39,767 nucleotides of DNA, from positions 1-39,767 of the IMG/VR virus record IMGVR_UViG_3300036778_000042. One strand, written 5' to 3'. Origin of the DNA: a virus. Its lineage: Duplodnaviria > Caudoviricetes. This document shows, piece by piece, positions 1-39,767 of this stretch. Numbering within the stretch: position 1 is the stretch's first letter; every line of letters starts with the position of its first letter. The notes under the pieces are model-generated. The model saw nothing but the letters and a program-made list of their open reading frames with translations, was not told the DNA's origin and did no database searches. Position numbers and translations under genes: made by a program.

Positions 1-135
1 TTTTGGACCTGCGCGGCCAAGTCCGGCTTGGTCATCGTGGTCCACAACCGATCAAGGCTCGGGATCGTCCCGACGTGGCCGACCAGCGGCAAATCGAGTT
101 GCGTGTCCGCGTAGGACGGCCCGGTCGGGGTGCTA
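1..135 (+). repeat. Terminal direct repeat, left copy (circular overlap)
   Basis: Identical to 39633-39767 except G127 vs T39759. Confidence 0.97.
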
Positions 136-404
136 CCCTGCGCCTTCATGAACTGCTGCGCCCGCGAGGACATCAACTGTTGCTGGCCGACCATCGCGGC
201 CAGCTTTTTCAGGGCGTCGGTGTCCTCAGGCGCGATCTTCGACGCCGGGTTGCCGGTGGCGCCTGACGCCAGCTGCTGCGGCGTCAGCGCAGTGACCCCG
301 TAGACCGATTTCGCCTGCGCCGCCGGGATCGCCGCGCCTGCGGCGTCCACCCAAACGACCGGTGTTCCGTCCTTGGCGATACCCGATTGTCCATTTACCG
401 GCAT
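1..404 (-). CDS. 5' part of a 261-aa putative DNA ejection/internal virion protein spanning the circular junction (continues 39632-39251)
   Basis: ATG at 404 (MPVNGQSGIAKDGTPVVW...) reads without a stop into ...DLPLVGHVGTIPSLDRLW, the ORF listed at 39251-39724. It lies between other ejection-type genes. Confidence 0.75.
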   Translation of the reverse strand, partial: MPVNGQSGIAKDGTPVVWVDAAGAAIPAAQAKSVYGVTALTPQQLASGATGNPASKIAPEDTDALKKLAAMVGQQQLMSSRAQQFMKAQGSTPTGPSYADTQLDLPLVGHVGTIPSLDRLWTTMTKPDLAAQVQ

Positions 405-414
405 GGCCCGATCC

Positions 415-1257
415 TCACCACGTCACATCGCCAGCGCCATAAGACTTCGGCCCCTTGCCTGCGCCAGCGCGCGGGGGCGCCCGGTGCGCCGCCGTCGCCG
501 CCGCCTGCGCGTCCCTCAGCTGGCCAGCAGCGGAAATGTAAGCCGGGTTTGGAACCCAACTTCCGTCTGGAGCCTGCATCAGCATGCCGGGCTTTTGCGG
601 GACGGGCGCCTGATCTTCCTGATAGGCCCCGGTGTGTTCCTCCATCGCACCGACCCCGCCTTGGCGGGTGATCACCGGCGTGTACTTCGGCGTGTACATG
701 CCCATCAGCTTCAGCAGCTGGTCAGGGTCGGCGCCCGCGCCCGCCGTGTCCGCGTAGGCTTGCGGATCGATGCCGCCGCCAGCGTGCGCCTTGGCGATGG
801 CCGCCGTCTGCATCTGCGCGATGATCCGCGCCAGCTGGAGTTGGTTCTGTTTCTGGACAAGCTCCTGGCGCTTGAACAGGTAGTCTTGCGCCCCGTTCGT
901 GTCGCCCTTCAGCATCGCGCCGAGCGCCATTAACCGGTCTTGGAACGTGTTGCCCTGCGGATCGACGCTCATCAGCTTTTGCAGGAACCCTTGCGGCGCC
1001 GCATTTCCGCCCGGCGAGGGTCCACCGGCCGCGCCAGCATCCGGCGCAGGGTTCGCGCCGAGCAGCCCGGCGGGGGGCGCCTGCGGTCCTTGCGCGGCGT
1101 CTTCGGCCATCGGGCTCGGCAGTTGGGGCGGCCCACCTGGCGGGAGTTGGACGGGCGCGGGCGCGGGCGCAGCCCCGGCGCCGTCGTAATATTGCGCGGG
1201 CGTGTAGCCTGCGGGCGCGATCAGCTTGGACAGGTCAAGGTCGTCAAGAAAGGCCAT
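415..1257 (-). CDS. Putative DNA ejection/internal virion protein
   Basis: 280 aa, A/G/P/Q-rich, tightly packed after the tail genes where podovirus ejection proteins sit. Confidence 0.6.
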   Translation of the reverse strand: MAFLDDLDLSKLIAPAGYTPAQYYDGAGAAPAPAPVQLPPGGPPQLPSPMAEDAAQGPQAPPAGLLGANPAPDAGAAGGPSPGGNAAPQGFLQKLMSVDPQGNTFQDRLMALGAMLKGDTNGAQDYLFKRQELVQKQNQLQLARIIAQMQTAAIAKAHAGGGIDPQAYADTAGAGADPDQLLKLMGMYTPKYTPVITRQGGVGAMEEHTGAYQEDQAPVPQKPGMLMQAPDGSWVPNPAYISAAGQLRDAQAAATAAHRAPPRAGAGKGPKSYGAGDVTW

Positions 1258-1258
1258 A

Positions 1259-2398
1259 TCATCCGCCTCCTAGCGGGCCGCCGGACCCGCCGAAGCTGTT
1301 GCCGGTGATCATGTTCTGCATGAACGAACTGATCGGGTTCGCGATAGTCGCGCCGAGCGATAAGCCGCCAGTCATCGGCGCGGCGGCGAGCGCGGCGATC
1401 TGCGCGGCGGTCCCGAGCGCGCCGAGGACGCCCGGACTGCTGGTTTCCGTCGTTTGGGATTTCGACGCGGACGTTCCGGTCCCCGATGACGTAGAGCCGA
1501 CGTACATGCTCGGGTTCAGTCCGGAGAGCAGGCTTTCCAGCTGCGCTTGATAGGCGAGCGGATACTGCTTGATGACGTTCTGCATGTTCGTCATCTGCGA
1601 GCCGACTTCATCCTGCAAGCTGATGTTCGCCCGGTTGCTTGTGTCCTGCGCGGTTCCCAAGCCGGTCAGCAGCCCCGCCTTCTGGAGCGCCGCCGTGAGG
1701 TTGTCCTGCTGCGCCTGCAAAGCCGCCTGTTGGTTCGACTGCTGCGCCGTCAGGCTCCGGCCCGCCGTGTTCTCCTGCGCCTGCTGGTTGGCCAGCAGGG
1801 CGGCTTGGCGGCGGTTCGCGTCGTCCGCCGACTGCGACGCGGCGGTCGTGTACATCGTGTTGAGCAGGCCGCTCTCAGTCGTCGCCCGGCCCCGCGCGAG
1901 GTCGGAAGTCGTCTGCGCTTCCTGAATGCCGTAGCGCGATCCGCCGAACGCCTGACCCGCGGCCGCCTTCGCCGCCTGCGCCGCCTGCGTCACCCCGGAC
2001 TGATAGTCGTAATCGTTCAGGACCGGGTTCAGCACCTGACTTTCAAAAGGATTGTAGTAGTCGCTCAGGTTGGTCAGCAGGCTTTGACCGGTGACCGGAT
2101 CAATGGCGCCGCCGTTGTTGATCGTGCTCGAACTGACGTTGGGCAGGCTGTTCAGCGTGTCGCCTGCCTGCCCGAAATAGCTGGACGTTCCGAGGTTGCC
2201 AGCGGCCAGGGCGGCTTGTGACTGGAGGTCGGAAATCCCCGGAAGGTAGGACGCCGGACCGCCCGCCTGAAGCGAACTGATCTGGCTGGCGAGCGCCTGC
2301 GTCGGGTTGCTGATCCACGTCGGGACCTGCGGCGTTTGGGTCGCCGTGTTGGTGGTGTTCTGCGTGCTGTTGGTGTTGGTGGTTTTCTTGCTGGACAT
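1259..2398 (-). CDS. Putative DNA ejection (pilot) protein
   Basis: 379 aa, Q/A/S/T-rich, with YYNPFESQV and AFGGSRYG motifs and a hydrophobic Gly/Ala C-terminus typical of podovirus ejection proteins; synteny agrees. Confidence 0.65.
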   Translation of the reverse strand: MSSKKTTNTNSTQNTTNTATQTPQVPTWISNPTQALASQISSLQAGGPASYLPGISDLQSQAALAAGNLGTSSYFGQAGDTLNSLPNVSSSTINNGGAIDPVTGQSLLTNLSDYYNPFESQVLNPVLNDYDYQSGVTQAAQAAKAAAGQAFGGSRYGIQEAQTTSDLARGRATTESGLLNTMYTTAASQSADDANRRQAALLANQQAQENTAGRSLTAQQSNQQAALQAQQDNLTAALQKAGLLTGLGTAQDTSNRANISLQDEVGSQMTNMQNVIKQYPLAYQAQLESLLSGLNPSMYVGSTSSGTGTSASKSQTTETSSPGVLGALGTAAQIAALAAAPMTGGLSLGATIANPISSFMQNMITGNSFGGSGGPLGGG

Positions 2399-2826
2399 CA
2401 GAGCGTCTTGCGCAAGGTGACGCTGAACAGGGTCCAGCCTTCAGGCGCGAGCAGCCGCTTCCACGCCTCGCGCCCCTCGATCAGGGCTTCGGTGCAGCCC
2501 ATCATCCGGGCGATGCTCTCGATACCCGGCGCCATGCGCAAAAGCTCGTTCACGTCGCCGGTCGCCCACAGCACCTGAAACACCTTGGCGCCGCCGGGAT
2601 AGACCTCGATCTGGCCGACCATGGCAGCGCTGGCGCCAGGGAAGAAAAACGCCCGGCGGCTCGCGACCCGGCTTTCAAGCTCCTCAATCGTCCAGAACTC
2701 GTTATCGGTCATCGCTTCGGCGAAGCCGTCGCGGAACCGCGCCCACTGCGAGAGCAGCGGATCGACCGTCGTGCTCAGGTCGATCAGGTCATTGTCGGGC
2801 GCTTCAAAGGTCTGATCACCGTCCAT
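2398..2826 (-). CDS. Conserved virion-module protein (possible GNAT-like fold)
   Basis: ATG at 2826 is preferred over TTG 2865 because the TTG is part of the promoter motif. C-terminal ARMMGCTEALIEGREAWKRLL pattern; lies between the stabilisation and ejection genes. Confidence 0.55.
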   Translation of the reverse strand: MDGDQTFEAPDNDLIDLSTTVDPLLSQWARFRDGFAEAMTDNEFWTIEELESRVASRRAFFFPGASAAMVGQIEVYPGGAKVFQVLWATGDVNELLRMAPGIESIARMMGCTEALIEGREAWKRLLAPEGWTLFSVTLRKTL

Positions 2827-2842
2827 GTCTACAGCGCCGGTG

Positions 2843-2865
2843 AACGCGTTCGTTTCAGGTTTCAA
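2843..2865 (-). promoter_or_regulatory. Putative late promoter, copy 1 (TTGAA-ACCTG-AAACGAACGCGTT)
   Basis: Same 13-mer and spacing to a TTGA box as at 8971, 16487 and 21058; just upstream of ATG 2826. Confidence 0.7.
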
Positions 2866-4373
2866 CGGCCCCCGATAGGCGACACGTCGAACTCAGGCTT
2901 GCCGCCCCGCGCGAAGGCCGGCGAGGACGAAAAGTCGAACCGGACCCGCGCGATACGTCCAGACGCCCGGAACGACCGCTTTTCCAAACCAGGCGCCAAG
3001 GTCCACGGCCCGTGGGTCCGGATCGTCACTGCCTGCGGGTGCTCGCGCAGATACAGGGTCATCGTCAGGGCGCCTTGCTGGTTTTTGAAGTCCGGCCAAA
3101 GCCCGTTGATCATCACCCCGCCTTCAGCCTCTTGCAGATAGAAATCGGTGCTTTCGATGAACCCGGTGATTGGGGCGCCGTCAGCCGAATTGCCCTTTTC
3201 GTGCAGATAGACATCGCCCTGCGGATCAATCCCGATGGGGTTCGACTGCGGCCCGGCGTCGATCCAGGCGGTGCGGCTGAGCAGGTCGCGGTTCCACCCA
3301 TCCGGCCCGATGCACAGCTGACGCGAGCACTCGAACCCGTCGCGGCTGTCCGGATAGAACCACCCGAGTTCCTGAAAGGTCGAAACCGCGCTGGCGATGA
3401 TCTTGTCCGATTGGCCCGGCGTGACGCTGTTCACCATCATCGACCGGATCGGGCAAACCACCTGCGACGGGACGCCGCCGAGGCTGTACGTCCAGAAGGT
3501 CAGGTCTTCGGCGATCCACATCGCGTTGAGGTTCTTCACCAGGGGCGAGCCCGGTGAAATCGACCCGCAATTGCTCCCGATGTGGTCGAACTTCCACGTC
3601 TGGCCAGGATCGCCGACGAAGGTCCCGAGATAGAGGCCGACCGAAGTCCAAACCAGCAGGTAGTCGCCCATCACGCGCGCGGTGACGATCCGCCCGAAGC
3701 TTTCGAGGATGTATTCCCCGGCGTTGTTCGACGGCAGGGTGCTCCAGTCGGTGTTGTCCTCGATGTCGGACCAGCGGATGCACAGCGGGTTGAACGTCCC
3801 GCTGACTTCCTCATTGCAGCCGAAGGCGATGCACTGACGCTGCGGCGCGACCAGCATATACGTGACCTGCGTCGGGGCGTTCGGGACCAGGGCCGCCACG
3901 TCGCTGCTCACGCCGTCCCATTGGTAAATCCCGCGCCCGCGCGGGTTGGCCATCAGCTGGTCGCCCCAGGTCGCGAGGCTCCACGTCAGCGGATAGTATT
4001 CGGTCGCGCTTTCGGTCCCATAGGTCCCGACCCCGTATTCCCCGGTCCCGTAGCCGCGTCCGCCGGTCCCGTCGATCTGGCCATCGGTCCAGGGGGTCGG
4101 GGTGATGTCGTACAGCAGGTTGTCGCGCCAGACCTGAAGCCCGTTGTGCAGCCCGAAGGCGACAGCCAGGATGTCGCTGAAGTCCGTCCAGGCGAGCGTC
4201 GAACGACAGACGCCCTTCAGGGCTTGCAGGGTCAGGCGCTCCCATCCGCCCTTCGTCTGCCAGGACCCGTTGTAGAACCGGATCAGCGACCCGTTCAGCC
4301 AGCGGCCCGGCGCCGCGAACACCGTGTCGTCGCTGGTCAAGCCGCCAGGCGGGGTGAAAGGCGTGTTGGTCAC
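2862..4373 (-). CDS. Tail/DNA stabilisation (nozzle) protein
   Basis: 503 aa, Trp/beta-rich propeller-like sequence with an IRWSDIED motif; position in the podovirus tail module. Confidence 0.7.
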   Translation of the reverse strand: MTNTPFTPPGGLTSDDTVFAAPGRWLNGSLIRFYNGSWQTKGGWERLTLQALKGVCRSTLAWTDFSDILAVAFGLHNGLQVWRDNLLYDITPTPWTDGQIDGTGGRGYGTGEYGVGTYGTESATEYYPLTWSLATWGDQLMANPRGRGIYQWDGVSSDVAALVPNAPTQVTYMLVAPQRQCIAFGCNEEVSGTFNPLCIRWSDIEDNTDWSTLPSNNAGEYILESFGRIVTARVMGDYLLVWTSVGLYLGTFVGDPGQTWKFDHIGSNCGSISPGSPLVKNLNAMWIAEDLTFWTYSLGGVPSQVVCPIRSMMVNSVTPGQSDKIIASAVSTFQELGWFYPDSRDGFECSRQLCIGPDGWNRDLLSRTAWIDAGPQSNPIGIDPQGDVYLHEKGNSADGAPITGFIESTDFYLQEAEGGVMINGLWPDFKNQQGALTMTLYLREHPQAVTIRTHGPWTLAPGLEKRSFRASGRIARVRFDFSSSPAFARGGKPEFDVSPIGGR

Positions 4374-6106
4374 ACGTACTGCGCCCCCGTCGCCACCGTG
4401 CCAGCCACCGAACCAGGGAAGAAATTCGCGCCGCCTACGTTCGTCATAATCACCGAGTTGGCGCTAGCAGCGTAGCGCGTGCCCGTCGCGGCCCCGGTAA
4501 ACGTAGACGCCGAGCAGATCAAATTAGCCAGCCAGTCGATCAGAGCAAACGTGCTGAATGTCGGATTTCCCGTAACGGTTATTGTCCGACTTGTGCAGGT
4601 CACCAACGAACTGCCAGAATTGACTTGGAAATGGTACGCAGCGTTTCCGTTGATCGTATAATTGCCGGTACATTGAGCCACGCCACCCGATGTAACAGCA
4701 ATGTGCGAGAGCCCAGGCCCAAAAATGCAGGTCCCGTAATTAACAATGGCCCTTGTGGTTATGTAGATCAGGAAATTGCTGTTGTACGTTCCTTGGAACG
4801 AAACGCCCTGTATAGCGACCATCGCACAATTCAGGGCAGTCATCGTCGCGGCTGACGTTGTGTTATTGAGCACAACGTTAGCTGGCGTCGTCATATTGCC
4901 TTGAATAGTAAGCTGCCCAGGCCCGGCCAGTCCCGTTACCGGCCCATTTAATGTAAACGTCCCCGGATAGCTCCCGTCAGCAAGTTGAATAAGCACCCCG
5001 AAATAATTGAGGTTCTTTTTGTAAACCCAGCTAAGCGCCTGCTGAATAGTTTTGAGCGGAGAAGCCGCCGTCAGACCGCTATTGTTGACATCATCTCCAG
5101 TCGCCGCATTGACGTAGTACGTCCGGGCAGTTTGCAGCGTCTCCATGCCGTTGACTTCAGCACGCCAAACCTGCGCCGCGCCGTCGTACTGAACCCAAAT
5201 GCCTTGGCCAATACCCAGCGTCCAAGACCAGCCATTGAACGAGAAGAACCGATTAGCGACCGCCGAGCCCTGCGCCCCGGCGTAAAGCTGCACTGGATAA
5301 GCCGAGACGTTGAGCAGGAACAGCCGCCGCCCGTCGAACCCGCCCGCTATGCCGGTGATCACGTAGCCGCCAACAGGCGGGTTGAACCGGACAATCGTCG
5401 TCCCCGCGCCGGGATCGAAATCGTTGTACGAACCCGTCGCCATGGCGGGCGAATAAACGCCGGTCAGCGCCCACGTCTGGCTTGCCGTGAGGCCGCCCGC
5501 GACGCTCGCGCCGCCCTTCAGCGTCGCCGCGCCGTCAATGGTCAGCGGCCCGTTGATTTCAGGGGTCCACAACGCGACCGCGCCGTCCGTGCTCAGCACC
5601 TGTCCGGCATGGCCGACGACCGAAGGCATATTGATCACGGCGCCCGCGATCTGCGCGTCCGTGTAAGCCTTCTGCGCCGCGTCGCCGGTGTTCACGTAGG
5701 CGCGGATCGTCTGGCCGCCGATCAGCACCGGATAGATTGTCGTTCCGTCCGTGAAGATCGGCCCGGCGTCGCCCATGTTCATGCTGAAGTTCACGCCGCC
5801 GCCCGCCTGTAGCGAGAGGCCGGACGCCGAAGCGTTGCGCACGAAATAGCTTTTCGAGACGCCGGGCAGGACCAGGGAGCCGCCCGATCCGCCGGTGACG
5901 TTCAGGAAGGCCATGCGGGCTTCGTCGGTGGCGCCGTTGTTCACCGACAGCGCGTGCACGCCCGCCGCCGTCCAGCTGAACATCCCGTTGACGCTATCGT
6001 CCACCAGCTGGAAGACGCCCTGATTAAGGATCACGCCCCAGGTGTTGTTGTTTTCCCCGGTCGCCTGAAGGGTGAACCGGGCGGACGCGGTATAGCTGGA
6101 CGGCAT
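4370..6106 (-). CDS. Tail fibre/spike (receptor-binding protein)
   Basis: N-terminal MPSSYT...LQATGENNNTWG anchor; C-terminal YVNAATGDD..SGLTAASPLKTIQQAL followed by beta-helix-like repeats; the 3' half is more AT-rich. Confidence 0.75.
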   Translation of the reverse strand: MPSSYTASARFTLQATGENNNTWGVILNQGVFQLVDDSVNGMFSWTAAGVHALSVNNGATDEARMAFLNVTGGSGGSLVLPGVSKSYFVRNASASGLSLQAGGGVNFSMNMGDAGPIFTDGTTIYPVLIGGQTIRAYVNTGDAAQKAYTDAQIAGAVINMPSVVGHAGQVLSTDGAVALWTPEINGPLTIDGAATLKGGASVAGGLTASQTWALTGVYSPAMATGSYNDFDPGAGTTIVRFNPPVGGYVITGIAGGFDGRRLFLLNVSAYPVQLYAGAQGSAVANRFFSFNGWSWTLGIGQGIWVQYDGAAQVWRAEVNGMETLQTARTYYVNAATGDDVNNSGLTAASPLKTIQQALSWVYKKNLNYFGVLIQLADGSYPGTFTLNGPVTGLAGPGQLTIQGNMTTPANVVLNNTTSAATMTALNCAMVAIQGVSFQGTYNSNFLIYITTRAIVNYGTCIFGPGLSHIAVTSGGVAQCTGNYTINGNAAYHFQVNSGSSLVTCTSRTITVTGNPTFSTFALIDWLANLICSASTFTGAATGTRYAASANSVIMTNVGGANFFPGSVAGTVATGAQYV

Positions 6107-6321
6107 TATTGCTTACGCTTGTTTCCTAGAACCCGGTCGGCTTTGGCGTTGATCTTGGCCGCCGAGGACGGCGACAGGTTCCCGGCTTTGACCTGCTGCG
6201 TCGCCCGCGCCTTCGCATTGGCGGCGTGCGCCTTGTCGGGCATCGGATACTTGCGCGAGCCCGGAAGCCCGAAGCTGGATTTCGCCAGTTTGTTGCGGCT
6301 GCTCGCCTTCAGCTTTGCCAT
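6106..6321 (-). CDS. Small basic protein (DUF6582-like)
   Basis: 71 aa, K/A-rich, FGLPGSRKYPMPDKAHAANAKAR pattern; stop overlaps the next start. Confidence 0.6.
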   Translation of the reverse strand: MAKLKASSRNKLAKSSFGLPGSRKYPMPDKAHAANAKARATQQVKAGNLSPSSAAKINAKADRVLGNKRKQ

Positions 6322-6325
6322 GATG

Positions 6326-6475
6326 TCATTTCTTCCCGGTCGGGCGCTTCAGGTTGGCCAGGAAGCCGGGCATTTGCGGCATGCCGGGCAGGCTCGCGCC
6401 GGGTATCCGGCCCTTTGTGGCCGGCGACCTGGCGGACTTCGGTTTTGGCGGTTTCGGCAGTTTTGGCTTGGCCAT
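6326..6475 (-). CDS. Small basic K/P-rich protein
   Basis: MAKPKLPKPPKPK..., 49 aa, TGATG coupling with the upstream gene. Confidence 0.5.
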   Translation of the reverse strand: MAKPKLPKPPKPKSARSPATKGRIPGASLPGMPQMPGFLANLKRPTGKK

Positions 6476-6735
6476 CAGACGGGTCCTCCTGGCGTGATCT
6501 TCACCCACGCGCCGTTGACTGAGAGCCCGAGCCCGCCCTGATCGCTGACGTAGACAAGGCAGTTCGGGTAATCGCTCGCGGGCGGGAGGTTGGCCTTCGT
6601 GCTCGCCCAAACCGGCATCGGCTGGCGCAGCGCCATCGGCGCGAAATATTCGAGCATCTTCAGGACCATCCGCTGCGCCCACATCGGGGCGCCGGGTTCG
6701 ACCAGGGCGGTTGTGGCGGACGGGCGGATCACCAT
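6475..6735 (-). CDS. Small virion-associated protein
   Basis: 86 aa from ATG 6735 (MVIRPSATT...LPPASDYPNCLVYVSD...W); overlaps the stop of the adaptor gene. Confidence 0.6.
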   Translation of the reverse strand: MVIRPSATTALVEPGAPMWAQRMVLKMLEYFAPMALRQPMPVWASTKANLPPASDYPNCLVYVSDQGGLGLSVNGAWVKITPGGPV

Positions 6736-7367
6736 GCCGGGGTCATCCTGTCCGTGGACATCCGCCGGTTCGACTGACTGCGCAGGGTCGAATACGCCTC
6801 GTCTTCCTGATTGGTGGCGTTGACGATCCGCGCGTCCTGCGACGTGGCCGACAGGTAGTCGCGATAAAGCCGCAGCTTGACCCGCGCCACGATCAGATCG
6901 GCGCCTTCGTTGGTCCAGCGGTTGAACGTCGTGTCGTCGGTGAAATCGAGCGGCGGCTGAACTTGGATCACCTGTTCCATCAGGAGCGGGTAAGCCTGAT
7001 TGGGGGTCGGGTAGAGGATCAGCTGATCGTTGTACGCCGCCCAATCGGTCGGCTGGCCGATCTGCGGCGTGGAGTACGCCGCCATGATCCAATCCAGCTG
7101 GCGTTCGGTCATCTTGTAGCGGACGCCGCCGATCACCGCCCGGATCACGTCGATGCGCAGCACGGTTGGGTCAACGGCCACGTACTGCGAGCCCGGAACG
7201 CACGGGGTCGTGCTCAGGCTCTCATTGAACCACCAGCGTTCCCACTCGTAATGATTGATGGCCTTCTGGATCGCCGTCGTCAGCGCGTTCGACAGGTCGT
7301 CCGCGAGGTCGTCGCGGATCGTTTCGTCGATCACCCGTTGCTTCAGGTCCCCAAGGGTGTCCGGCAT
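6729..7367 (-). CDS. Head-tail adaptor protein
   Basis: 212 aa, TLGDLKQRV...RWWFNE...GQP...LILYPTP pattern of podovirus adaptors; downstream of the capsid genes. Confidence 0.7.
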   Translation of the reverse strand: MPDTLGDLKQRVIDETIRDDLADDLSNALTTAIQKAINHYEWERWWFNESLSTTPCVPGSQYVAVDPTVLRIDVIRAVIGGVRYKMTERQLDWIMAAYSTPQIGQPTDWAAYNDQLILYPTPNQAYPLLMEQVIQVQPPLDFTDDTTFNRWTNEGADLIVARVKLRLYRDYLSATSQDARIVNATNQEDEAYSTLRSQSNRRMSTDRMTPAW

Positions 7368-7385
7368 GCCTGCACGCGCCGCCCC

Positions 7386-7763
7386 CTAGCCAGGACCGGG
7401 CAGGTAATCCAGCCAGACGGTGGCGACGCCCTGCGTGGGCGCCGCGCCGGTGCTGGCCAGGGTCGCGTAAATCGGCGTATCGACGCCGAGCGGCCCCATG
7501 ACGGCGGCGGGAACCGCCGTGTCGGTTCGAGCAACCGCCGTCTTCACGTCGATAGCGTTCAGCAGCTGCGTTCCGCCAGGGGTCGTGCCGACGCTAAGGG
7601 TGTTGGTGGTGCTGTTGAACACCTGCGAAACCAGGGCGTGACAGGTCATCATGATCGCGCCCGCCGGGAGCACGCCGATCACGCCCGAAGTCTGGCCGAA
7701 GCCGAACTGTTGGCTGATTTCGTGGATGACCTGAAATTGGGTTTTCCGACCGCCAGTAGGCAT
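7386..7763 (-). CDS. Capsid decoration/cement-like protein
   Basis: 125 aa from ATG 7763 with a GGAGG RBS; beta-rich (LPAGA...VFNS...LSVGT); directly after the major capsid gene. Confidence 0.6.
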   Translation of the reverse strand: MPTGGRKTQFQVIHEISQQFGFGQTSGVIGVLPAGAIMMTCHALVSQVFNSTTNTLSVGTTPGGTQLLNAIDVKTAVARTDTAVPAAVMGPLGVDTPIYATLASTGAAPTQGVATVWLDYLPGPG

Positions 7764-7774
7764 GTCCGGCCCTC

Positions 7775-8845
7775 CTAAGACGTGAAGGTGGACCCGACGA
7801 TCACGCCGAAGTCCGCGCTGTTGAACCGGAGCTTTTTCAGGCCGTGGATAACCCCGGCCTCGACGCCCAGCTGGTTGCCGTAGTCGAACAGTTCTTCGTT
7901 CCAATCGAAGTTCTTGAACGACTGGCCTTCGCCGAAGCCGATAGCGCAGGCTTGCGCGCCCATCAGCACCGCCCGGCGGGCCGTGAGCACCGGCGTCCCG
8001 GCGCCGCTGTCAACGCCGTTGGTGACCCGCGTGCTCTCATGCAGGACGGCGCCGTTATACATTCCCAAGGCGCCGGTCATGATCGGGTTTTTGGCCGATC
8101 CGTCGCCCGTCATGGCCGCCTTCTGGATGTCCAGCCACTGCCCGGCGTTCGTGTTGGTCCGCAGCTGCGTGACCTGCTTTGTGTGCATGACGACGACGTA
8201 GCGGTCTTCCCCGTCGATGCTGACGGGCCGGATCACCGGCCCAACGCCCGTGGTCGAACCGAGCTTGGCCGCCTCAACCAGCTTGTCGATCAGCGCCAGG
8301 GACATTTCATCACCCGCGGCGAGCGCCTGATCCGAGGCTTTCGCGTTCGGGCGGGTGATGTGGTTCGCGTCCGGCCCGTTGATCGCGTTCATGCCCGTGT
8401 AACGGACATCCAGCACCGGCGTGTAACCGCACACTTGATTGAAAAAGGACGTGTCCATGCGACCCGCCCACCAATCCTTGAGGCCAAGCATGGCCTCCTC
8501 GCGGATCGACCAGGGGATACGCTGTTCGGTCATCTTGCCGCCGCTACGGACGCCGTGCCGCAGCTGATCGACCATCAGATTATCCGTGTAGGTCGTTAGG
8601 GGCTCCTCGTTCCCCTCCAGGGTCGCGTCACCGGCGACGCCATCGCCGTTCAGCTGCATGCGCAGGGTGACCGTCACCCGGTCGCCTGCTGATTTCGAGG
8701 TCTCGCCGAACACCTGAACGATGTCGTCGGAGCTATCGCCGATGAACTTCTGTATCCAAGTCGCCTTCAGAGCTTCACGGGCGAGTTGGGACCGCCAAAG
8801 TTTGACGGCTTCGGGCGCGTTCACGCCATAATTGGTTGTGGCCAT
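7775..8845 (-). CDS. Major capsid protein (N4-gp56/DUF4043-like)
   Basis: 356 aa with AGDRVTVTL, LEGNEE, DQLRHGV, GALGMYNGAVLHE and EELFDYGN motifs. Confidence 0.9.
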   Translation of the reverse strand: MATTNYGVNAPEAVKLWRSQLAREALKATWIQKFIGDSSDDIVQVFGETSKSAGDRVTVTLRMQLNGDGVAGDATLEGNEEPLTTYTDNLMVDQLRHGVRSGGKMTEQRIPWSIREEAMLGLKDWWAGRMDTSFFNQVCGYTPVLDVRYTGMNAINGPDANHITRPNAKASDQALAAGDEMSLALIDKLVEAAKLGSTTGVGPVIRPVSIDGEDRYVVVMHTKQVTQLRTNTNAGQWLDIQKAAMTGDGSAKNPIMTGALGMYNGAVLHESTRVTNGVDSGAGTPVLTARRAVLMGAQACAIGFGEGQSFKNFDWNEELFDYGNQLGVEAGVIHGLKKLRFNSADFGVIVGSTFTS

Positions 8846-8970
8846 TGCCGGGGCTCATGTGAAGATTTTCAGCTTCACCGCCCTGACGTGGCGGTCCCCG
8901 AGGCCGGGCTTACAGCCCCCGGCGGCGCATCAGTCATTTGACGCGGACAAGGCGAATTTGACGCGTTCGG

Positions 8971-8993
8971 AACGCGTTCGTTTGGATCGTCAA
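8971..8993 (-). promoter_or_regulatory. Putative late promoter, copy 2 (TTGAC-GATCC-AAACGAACGCGTT), upstream of the major capsid gene
   Basis: Conserved motif, followed by a partial second copy (CGAACGCGT, 8961-8969). Confidence 0.75.
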
Positions 8994-9012
8994 TAGCGGG
9001 GGTGCGGACAAC

Positions 9013-9046
9013 GACCGGCCCGCCGGGTAGGGGCGGCGGGCCGGTC
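9013..9046 (-). terminator. GC-rich hairpin (13-bp perfect stem), probable terminator insulating the capsid promoter
   Basis: GACCGGCCCGCCG / CGGCGGGCCGGTC; only a weak U-tract. Confidence 0.5.
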
Positions 9047-9126
9047 TTAGGTCGTCTTAAGCGTGTTCGCCATGGAGTACGAACTGACGCACGATACGCC
9101 GGTCGCGACCGGGTGCAAGCGGAGCC

Positions 9127-9456
9127 CTAACCGGCGGTTTCGCCGTGCGCGGCCAGCGCCGCCTTACACGCATCATCGTGGCCAGCTTCGGCCTCTGCCC
9201 AGGTCGCCCAGCGCCCGAAAATGTTCACCCCGCTCCCGAGCGCCCCGCGTGGGAAAATCGCTGTCTCGAACACAAGCGGCGGACCCTCGCCGAACCGCCG
9301 GTGATTGACGCCGAGAAACACCGTTGAGACTTCGGCCATCGGCAGGCGGGTGACCGCCACCGGGCGCCCTTCGCCGTGCTCCAGGGCTTCGCCCCATTCG
9401 AGCACCGACGCCGCCAGGACGACGCTACGGGCGGCATCCAGCTTGTAGAGCTTCAC
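9127..9456 (-). CDS. Hypothetical phage protein
   Basis: 109 aa, VSTVFLGVNH.FG.GPPLVFETAIF pattern; GTGA overlap with the upstream gene. Confidence 0.7.
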   Translation of the reverse strand: MKLYKLDAARSVVLAASVLEWGEALEHGEGRPVAVTRLPMAEVSTVFLGVNHRRFGEGPPLVFETAIFPRGALGSGVNIFGRWATWAEAEAGHDDACKAALAAHGETAG

Positions 9457-9683
9457 GGGCCGCGCCGGTCGCGGACGAGACGGGCGGCGTCCAAGGCCTT
9501 CAGCAGCGCGTCGCGCACGACGTTCAGGTCCGCGATGTCCTCACTTAGGAAACGCTTGCGCGGGTGATCATCCGCACCCTGTTCCGGCGACAGGTGTCGC
9601 AGTTCGACCTCCAGCGTCGTCAGCTGGCCGACACAGGCTAAACCCGCGTCCTCAATCGCCGCGACCAGCCGTTGAACAGACAT
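9453..9683 (-). CDS. Hypothetical protein
   Basis: 76 aa from ATG 9683 (MSVQRLVAAIED...) with a GGAG RBS. Confidence 0.6.
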   Translation of the reverse strand: MSVQRLVAAIEDAGLACVGQLTTLEVELRHLSPEQGADDHPRKRFLSEDIADLNVVRDALLKALDAARLVRDRRGP

Positions 9684-9812
9684 TCGGCGTCTCCGACCGT
9701 AGGGACCGCTAAGAGGCCGCTCAGCCCTCTCCGCAGTCCCCACATTCAGCCTCCCACACACTAGGGTTCGAGCGGGCGGGGAGGCGGACGTAATGCACCC
9801 TGCATGGCCCCC

Positions 9813-9854
9813 GAACAAGCGAAAGACCGCCGGGAGGGTCGGCCCCCGGCGGTC
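9813..9854 (-). terminator. Intrinsic terminator candidate
   Basis: 10-bp stem GACCGCCGGG/CCCGGCGGTC followed on the minus strand by TTTCGCTTGTTC. Confidence 0.55.
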
Positions 9855-9892
9855 CAGCTTCCCCGCCCTAATATCGGGCTGGAGGTTAGGAC

Positions 9893-9942
9893 GGGAAAAG
9901 GAAGATCGGGCCGCTTCTGCGCCAGCGTCAAGCGGCCCGATC
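9893..9942 (-). terminator. Intrinsic terminator candidate after the PEP-CTERM gene
   Basis: 13-bp stem GATCGGGCCGCTT/AAGCGGCCCGATC followed on the minus strand by TTCCTTTTCCC. Confidence 0.6.
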
Positions 9943-9970
9943 CGCTTCAGCGGGGATGTCCAAACCCGCT

Positions 9971-10528
9971 TCAGCAAGCCGCAAGACTGCGACGGCGGCG
10001 CAGCGCCGCGCCAATCCCGCCGAACCCGAGCAGCATCGCCGCCCAGGTCGCCGGTTCAGGGACCGCGCCCTTCACGCCGCCGCCCGGATCAAGCCGGACG
10101 CCGAAGCCCGCAGGCAGACCCTCAATCCCGTCGCCCTCGACCGTCAGCGAATAGGACCCTGGCGCGAAGCCCAGCTGAAGGTGCGCGAAGGTCGGGTCCG
10201 TCCAGGGACCGGCATAGGGCGCGAAGTCGCCGAGGTCGTTCACGAACGGCGTCGGATAATCGAAATGGAACGTGGTGAAAGCCGTCTCGCCGTTGACCAT
10301 CACCGTGTAGCTATCGCCCGGAATGCAGCAGTCGGTGAAACTGAACAGATCGGACTTCCCCGCACCCACCGTGAACGTGATCGGCGAACCGAGCGACGGG
10401 GTTCCGGACCCGGTGATCTCGTCATCCTGCCAGCCGGTTCCCGCGACCAGGGCGAACGCGAAAACCGGCCCCGCTGCGGCCAGTGCGGTAACGCTGGCGA
10501 GGCCCGCCAGCAGGGTTTTCAAGGTCAT
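9971..10528 (-). CDS. Secreted PEP-CTERM (PEPxxWA-CTERM) protein, exosortase substrate
   Basis: 185 aa from ATG 10528: signal peptide MTLKTLLAGLASVTALAAAGPVFA; C-terminal VPEPATWAAMLLGFGGIGAALRRRR (PEP motif, TM helix, Arg cluster). Confidence 0.9.
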   Translation of the reverse strand: MTLKTLLAGLASVTALAAAGPVFAFALVAGTGWQDDEITGSGTPSLGSPITFTVGAGKSDLFSFTDCCIPGDSYTVMVNGETAFTTFHFDYPTPFVNDLGDFAPYAGPWTDPTFAHLQLGFAPGSYSLTVEGDGIEGLPAGFGVRLDPGGGVKGAVPEPATWAAMLLGFGGIGAALRRRRSLAAC

Positions 10529-10542
10529 TGTCCTAGCTCCCA

Positions 10543-11394
10543 CTATCCGAGCCCATTCGGCCCTTCGATGTTGCCTTCGATCAGCAACGGCGCACCGACC
10601 ATGCTCTCGAACCGCCAGTGCGCGCCCGCCCACCCGAGCGGACAGCCGACCATCGTGTACCCGGTGTTGTTGCGACATTCGTTGTCGCAGCCCCATTCCT
10701 CAGCATCGCGCGAGTTCCGGGCCGGCGGCTCCAGAATATTCAGGAAGCACCCGGCGTGCGCCATGATCGTGCTGACCGTGTTCGCGACTAAGCTAATCCC
10801 GGCGATGCTCGAATTATCCGAGTAAATCCCGAAACCCTGCGCCTGCGCGACGACCGTATTGTAACGGATCGCGATGTCCTCAATTGTCCAGTACCCGGCC
10901 TCTTGCCACATTTGCAGGGCGTCCGAGTGCAGCGCGTCGGTGCTGACGTAATTCGCATAGCGACAGTGTTCGACCCGCACCTTGCGACAGCTAGAGAAGT
11001 CGGACCCGTCACCGCCCGCGCCGGTGAACAGGCAGTCGTGCACGTAGAGCTTTTCACTGTTGCGAGAGCAGCCTAGGCCACAATTGCCGATTTCCGACGT
11101 GTCGAAAGCACAGCTATCGAACTCCAGGTCGTGCGAACCTTGGATTTGGGCTTGCGTATAGGTCGCGCCCTTGAACAGGCCCTTGTAATGCCGCCAGTTC
11201 CCGGTGTTTTGCGTCGCGTAGCTGACGATATGCGCTTCGCTCAGGTCCAATTCGACCATGTTTTCCGGTTCGATGTTGTAAATCGTCACCCGAGGGAACT
11301 CGCCCTCGAACTTGACGACATCGACCCCGCCCGCGACCGCCTCATTGATCGCGTTTTGCCACGTGTCCGGCGTCGCCGTGATGATCTTGCCCAT
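10543..11394 (-). CDS. Right-handed parallel beta-helix (pectin-lyase-like) protein
   Basis: 283 aa; NAINEAVAGG cap followed by repeated rungs (LEFDSCAF, LYVHDCLF, VRVEHCRY, IAIRYNTV, ISLVANTV) and an HSDALQ motif; GGAGG RBS. Confidence 0.7.
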   Translation of the reverse strand: MGKIITATPDTWQNAINEAVAGGVDVVKFEGEFPRVTIYNIEPENMVELDLSEAHIVSYATQNTGNWRHYKGLFKGATYTQAQIQGSHDLEFDSCAFDTSEIGNCGLGCSRNSEKLYVHDCLFTGAGGDGSDFSSCRKVRVEHCRYANYVSTDALHSDALQMWQEAGYWTIEDIAIRYNTVVAQAQGFGIYSDNSSIAGISLVANTVSTIMAHAGCFLNILEPPARNSRDAEEWGCDNECRNNTGYTMVGCPLGWAGAHWRFESMVGAPLLIEGNIEGPNGLG

Positions 11395-11406
11395 ATCGCG
11401 TCCTCC

Positions 11407-11739
11407 TTAAGCCGCTTCCGGCGGCTCCAGCTGGTCCAGGCGCCCGACCGCATCGCGCACCGGGTCAGGGTCCGCCGCAGGGTCCAACGCCGCTTGTGGG
11501 ATGCGCTGGCCCATGACGCCGATGTTCAGCCGCAGGAAGATCATCGGGACGATTTCGACGTGGATCACCCACTCGCGCCCGATGCTGTCCGTCCGCCGCT
11601 CAACCGTCGTCGGCTCATTGTCCCACGCGTCCCAAAAAGCCCACGCCGCCGCCGCGATCTCATCCAGTTCGGCGCCGGGGATTTTGCCGTCCGGTCCCGT
11701 CAGATTGGGCTTCCGCTTCGGCGACGTTTTCTTGCCCAT
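11407..11739 (-). CDS. Hypothetical protein, paralogue of 16180-16473
   Basis: 110 aa with a GGAGG RBS; aligns by eye with the 16180-16473 product. Confidence 0.75.
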   Translation of the reverse strand: MGKKTSPKRKPNLTGPDGKIPGAELDEIAAAAWAFWDAWDNEPTTVERRTDSIGREWVIHVEIVPMIFLRLNIGVMGQRIPQAALDPAADPDPVRDAVGRLDQLEPPEAA

Positions 11740-11884
11740 GTCGGGTCCTCCAAACCAGCTGATCGACCAGCGCGAGGGTCGGCTTGCCGTTCAGCGCCGC
11801 CTCGACCGCGCGCAGCAGCGCGAAGCTGTGTCGGCGCCCTTCGGCCAGCGCCCGGCGGCGCCGCAGGGTGCAGGCGAGGGTCAT
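11660..11884 (-). CDS. Hypothetical protein
   Basis: ATGA overlap with the upstream gene, but its 3' end overlaps the next gene by 80 nt. Confidence 0.4.
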   Translation of the reverse strand: MTLACTLRRRRALAEGRRHSFALLRAVEAALNGKPTLALVDQLVWRTRHGQENVAEAEAQSDGTGRQNPRRRTG

Positions 11885-12084
11885 TCGGCAAGCTCCGGAA
11901 CCGCCATCCAGCGCCCGCACCACTCATCCTGATGGGTGCGCGGCCACCAGCCGAAATAAGGTTCGTCCGGAACGCCCGAAGTGACAGCGATGCGCGGCGC
12001 GTCATACCGACACTCGCCAAACTCCTCCGGGCCATTGTTCCCCTCCCAAAACTTGCAGTTTTGACAGGTCCCATCGACGGTCAT
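11881..12084 (-). CDS. Small Cys-rich (CxxC...C...WCG) metal-binding protein
   Basis: MTVDGTCQNCKFW...GECRYDAP...WP...DEWCGRW; TGATG coupling to the scaffold gene. Confidence 0.7.
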   Translation of the reverse strand: MTVDGTCQNCKFWEGNNGPEEFGECRYDAPRIAVTSGVPDEPYFGWWPRTHQDEWCGRWMAVPELAE

Positions 12085-12944
12085 CAGTGCGCCCGCTTCG
12101 CCGTCTCGCGCTCGCGCAGCTTCGCCCACGCCTTGTCCCGCGCCGCGCCTTCCAGCTTGGCGACATCGCCCCAGCTGAGCGCGCCGTTGACGCCTTTACC
12201 AGGCGCCCGAATGCCGGTTTCCGACGCGCTTTTCAGCTTATCGAGGTTGCGATCCGCCGCTTTCATGCCCGGCTTGAACCCGCGCCGCGCGGCGAGCGCA
12301 TAGACCCGTTCCGCCGGGTCCTGGCCGCTCTCCAGCGCCATCCGAACCACCCCGAACAGGTCGTCGGCCAGCTTGCGGTCCAGATACTGGCCCGCGTATC
12401 CGGCGTCTTTCAGTTCGTCGATCCGCGACTGGCGATAGGACTTCGCCGCTTCGTAATAATCCGGGTGTTCGAGCACGAAATCCTGCTCGCTCTCGTCCAT
12501 CGCGCTGCGCAGCTTGGTGACCTCGCGTTCAATCGCCTGCTGCTGCTGCGTTTGCTGCGTCCCCTCGACCTCGCGCGCCCGATAGAGCTTCAGCGCCCGC
12601 TTCAGGGCGGCGATGTCGCCGACCGGATCGTCTTCGTTGTCCGAGAGCGCCCCGATCAGCGCGAGCAGTTCATCCTCCTGACGGCCAGGGCCGCCGACCC
12701 GCCGTTCAATGTCCGCCAGGCGGGTTTCCAGTTCCTGCGCGCGGGCTTCCGCCGCGCGGCGCTTGCTGCGCTCACGCGCGGCTTGGCCAGCGTGGTTGTG
12801 CGCCCGCTTCTCCCAATCCTCTTTCGGCTTCGGCTCGCCTTCGCCGTCGTCCTCGCCGCCGTCAGCCTCGCCTTCGGTTTGGTCCTCGACCTGATCGTCT
12901 ACGTCCAGCTCAGGCGCTTCGCCTTCGGCTTCCCGGTCCGCCAT
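12084..12944 (-). CDS. Capsid scaffolding protein
   Basis: 286 aa from ATG 12944; acidic N-terminus, coiled coils, HPDYYEA and DPAERVYALA motifs; downstream of the portal. Confidence 0.75.
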   Translation of the reverse strand: MADREAEGEAPELDVDDQVEDQTEGEADGGEDDGEGEPKPKEDWEKRAHNHAGQAARERSKRRAAEARAQELETRLADIERRVGGPGRQEDELLALIGALSDNEDDPVGDIAALKRALKLYRAREVEGTQQTQQQQAIEREVTKLRSAMDESEQDFVLEHPDYYEAAKSYRQSRIDELKDAGYAGQYLDRKLADDLFGVVRMALESGQDPAERVYALAARRGFKPGMKAADRNLDKLKSASETGIRAPGKGVNGALSWGDVAKLEGAARDKAWAKLRERETAKRAH

Positions 12945-13076
12945 GTCCCGTTTTCCTTCACTGTTTGAGGCGGTGTATCCACGGCGCCGCATTGAACGCC
13001 GCCGCATAGGCGGCCCGGCGAGCGGCGTACGCCCGCTGGAGCCGCCGCGACCGCAGCATGATCCGCACCGCCTCGT

Positions 13077-13274
13077 TCATCGGCTTCCCCCGCCTAAGAC
13101 CCGGATCGCCGCCTTCAGCGCCACGCGCCGCTGGCGGACGACCTCCTGCGCCTGACGCGCGCCGCGCGCGTCCTTGCTGTCCGCCGGGAACTTCTCCAGC
13201 TGGCGTTCAAGCTGGCGCTCATAGTTGGCGAGCCCGTTGATCTCGCGTTCGAGCACGATCAGCGCCTCATCCAC
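13077..13274 (-). CDS. Small coiled-coil hypothetical protein
   Basis: 65 aa from GTG 13274 with a GGGAGG RBS; overlaps the portal stop. Confidence 0.55.
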   Translation of the reverse strand: MDEALIVLEREINGLANYERQLERQLEKFPADSKDARGARQAQEVVRQRRVALKAAIRVLGGGSR

Positions 13275-15477
13275 GGCCCGGCCCTCCCGGCTGTGGCCGT
13301 CCACCTGGCGGGCCGCTCGGGGGTCCTGGCCGGGTGATCTGCGGCGACACTGGCGGTCCACCGCCGCCGGATGGGGGACCGGGGACAGGACCGGACGGCG
13401 GGGGTCCGGCGCCCCCTTGCAACGCGGCCTCCAGATCGGGCGCGGGGGCTCCTGGCGGGGGCGCGGGCGGCCCTGGCGGAGTGGTCGTGTGCATGAAGCC
13501 GAGCCCGAGCCCGATATGCTGCGCATGCACGTCCGTTACGTCGCGCAGCGCCTTCGCCTGCTTGCCCTGCGCGGTCGCTTTTTTCTCGGCGGTGTCCGCC
13601 TGCTTGTTCTCCAGTTCCGCCGCCTGCTGCGCCTGCACGACCGGGTTCGGCGTGGACATCCGCTGAACCTGCTCGTTCACCGCCTGCCCAAGCTGCGCCG
13701 CGACGCTCGCCGGGATGTCCAGATACTGGAACAGGTCGGCCAGGACGGCGGGACTGATCAGCTGCGCTTGCAGCAGCTGCGTCACCAGCGGCATCACAAT
13801 CGCCGCGACCCGCGCCTTCGTGTTCGGCGCCGCCGGGGCTTCGTCCACAACGATGTCGTACTCGTCCGACTGCATCGCCATGGCGAGCGGAACGTACTGC
13901 TGCTCACCATCGAGCACGATCCGGACCATGAAGTCGTCGGGCAGGTAGAGCCGCATCATGGTCAAGAGCAGCCGCCCTTGATTGCGCTGATACCGCCGCT
14001 TCGCGTCGAAAAAGCTGGAGAGAATGCCGTAAGCGGCTTGCTTGCGCTGCTGTTCGAGCACGCCCGCCTGCTCACGGCCGGCGAGCCCTAGAACCTCCTC
14101 GTTCACCCCGGTGCACGCCTGCACCATGTCCTTCGCGAACTGCATCAGCTGAAACAGCGCGGGTTGCACCGGCGGCGGCGCTTTCGGCTGCATCTTCGCC
14201 CCGTGCGCGCCCGACAGGGCTCCCGACTTCACCCAAGTGATCTTCTGCGTGTTCGCGAAACTCGTCTCGAACTGGCGAACGTCGGAAACCGCGTCCTCCT
14301 CCAGCATCATCCCGCCGTTCGCATTCGTCCGGACGATGTGCAGGACTTCCGAGTACAGTTTGTTGACGAACTTGTTCGGCTCGACCATCGGCTTCACTAG
14401 GCCGTAATAGGTCCCCTTGTTGCGGTCGCGCTTCGCGGTGATCGCCTGATACCGAAAATCACCTTCCGGCATCGCCTCCTTGAACAGCACTTGGCCGTCC
14501 CCGACGAACGCCCGGTAAAACACTTTCTTGGTCGATTTGACGCTGCGAAGATTAGGGTTCGCCGCCTTGGCTTGGCTGAACTCCTGCGGGTTCAACGGGG
14601 TCAGCTTGGTGATCGTCGGATCGGTCGGGTGCGGCATCGGCGCGACCTGCACCGGCTCGCGCTCCCACCACTGCCATTCGGCCACGATGACCTCAGGGTC
14701 CTCGCTCGTTCCCAGCATGCCGTGCGTGTACCGCTGGCGCGGATTGACAATCGTCACCCGCTTGCCGTCCGCGTCGCCGCCGTCAACCTCGCTCGGGTCT
14801 AGGTCCGGCTGGTCGATCTCCAGCTTGAAATCCTCGAACTCGTCCAGCGACATCGGGATTTCGCGCTTCAGATACCGCTTGTCCTCGAAACACCGCTTGC
14901 GGCTCGCCGGATCGACCTTAATCTGAAGCGGATCGACCCGCTCCTTGATAATGCTCGCGACCGGCCCCTCGACCTCGACCCGCGTTTCCGTCCAGCCAAT
15001 CCCGCAGGTCAGCGCATCCAGAAACGCGTCGGTGTCCTCCTGATCGCCGTTGCACTGATCGACGATGTAGTTCGCGCCCTGCGTCAGCACATCCGCGACG
15101 CCGGTGCTCTGCGCAGTCGTGTTCCTCGGATAATACTGAACCTGCTGGCGATCCTGAATTTCCGCCCCGTTCACCGCGTCAATCGCCGGTTCCGTCAGAT
15201 TGAAGGTGACCGGGATTTTCTCGTTTTCGGCCATGGTCTCGACTTCAGTGTCGGTCCACTGCTTGCCCGCCCGGAAGTCGAACCAATCCTTCGCCTGTTC
15301 GACCCATTCGCTCCAATGCGCCTGCAACAGCACATCCCACCGGTCGAACTTCTCCATGAGTTCGTCGTCGTCAGGGAGCGGCGGCCCTTTCGCCGTCACC
15401 GGGTTCTGCGCCGGGGTCCGCTGCGAAGCGCCGTCGTCGAACTGCGGGCCGGTTCCGGTCGGCGCAAGGTCAGTCAT
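13267..15477 (-). CDS. Portal protein (P22-like)
   Basis: 736 aa from ATG 15477; WFDFRAGKQW, YYGLVKPM, TGVNEEVLG and YDIVVDEAP motifs; Pro/Gly-rich tail. Confidence 0.9.
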   Translation of the reverse strand: MTDLAPTGTGPQFDDGASQRTPAQNPVTAKGPPLPDDDELMEKFDRWDVLLQAHWSEWVEQAKDWFDFRAGKQWTDTEVETMAENEKIPVTFNLTEPAIDAVNGAEIQDRQQVQYYPRNTTAQSTGVADVLTQGANYIVDQCNGDQEDTDAFLDALTCGIGWTETRVEVEGPVASIIKERVDPLQIKVDPASRKRCFEDKRYLKREIPMSLDEFEDFKLEIDQPDLDPSEVDGGDADGKRVTIVNPRQRYTHGMLGTSEDPEVIVAEWQWWEREPVQVAPMPHPTDPTITKLTPLNPQEFSQAKAANPNLRSVKSTKKVFYRAFVGDGQVLFKEAMPEGDFRYQAITAKRDRNKGTYYGLVKPMVEPNKFVNKLYSEVLHIVRTNANGGMMLEEDAVSDVRQFETSFANTQKITWVKSGALSGAHGAKMQPKAPPPVQPALFQLMQFAKDMVQACTGVNEEVLGLAGREQAGVLEQQRKQAAYGILSSFFDAKRRYQRNQGRLLLTMMRLYLPDDFMVRIVLDGEQQYVPLAMAMQSDEYDIVVDEAPAAPNTKARVAAIVMPLVTQLLQAQLISPAVLADLFQYLDIPASVAAQLGQAVNEQVQRMSTPNPVVQAQQAAELENKQADTAEKKATAQGKQAKALRDVTDVHAQHIGLGLGFMHTTTPPGPPAPPPGAPAPDLEAALQGGAGPPPSGPVPGPPSGGGGPPVSPQITRPGPPSGPPGGRPQPGGPGRG

Positions 15478-15776
15478 TCGACCCGGTTCCACTCCGCTAT
15501 CGCCCGCTCCATCGCCGCGTCGGCCAGTTCAAGGATCACGTCGCGATCCGCAGGCATCGCCCGCAGCAGCCAGTTCGACGGCGCCAAGCACACGCTCTCG
15601 CCGCTCGCCCGGTCGATCAGAAACCGCCCCTCGTTCTCAGCCAGCACCGCCTTGCGCGCCGCCCCGTGCACGACCAGCCAGACTTCGCCGTCCTCAACCA
15701 CGACGAACCGGTCCAGCGGGTGCGGCGGGACCTCGCCGTCCGGCGCCTCGTACCGCAGGATCACCGGCGGGCTCAC
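15474..15776 (-). CDS. Hypothetical protein
   Basis: 100 aa; GTGA/ATGA overlaps at both ends. Confidence 0.65.
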   Translation of the reverse strand: MSPPVILRYEAPDGEVPPHPLDRFVVVEDGEVWLVVHGAARKAVLAENEGRFLIDRASGESVCLAPSNWLLRAMPADRDVILELADAAMERAIAEWNRVE

Positions 15777-16174
15777 GGCTCGCCCGCCGTCAGGTTGAGG
15801 AACCGCGCGACGCGGCTCGCCGTCTCGGCCAGGGCGTACCTCGCCACAACCTCACGCCGCAGCTGGTCGTACACGTACGCGTAACCGCTGACCCCGAAGC
15901 GCGTCGGGAGCGCCCGCTTCTGAAACCTTGGACCCCGGAAAAACGGATCTACTTGCGAGGCGTTCGCAGGCTCGCGTATGGGCGGATTTTGGGTGGAAAT
16001 TTCCGGGCGGTTGCGATTGCCCCCGGTCGCATACCAGCGCGCCCGGCTGCGAACAGGCGTCGCCGTTTCGCGTTCGCGGGTTTGACGGGCGGCGCGTGGA
16101 AGGTGGTTGCGATTAACAGGCCCCCCCTCGGCCCGGCCATTGGAGGACCAAGGGTCCCAGGGGTTGAGTAACAT
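15773..16174 (-). CDS. Hypothetical protein (start uncertain)
   Basis: Fills the gap on the operon strand; only the C-terminal ~40 aa (YAYVYDQLRREVVARY...) look like a folded protein. Confidence 0.4.
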   Translation of the reverse strand: MLLNPWDPWSSNGRAEGGPVNRNHLPRAARQTRERETATPVRSRARWYATGGNRNRPEISTQNPPIREPANASQVDPFFRGPRFQKRALPTRFGVSGYAYVYDQLRREVVARYALAETASRVARFLNLTAGEP

Positions 16175-16179
16175 TGCTA

Positions 16180-16473
16180 TTACTCCCGGCTGGATTGCGC
16201 CAGCGTGTCCAGTCGCTCGGCTGCGGTGCGCACATGGTCATGATCGGCGACGCCTAGCAGCAGCTGCGAAACCCCTTGTGCATAAGGGCCAAGGTCAAGG
16301 CGCAGGGCGAAGCCGGGCGAGCGATCCACCCGGAAGGACCAGACGCGCCCGCGACTGTCCGTCAGCTGGCCATCGCCCTGACGGTCCCACGCCTCGCGGG
16401 CTGCGGCTGCGATCCTGTCCAGTTCGTCAGCTGGTAGCGCCAGGGGTTCGGGAGGGTCGGATTTCTTCGTCAT
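16180..16473 (-). CDS. Hypothetical protein, paralogue of 11407-11739
   Basis: 97 aa from ATG 16473, directly downstream of promoter motif copy 3. Confidence 0.75.
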   Translation of the reverse strand: MTKKSDPPEPLALPADELDRIAAAAREAWDRQGDGQLTDSRGRVWSFRVDRSPGFALRLDLGPYAQGVSQLLLGVADHDHVRTAAERLDTLAQSSRE

Positions 16474-16486
16474 GCCTCGCGCCTGA

Positions 16487-16509
16487 AACGCGTTCGTTTC
16501 GAGCGTCAA
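16487..16509 (-). promoter_or_regulatory. Putative late promoter, copy 3 (TTGAC-GCTCG-AAACGAACGCGTT), heading the portal-scaffold block
   Basis: Conserved motif, 13 nt before ATG 16473. Confidence 0.75.
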
Positions 16510-16886
16510 GGCGAAGGCGGTTTAGGGGATTTCTTAGGGTAAAGCGGCGGCGTAGGGGCGAAACCGCCTTACACAGAAGGGATTGCATTCTCCCACGGGA
16601 GGAAAAAGCCGTGTCGAAATCGCGCCGCCAAGTGCGTTGCCACGCCAGCCCGCCGCGGGTCGCGGACCGTCGAAAACCGGTTGCAGACCGGAAAAAATCG
16701 CGCGCCTGAAACAACGGCGCTAGCGGGTCGCTGCGGCTGGTCCACGCAAGCTTTTCGCCCGCCAGACGGCGTGCAGCTGCGACGCATCCCGAACCGCCGC
16801 AGCCGGTCAATTCCACTAAGGCCAGGATCGGGCGTCGATGTGCGGCGAGCCCGCGAAAATGCCGCAGCCCTACGCGTACGCGGGGA

Positions 16887-16915
16887 TTGCAACGTACGTC
16901 TATTAGACGTATCAA
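16887..16915 (+). promoter_or_regulatory. Sigma70-type promoter with palindromic operator for the plus-strand cassette
   Basis: TTGCAA-17 nt-TATCAA; a perfect inverted repeat TACGTCTA-T-TAGACGTA (16895-16911) covers the spacer and the start of the -10 box. Confidence 0.7.
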
Positions 16916-16969
16916 GAGGTCAAGCCGGTGGTGACGCCGGAGACACAAAAACCCTTACGGAACAAAGCA

Positions 16970-17182
16970 ATGCAACACATCGAAAAGTCCGGTTTCCGCG
17001 CTGGCGAATATGTCGGCTACTGCTCGGGCCGGGTCTTCAAAATCACCCGCGTGCTGAACGGCAAAAAGACCATCGGCTGGCAAGCCCGCGCGGCGCTCGG
17101 CTCGGTTCGCGAGAACGCGCCGAACGGCTTCCGCGCCGCGACCCTGAAGGGTCTGAACGACCAGCTGGCCAACGCCGCCTAA
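16970..17182 (+). CDS. Small hypothetical protein, first gene of the inserted cassette
   Basis: 70 aa (MQHIEKSGFRAGEYVGY...), strongly C/G-ending codons. Confidence 0.7.
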   Translation: MQHIEKSGFRAGEYVGYCSGRVFKITRVLNGKKTIGWQARAALGSVRENAPNGFRAATLKGLNDQLANAA

Positions 17183-17211
17183 CCCTCATCCACGCACACA
17201 AGGAAATCATC

Positions 17212-17787
17212 ATGTCCCGTTCGTTCTTCGTCCGCGAAAGCTTCATTCCCACCGGCGCCGTGAAGGTCGCCGACAAGGCGTCCAGCGCCGTCGTCTACAT
17301 CCGCACCGACAAGCAAGGCCGCGCCTGCGCGGTCGGCTTCCAGGGCAAGGCGATCAAGCCTGCGTTCAACTGCTGGTATGGGAGCGAGAAACGCCGCGAG
17401 GCGCACGTTCGCGAGTTTTTCGAGAAGGTCGCGCGCGTCGAAAACTACAAGGCGGAACGCGCCGCCGAGAAGAAAGCGAAGTTGGCGCGTCCGCACAAGC
17501 TCCAGCTTGGCCACATCATGGTTGCGACGTGGGGATACGATCAGACGAACGTCGATTTCTATCAGGTCACCGGACTGCGCGGCGCCCGCACGGTCGAACT
17601 GCGCAAGATCGGGCGCGTGTCTGAGGAAACCGCGTCGATGCAGGGGACCTGCACGCCGCGCGCCGACGCCTTCACGGGCGAAGCCTTCACCCGGCGGATC
17701 GACGAAGACAACGCCGTAAAGCTGAACAGTTACAGCTATGCCCGCTTGTGGGACGGCAAGGTCAAGGCGTGGACCGCCTACGCCTAA
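17212..17787 (+). CDS. Conserved phage/MGE hypothetical protein (WGYDQTNVDFYQV motif)
   Basis: 191 aa from ATG 17212 with an AAGGA RBS; the listed upstream extension to 16681 is not credible. Confidence 0.8.
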   Translation: MSRSFFVRESFIPTGAVKVADKASSAVVYIRTDKQGRACAVGFQGKAIKPAFNCWYGSEKRREAHVREFFEKVARVENYKAERAAEKKAKLARPHKLQLGHIMVATWGYDQTNVDFYQVTGLRGARTVELRKIGRVSEETASMQGTCTPRADAFTGEAFTRRIDEDNAVKLNSYSYARLWDGKVKAWTAYA

Positions 17788-17890
17788 ACGCTGTATCCAT
17801 CGCGCCTGTAGCGCCCAAAGCCCGGAGGCGGAAACGCTTGGCCGGGCTGAAGGCGTGCGGATCGTCCGCACACATGGAGAACTAACCGAA

Positions 17891-18103
17891 ATGGCTTTGC
17901 CGACCCCTTCCACCCCGATTGCGAAATCGCTGCATACCCTGACCGTGCTTCAGCAGGTCGCCAAGATCATGCGCGAGCTTCGCGGACTGAACGACCCGGA
18001 AGCGGCGATGACCGCCGCGATGGAAGCCTTAGGGCTTTCCGGGCGTCCTGATCCGTATGGGCTGGAAGCCCGCGCGCTGGTCCTGATGGGAAAGGGCGCC
18101 TGA
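17891..18103 (+). CDS. Small hypothetical protein
   Basis: 70 aa from ATG 17891 with a GGAGA RBS; TGATG coupling to the next gene. Confidence 0.7.
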   Translation: MALPTPSTPIAKSLHTLTVLQQVAKIMRELRGLNDPEAAMTAAMEALGLSGRPDPYGLEARALVLMGKGA

Positions 18104-18393
18104 TGTCTGACGAACCCTCAAACCGCGTCTGGATCGAACTCGAACGCCCGGACCTGAACGAAGACCGCCAGCGGATCGGCGACGAACGCGCCGCGCTGCT
18201 GACGAACCTGCTGAAGCGTCTGGCGGCGCCGGATGACGTAGCTAGTTCGCCCGTGTGCCGATACCGCGAGCACGATCACAAAGGCCGCTTTGTCGGGGTC
18301 TATGAACTCGTCTACGGCCCGATGCGGGTCGAAACGCTCAACGATCACGGAAGCTGGTTCAACCTCGATTACTTTGGCCGCGAAGGAGCCTGA
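18103..18393 (+). CDS. Small acidic hypothetical protein
   Basis: 96 aa; translationally coupled to the previous gene. Confidence 0.7.
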   Translation: MSDEPSNRVWIELERPDLNEDRQRIGDERAALLTNLLKRLAAPDDVASSPVCRYREHDHKGRFVGVYELVYGPMRVETLNDHGSWFNLDYFGREGA

Positions 18394-18396
18394 ACG

Positions 18397-18753
18397 ATGA
18401 CCGGCGCAGAACTGGAGGCCGCCCGCGCGGTCTTGGGCGTGGCCGCGTCCGATCTTGGCCGCGCGTTGCAGCTGGAGGGGCGCGACCCTGGCCAGCAGGT
18501 GCGGCGATGGGAAACCGGCGCCGCCCGCATCCCCGGACCCGTCGCGGTCGCGGTCGCCTTCATGGTCGAACTTAAAACCGGCGTCCTGCGCCGGAAAGGC
18601 TCGCCCCCGGCCGCCAGGAGCCCGCAGGCGGGCGCGGACGGGTCCGCCGCTATCCTGGCCCAGCCGACCGGGAGCGCGCCTGTAGACCCCCCCGCAGTTT
18701 GTAGCGAAGCCGTAGCGTGGAGCCCGCCAGGGAAAGCGAGGCGCCGGGGTTAG
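18397..18753 (+). CDS. XRE/Cro-type HTH regulator closing the cassette (Aca-like position)
   Basis: MTGAELEAARAVLGVAASDLGRALQL...QVRRWETGAARIPGPVAVAV; AAGGAG RBS. Confidence 0.8.
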   Translation: MTGAELEAARAVLGVAASDLGRALQLEGRDPGQQVRRWETGAARIPGPVAVAVAFMVELKTGVLRRKGSPPAARSPQAGADGSAAILAQPTGSAPVDPPAVCSEAVAWSPPGKARRRG

Positions 18754-18765
18754 GGCGAGGGGCTG

Positions 18766-20346
18766 CTATCTGCCCCAAATATCGTTGAGCAGCCCTTTGA
18801 AGCGGCGGCGCCGGTAACGGTCGCCGCCGTCTTCGTGTCCGGACGCCTTCACCGGCGCCGCGAAGGTCAAGACGACCGCATCCCATCCATCGGGAGAACG
18901 CAGCCCGCGCTTGCGGATGTCCTCCTTGCTTTCGAGCAACAGGAACTGACGAGCGTCGTACTTGTAGCCGGGCGCGACCGCATCGGCGTGTAGCGCGTCG
19001 TCGTCGGGGATGTCGGCGCCGCCGTCGTCCTCCAGCCAGTCTTTCGACGCCATCCACATTTCGGCTCTGCGGTTGCGCGGACCCGGTATGAGTTCCCCAC
19101 GCGCGCCGGTGCGGGTCGGCTGATGCGGGGCGCCGCCGAAGTTCACCCCCTCGCACACCTTGGACCAGGGCTCGCCCCAATCGTTCAGCAGATCGACGAC
19201 GCCCGCGCCCTGGCCGCCAACGTCGATGAACACCTTAGCCGGGCGGTCGCGTTCGACGATCTGGCGCACCCAATTGGCGCCCTGCACCGTGTCCAGCTTG
19301 TGCTTGCGTTCGACCTTTTCGACCTTGCGCCCGCGTCGCCACGCGATGGCGAAACCGTCATCCCCGAACCGCGCCGGGTCTACGCCGAGGATCAGCGAAC
19401 CGACGCCTTCGCAGGTCGCCTTGCGCGCCTGCAAAACCAGCTGCGAGGAAATGAACGCGTCGTGTCCGGTGGCTTGGAAAGCCTCCGCAGCGGTCGCCGG
19501 GTACTCCTGGCGGAACAGGTTCGGGTCTTTCAGTTCCTGAAGCTTGGACCGTCGCCAAACCAGCTGCGGAAGGTTGAGCCCGTACAGCCGCCCGTATTCC
19601 TCCTCCTCCTCGTTGATCTCGAACCCGATAGGCGGCGGGCGCTGGTAATCGAGGCTCCAGAACCAGGGGACGAAGATCGCCTGATAGTCGCCGTCTCCCG
19701 CCTCAGCCTGTTGCCAGCGTTCGTGAAACTCGCCGCCGATACCGTTGGCGGTGCTTTCCATGACGATCTCGGAACCAGGCAGATCGGGAACGGTCTGCAC
19801 GACGCCGGCGAAGTGATCGGCGGCGTTGGGCCAGAAGGCGACTTCGGACCCGTGGAACAGGTTCGTTGACTTGGACCGCCCGACCGCCTTCGACCCGGCG
19901 GTCCCGACCGAATAGCCGCTATCGAGGGTCGGAAAATACAGTTCCTTCGCGTTCGCGGCGCCGGTGTGCGGGCGGATTTCGGGCGGAAGGTGGCGGTGGA
20001 ACCGCTCCACCATGGCGAACAGGGTCGCGGTCGCATCCTGCTCATGCGTCAGGATGTAGACCTGCGTTCCGCGCCAGAAGGCGGCCCGGTGATAGAACCG
20101 GGCGCCGATGTACGTGGACAAGCCTTCCTGGCGGGCTTTGAGGACCAGGGCGCGCACCTTGCCGGTGCGCTGGCGCTGCGCCTCTAGCTTGCCGTGGACG
20201 TATTCCTGAACCGCGTTGAGCCGCAGCGGGGCGAGGTCCCCGGCTTTCGTCCGAATGCGCAGACAGCGCGCCGCGTAATGCGGCAAGTCGTCTTTCAGGT
20301 GCTGCAAAAGCCCTTTGGCTTCGTCGCTCAGCTGGACGACCGCCAC
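18766..20346 (-). CDS. terL: Terminase large subunit
   Basis: ATPase motifs LKARQEGLST, SEVAFW and EST; nuclease motifs GVDPARFGDD and SPDGWDA. Confidence 0.93.
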   Translation of the reverse strand: MAVVQLSDEAKGLLQHLKDDLPHYAARCLRIRTKAGDLAPLRLNAVQEYVHGKLEAQRQRTGKVRALVLKARQEGLSTYIGARFYHRAAFWRGTQVYILTHEQDATATLFAMVERFHRHLPPEIRPHTGAANAKELYFPTLDSGYSVGTAGSKAVGRSKSTNLFHGSEVAFWPNAADHFAGVVQTVPDLPGSEIVMESTANGIGGEFHERWQQAEAGDGDYQAIFVPWFWSLDYQRPPPIGFEINEEEEEYGRLYGLNLPQLVWRRSKLQELKDPNLFRQEYPATAAEAFQATGHDAFISSQLVLQARKATCEGVGSLILGVDPARFGDDGFAIAWRRGRKVEKVERKHKLDTVQGANWVRQIVERDRPAKVFIDVGGQGAGVVDLLNDWGEPWSKVCEGVNFGGAPHQPTRTGARGELIPGPRNRRAEMWMASKDWLEDDGGADIPDDDALHADAVAPGYKYDARQFLLLESKEDIRKRGLRSPDGWDAVVLTFAAPVKASGHEDGGDRYRRRRFKGLLNDIWGR

Positions 20347-20361
20347 GCCCGCGGCCGCCGG

Positions 20362-20826
20362 TTATCGCAGCTGGTCCAGGGCGTCTTCGTACCGGACGAA
20401 GCCGACCGTGGCGTCTAGCTCCAGCTTGTCGCCGTAGCGTTTGGGGGCGAGCTTGCCCGCCATCTTCAAGCGGGTTTCAACACGCAGCTTGGACCGCGCG
20501 ACCCACTCGAAATCCATAACCTCGACTTCCTTGCCGTCGTTGCGGGTGATCGTCTTCGTGTCCCGCGACGCGTCGTCCGCGATCTCCAGGCATTCGTCGA
20601 ACAGCAAATCCGCCTGACGTAGCCGAGCGATGTCGTACTCGGCGCGGAACTCGGGATGCGCGCCTAGCCAGCGGTGGACGGTGCGCGGATCGGGGAAGCC
20701 CTGATGGTTAGCGCACAGGTAGTGGAGGCCGCGCGGGGTGGTGGCGATGGCTTCGCAGACCGCCGAACCGACCTCCGGGGAATACTCGACCGGGCGCGAC
20801 GGGAAGACCTCGATCAGGCTGGTCAT
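20362..20826 (-). CDS. terS: Terminase small subunit
   Basis: RPVEYSPEV...P...TVHRWL..HPEF...Y..AR...D...EIADD...RSKLRVETR...GKLAPKRYGDK; immediately upstream of terL. Confidence 0.88.
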   Translation of the reverse strand: MTSLIEVFPSRPVEYSPEVGSAVCEAIATTPRGLHYLCANHQGFPDPRTVHRWLGAHPEFRAEYDIARLRQADLLFDECLEIADDASRDTKTITRNDGKEVEVMDFEWVARSKLRVETRLKMAGKLAPKRYGDKLELDATVGFVRYEDALDQLR

Positions 20827-20838
20827 CGAACGCCGCCG

Positions 20839-21018
20839 CTAGTCGGAACCGTAGGGGTTCGAGGGACAGGGCGCGGAAGTCTTGTCGTTGCTGGTCGTGA
20901 ACGCCGGACCCTTGGACCCGGCGGACGTGGTGCGCGGTTTGTTGTTCAACAGATCGGACCGCTTCGGCGAACCGGTCGCCTTGCTGTCCGGATTGGTGAT
21001 CGGGTCGCGGTTGGCCAT
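20839..21018 (-). CDS. Small hydrophilic protein, first gene after promoter copy 4
   Basis: 59 aa, MANRDPITNPDSKATG...PYGSD, with a GAGG RBS; not in the ORF track. Confidence 0.55.
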   Translation of the reverse strand: MANRDPITNPDSKATGSPKRSDLLNNKPRTTSAGSKGPAFTTSNDKTSAPCPSNPYGSD

Positions 21019-21057
21019 GGTCGGCGCCTCTGCGGGAGGGTTCGACCGGCTTGCGCA

Positions 21058-21080
21058 AACGCGTTCGTTTGGCGCGTCAA
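21058..21080 (-). promoter_or_regulatory. Putative late promoter, copy 4 (TTGAC-GCGCC-AAACGAACGCGTT), heading the terminase block
   Basis: Conserved motif beginning 2 nt after the gcrA-like stop codon. Confidence 0.75.
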
Positions 21081-21082
21081 GA

Positions 21083-21535
21083 TCACGGCGCGGACCGGAA
21101 CATCGTCACGTTGCCAGGGTCCACGGGTGGCCAGGGCTCGCCGCGCAAGATCGTCTGATGGCCAAGACAGTACGGGCCGCCGGGCTCGACAGGCAGGCAA
21201 CAGCTGAGCGTTTCACCGCTGACCGCTGTCACCGGCCAAGCGCATTCGCGCGGGCCGCGCTGAAGCCAGGGGCGCGGCGTGGAGCCCGCGAGCGGCGGCG
21301 GGGGTGGTGGTAGCGCCCGCGACGGGACGGGCGCCCATGAGAGCGCCAGCCCGCGTTCGTGGTTGCCGATGGCGACGGCCAGCGGCGACCTTGCCGGAAG
21401 CCCGAGCCGCATCCGCTTGCCGCGCACCGCCGAGGCCGACACGCCGACCAGCTGGCCGATCTCGGCGCTGGCCGCGCCGCTCGCCCATGCGCTCGCCAAG
21501 ACTAAAGCTTGTTCACCGGTCCAGCTGCTGTTCAC
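21083..21535 (-). CDS. gcrA: GcrA-family transcriptional activator (phage homologue)
   Basis: 150 aa from GTG 21535: N-terminal SWT.EQ...L...W..G..SAEIG..VGVS..AV.GK..RLGL HTH and C-terminal CAWPV...CC...PGGPYCLGH, the two GcrA domains. Confidence 0.85.
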   Translation of the reverse strand: MNSSWTGEQALVLASAWASGAASAEIGQLVGVSASAVRGKRMRLGLPARSPLAVAIGNHERGLALSWAPVPSRALPPPPPPLAGSTPRPWLQRGPRECAWPVTAVSGETLSCCLPVEPGGPYCLGHQTILRGEPWPPVDPGNVTMFRSAP

Positions 21536-22209
21536 GCGAAATCCTCCCGCCAGTCGTTCAGCTGCGCCGCCACGACGACGGGCGCCGAAATTTCGGGCTC
21601 GGGATCGGCTGGCGATTTTTTGGGTTCGGGATCGCCGAACGGGATGTCGTCGCCGTCCTCGACCCACTCAGCCGACGCGCCGAGTTTGTTGCCGATCTGC
21701 GGCCCTTGGAATTTCGCGCCGGTCCAGGTCGCCTTCGCCATCTGGAGCGCGCCCGGAAGCGCGTCGATCAGCGCGCCGACCTCCTTGGCCGTGTAGACGC
21801 TGACGAACCGTCCTTCGGCGATCACCTTGCTCGCCGCCGCGTCGTCCTCGACCAGGGCGGCGACCGATCCGTCCGCTAGCCAGACCTCCCACACCCACGG
21901 CGCAATCGACCGGTGACCGGCTTGCTCGGCCCATGCGTCCAGCGCCCACCACGCCCGCGTCATGGCCGCCGCCTTGTCCTCGACCATGGTCAGCAGGTCG
22001 CGGGTCATCACCTGCGCTTCCCACGCCGCCTGATAGGCGAAGCTCCACGTCGCCTGCTGGCGTCGGAAGCGGGCGAACAGCGCCGCGTCGCCGAGCGCCG
22101 CGAGCCGTTCGAGCCGCCCCATCCCCCACTTGCTTTCCACCTGGCGGGCCGCCGCCTCGACCGTTTCGCCGAACGCCGTCAGCACGGCGGCGTCTTCTGG
22201 CCTAACCAT
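21532..22209 (-). CDS. Conserved hypothetical protein of the replication module
   Basis: 225 aa; VESKWGMGRLERL motif; internal DDIPF; overlaps at both ends. Confidence 0.7.
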   Translation of the reverse strand: MVRPEDAAVLTAFGETVEAAARQVESKWGMGRLERLAALGDAALFARFRRQQATWSFAYQAAWEAQVMTRDLLTMVEDKAAAMTRAWWALDAWAEQAGHRSIAPWVWEVWLADGSVAALVEDDAAASKVIAEGRFVSVYTAKEVGALIDALPGALQMAKATWTGAKFQGPQIGNKLGASAEWVEDGDDIPFGDPEPKKSPADPEPEISAPVVVAAQLNDWREDFA

Positions 22210-22507
22210 GGTTCCGCTCCCGGTGTTTGTTGGGGGGACTTTGGGGGGCGCTCAGGCCCTGCGCCGCCTCGCGAGCCTCCTGCTGGCGGATGGCCAGTAG
22301 GGCTTGCTTCAGGGTCTCAATTTCCGCCTGCATCGCCCGCCACCGGGCAAGGTCCGCCTGCCTTGGGTGGCCGATGTGCGCCATGCTGTTGGCCAGCTTG
22401 CGTTCAAGCTTCGCGAGCGCAGCAGCGGTGTTGTACTTGCGCCAGTGACCGCCCGCCAACGCATCCCGGCGCCACTTCGCCAGTTCGCGGTTCTCTGGCC
22501 GGGTCAT
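22202..22507 (-). CDS. Hypothetical coiled-coil protein
   Basis: 101 aa, same strand, overlaps the next start. Confidence 0.6.
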   Translation of the reverse strand: MTRPENRELAKWRRDALAGGHWRKYNTAAALAKLERKLANSMAHIGHPRQADLARWRAMQAEIETLKQALLAIRQQEAREAAQGLSAPQSPPNKHRERNHG

Positions 22508-22672
22508 CGCCGATCACCGAACTCGCAGCGGCCATGCTCGCCTTTCGGCTGGTCGCTGGATTTCCCGCTCATCCCCGCCGAGGCGAAAGCGTCGGGCGCA
22601 GCTATGCGACCGCGCCATACGCGTTCGACCGGCGGACCAAATCGACGGTTTTCGGGTCCCCCGTTTTCCTCC

Positions 22673-22880
22673 CCCTTTCCCTTTAGTTCCCCGTAAGGGG
22701 AACGGGAAAGGGCGCGGGCGCCTGCTCGCGCGCGGGAAACAAAAGCGGTTGCAATCGTTTGCCATCTTTCGGATTTCATTGAGGAATTCTGAACCATCGC
22801 TTTCAACCGCTTTCCCATCGCCTTACCCCCTCAACGCTTGCAAACGATTGCCATCGCCTTATTGATTTCATTAAGGAATT
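22673..22880. other. Candidate replication origin
   Basis: AT-richer stretch right after the primase-helicase gene with a hairpin (GTTCCCC-GTAA-GGGGAAC), two ~40-nt imperfect direct repeats and CCATCGC repeats. Confidence 0.5.
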
Positions 22881-25042
22881 GGCAATCTCCAGCCACGCTT
22901 ACCGGTGTTTCTGGACAGCACGATCAGCCCGTCCTCGATGGCTTGGCGGATGGCTTCCAGGGCGTCGCCGACGCTCGCGCCGGTCCCCTCGCACAGCTGT
23001 TCGACCATCAAGCTATGCAAGCACCGTTCATGGCCGCGCTTGTCGTTGTACGGACGGCCCTGCGCCCACATGAACTGAACCTTGTCGCGGACGACCAGGG
23101 CGAGCCCGTTCGCCTCGACCCGCCGCCGGGTGACCGCGCCGCCGATGGCCTCGAACGCCCCGTTCGCCCACAAGACGCCTAAGGCTGTTTCCTCGCCGGA
23201 TGCGGCATAGTTCGCCTTGCCGCGCGTCAGTGTCCGCTCGTTCGAGGCGCCGGTTTCGGGCTTGGTCAGGTAGAGGCGGGATCGGACCCCGTTTTCCCAT
23301 GCGGTCGATCCGGCGAAGCCGTGGCCTTCCTTCTGTCCGAGGATGCTTGGATGTCCGAGCAGCAGGATCGTCAGCGTGTGGCCGCGCTCCAGCTGCTGGC
23401 GGATCATCCCGCCGAGAACCGCTTTCAGGAAGTGATTGACCTGTACGGCGTTGCGTTCGTCCGCGCCGAACACGTCGCGGATCGTGTCGATGATCAGCAG
23501 TTCCGGGTTCAGGCTTTCGATCCGTTCCTTCAGCTGGCCATGGAAGGCGCCGAGGACCGGGGCGTCCTGCCGGTAGCTCAACAGGGTGTTGGCGAGCCCG
23601 TAGCGCGCCCAAAGGTGCACGCCGCCGTAGGGGTTGCCGATCACATGGCCGGACGCCTTGCGGATCGCGTCGTGTCGCCGCCAAAGCTCATCCCGCTTGT
23701 CCTCGCAGAACACCGCCAGGACCGCGTTGCAGCGGGTCACCGGCTGGCCAAGCCAGGGCTCGCCGGTCGCGGCGGAATACGCCAGCTGCTGCGCGAGCAG
23801 CGTCTTGCCGAAACCGCCCATCCCGTAGAGCGAGTTAACCTCGTCCTGCACGATCCAGTCGGGGACCAGCCACAGCCGTTCCGGCGGATCGCCGACGAAG
23901 CCTGACGCGCTCTCAGGCGCGCTTGTGTCGGGTTCCTCTAGTGTTTCGGGCGTTATTGGCGGCGTGGCCAGCGAGCCCGGTTCGCGCGGCGGCGAGTGCG
24001 TCACCGATGGACCAGGGCCGGGCTTCGGCAAGGCGGCGGCGGCGCGGACCTTGGTTTCCCAAAGGCCCATCGCGTACGCCCATTTCTGGCGCAGCGCCGA
24101 GAGCCCGCGACCCTCGCGCTCCAGCAGATCGGCTTGCGTCTCCGTCGAACCAGGGGCGGGCTCCAGGCGGCTTTTCGTCGTCAGCTGGTAGTTCGTCCAC
24201 ACCCATTGGATTTCGGCTTCCTGCTCGCTCTCAGGCGGCGGAATAGGGGCTTCCCGGTAGAGGTCCACCACGGCGCCCCAAACGATCCGGGTAAGCTTGT
24301 CCTCGCGCCCGTCCTGATCCAGCCCGAACGCCGTCTTCGCGTCGGCTGGCGGGGATGCCTGAAGTCTTCGCTCACCCCCCGGCGACATTCCGCCAGGCGG
24401 GCTTGTGACCGCGCCGCCGTACGCCTCGCGCAGCGCCTCGATTTCATCGACCAGCGGTTCCGGCGCTTCCCACGGTTCGATCAGCCAGGGCGAGCGGCCC
24501 GGTTCCCAATCGTACACTTGGCCGCTCGCGTGCATCGACGGCGGCGCCATCACGAACCCGCCCTGGCCGCGCAGATCGACGCCGAGCAGCGTCTTGAACG
24601 TCGGCGGCGTCCAGCCACCCGGCGCCCGGAAGAACAGCTGGCGACCGCCGCCGCCGGTTCGCTGCGCCCACGTCTCCGGTTCGACCCCGGCGAAGTGCGC
24701 GTTCAGCACCCGCGTCCACCAATCGAACGCGCCCGATCCGGGCTTCACATCAAGGTCGATGGCGAACAGGTCGCCGGACGCCCGGCCCATCACAAGGCCC
24801 ATGTTCCGGCGCTTCGCGTGCTCGCCGCTCTGCGGGTCGAACCAGCGTTTGAAGATCGGATCGACGACCAGGGCGTCTTGAAACTCCAGCCAGTCGCCGA
24901 ACGGGCGCTTCCACTGGCCGCCTTCAGCGGGCGTGTGCGCGGGAACGACCTGCAAGCCGAGGCTGCGATACATCGCGGCCCATTGCGGCGCCGAGGCCCA
25001 TTCGTCGTTGAAGGCGCCGATCATCCCCAAGGGAAACCTCAA
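22871..25042 (-). CDS. Bifunctional primase-polymerase fused to an AAA_25/RecA-type helicase
   Basis: N-terminal NMGLVMG..IDLD, RTGGGGRQLFF and DLRGQGGFVMAPPSMH; C-terminal Walker A GMGGFGKT and Walker B LLIIDT. The start may be ATG 25024. Confidence 0.9.
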   Translation of the reverse strand: MRFPLGMIGAFNDEWASAPQWAAMYRSLGLQVVPAHTPAEGGQWKRPFGDWLEFQDALVVDPIFKRWFDPQSGEHAKRRNMGLVMGRASGDLFAIDLDVKPGSGAFDWWTRVLNAHFAGVEPETWAQRTGGGGRQLFFRAPGGWTPPTFKTLLGVDLRGQGGFVMAPPSMHASGQVYDWEPGRSPWLIEPWEAPEPLVDEIEALREAYGGAVTSPPGGMSPGGERRLQASPPADAKTAFGLDQDGREDKLTRIVWGAVVDLYREAPIPPPESEQEAEIQWVWTNYQLTTKSRLEPAPGSTETQADLLEREGRGLSALRQKWAYAMGLWETKVRAAAALPKPGPGPSVTHSPPREPGSLATPPITPETLEEPDTSAPESASGFVGDPPERLWLVPDWIVQDEVNSLYGMGGFGKTLLAQQLAYSAATGEPWLGQPVTRCNAVLAVFCEDKRDELWRRHDAIRKASGHVIGNPYGGVHLWARYGLANTLLSYRQDAPVLGAFHGQLKERIESLNPELLIIDTIRDVFGADERNAVQVNHFLKAVLGGMIRQQLERGHTLTILLLGHPSILGQKEGHGFAGSTAWENGVRSRLYLTKPETGASNERTLTRGKANYAASGEETALGVLWANGAFEAIGGAVTRRRVEANGLALVVRDKVQFMWAQGRPYNDKRGHERCLHSLMVEQLCEGTGASVGDALEAIRQAIEDGLIVLSRNTGKRGWRLPIP

Positions 25043-25086
25043 AAAAACGCGCCGAGGCGAACCCCGGCGCGCAAGTCACCCGCACG

Positions 25087-25752
25087 CTAAAAATCGTCCT
25101 CAATCGATGCGACGGCGACCGGCTTACCCTGCTGCGCCGCCTGTTCCTGCGCCGCCGCACCATTCGACTGCGGCGGCGGCGCTTGCCCTGGCGCGAGCAG
25201 ATCGGCGGGGCGCGCGGCCCACCCGACAATCGCCCACACCGGCTGATAATTCTGGCTGCTGACCGGCTTGCCGTCCGCGCCTTTGCCGGTGGTGACGACC
25301 GCAGCCGTCTTCTCCAGCCGCACGACCGGCAATTGGCCAGCATGCGCAGGCGCGTCCTTCAGGTAGGCGTCATGCAGCGCGTCCATGCCTTGGATCGAAA
25401 CCTGAGCATTGGCCGCCATTTCGCGGATGTCGCCACCCGCCTGCTTGCCGAGTTTCATATGCACCCGAAAACCAGGCCGATGTTTATCGGACGGCTTCGG
25501 AGGGATCGGTTTGCCGTAGGGCGCCACGTCGATCTCAGGGGCGCCGTTGGTCGGAAAGTACAGCCACCCAAGTTCGATATGTTCGAGGTCCATCACGGCT
25601 TGGAACACCGGGGTGATCTCGACCGTATTGCTCTCCCATGAACCGTCCGCCTGCGTCCGATCTACACGGAACAGGCGCCCGGCGCGGGCGTCGTACTTGA
25701 TGATCGGGGTTCGGTCTTCACCGGCCCCGCGTTGCGGTAGATTTAGCGCCAT
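25087..25752 (-). CDS. Putative single-stranded DNA-binding protein
   Basis: IIKYDARAGR...NYQPVWAIVGW..RPADL, then a P/Q/A linker and acidic-aromatic C-terminus (IEDDF); next to the primase. Confidence 0.7.
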   Translation of the reverse strand: MALNLPQRGAGEDRTPIIKYDARAGRLFRVDRTQADGSWESNTVEITPVFQAVMDLEHIELGWLYFPTNGAPEIDVAPYGKPIPPKPSDKHRPGFRVHMKLGKQAGGDIREMAANAQVSIQGMDALHDAYLKDAPAHAGQLPVVRLEKTAAVVTTGKGADGKPVSSQNYQPVWAIVGWAARPADLLAPGQAPPPQSNGAAAQEQAAQQGKPVAVASIEDDF

Positions 25753-25828
25753 AGCTTCACATCCTCACGTCTTCACAAGTGCCGCCGGGGGGTTCACAAA
25801 GGGGCGGCGGCGCCCCGTCCACACGTCC
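25753..25828 (-). promoter_or_regulatory. Structured leader of the ssb-like gene with GTGA repeats
   Basis: Alternative pairings GGGGC/GCCCC and GCCGCC/GGCGGC, plus TGTGAA/CGTGAG/TGTGAA at an 8-nt period before the ATG. Confidence 0.45.
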
Positions 25829-26089
25829 TCAAAAGTCGAACCGGTCGCGCATGATCTGGCTGATGTCCTCAGCCTGAATTTCGTCGCGGCGCTTCTCGAT
25901 CAGTTCTTCAATCGGCTCTAGCCAGCCGTCCGGAATGCTCAGTTCGTTAGCGGCGATCCAGTCCTCGACCTCGCGCAGCTGCGCCGGATACATCGCCCCC
26001 GCGATCCGGTCGGTGATCGTCTCCCACACGTCGGTTTTCTTCGCCCGGTAGGCGGACGGTCGGGTCAGCGCCTCCAGCAGCTTACCCAT
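25829..26089 (-). CDS. Hypothetical protein
   Basis: 86 aa with a GAGG RBS, in the operon. Confidence 0.7.
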   Translation of the reverse strand: MGKLLEALTRPSAYRAKKTDVWETITDRIAGAMYPAQLREVEDWIAANELSIPDGWLEPIEELIEKRRDEIQAEDISQIMRDRFDF

Positions 26090-26348
26090 CGCAAACGTCC
26101 TCTAGTTCGGGATCGTCCGCGATCAGATCATCGTCCTCAGGATCGTCGTCGGGGATCGGCGCCTTGGCGGCGTGTCGGTTGCGCTGCTGGCGCTTCCTGG
26201 CGAGCACCCCGGCGCACCGCTCGCACCACCGGCGAAAGCCGGGTTCGGTCCCGTCGATGATCACCCCGCAGGACCCGCAGACCATGCCGCTCGCTATCAG
26301 GATCGCGCTGTCACCGCCGACCATCGCCCTAGTCCTCAGGCTGATCAT
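26082..26348 (-). CDS. Small zinc-finger-like protein
   Basis: CGSC...CERC and an acidic tail. Confidence 0.6.
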   Translation of the reverse strand: MISLRTRAMVGGDSAILIASGMVCGSCGVIIDGTEPGFRRWCERCAGVLARKRQQRNRHAAKAPIPDDDPEDDDLIADDPELEDVCDG

Positions 26349-26691
26349 TCCACCGCGCCTGCGCTGCTTGGCTGGCGATCTCGCTACGGCGTTCCGGCGT
26401 CAGGCTCGCCGCCCGCGCGTGGCCACCGGCGGACTTTCCGGCCCGCGGCGGCTCATCCAGCAGGTCGCGCACGGTCGGCTTCGGGGTCGGCTGATAGCCG
26501 ACGATTTCCTGCTCTAGGTGCTCGACAATCGCCTGCATCAGGCAGGTCTCGCGTTCGGCTTCGGCTGCGCGCATCCGTCCGCGTTCGACCATCTTCGGGT
26601 AGACCGCATGCCGCATCGCCAGTTCGCGGCGGGCGCAGCCGAGCATGTCGATCAGCCGCAGCGCCATCGCCTCGCGTGAGAACTCAGCCAT
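26329..26691 (-). CDS. Hypothetical phage protein with a C-terminal GG-ARA..L..ERR.EIA..AA.ARW segment
   Basis: 120 aa with a GGAGG RBS; CARRELAMRHAVYP N-domain. Confidence 0.7.
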   Translation of the reverse strand: MAEFSREAMALRLIDMLGCARRELAMRHAVYPKMVERGRMRAAEAERETCLMQAIVEHLEQEIVGYQPTPKPTVRDLLDEPPRAGKSAGGHARAASLTPERRSEIASQAAQARWNDQPED

Positions 26692-27199
26692 TGGCCGCCT
26701 CCAGTTCGATGCTGTGGAGTTCGAGGAACTTGCGCCGCCCGTAGGCTGCGATCAGGCAGGCTTCCGCCCGCCCGTGATGTTTCTTCGCTGGCCAGCGCCC
26801 GGCTTCAGCTGGCCACATGATCGACGCCGCCTTGCGGCTCTCGTCCTTGTCGCCGGTGACGCCCATGGACCGCTTCCAGCCCGCCGGGCTCGCGTCGTGC
26901 AGCGGAATGAAGTTGGCCGCCACGACGCCGCGCAGCTGGCCGTAATTGCGCCCGAAGGCGAAGCTCAGGGTGTTCGCCTCGCCAGGGCGCGGCCATGCGC
27001 TTTCGATCCACGCGTCCACGATCCGGGCGGCGTGTTCATCGATCAGGCCGCCAAGCCGGTATTCGTCCAGTTCGCGCTTGTTCTTCAGCTGGAGGGTTGG
27101 AACGTCGAACACGTCCGCCAGGGCGCCGGTGTGCAGGTCCACGAACGCCAGGGCGCCGTCTAGACCGGGGTCGATGCCGAGGATCAGGTTCGCCGTCAT
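26684..27199 (-). CDS. RuvC-like Holliday junction resolvase
   Basis: ILGIDPGLDGALAF, WIE, AFGRNYG, P..WK, HGRAEACLIA; ATG 27199. Confidence 0.88.
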   Translation of the reverse strand: MTANLILGIDPGLDGALAFVDLHTGALADVFDVPTLQLKNKRELDEYRLGGLIDEHAARIVDAWIESAWPRPGEANTLSFAFGRNYGQLRGVVAANFIPLHDASPAGWKRSMGVTGDKDESRKAASIMWPAEAGRWPAKKHHGRAEACLIAAYGRRKFLELHSIELEAANG

Positions 27200-27288
27200 G
27201 GTCGCAGCCCCATCCACACGCCAAGGGAGAACAGCCCTAAGGCGAACAGCGTCAGCACTAGCCAGCCGGTCGGACTGAGATACCGCAC
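27196..27288 (-). CDS. 30-aa single-TM peptide
   Basis: GTG start 2 nt after the Cro-like stop; ATGA overlap with the resolvase gene; hydrophobic WLVLTLFALGLFSLGVWM. Confidence 0.5.
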   Translation of the reverse strand: MRYLSPTGWLVLTLFALGLFSLGVWMGLRP

Positions 27289-27290
27289 GG

Positions 27291-27512
27291 TCAGACCGCC
27301 ACCGGGCGCCGCTTTGGGTGCGTCGCAACGTGGGTGGCGAGTTCGTCCAGTGAACAAACCCCTTGGTCCGCTAGTGCTCGCCAGTATTGGGCCGGGATAT
27401 TGTCCCGCAAAATCCACGACCGAACAGTCTGGACCTTGCCTTCCCAATGCAATCGCTGATGCACCGCTTGATAACCACCAGCATCTAGAATGATTTGGGC
27501 GTGGCTGCGCAT
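27291..27512 (-). CDS. Cro/YdaS-like HTH protein
   Basis: 73 aa, II..AGG..AV...L...VQTVRSW..RDNIP..YW; first gene of the replication arm. Confidence 0.75.
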   Translation of the reverse strand: MRSHAQIILDAGGYQAVHQRLHWEGKVQTVRSWILRDNIPAQYWRALADQGVCSLDELATHVATHPKRRPVAV

Positions 27513-27937
27513 AACGGCGAATGCTTCCGCCGTGCGAACTGAATTAGCAAGAGGAAAATTAACCCTTCGCGATCACACCCACTCTGCTACGAACTGCACA
27601 ACTGTACGCAATTGACCGTAATAGTCCGCAAGCGTCCGTGTTGGTTTCTGTTGTCGGGTGTTTCCCTGAGTATCTTCAGGGGGTTACTGGTCAGGCTAAA
27701 CCTACGATCACCAAAACGTGCGCACTGTTCGTAAAAGTGCGTAATCGTTCGCGGATCGCCATAAGCCTTTGTCTTTGTTGTGCAACCTGAACAAGCCAAG
27801 CCAAGCTTGTTACCGTTCGTGAACGGGACAAACTGGAACGGCCAGCGGTAGAACCAACCGCAATAGCTGTCTTTGCACGCACCGTTTCAGTCGTCCGGTG
27901 CTCATACAGCAACGACAACTCTGCATGGAGCGCCACT
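27513..27937. promoter_or_regulatory. Divergent control region (lower GC, no repressor gene)
   Basis: Strand switch point; inverted repeat ACGGCG-N8-CGCCGT (27514-27533) next to the Cro-like start codon; several hairpins. Confidence 0.6.
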
Positions 27938-28153
27938 ATGCTTGTCGTTGAGGACCGCCCGTTTTACGTGGTCTGGAACATGCGCGGGAAAAAGCCACGC
28001 GTCCGCCACGCGAGCGCGACCCTGGCCGTGGCGGAAGCCACCCGGTTAGCGCGGAAGGAAGCTGGCGAAACCTTCGTCGTGCTCGCCGCCCTGGCCAGCT
28101 TCCGCGACGAACCGGACGGGGGGGTCCTTTGTGGGTCTACGTTCCCCCGCTGA
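27938..28153 (+). CDS. Conserved phage hypothetical protein
   Basis: FYVVWN..G..P...H.S...A..EA.RLA....GETFVVL pattern; GGAG RBS. Confidence 0.75.
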   Translation: MLVVEDRPFYVVWNMRGKKPRVRHASATLAVAEATRLARKEAGETFVVLAALASFRDEPDGGVLCGSTFPR

Positions 28154-29319
28154 CGACCTCACCGCCATCAGCCTTTGCACCGGCGGCGGCGCCCTCGACC
28201 TTGCGCTTGAACTCGCAATTCCGGCGCTTCGTCCGATCCTCTACGTGGAGAGGGAAGCCTTCGCGTGCGCGACTTTGGTCCAAGCGATGGAAGCGGCTTA
28301 TCTGGCTGCGGCGCCTCTATGGAGCGATGCCCGAACCGTCCCTGGCCGACGCTTTCGTGGATGCGTGGACCTCGTATTTGGCGGTATCCCGTGCCAGCCG
28401 CATAGCGAGGCCGGACCCGCGCGCGGCGCCGACGACGACCGCGACCTTTGGGCCGCCGCCAGGCGGGTTGTCGTCCAGTCCGGCGCATGGGCCGTGTTCA
28501 TCGAAAACGTCGGCGGAATGCTGCACACCGGCGGCGCCGAACGGGTTCACCGAGAGTTACGGCGATTGGGTTTCAAGGTTGCGGGCGGACTTTTCACGGC
28601 GTCAGAAGTCGGCGCCTCTCACGAACGGGAACGGCTGTTCATTCTCGCCGTCAACGACGCGCTGGCCGACGCCCACGACGCGGGACGAGCGCAGCGTCTA
28701 CGCCTCGCCCGAGACGCATCAGAAGAACGCCCGACCCCTGAGCGAGACGGCGGGACGATGGGCGACCCCGAAGGCGAGCCAAGCCGGACCCGACTTCGCC
28801 AAGCTCGCGCGGTCGTCAACGGGCGTGGCGCTGGCGGCGCAGGCGAACCTTTGGGCGACCCCGCTAGCCTCCAGCGGCGACAAGGGCGGCCCGGCGCAGG
28901 CGTTCGGCCAGGGCGGCGGGACGCCGCTAGCAGCGCAGGCGAGCCGATGGGCGACGCCTACGGTGGCGGATACCGAGGGGGGTCGGGCGAACCGGTCGGG
29001 GGATCGCAGCGGCGAGCTTCTGATCCGTGGACAGGCCCTTCAGCTGCATTCCCGCCAGGACCCGATGACCTCGCCGGATGGCGCGACACCCTTGCGATCT
29101 GGCCTCATCTTGAACCCGTTGTTCGTCGAAACCCTGATGGGTTGGCCGCCAGGGCTGAGCGGGCTCGCCATTGGCCATCACACGCCCGCGCCCTGCGCAT
29201 GGACCGGCTGCGCCTGCTCGGCGGTGGCGTGGTTCCGCTGGAGGCGGCTTTCGCGTTCCGCACTCTCGCGTCTGAGCTTGCCCGAACCTCTACCGGTGCA
29301 GCTGGACTTGTTCGGATGA
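28129..29319 (+). CDS. Overlapping alternative-frame MTase partner (TRD-like W(P/A)TP repeats plus motif IX-like segment)
   Basis: Second frame open for 396 codons; four WxTP repeats at 28663, 28759, 28852 and 28948, and LNPLFVETLMGWP. The true start is unknown and may be internal. Confidence 0.65.
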   Translation: MWVYVPPLTTSPPSAFAPAAAPSTLRLNSQFRRFVRSSTWRGKPSRARLWSKRWKRLIWLRRLYGAMPEPSLADAFVDAWTSYLAVSRASRIARPDPRAAPTTTATFGPPPGGLSSSPAHGPCSSKTSAECCTPAAPNGFTESYGDWVSRLRADFSRRQKSAPLTNGNGCSFSPSTTRWPTPTTRDERSVYASPETHQKNARPLSETAGRWATPKASQAGPDFAKLARSSTGVALAAQANLWATPLASSGDKGGPAQAFGQGGGTPLAAQASRWATPTVADTEGGRANRSGDRSGELLIRGQALQLHSRQDPMTSPDGATPLRSGLILNPLFVETLMGWPPGLSGLAIGHHTPAPCAWTGCACSAVAWFRWRRLSRSALSRLSLPEPLPVQLDLFG

Positions 29320-29327
29320 GCGGCTGA
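28131..29327 (+). CDS. DNA (cytosine-5) methyltransferase, catalytic frame (motifs I-VIII and X)
   Basis: SLCTGGG (I), GGIPCQ (IV), ENV (VI), HERERLF (VIII), DRLRLLGGGVVP (X). Confidence 0.88.
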   Translation: MGLRSPADDLTAISLCTGGGALDLALELAIPALRPILYVEREAFACATLVQAMEAAYLAAAPLWSDARTVPGRRFRGCVDLVFGGIPCQPHSEAGPARGADDDRDLWAAARRVVVQSGAWAVFIENVGGMLHTGGAERVHRELRRLGFKVAGGLFTASEVGASHERERLFILAVNDALADAHDAGRAQRLRLARDASEERPTPERDGGTMGDPEGEPSRTRLRQARAVVNGRGAGGAGEPLGDPASLQRRQGRPGAGVRPGRRDAASSAGEPMGDAYGGGYRGGSGEPVGGSQRRASDPWTGPSAAFPPGPDDLAGWRDTLAIWPHLEPVVRRNPDGLAARAERARHWPSHARALRMDRLRLLGGGVVPLEAAFAFRTLASELARTSTGAAGLVRMSG

Positions 29328-29341
29328 TTGGAGAAGCCAGA

Positions 29342-29524
29342 ATGAACGTCCCCTTTGAAGACGACGACGAACCCGTAAACGAAGCACTCGTCCAGTCTGT
29401 CGAACGCCTGATGGCCGGTATGCCGCTCGCCGTACTCGAAAACATTATGGAGCTTTGGGGTCACGAAGACCCTAAGGCGTCCGCGCTCGGCTTCAGGACT
29501 TACGTCAGCAGAAAGAACAACTGA
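29342..29524 (+). CDS. Hypothetical protein
   Basis: 60 aa with a GGAG RBS; TGATG coupling. Confidence 0.65.
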   Translation: MNVPFEDDDEPVNEALVQSVERLMAGMPLAVLENIMELWGHEDPKASALGFRTYVSRKNN

Positions 29525-29673
29525 TGGCCAAGCCCTTGATGCACTCGCCTGCTGGCGCCGGGATCGCGATCTGCGGCCAGCGGATCACCGCCAGGAACTG
29601 GACGGGCGATCCGGACGGGACGACCTGTCCCGCATGCCGTCGCGGCCTAGGCTTGAAGCCGTTGAAGTCATGA
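29524..29673 (+). CDS. Small zinc-finger-like protein
   Basis: 49 aa, MAKPLMH...CGQ...CPAC; coupled at both ends; not in the ORF track. Confidence 0.55.
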   Translation: MAKPLMHSPAGAGIAICGQRITARNWTGDPDGTTCPACRRGLGLKPLKS

Positions 29674-29996
29674 CCCTGCCCGTCGTCTTCATCCCGCGAA
29701 CCATCCCGGCCCTGCGCGCCCGGCTGCATGTAATCGCTAGCGAACTGTTGGCGCGAGGTCTGCCTTTACTTAGCTATGAACTACACTGCATTGCCGAGGA
29801 AACGCGCCGCCGGCCCTACAAGCGTGCGGCGAAACCGCGCGCTCAAAAGTTGACCCCAAGGCTGAAAGCCAGGATCGCAGCGTACAAGCGTGAGCATCCC
29901 GACGCCCACCAAGAGTTTGACATTGCGCCGTTATTTAAAGTCGCCGGTGGCCGGATCACGGATAGCGTGCGCGGAAAGCGAGGCGAGGCTCCATGA
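29670..29996 (+). CDS. Hypothetical DNA-binding protein (C-terminal HTH-like segment)
   Basis: 108 aa from ATG 29670; basic linker, then HPDAHQEFDIAPLFKVAGGRITDSVRG. Confidence 0.6.
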   Translation: MTLPVVFIPRTIPALRARLHVIASELLARGLPLLSYELHCIAEETRRRPYKRAAKPRAQKLTPRLKARIAAYKREHPDAHQEFDIAPLFKVAGGRITDSVRGKRGEAP

Positions 29997-30053
29997 CTTT
30001 ACGTTGTAAACCCCGGACGGGCATTGACACGATTTGAACCGATAGGTGACAAA

Positions 30054-30302
30054 GTGCACACAAAAGATAAGCTAGCAGAGGCGCTAACAGAGGCCGGGTT
30101 GGTGGAAATGGCTGAAAAAGCAAGGGCCGGATACTACCACGATTTCATGTCGCCGCTGGCATTGCCTGCGTTACAACTTGCCGACGACCTCGCTCGAAAA
30201 GCAACGCCGGAAGCTCTGGCGATCCGGGTTCGCCACATCAACGGCGAGTTCGATGCGGCGCCGGATGAGTTCGGCCCTGACGGTGGCGCCGATGCGCGCT
30301 GA
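30054..30302 (+). CDS. Hypothetical phage protein
   Basis: TKDKLAEAL..AGL..MA.KA..GYYHDF.SPL pattern; GTG 30054. Confidence 0.65.
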   Translation: MHTKDKLAEALTEAGLVEMAEKARAGYYHDFMSPLALPALQLADDLARKATPEALAIRVRHINGEFDAAPDEFGPDGGADAR

Positions 30303-30927
30303 CCTTCCGCCCGCGCCCCTCGCGATGCAGGCGCGTCCCCTCGATCCGCGCGGCTATCCTATTCCGTGGTTCGTCCATATCGACGACCAGGGCGTGGCGG
30401 ACTTCCGGATCATCGGCGTGAACAAGGTCAACCTCGCCGTCCGCCGGAACCTCTGTTGGCTTTGCGGGCGCCCGATGCGCCGCATGAAGTCCTTCGTTAT
30501 CGGCCCGATGTGCGCCGTGAACCGGATCAGCGCCGAGCCGCCTTCGCACCCCGAATGCGCCGTATTCGCGGCGCGAGCCTGCCCGTTCCTCACCCACCCG
30601 ATGGCCAAGCGCGGCGACAAGCCGGGCGAGTACGAAGACGCGCCAGGGATCATGATCGAACGCAATCCGGGCGTGACGCTCGTTTGGGGCTGTTTGACCT
30701 ATTCCGCTTTCCGCGAGGGGTCCGGCCTCCTGTTCAGGATCGGCAAGCCCGAACGGACGCAATGGTTCGCGAAGGGGCGCCCGGCCACCCGCGACGAAGT
30801 TTTGGAGAGCATCGAAACCGGCTTGCCGTTCCTGCGACAGGTCGCGGAAGCCGAAGGGGCGGAAGCTCTAAGCGAACTTACCGAGGCATGCGCATCAGCC
30901 ATGCGCCTAGTACCGAAGGCTGCTTAA
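30292..30927 (+). CDS. Conserved Cys/His-rich phage protein
   Basis: 211 aa; RGYPIPWFV, CWLCG, GPMCAVNR, EPPSHPEC and ACPFL. Confidence 0.75.
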   Translation: MRADLPPAPLAMQARPLDPRGYPIPWFVHIDDQGVADFRIIGVNKVNLAVRRNLCWLCGRPMRRMKSFVIGPMCAVNRISAEPPSHPECAVFAARACPFLTHPMAKRGDKPGEYEDAPGIMIERNPGVTLVWGCLTYSAFREGSGLLFRIGKPERTQWFAKGRPATRDEVLESIETGLPFLRQVAEAEGAEALSELTEACASAMRLVPKAA

Positions 30928-30946
30928 CCACCAAGGGGAACCATGG

Positions 30947-31318
30947 ATGCCCGCACATCAACAGGAACGCTCATTCGCTCCCAGAAGTCCGTTAGCAAAA
31001 CAAACTATCCAGTCCAGCAAAGCGCGATGGGCCAAACCGCTTCCGCCTGAACATAAGAACTTCATTCCGGCGCAGTCCTGGCTTTCGTATAACTGGTTGG
31101 ACAAAGACCCTGAACTTGATTTCGTCAAATATGCCATCGAACAGAGCGGTTGGACACTTGAGCACATTGAAGCCGAAACTGAAAAGTACGGCCACAAAGT
31201 TTCCAAATACACACTGATCGCTTGGTATTACGGGAGCACGAAGCGCCCGCAGAACGTGACCATGAACACCGTCATGGCGGTGCTCGGATGGGATCGCCCT
31301 TGGGTTCGTCGCGTATGA
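30947..31318 (+). CDS. XRE-like HTH protein
   Basis: SGWTLEHIE...VSKYTLIAWYYGSTKRPQNVTMNTVMAVLG; lower GC than its neighbours. Confidence 0.65.
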   Translation: MPAHQQERSFAPRSPLAKQTIQSSKARWAKPLPPEHKNFIPAQSWLSYNWLDKDPELDFVKYAIEQSGWTLEHIEAETEKYGHKVSKYTLIAWYYGSTKRPQNVTMNTVMAVLGWDRPWVRRV

Positions 31319-32400
31319 CCCGCCCCCCTAAAACCGGAGAACCGCCCTTGAACGAACCCCTGCGCCCGGTCGGCCTCGACCCGGTGACGATGGCCCGCTT
31401 TCTCGTCATGCCCGGCGTCGCTGACCTGCTGGATGCGTTCTCCCGCATCCCGCCCGGTCCGCTGCGGGACAGCGTGATCAGCCACGCCAGGGTCATTGCC
31501 GATCAGTACAGCGGCGCCCCCGCCGAGTACGCCATGCGCGATCCGCTGCTGACCGCCGCGCAGACCGCGCCGGTGGACACGCCGCTGATTGAGGCGCCCC
31601 GCCAGGCGGCTTTGCCGAAGGCGTTTGAAGGCCCGGAAGCCGAGGTCATCCGCCGCCGCAAGCTTGGCCAGCACCCGCAGCAGATCACCGCTGAAATGGG
31701 GAACATCCAGCGCAGCGTCGTGTCCAAGATCATTTACAACGCGACCAAGGCGGGCGTGAAATTCCCGAGCATCCGGGTCGCCAAGGGTCGCCCGATGGAA
31801 CGCAAGGAGTTCGTCACCGACCCGAACCAGCTGACCGGCCAGGGGCTGGCCATGGTCGAACGCGCCGCCGCCAGCCGGGGGCTGAACGTCACGGAATACT
31901 TCCGGCGCAAAGCCCTGACCGTCGAACTGGCCAAGGCGGGCGAGCACTACCCCGCGATCATGCAAAAAACCGGCATGGACCGGAAAACCGTCAGCCTCTG
32001 GCTGAGCAACGCTCGCGCCTCTGGCCAAGACATCCCGTACGTCCCGAGCAGTCACCACGATCTGCGCGAGCCTGAGCCGCAAGCCGAGGACCCGGCGTCG
32101 AACGTCGTGCAGGTCTCCCGGTTCTTCGGACCGATCAGCGCGGTGTCCACGCGTCACCTGCCCATGATCCAGAAGGCCGCCGAACGTCGTCAAATGACGA
32201 CGGAAGCTTATCTCGATCTACAGGAAAGCGTCGTGCGCCAGCGCATGGCGGGGGTCGGCGGCGGCGAAATCGCCGAGCGCACTGGACAGACCGAAATCTT
32301 CGTCAAGGACACCCTGGCCGCCGCCAAACAGCGGGGCGCCGTGTTCCCGAAACTCACGGAACGCCGCCCTTGGGGGTCGAACCGCCTCGCACAGGGATAG
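31315..32400 (+). CDS. Protein with three tandem HTH-like repeats
   Basis: 361 aa from ATG 31315; three units ending A..AG.(F/I)P, each with an HTH-like core. Confidence 0.7.
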   Translation: MTRPPKTGEPPLNEPLRPVGLDPVTMARFLVMPGVADLLDAFSRIPPGPLRDSVISHARVIADQYSGAPAEYAMRDPLLTAAQTAPVDTPLIEAPRQAALPKAFEGPEAEVIRRRKLGQHPQQITAEMGNIQRSVVSKIIYNATKAGVKFPSIRVAKGRPMERKEFVTDPNQLTGQGLAMVERAAASRGLNVTEYFRRKALTVELAKAGEHYPAIMQKTGMDRKTVSLWLSNARASGQDIPYVPSSHHDLREPEPQAEDPASNVVQVSRFFGPISAVSTRHLPMIQKAAERRQMTTEAYLDLQESVVRQRMAGVGGGEIAERTGQTEIFVKDTLAAAKQRGAVFPKLTERRPWGSNRLAQG

Positions 32401-32410
32401 GAGGCTTTAC

Positions 32411-32881
32411 GTGGACGCATTCAGCCAACGCCTGAACTCTGGCGCCACCATGCACGTGCTGGTCAATTTCGAGGCTCCGGAGCCGCCGGGGAAGCCCCGC
32501 TGGCCGAACCTGCTGCTGCTCATCCCTGAGCGATGGCTGAACCGCTGGATGTCCACCATCAACCTCGCCACCGGCTTGATGATCGGCGCCTACCTGTTCG
32601 TCTGGCTGATCGTCGGCGGCTGGCGCTGGACCGCCAGTTTGAACGTGACCTCGAACATCGGCTTCCTGATCGCCACCGGCTGGCTTCCGCTCATGCTGAT
32701 CAACACCGTCCTGAACATCGCTCAGAACGCCCACGCCATCGTGCACGTCGAGACGCAGCAGGCGCTCCTGAAGGCCATCGACGACGATCTGAGCGCCGCC
32801 ATAGCCGAAGCCGTCGCGCACGCCGTCAGCGAAGCCCGTAGGCCCGGCAATCAGCCAATGAAGGGGGCGACGATCCAATGA
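32411..32881 (+). CDS. Membrane protein (two TM segments)
   Basis: Hydrophobic stretches LATGLMIGAYLFVWLIVGGW and IGFLIATGWLPLMLINTVL; GGAGG RBS. Confidence 0.7.
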   Translation: MDAFSQRLNSGATMHVLVNFEAPEPPGKPRWPNLLLLIPERWLNRWMSTINLATGLMIGAYLFVWLIVGGWRWTASLNVTSNIGFLIATGWLPLMLINTVLNIAQNAHAIVHVETQQALLKAIDDDLSAAIAEAVAHAVSEARRPGNQPMKGATIQ

Positions 32882-33138
32882 AGACCGACGACGACGGGAT
32901 CGCCCCGTTTCTTTGGTCGTGGGTGACCCGGATGCACGATGGCCGATGGGTTCAGGTCGGCGCGATGTTCGACGCGATGCACATGCCGCTGACCTTCGTT
33001 GACGAGCACACCGCGACCTCAGGGACCGTTCGGAGCATCGCCCGCCAACACGCACAAGACACCGGCCAGCCGGTGCGGCTCGTTTGCTACGCGAGCCCGG
33101 TGGTGATGGAAGTTTTCGACCCGGAGAAACCGTCATGA
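32878..33138 (+). CDS. Hypothetical protein
   Basis: 86 aa; ATGA overlaps. Confidence 0.65.
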   Translation: MKTDDDGIAPFLWSWVTRMHDGRWVQVGAMFDAMHMPLTFVDEHTATSGTVRSIARQHAQDTGQPVRLVCYASPVVMEVFDPEKPS

Positions 33139-33596
33139 CCCCTGATCGGACCTGCCAGCAATGGGCTGACGAACTGATGACCTATCACGCCAAGTTCTTC
33201 CGCAAGGAGCCGAACGGCGCCATCCCGACCGCCTTCATCATCGAGGACGCGAGCAGCGGCGACTATGGCGTGATCAGCTGCGGGGACATGGAGGACGACT
33301 GTATCCGGGCGGCGCTGTACGACGCGCTGCGCGACCTGCTGAGCGCGCCGGTGATCAATCGGTACGCCTTCATCGGCGAGGTCCACAGCTGCGCGTGTTC
33401 GACCGGCGCGACCTGCGATCAAGTGCTGACGATTGTCTGCGACCGCCGCCTTCCGAAACCGCTCGCCCTGTTTCAGCGGATCATCCGCGACCATGACGGC
33501 GCCGTGCGCGCCCTGTCCGATCCGGAGGAACCGCAGCTGATGGGCGGCCCGGTCGTCGAACTGTTTGAAAGACAAAACCAGGCGAAGCTTCAATGA
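33135..33596 (+). CDS. Hypothetical protein
   Basis: 153 aa from ATG 33135; ATGA overlaps. Confidence 0.65.
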   Translation: MTPDRTCQQWADELMTYHAKFFRKEPNGAIPTAFIIEDASSGDYGVISCGDMEDDCIRAALYDALRDLLSAPVINRYAFIGEVHSCACSTGATCDQVLTIVCDRRLPKPLALFQRIIRDHDGAVRALSDPEEPQLMGGPVVELFERQNQAKLQ

Positions 33597-33880
33597 GCGA
33601 TCCGCTGGAAGGCCGAAGCCTGAGCATGGACGACGTGCGCCGGTATCTGTTCGAGCAGCGCGACCGCTTGCCGATGTTCGTCGTCACCGATCACCCGAGC
33701 GATTGGCCGCACGATTACGTCGCCCGGCTGCACTTCAGCCTGCCCGCGTCCGAGCCGACCGGCTTCGTCATCAAGCATCCTGAACTAGAGCCGCTGCACG
33801 CCGCCCTGAGCGGCCTAGGGCTGGTCCGCACAGACCCGGCCCCTGGCGACGAACCGGTGATCATTGAGGTTTGGCTGTGA
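33593..33880 (+). CDS. Conserved phage hypothetical protein
   Basis: DHPSDWP..YVARLH...GL.R..P.PGD.PVI.EVWL pattern. Confidence 0.7.
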   Translation: MSDPLEGRSLSMDDVRRYLFEQRDRLPMFVVTDHPSDWPHDYVARLHFSLPASEPTGFVIKHPELEPLHAALSGLGLVRTDPAPGDEPVIIEVWL

Positions 33881-34065
33881 ACCCGAGGGAGCGGGAAATT
33901 CATCAACGGATTGCCCAGCTGCTGCGCGATGCGTGGCAATTGGACGTGCGCTTACCACCGACGATCCACGCCATTGAAGCGCGGGGACTGGACGCGACCC
34001 CGCTGCGCGAACTCCAGCAGGAATTGAAGATGCTGTTGCGAAAGGCGCCTTACGAACAGGCGTGA
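33877..34065 (+). CDS. Hypothetical protein
   Basis: 62 aa from GTG 33877; GTGA overlap. Confidence 0.5.
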   Translation: MNPREREIHQRIAQLLRDAWQLDVRLPPTIHAIEARGLDATPLRELQQELKMLLRKAPYEQA

Positions 34066-34075
34066 GAGTATCGCT

Positions 34076-34516
34076 ATGGTCTCCACCGATTTGATCGAAA
34101 AGCACTGCCCGGTTTGCTGCATCCATTACGCCGCGCCGCGCGCCATGTTCGACATGCGAAACGCGGACGAAGGCCCGTGGTACTGCCCGAACGGCCATCG
34201 GCTGGTCTTCACCGAAAGCGCCTTCAGCAAGGCGAAAACCGAGCGCGACCAGCTGCGCCGCGAGCGCGATCAACTGAAACAGAATGAGGCGTATTTGGAA
34301 CAGACCCTGGCCGACACGGCGCGCGAGCGAACGGCGCTCAAAGGTCAGGTCACCAAGCTGCACAAGCGGATCGGCGCCGGGGTCTGCCCGTGCTGCACCC
34401 GCAGCTTCACCGATCTGAAACGACACATGGCCAGCAAACACGCTGGCTTTCGTGAGGATGCTCAGTCGCCACCCCTGACAAGGAAAATAACCAGTTTGAA
34501 GGAGGTTCGACCGTGA
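34076..34516 (+). CDS. Zinc-finger/coiled-coil protein
   Basis: CPVC...YCPNGH, a coiled coil, then CPCC...F..L..HM..KH (C2H2-like). Confidence 0.75.
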   Translation: MVSTDLIEKHCPVCCIHYAAPRAMFDMRNADEGPWYCPNGHRLVFTESAFSKAKTERDQLRRERDQLKQNEAYLEQTLADTARERTALKGQVTKLHKRIGAGVCPCCTRSFTDLKRHMASKHAGFREDAQSPPLTRKITSLKEVRP

Positions 34517-34767
34517 AGCCGCCGTTCACTGATGGGGCTGGAAAAGAAACGCTGACCGTGGCGGAAGCTTGCCGCTATCTCGGGATCGGCAAGACGAAAT
34601 TCTATGAATTGGTCAAGGCCAAGGAGTTTGCGACGTTCCCGCTGGCGGGCCGCACGGTCGTCAGGCTGGAGGCCCTGCGTGCGGCCCTGGCGAAGGCTGA
34701 ACAGTCGCCGCACCCCTCTAGGCGACAGCGCGGGGGAAAGCCCGCACAACCCCCTCCGGACGACTGA
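34513..34767 (+). CDS. xis: Excisionase-like HTH protein
   Basis: LTVAEACRYLGIGKTKFYELV...GRTVV; converges on the integrase gene. Confidence 0.8.
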   Translation: MKPPFTDGAGKETLTVAEACRYLGIGKTKFYELVKAKEFATFPLAGRTVVRLEALRAALAKAEQSPHPSRRQRGGKPAQPPPDD

Positions 34768-36079
34768 CGAACGCCGCCCAAGCGTCCATGACGGTGCGCC
34801 GAACCTCGACGTTGGTTTCGTGGATGTAGGCCCGGCGGGCGGCGTCGCCGACGACGTGCGCCATGCACAGTTCGAGGGTGGTTTCGTCGTACAGCGGTAG
34901 CTTCGTGCGCGGGTTGGTCTGCATCCCGGCCCACGTCCGGAAGGTGCTGCGCAGCCCGTGCACCGACACTTGCCGCTGCGTCCCGTCCGAACGGGTGATC
35001 ACGTGCGGGTAAAGCCTGCGCAGGAAGTCCCGCAGGTCTTCCGCCGTCAGCGTCCCCTTGTTCGGGCAGGGGAACAGCAGACCCGACTTCGGGGCGCCGC
35101 CAGCGGGCGTGACCAGGGCGAGGATTTCCATGTGGCGCTTAGTCAGCGGGACGCGATGGCCGCCCACATCCTTGATCTTCATCTTGGCCGCCGGGATCGT
35201 CCAAACCTGATGATCAAGATCAAGTTCAGTCCAGTCCGCCGTCAGAGCGGTCCCGACCCGTGCGACAGATAGCAGGGTCCATTCGATGCAGAGCGCGCGA
35301 ATGTCCGGCTTGGCGCGCAGGTCGGCCACGACGCCGCCGATTTCGCGCCAGCCGATTGCGGCGTGGGACACTTCGCGCTTCTCCACCGGCGTGATCAGGC
35401 CGCGCGCCCGGCCCGCGAAGTTCACCGGGTTGATCCAGTCGTCAGGCAGGGGACGGCCCTTGATCGGCGCCGCGCACCACTCGAACAGCGCCCGCAGCTG
35501 ACCCTCGACCTTGCGGCGCTGTTCGCTGCACGTCGTCCGCGCCTCGATAGCCTTCAGGGCGGCGGCGATGTCTTCGCGGGTGATGTCGCGCGGCGCCAGG
35601 GCGCCGACGCCCGCCGTCAGCTTCGGCGCGACTTGGTTCGCCCAATACCGGCGCTTTTTCGCCTGTTCGAGTTCATCCCGGTGCTTCGGTCCGATGTCCT
35701 CAGCCGCCAGCTGCGCCCACTCGAACAGCGACCGCTTGTCCTGGCTGGTCGTCGCTACGGCCAGGGCCGCCTTGCGCCGGTCGCGCTGGACCTTGGGGTC
35801 AAGGTTCTTCGCCAGCCACGCTTCGCATTCCTCGCGCAGGGCGCGGGCCGCAATCAGGTCGATCTTGTGCGCCGAACCGAGGTTCACCGATTTGTTCTCG
35901 CCGCCGAACCGGTAAACGTACATCCACGACCGCTGCGTCTTCTCGCCGACGATCAGGTTCAACCCGGCGCCGTCGTGCACCTTGCCGGTCGCCTCGACCC
36001 GTTCGACGCCGCCGCGCTTTTTGGTGATCTTGGGATTGTCGCCGAGCAGCGAAAGGAAGGTCTTGCCGTGAATGCCCAC
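34718..36079 (-). CDS. int: Tyrosine integrase with N-terminal arm-binding domain (P4-like)
   Basis: HDGAGLNL...RSW.Y.Y...LGS arm domain; catalytic R (ARVG), K (KMK), HGLR, H (MAH) and Y (RRAY); AGGAG RBS. Confidence 0.93.
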   Translation of the reverse strand: MGIHGKTFLSLLGDNPKITKKRGGVERVEATGKVHDGAGLNLIVGEKTQRSWMYVYRFGGENKSVNLGSAHKIDLIAARALREECEAWLAKNLDPKVQRDRRKAALAVATTSQDKRSLFEWAQLAAEDIGPKHRDELEQAKKRRYWANQVAPKLTAGVGALAPRDITREDIAAALKAIEARTTCSEQRRKVEGQLRALFEWCAAPIKGRPLPDDWINPVNFAGRARGLITPVEKREVSHAAIGWREIGGVVADLRAKPDIRALCIEWTLLSVARVGTALTADWTELDLDHQVWTIPAAKMKIKDVGGHRVPLTKRHMEILALVTPAGGAPKSGLLFPCPNKGTLTAEDLRDFLRRLYPHVITRSDGTQRQVSVHGLRSTFRTWAGMQTNPRTKLPLYDETTLELCMAHVVGDAARRAYIHETNVEVRRTVMDAWAAFVSRPEGVVRAFPRAVA

Positions 36080-36595
36080 GCTTTTTTTCTCCTAAATCTC
36101 TGCCCCAAATTCGTCAGGGAAAGTTCGCCTTTAGTCATAAGGCGATTAGGGGTGCGTGTGCAATTCGTCCTTGCTGCGTAAGGGATTTCCGGTCATTTAC
36201 GAACGCTTATGAACAGTCACTTTTTCCCTCGATGGGGGAAGGGGCGCGTTGAAATCGTTGGGAAATTCGGATCGGATTTTGGCTCTACCCTGCCAATTGG
36301 CCTAAATCGTCGCAGTTGTTCAGTTGGTGGCGGATCGTCCACCCAAATCACCGTTGGACGCATGGTAGCCGACCCTAACCGCATGTGCACCCCGTAGCGG
36401 GGCGCTAGCGCCGTAACGAACCCCCGCCGATCTGACCGGGTTCGTTCCCGTGACAAACGCCTGCCTTTCATTAGTCGCCCAGCGCCCCGCTAAGGCTCGC
36501 CAGCCTATGATTAGCGGGTGATCGAAAATCAGGCCCGTGGGCGCCCGCCGCTGGCTTCCGGCTACTAGGGTAGCGGCCATGCCGTCCGAGGCGGC
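36080..36595. other. Probable attP / int promoter region
   Basis: Lower-GC stretch without credible ORFs next to int; the core sequence could not be identified. Confidence 0.45.
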
Positions 36596-36847
36596 TCAGC
36601 GCAGCCCTGGCGCGGCGGATTTGGCCGGATCAGCTATGGGCGCCGGACAGACCCGGCGGATGTGCACGGATCGGCTCTCGCCGTGGGTGACCTCAACGTC
36701 CCGGCTGTACGCGCAGCCCGGCCCGACGTGGCGCTCTAGGATCAACACATTCGTGCAGCCGCCGCCGAGGATCAGAGCGAGCAGCAGGATCAGCGCGATG
36801 AACACCCACACCGCGACGATCAGCAATCCCGTGCGTCGTTCAGACAT
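36596..36847 (-). CDS. Small membrane-anchored or lipoprotein-like protein
   Basis: 83 aa: MSERR, a long hydrophobic helix, then LGGGC and two further Cys. Confidence 0.55.
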   Translation of the reverse strand: MSERRTGLLIVAVWVFIALILLLALILGGGCTNVLILERHVGPGCAYSRDVEVTHGESRSVHIRRVCPAPIADPAKSAAPGLR

Positions 36848-36905
36848 CTTCGCCGAACACCGGTTGGCGGCTAGAAGATCGGCCCCCGTCTCGAAAGGAA
36901 CCGCC

Positions 36906-37094
36906 GTGTATCTACTGATCGGCCTCATTGGCGCCAGCGTCTGGCTTGGTCTGAAGGTCTGCATGATCGGTAACGCCGCGCCGACGATTGATTGGTTTTG
37001 GCCGAAGTCGCTCGGAACTTGGCTGCTGCAAGTCCTGTTCTGGCCGGTCTACGTCGTCCATTTCTTCATCAAGGCGATCCGCGACCAAGCCTAG
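36906..37094 (+). CDS. Small two-TM membrane protein (superinfection-exclusion candidate)
   Basis: 62 aa from GTG 36906 with an AAAGGA RBS; opposite strand to the virion genes. Confidence 0.6.
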   Translation: MYLLIGLIGASVWLGLKVCMIGNAAPTIDWFWPKSLGTWLLQVLFWPVYVVHFFIKAIRDQA

Positions 37095-39244
37095 GGCTGC
37101 ATCCACGACAGATCGGGCGGCGGCGGCTCGCCCTGGCCGGGGTTCGCGCCCGCAGCGTTCGCCCGCGTGATGAACGAAATCGCCTTCAGCATCTGATTTT
37201 TGTCCAACAGGCTCGCGGGCGTCGCCTGATCCGCTTCGGCGAACAGATCGGCGGGCGCCTTGTCGCCGAACAGCACCTTGCCCAGCTGGTCGCTGACCTC
37301 AGGGTCGGCCAGCGGGCGATCCTTGACCCCCGATACGCCCTTCAAGGCAAGCGCGATTGAGTTCGACACGGGCGCCTTCAGGAACTTCCGCGTCGCGTCG
37401 GCGGCGCTAACGCCGGTTGTCAGGGCGTCCGGTTCCGAGCCCGCCGCATTCGCCGCCTCGACATCCTGCGACAGCGGAACCGTGCGTGATCCGGCCAGGA
37501 TCGCGTTGTGCGTCGCCTGCTGGTCCGCCTCCTGGCGCACCGCGTCCATGAAGCTGCTGAAAGCCGTGTCGCCGTCGTCGCCAGGCGGGAAGCCAGCGCG
37601 CAACCGATCCTGCGCGGTCTGATCGCGGTCCAGCTGACGGAAGTACGCTTGCGGGTTCGCGCCCCGCAGCTTGCCCGCGATCTCGTACGCCATGCCGGTG
37701 TTCTGCGCGGTCTGCTGGTCGGGCGTCAGCCCCTGCGTCGCCTGCTGGACGAGTTCCGGATCGGTTTGCTTGCGCACGATGTCCCGCCCGGTCTGCATCG
37801 CGTCCAGCACGTCGGAGCCTTGTTTCCAGGCGGCCCGCGCTTCGGCGTTGGCGGGAACCAATTCACCGAGCTTATCGACGAAGGCGTTGCGCAGCTGAAG
37901 CATGGTTCGCCCTTCGGCGCTCAGCCGCCCGCCCGCATAGAAGGGCCGCAGCGCCTCGTCCCATCCCTGGCTGATCAGGTCCAGCATGGGCGCGCTCGGC
38001 GTCTTGGCGCCGACGACTTGGCCGTTGTCGATAATGTTTTGGTCCCACGTCATCGGCTTGCCGGTGATCGCCGACTGCGCCTCTGCGATCCGCTGCGCCG
38101 ACGACAACGCCTTCTGGCCGATGTCCGTGTTCAGGATCGGCCCCATCAGCTGTTGAAAATCGACTTCGTTGACCGGGGTGTTCGCGCTCGCCTCATACAG
38201 CGGATCAGCGGTCGCCTTGCGCTCGGCAATCGTCGCCGCCTGCTGCGGGTAGTAGTCGCTGCGCCCGGCGCCGAGGCTGTCCTGCATCTGCGACATCACC
38301 CGGTCACCCGCCTGCGCCGAGCGCGCCCGCAGCGCCGCCTCCGCTTGGTCCTGGCCAGGGCCGGGCGTCGCCGCTACGGCGCGGGCGAGGCTCTTGCCGC
38401 CGCCGCCCATCTGCTGGAACGGAAACTGGCCTTCGGGGATGTCTTCAGCCGTCAGCGTCGCCGCGTCCGGCGCGCGGGCTTTCAGGATCGCCGCCGCCTT
38501 GGCGACCGCTCGCTGTGTGGCCGTCATCCCGCCTTGCATCGCGGCGTCCGCCACCATGCCAGCACCCTTGACCGCGAGCGGCGCCACACCGCCGACGACG
38601 GCGCCTTCAGGCAGGGCGCTCACCAGCGCCCGGTTGCGGGTCGCTAGGTCGCCGTTCGTGTTGGCGAAGGCGTTCGCCCCGGCCAGGGTCGCGCCGGTGG
38701 CGGCGTTGCGGCCTACGGTCTTCGCGCCCGCCAGGAGCCCGCGAGCAGGCGCGGCGGCTGGCGCTACGTCCAGCCCGAGCGCACCCCTGGCGCCCGCCGT
38801 CAGGCTATCCAGCAGCCCGCCGCCGCCCGCCGCTTCGGGGACCGCTGCGGCGCCGCCGGTGGCCAGGATCGGCGCGGCTTGCAGCGCGCCGCCCATCCCC
38901 TTGGCGATGGCGGCGATATGCGGGTGCGCCGCCGCGAAAGCGTCCGCCTGTGACTGCGAGGACGCCCGCGACTGCGCCCATGCGTCGGCCAGGGTCGGCG
39001 CCTGTCCCTCGACCCGGCGCGCGACCGCGTTCAGGGCGTCGGCGGCTTCGTCAAAGCCGGGGACCGAACGATTGAAGGTCGCCATGGCGCCGGTGATCGG
39101 GTTGGTTGAAAGCCCGACCTTCGCGGCGAACTGATCGAACGGCATGCTGCGATAGAACTTGGCGTGCAGCGCCTGCGCCAGCTGCGCGTCGGTCATGTTC
39201 GCGTACTGCGGATATTGCTGACGGATCGTGGCGAGCGAGGCCAT
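37091..39244 (-). CDS. Large DNA ejection/internal virion protein
   Basis: 717 aa; N-terminal IRQQYPQYANMTDAQLAQALHAKFY module, Gly/Ala hydrophobic segments and a helical remainder; last gene of the virion block. Confidence 0.7.
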   Translation of the reverse strand: MASLATIRQQYPQYANMTDAQLAQALHAKFYRSMPFDQFAAKVGLSTNPITGAMATFNRSVPGFDEAADALNAVARRVEGQAPTLADAWAQSRASSQSQADAFAAAHPHIAAIAKGMGGALQAAPILATGGAAAVPEAAGGGGLLDSLTAGARGALGLDVAPAAAPARGLLAGAKTVGRNAATGATLAGANAFANTNGDLATRNRALVSALPEGAVVGGVAPLAVKGAGMVADAAMQGGMTATQRAVAKAAAILKARAPDAATLTAEDIPEGQFPFQQMGGGGKSLARAVAATPGPGQDQAEAALRARSAQAGDRVMSQMQDSLGAGRSDYYPQQAATIAERKATADPLYEASANTPVNEVDFQQLMGPILNTDIGQKALSSAQRIAEAQSAITGKPMTWDQNIIDNGQVVGAKTPSAPMLDLISQGWDEALRPFYAGGRLSAEGRTMLQLRNAFVDKLGELVPANAEARAAWKQGSDVLDAMQTGRDIVRKQTDPELVQQATQGLTPDQQTAQNTGMAYEIAGKLRGANPQAYFRQLDRDQTAQDRLRAGFPPGDDGDTAFSSFMDAVRQEADQQATHNAILAGSRTVPLSQDVEAANAAGSEPDALTTGVSAADATRKFLKAPVSNSIALALKGVSGVKDRPLADPEVSDQLGKVLFGDKAPADLFAEADQATPASLLDKNQMLKAISFITRANAAGANPGQGEPPPPDLSWMQP

Positions 39245-39250
39245 GGCTGG

Positions 39251-39767
39251 CTAGTTCCCGAACAACCCGAGCGGATCGGCTTGCTGGCGGGACGCCGCGC
39301 TTTTCGCCTGTAGCGCCGCATTCGCCCCGGCCCGGCCCGACAGCTGCGGCGCCTGTCCCTGCGCCTGCGCTTGCTGCTGCTGTTGTTGCCACGCCGCGAC
39401 CGCATCGCCGTAACCGCCCTGGCCGCTGTGAACGTACTTCTGCGCGAACTGCAACAGGGACAGGTTGTCGGCGGCTTCCTTCTGCATCCGCGCCGCAATC
39501 GCCTGATTGGTCGTTCCGAAGTTGGCGACGTTCGGGAACGCCTTCTGCCAGCCTGCGGCTTCAAAGCCCCGGATCGGGCCGGACCCGGTAGGCCGGTTGA
39601 GCGCCCATGTGGATTGGTTGATCGCGTCCATGTTTTGGACCTGCGCGGCCAAGTCCGGCTTGGTCATCGTGGTCCACAACCGATCAAGGCTCGGGATCGT
39701 CCCGACGTGGCCGACCAGCGGCAAATCGAGTTGCGTGTCCGCGTAGGACGGCCCGGTCTGGGTGCTA
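39251..39767 (-). CDS. 3' part of the junction-spanning ejection-type gene that starts at 404
   Basis: In frame with the ORF from ATG 404 once the 135-bp overlap is collapsed. Confidence 0.75.
   Translation of the reverse strand, partial: STQTGPSYADTQLDLPLVGHVGTIPSLDRLWTTMTKPDLAAQVQNMDAINQSTWALNRPTGSGPIRGFEAAGWQKAFPNVANFGTTNQAIAARMQKEAADNLSLLQFAQKYVHSGQGGYGDAVAAWQQQQQQAQAQGQAPQLSGRAGANAALQAKSAASRQQADPLGLFGN
39633..39767 (+). repeat. Terminal direct repeat, right copy
   Basis: Matches 1-135 with one mismatch. Confidence 0.97.

What the first reader, a model, noticed from the sequence alone, without database searches (positions are those of the whole stretch)
16887..18753. Acr-Aca-like cassette inserted antisense between terL and portal
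Seen: sigma70-type promoter (TTGCAA-17-TATCAA) with a perfect 8-1-8 palindrome in its spacer, four small unknown genes (70, 191, 70, 96 aa) and a terminal HTH gene, all opposite to the surrounding structural genes. Established: anti-CRISPR and other anti-defence operons often have this layout, with an Aca HTH repressing via an inverted repeat in the promoter. Inference: a burst-expressed, self-silencing operon of new anti-defence or host-takeover proteins. None is recognisable to me as a known Acr.
Basis: partly seen in the sequence, partly recalled or inferred. Interest (0 to 1): 0.8.

Follow-up and report, generated by a model that had tools for sequence, protein, structure and literature searches.

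The report
Self-silencing phage cassette with recoded repressor
A phage carries, backwards between its DNA-packaging genes, a swappable block of small genes whose repressor likely shuts off its own promoter (repressor and palindrome change in step across related phages) and whose unknown genes likely help the phage past bacterial defences.

Summary
13 of the 14 closest terminase relatives carry the same antisense HTH gene right behind terL, and 0 of the other 66 do. The cargo turns over almost completely. A TAC-N11-GTA dyad sits in the cassette promoter of 20 phages. Its bases 5 and 6 change with HTH residues 33 and 37 (Arg33 with C5 in 16 of 16 half-sites, Gln33 with T5 in 18 of 20, Arg37 with C6 in 20 of 22). 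Four phages found after the rule was fixed fit it, but tree-corrected pairs are too few for significance. These residues align with Aca2's base-reading Arg30 and Tyr34, and the best PDB hits are Aca3 and Aca2. No Acr was found. Verdict: an Aca-like autorepressed accessory operon of a temperate phage, probably counter-defence, and not a demonstrated acr-aca locus.

The parts
16887..16915 (+). Predicted sigma-70-type promoter (-35 TTGCAA, 17 nt, -10 TATCAA)
   Evidence: Sequence. The same -35/dyad spacing recurs in relatives' cassettes. Fails the strict consensus scan.
16895..16911 (.). Operator-like dyad, half-site TACGTC, 5-nt centre; predicted HTH binding site
   Evidence: The TAC-N11-GTA frame is kept in 20 phages; bases 5 and 6 covary with HTH residues 33 and 37.
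16970..17182 (+). Cargo ORF1, 70 aa, no family
   Evidence: No Pfam or PHROG hit, best PDB sequence hit E 1.3. In 1 of 14 complete cassettes. No large homologue search was run for it.
17212..17787 (+). Cargo ORF2, 191 aa, uncharacterised WGY[DE]QTN family shared by phages and conjugative plasmids; two domains, the C-terminal one predicted SH3/Tudor-like
   Evidence: 94 homologues; about 1,200 viral stretches hold the motif; 2,801 plasmid records; model pLDDT 95; best fold Z 6.7 and 6.0, not decisive.
17792..17866 (+). Repeated intergenic structured element (hairpin core 17819-17848 with a 1x2 internal loop) between ORF2 and ORF3
   Evidence: 34 copies aligned; 8 of 10 pairs show changes on both sides; no Rfam match; model hit E 7e-13 (the window copy was in the training set).
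17891..18103 (+). Cargo ORF3, 70 aa, predicted three-helix protein; the most conserved cargo gene
   Evidence: In 11 of 14 complete cassettes; model pLDDT 91; no fold match with Z of 5 or more.
18103..18393 (+). Cargo ORF4, 96 aa, PHROG 12905 (unknown function)
   Evidence: E 1.6e-9. In 2 of 14 complete cassettes.
18397..18753 (+). Aca2/Aca3-like HTH repressor (residues 1-59), variable linker, conserved Arg-rich C-terminal tail
   Evidence: PDB profile hits Aca3 E 0.008 and Aca2 E 0.04; dimer model 0.52 vs best control 0.00; tail in 31 of 34 top homologues, with varied codons.
18766..20346 (-). Large terminase (flank, convergent with the HTH gene)
   Evidence: PHROG 2, E 1.7e-34.
13267..15492 (-). 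P22-like portal (flank)
   Evidence: Pfam PF16510, E 1.5e-86.

Best explanation
This is a variable accessory cassette, fixed antisense behind terL in one phage clade, whose Aca-like HTH likely binds the promoter palindrome as a dimer and represses its own operon, so that the cargo would be made in a short burst on entry and likely counters host defences. Shown by sequence comparison: the position, the cargo turnover, the operator-residue covariation and the conserved hairpin. Inferred: (1) host RNA polymerase fires the promoter in a cell that has no repressor yet; (2) the HTH builds up and blocks the -35/-10 spacer, with residue 33 reading base pair 5 and residue 37 base pair 6 (about 0.9); (3) the operon stays off later and in the lysogen, the phage having an integrase and excisionase (about 0.75); (4) at least part of the cargo is counter-defence, more likely anti-restriction or anti-abortive than anti-CRISPR (about 0.65); (5) the repeated hairpin acts on the mRNA between genes, as a processing, stabilising or protein-binding site, and may also serve as a joint for gene swapping (open).
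For: HTH behind terL in 13 of the 14 closest terL loci (the 14th ends 2 nt after terL) and 0 of the other 66. 20 HTH/dyad pairs: Arg33-C5 16 of 16 half-sites, Gln33-T5 18 of 20, Glu33-G5 2 of 2, Leu33-A5 2 of 2; Arg37-C6 20 of 22, other residues-C6 1 of 18; per-phage Fisher p 8e-6 and 1.2e-4; crossed controls p 0.17 and 0.065. Four phages found after the rule was noted fit base 5 in 6 of 6 predicted half-sites and base 6 in 7 of 8. The pairings match textbook Arg-G, Gln-A, Glu-C and hydrophobic-T read-out (recalled). Residues 33 and 37 align with Aca2 Arg30 and Tyr34, which make base-specific contacts (PMC8633003 passages). Dimer model: score 0.52, best control 0.00, contacts agree 100% between runs, pLDDT 91; that mark was reached by 20 of 30 solved pairs and 1 of 23 single chains, and a pass may come from likeness to solved dimers. 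The same slot holds ArdA in L174 (Pfam E 4.7e-25), DUF932 and RadC in L089, and a weak ArdA hit in L099 (E 5e-4, below cut-off). ORF2 matches 2,801 plasmid records, 2,581 of them typed conjugative. Its C-terminal half stands alone, co-oriented with klcA and ssb, in an IncL/M plasmid and about 1 kb before the relaxase operon in IncX1. Integrase and excisionase.
Against: No binding, expression or defence data exist. Tree-corrected tests are not significant: 2 independent pairs on supported branches of the terL tree (4 on all branches) and 1 on the HTH tree (6 on all branches), none going the wrong way. L174 and L185 have the HTH but no dyad was found in about 6 kb upstream. L091 breaks the residue-37 rule, and one half-site each of L176 and L183 breaks the residue-33 rule. 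The Aca hits are weak (E 0.008-0.5). Only four relatives' cargo ORFs hit Pfam families linked with conflict (one below cut-off) among the 71 and 26 ORFs scanned, and none of the window's own four did. The background share of conjugative plasmids was not computed and oriT was not located. The -10 box is non-consensus.
Confidence: 0.65

Rival explanations
1. A lysogenic-conversion (moron) operon. The HTH keeps expression at a steady low level in the prophage, and the cargo protects the lysogen against other phages or changes host physiology instead of disarming defences at entry.
For: The phage is temperate. The cassette has its own promoter and faces against the late genes, as morons often do (recalled). 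Several cassettes end with small hydrophobic, membrane-like ORFs.
Against: No cargo matched a named defence-system family in Pfam (PADLOC was not searched). ArdA and plasmid homologues beside klcA/ssb point to entry functions. An operator filling the whole spacer fits strong shut-off.
Confidence: 0.14
2. An autorepressed early operon of host-takeover or neutral accessory genes with no role against defence systems.
For: The window's four cargo proteins have no functional match by sequence or fold. Toxic takeover genes would also need shut-off.
Against: ArdA, RadC and DUF932 occupy the same slot in relatives. ORF2 is shared with conjugative plasmids, which do not take over or kill the host.
Confidence: 0.1
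3. A true acr-aca locus in which one or more cargo proteins inhibit CRISPR-Cas.
For: The nearest solved sequences to the HTH are Aca3 and Aca2, and the layout matches published acr-aca operons (PMC9410906 passages).
Against: No Acr match among the window's or relatives' cargo in Pfam, PHROGs or PDB sequences. AcrIF rows for ORF2 reach only Z 4.3-4.5, within background. The paper notes that most aca-like genes lack acr neighbours. No dedicated Acr library was available.
Confidence: 0.08
4. The dyad is bound by another factor (a host regulator or another phage protein), and the covariation with the HTH reflects shared descent of whole cassettes.
For: Tree-corrected pairs are too few for significance. 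Two HTH loci lack a dyad.
Against: Residue 33 changes at least 5 times on the terL tree and 8 times on the weakly supported HTH tree, with the base following. The crossed residue-base controls are not significant. The held-out phages fit. A host factor would not need different operators in close relatives.
Confidence: 0.03

Closest known systems
acr-aca operons with Aca2 (phage ZF40) and Aca3
   Same: Small HTH at or near the end of an operon of small genes; inverted repeat across the -35/-10 spacer; residues aligned with Aca2 Arg30/Tyr34 are the ones that covary with the operator; extra operator copies at internal promoters in some relatives, as reported for Aca regulons (PMC13551039 section 22).
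   Different: No acr gene found. No DUF1870 or other Pfam hit for the window's HTH. The model dimerises through residues 46-56 rather than Aca2's C-terminal domain. It has an Arg-rich tail. The operator differs from phage to phage within one clade, whereas the Aca1 phage operators are described as highly conserved.
Aca1/Aca2 RNA hairpin targets (PMC13551039 sections 18, 19, 22)
   Same: Lower stem, small internal loop, covarying upper stem; the paper also reports motifs between genes within operons.
   Different: The hairpin here is longer, sits 55-62 nt after the upstream stop in 28 of 36 copies, does not change with the operator, and was not detected in several cassettes that have the HTH. 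Binding is untested.
Leading-region anti-defence islands of conjugative plasmids (PMC11541004 passages)
   Same: Shared cargo types (ArdA; the ORF2 family beside klcA and ssb), many uncharacterised small genes, predicted expression on entry.
   Different: Here the block is in a phage packaging module and appears to be controlled by a double-stranded promoter and repressor, not by single-strand promoters.

Membership tests
acr-aca operon | At least one anti-CRISPR gene in the operon | tested here: inconclusive
   No Acr match in Pfam, PHROGs or PDB sequences for window or relatives' cargo. No dedicated Acr library was available, and new Acrs would be missed.
acr-aca operon | Co-encoded HTH regulator related to Aca proteins | tested here: met
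   5 of 7 PDB hits at E 1 or less are Aca3 or Aca2, best E 0.008; PHROG regulator E 3e-4. The similarity is weak.
acr-aca operon | Inverted repeat within the core promoter | tested here: met
acr-aca operon | Regulator binds the repeat and represses the promoter | not testable with these tools
   Indirect support only: covariation and dimer model.
acr-aca operon | Cargo inhibits CRISPR-Cas | not testable with these tools
   Needs in vivo assays.
Aca2 family (DUF1870) | DUF1870 domain with the C-terminal dimerisation extension | tested here: not met
   No Pfam hit at E 0.01 for the window's HTH. PDB alignment to Aca2 covers residues 1-54 at most, and what follows is a variable linker.
Known Rfam RNA families | Match of the intergenic hairpin to an Rfam model | tested here: not met
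   0 matches at gathering score in the window. In three relatives' loci at E 1 or less, one unrelated chance-level hit. Motifs not curated in Rfam 15 are not covered.
Leading-region anti-defence gene (for ORF2) | Plasmid homologues lie in the first-transferred region, oriented towards oriT | tested here: inconclusive
   Gene order fits in the IncL/M and IncX1 records viewed and is unclear in IncI2. 3 of the 2,801 records were examined for this, plus two rhizobial plasmids. oriT was not located.

The most novel reading that the evidence does not exclude
A second, immunity-like specificity system for counter-defence genes. Related temperate phages keep re-coding one Aca-like repressor and its operator through two residues, so that a resident prophage's repressor cannot silence an incoming relative's entry burst. 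The same protein, through its HTH or Arg-rich tail, also controls each cargo gene at a repeated new RNA hairpin that doubles as a joint for swapping genes. ORF2 is a new counter-defence family shared with the entry regions of major conjugative plasmids.
Probability: 0.2. Interest if true: 0.85.

Novelty: new variant of a known kind. Interest (0 to 1): 0.62.

Why it matters
It gives a bounded set of candidate counter-defence genes (about 90 ORFs from relatives' cassettes were scanned, nearly all without a family) marked by a regulator, an operator and an RNA element, none of which had a family match in the libraries searched. The natural two-residue code between HTH and operator makes sharp predictions and offers a panel of possibly orthogonal small repressors. 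It also makes testable whether phages diversify Aca-type operators to avoid being silenced by resident prophages. ORF2 links phage entry cassettes to an uncharacterised gene on thousands of conjugative plasmids.

Tried and rejected
Strict promoter scan: 0 hits. Single-sequence viral scan with ORF2: nothing; the alignment worked. tblastn of the HTH against cultured phages: no match. The first HTH alignment could not be used on metagenomes, so the one metagenome scan used ORF3. The genome scan gave one phage-like contig in a MAG and one chance hit, so no host name; the alphaproteobacterial host is inferred from a GcrA domain and distant portal and integrase hits. Fold searches for ORF2 and ORF3 gave no clear match, which does not show new folds. 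Atlas TPR hits for ORF3 share few features and were rejected. The ORF2 family does not travel with this HTH: one weak HTH hit in 80 viral loci. A divergent promoter explaining the dyad's symmetry was checked by eye in the window and not found. The idea that the Arg tail is a DNA-level constraint from terL was rejected because codons and distance vary. 8 of the 10 hairpin-pattern contigs outside the clade were not supported by the model. Earlier scan findings: nothing. Paper searches for the ORF2 motif or accessions, for operator cross-repression among Aca proteins, for terL-portal anti-defence regions and for repeated phage hairpins listed no paper whose title or abstract opening describes this system. 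Most subscription papers are not covered and no supplements were read; the family tables of PMC11541004 and PMC13551039 may list ORF2, this HTH or the hairpin. PADLOC and NCBIfam were not searched.

Full report
Setting. The window is a complete phage genome: its first 100 bases recur at 39632. It has a P22-like portal, an Sf6-like small terminase, a GcrA-domain protein and a primase-polymerase, and a tyrosine integrase with an excisionase, so it is probably temperate. No cultured phage is close (portal 34% identity or less). An alphaproteobacterial host is an inference. The one full holder among sequencing runs is a soil metagenome that may be the source of this DNA.

Observation. The -10 box is non-consensus, so the strict scan misses it, and six dyads of similar length exist in the window. 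The -35-plus-dyad pattern occurs once in the window and twice in 1.48 Mb of terL loci outside the clade.

A clade-wide slot. Of the best 80 of 153 terL loci, 13 of the top 14 carry the HTH antisense, 305-726 nt past terL; the 14th contig ends there. None of the other 66 carries it. The terL-portal gap is 3.0-6.0 kb in the nine relatives with both genes, against about 1.1 kb in L103-L105. Among 14 complete cassettes, four of them found through the HTH, ORF3 is in 11, ORF4 in 2, and ORF1 and ORF2 in the window only. ORF2 is also in the split cassette of L004.

Operator and repressor change together. Relatives' cassette promoters keep a TAC-N11-GTA dyad 7-9 nt behind a TT(G/T) in most cases. Over 20 phages, one site each, HTH residue 33 goes with half-site base 5 (Arg-C 16 of 16, Gln-T 18 of 20, Glu-G 2 of 2, Leu-A 2 of 2), and residue 37 goes with base 6 (Arg-C 20 of 22, other residues-C 1 of 18). 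Per-phage Fisher p values are 8e-6 and 1.2e-4; the crossed controls give 0.17 and 0.065. The rule was written down before the last scan. The four new phages, three without terL or portal similarity in the locus, fit base 5 in 6 of 6 predicted half-sites and base 6 in 7 of 8. I set aside three weaker 4-of-6 dyads there (one in L328, two in L332). Left out of the count: HTH loci on contigs too short upstream (L097, L100, L171) and L174 and L185, where no dyad was found. The Fisher values ignore kinship. Independent contrasts are 2 (terL tree) and 1 (HTH tree without the five recognition residues) on supported branches, none in the wrong direction but not significant. The HTH profile's best PDB hits are Aca3 (E 0.008) and Aca2 (E 0.04). 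In that alignment residues 33 and 37 fall on Aca2 Arg30 and Tyr34, which contact bases in the Aca2-DNA crystal (PMC8633003, passages). A homodimer model passes with score 0.52 against a best control of 0.00, 100% contact agreement and pLDDT 91; 20 of 30 solved pairs and 1 of 23 single chains reach that mark, and likeness to solved dimers may explain a pass. An Arg-rich tail ends 31 of 34 top homologues, with varied codons; its role is unknown.

Cargo. None of the window's four proteins has a named family. In relatives the slot holds ArdA (L174, E 4.7e-25), DUF932 and RadC (L089), and a sub-threshold ArdA hit (L099); most other ORFs scanned have no Pfam family. ORF2 belongs to a large unnamed family: 94 homologues, about 1,200 viral stretches with its motif, and 2,801 plasmid records of which 2,581 are typed conjugative. 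It is full-length in rhizobial plasmids. Its C-terminal half is a free gene of about 110 aa in IncL/M, IncX1 and IncI2 plasmids, in IncL/M co-oriented with klcA and ssb next to the long ORFs I read as the mob operon. Leading regions are reported to be enriched in anti-defence and uncharacterised genes (PMC11541004, passages). Its model is confident, but fold matches are at background level (SH3/Tudor-like barrel, Z 6.0). ORF3 is a predicted three-helix protein without a fold match that also occurs in unrelated phages beside methyltransferase and integrase genes.

Between ORF2 and ORF3 lies a structured element that recurs up to four times per cassette in relatives. Its hairpin ends 55-62 nt after the upstream stop in 28 of 36 copies and mostly 35-56 nt before the next start. 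In 34 aligned copies, 8 of 10 pairs change on both sides and 94% of cells pair, against 75% in shuffles (0 of 500 reach it) and at most 52% when slid; the copies are related, so this is not a probability. One pair alternates G-U and A-U, which favours the cassette strand. Rfam has no match. A model of it, run on 140 sources (1.44 Mb), hit only clade cassettes (window, L095, L004) plus L301 and L303, and missed L094, L096, L100 and L174. It may be an RNA target of the HTH, as shown for Aca1 and Aca2 (PMC13551039, sections 18, 19, 21-23 read), a processing or attenuation site (similar hairpins end in T runs in L316 and L320), or a recombination joint. These are not resolved.

Mechanism and verdict. 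Most likely the promoter fires on entry into a cell without repressor, the cargo is made briefly, and the HTH dimer then occupies the spacer and keeps the block silent, including in the prophage. The regulatory step is well supported by comparison. Timing and cargo function are inferred. It works like an acr-aca operon but cannot be filed as one without an Acr, and the HTH is not a DUF1870 Aca2. The new elements are the rapidly re-coded repressor-operator pair, the repeated hairpin, the conserved tail and the fixed slot behind terL. Other papers seen as passages only: PMC12658196, PMC9410906, PMC12365149, PMC12672017. No supplements were read, and these could list the families described here.

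Noticed in passing
window 16920-16935 (+): Short GC-rich hairpin just after the predicted start site; similar hairpins follow several relatives' promoters but are not conserved in sequence.
   Followed up: partly
window 16870-16882: A second small self-complementary stretch just upstream of the -35 box; not seen in relatives' promoters.
   Followed up: partly
window 15474-16509 (-): Three small unknown genes between cassette promoter and portal; homologues of 16180-16509 and 15474-15776 recur in many clade relatives, so they look like core genes.
   Followed up: partly
window 28131-29327 (+): C5 cytosine methyltransferase whose Pfam match covers only residues 11-179, with a long overlapping ORF in another frame (28327-29319).
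   Followed up: no
window 34513-36079: Excisionase and convergent Arm-type tyrosine integrase; attP not located.
   Followed up: partly
window 21083-21667 (-): Phage-encoded GcrA-domain regulator upstream of the terminase genes.
   Followed up: no
L209:5384-5572 and L303 (cassette strand 1063-1272): Cassettes with the same hairpin element but a different small HTH-like gene, suggesting regulator replacement.
   Followed up: partly
L185:5473-6660: DNA polymerase III beta-clamp homologue in front of a related HTH gene in an unrelated phage contig.
   Followed up: no
L301:772-962: Two copies of the hairpin element in tandem in a contig outside the clade.
   Followed up: no
L215:2638-4058: Two related HTH genes in one ORF3-containing cassette.
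   Followed up: no
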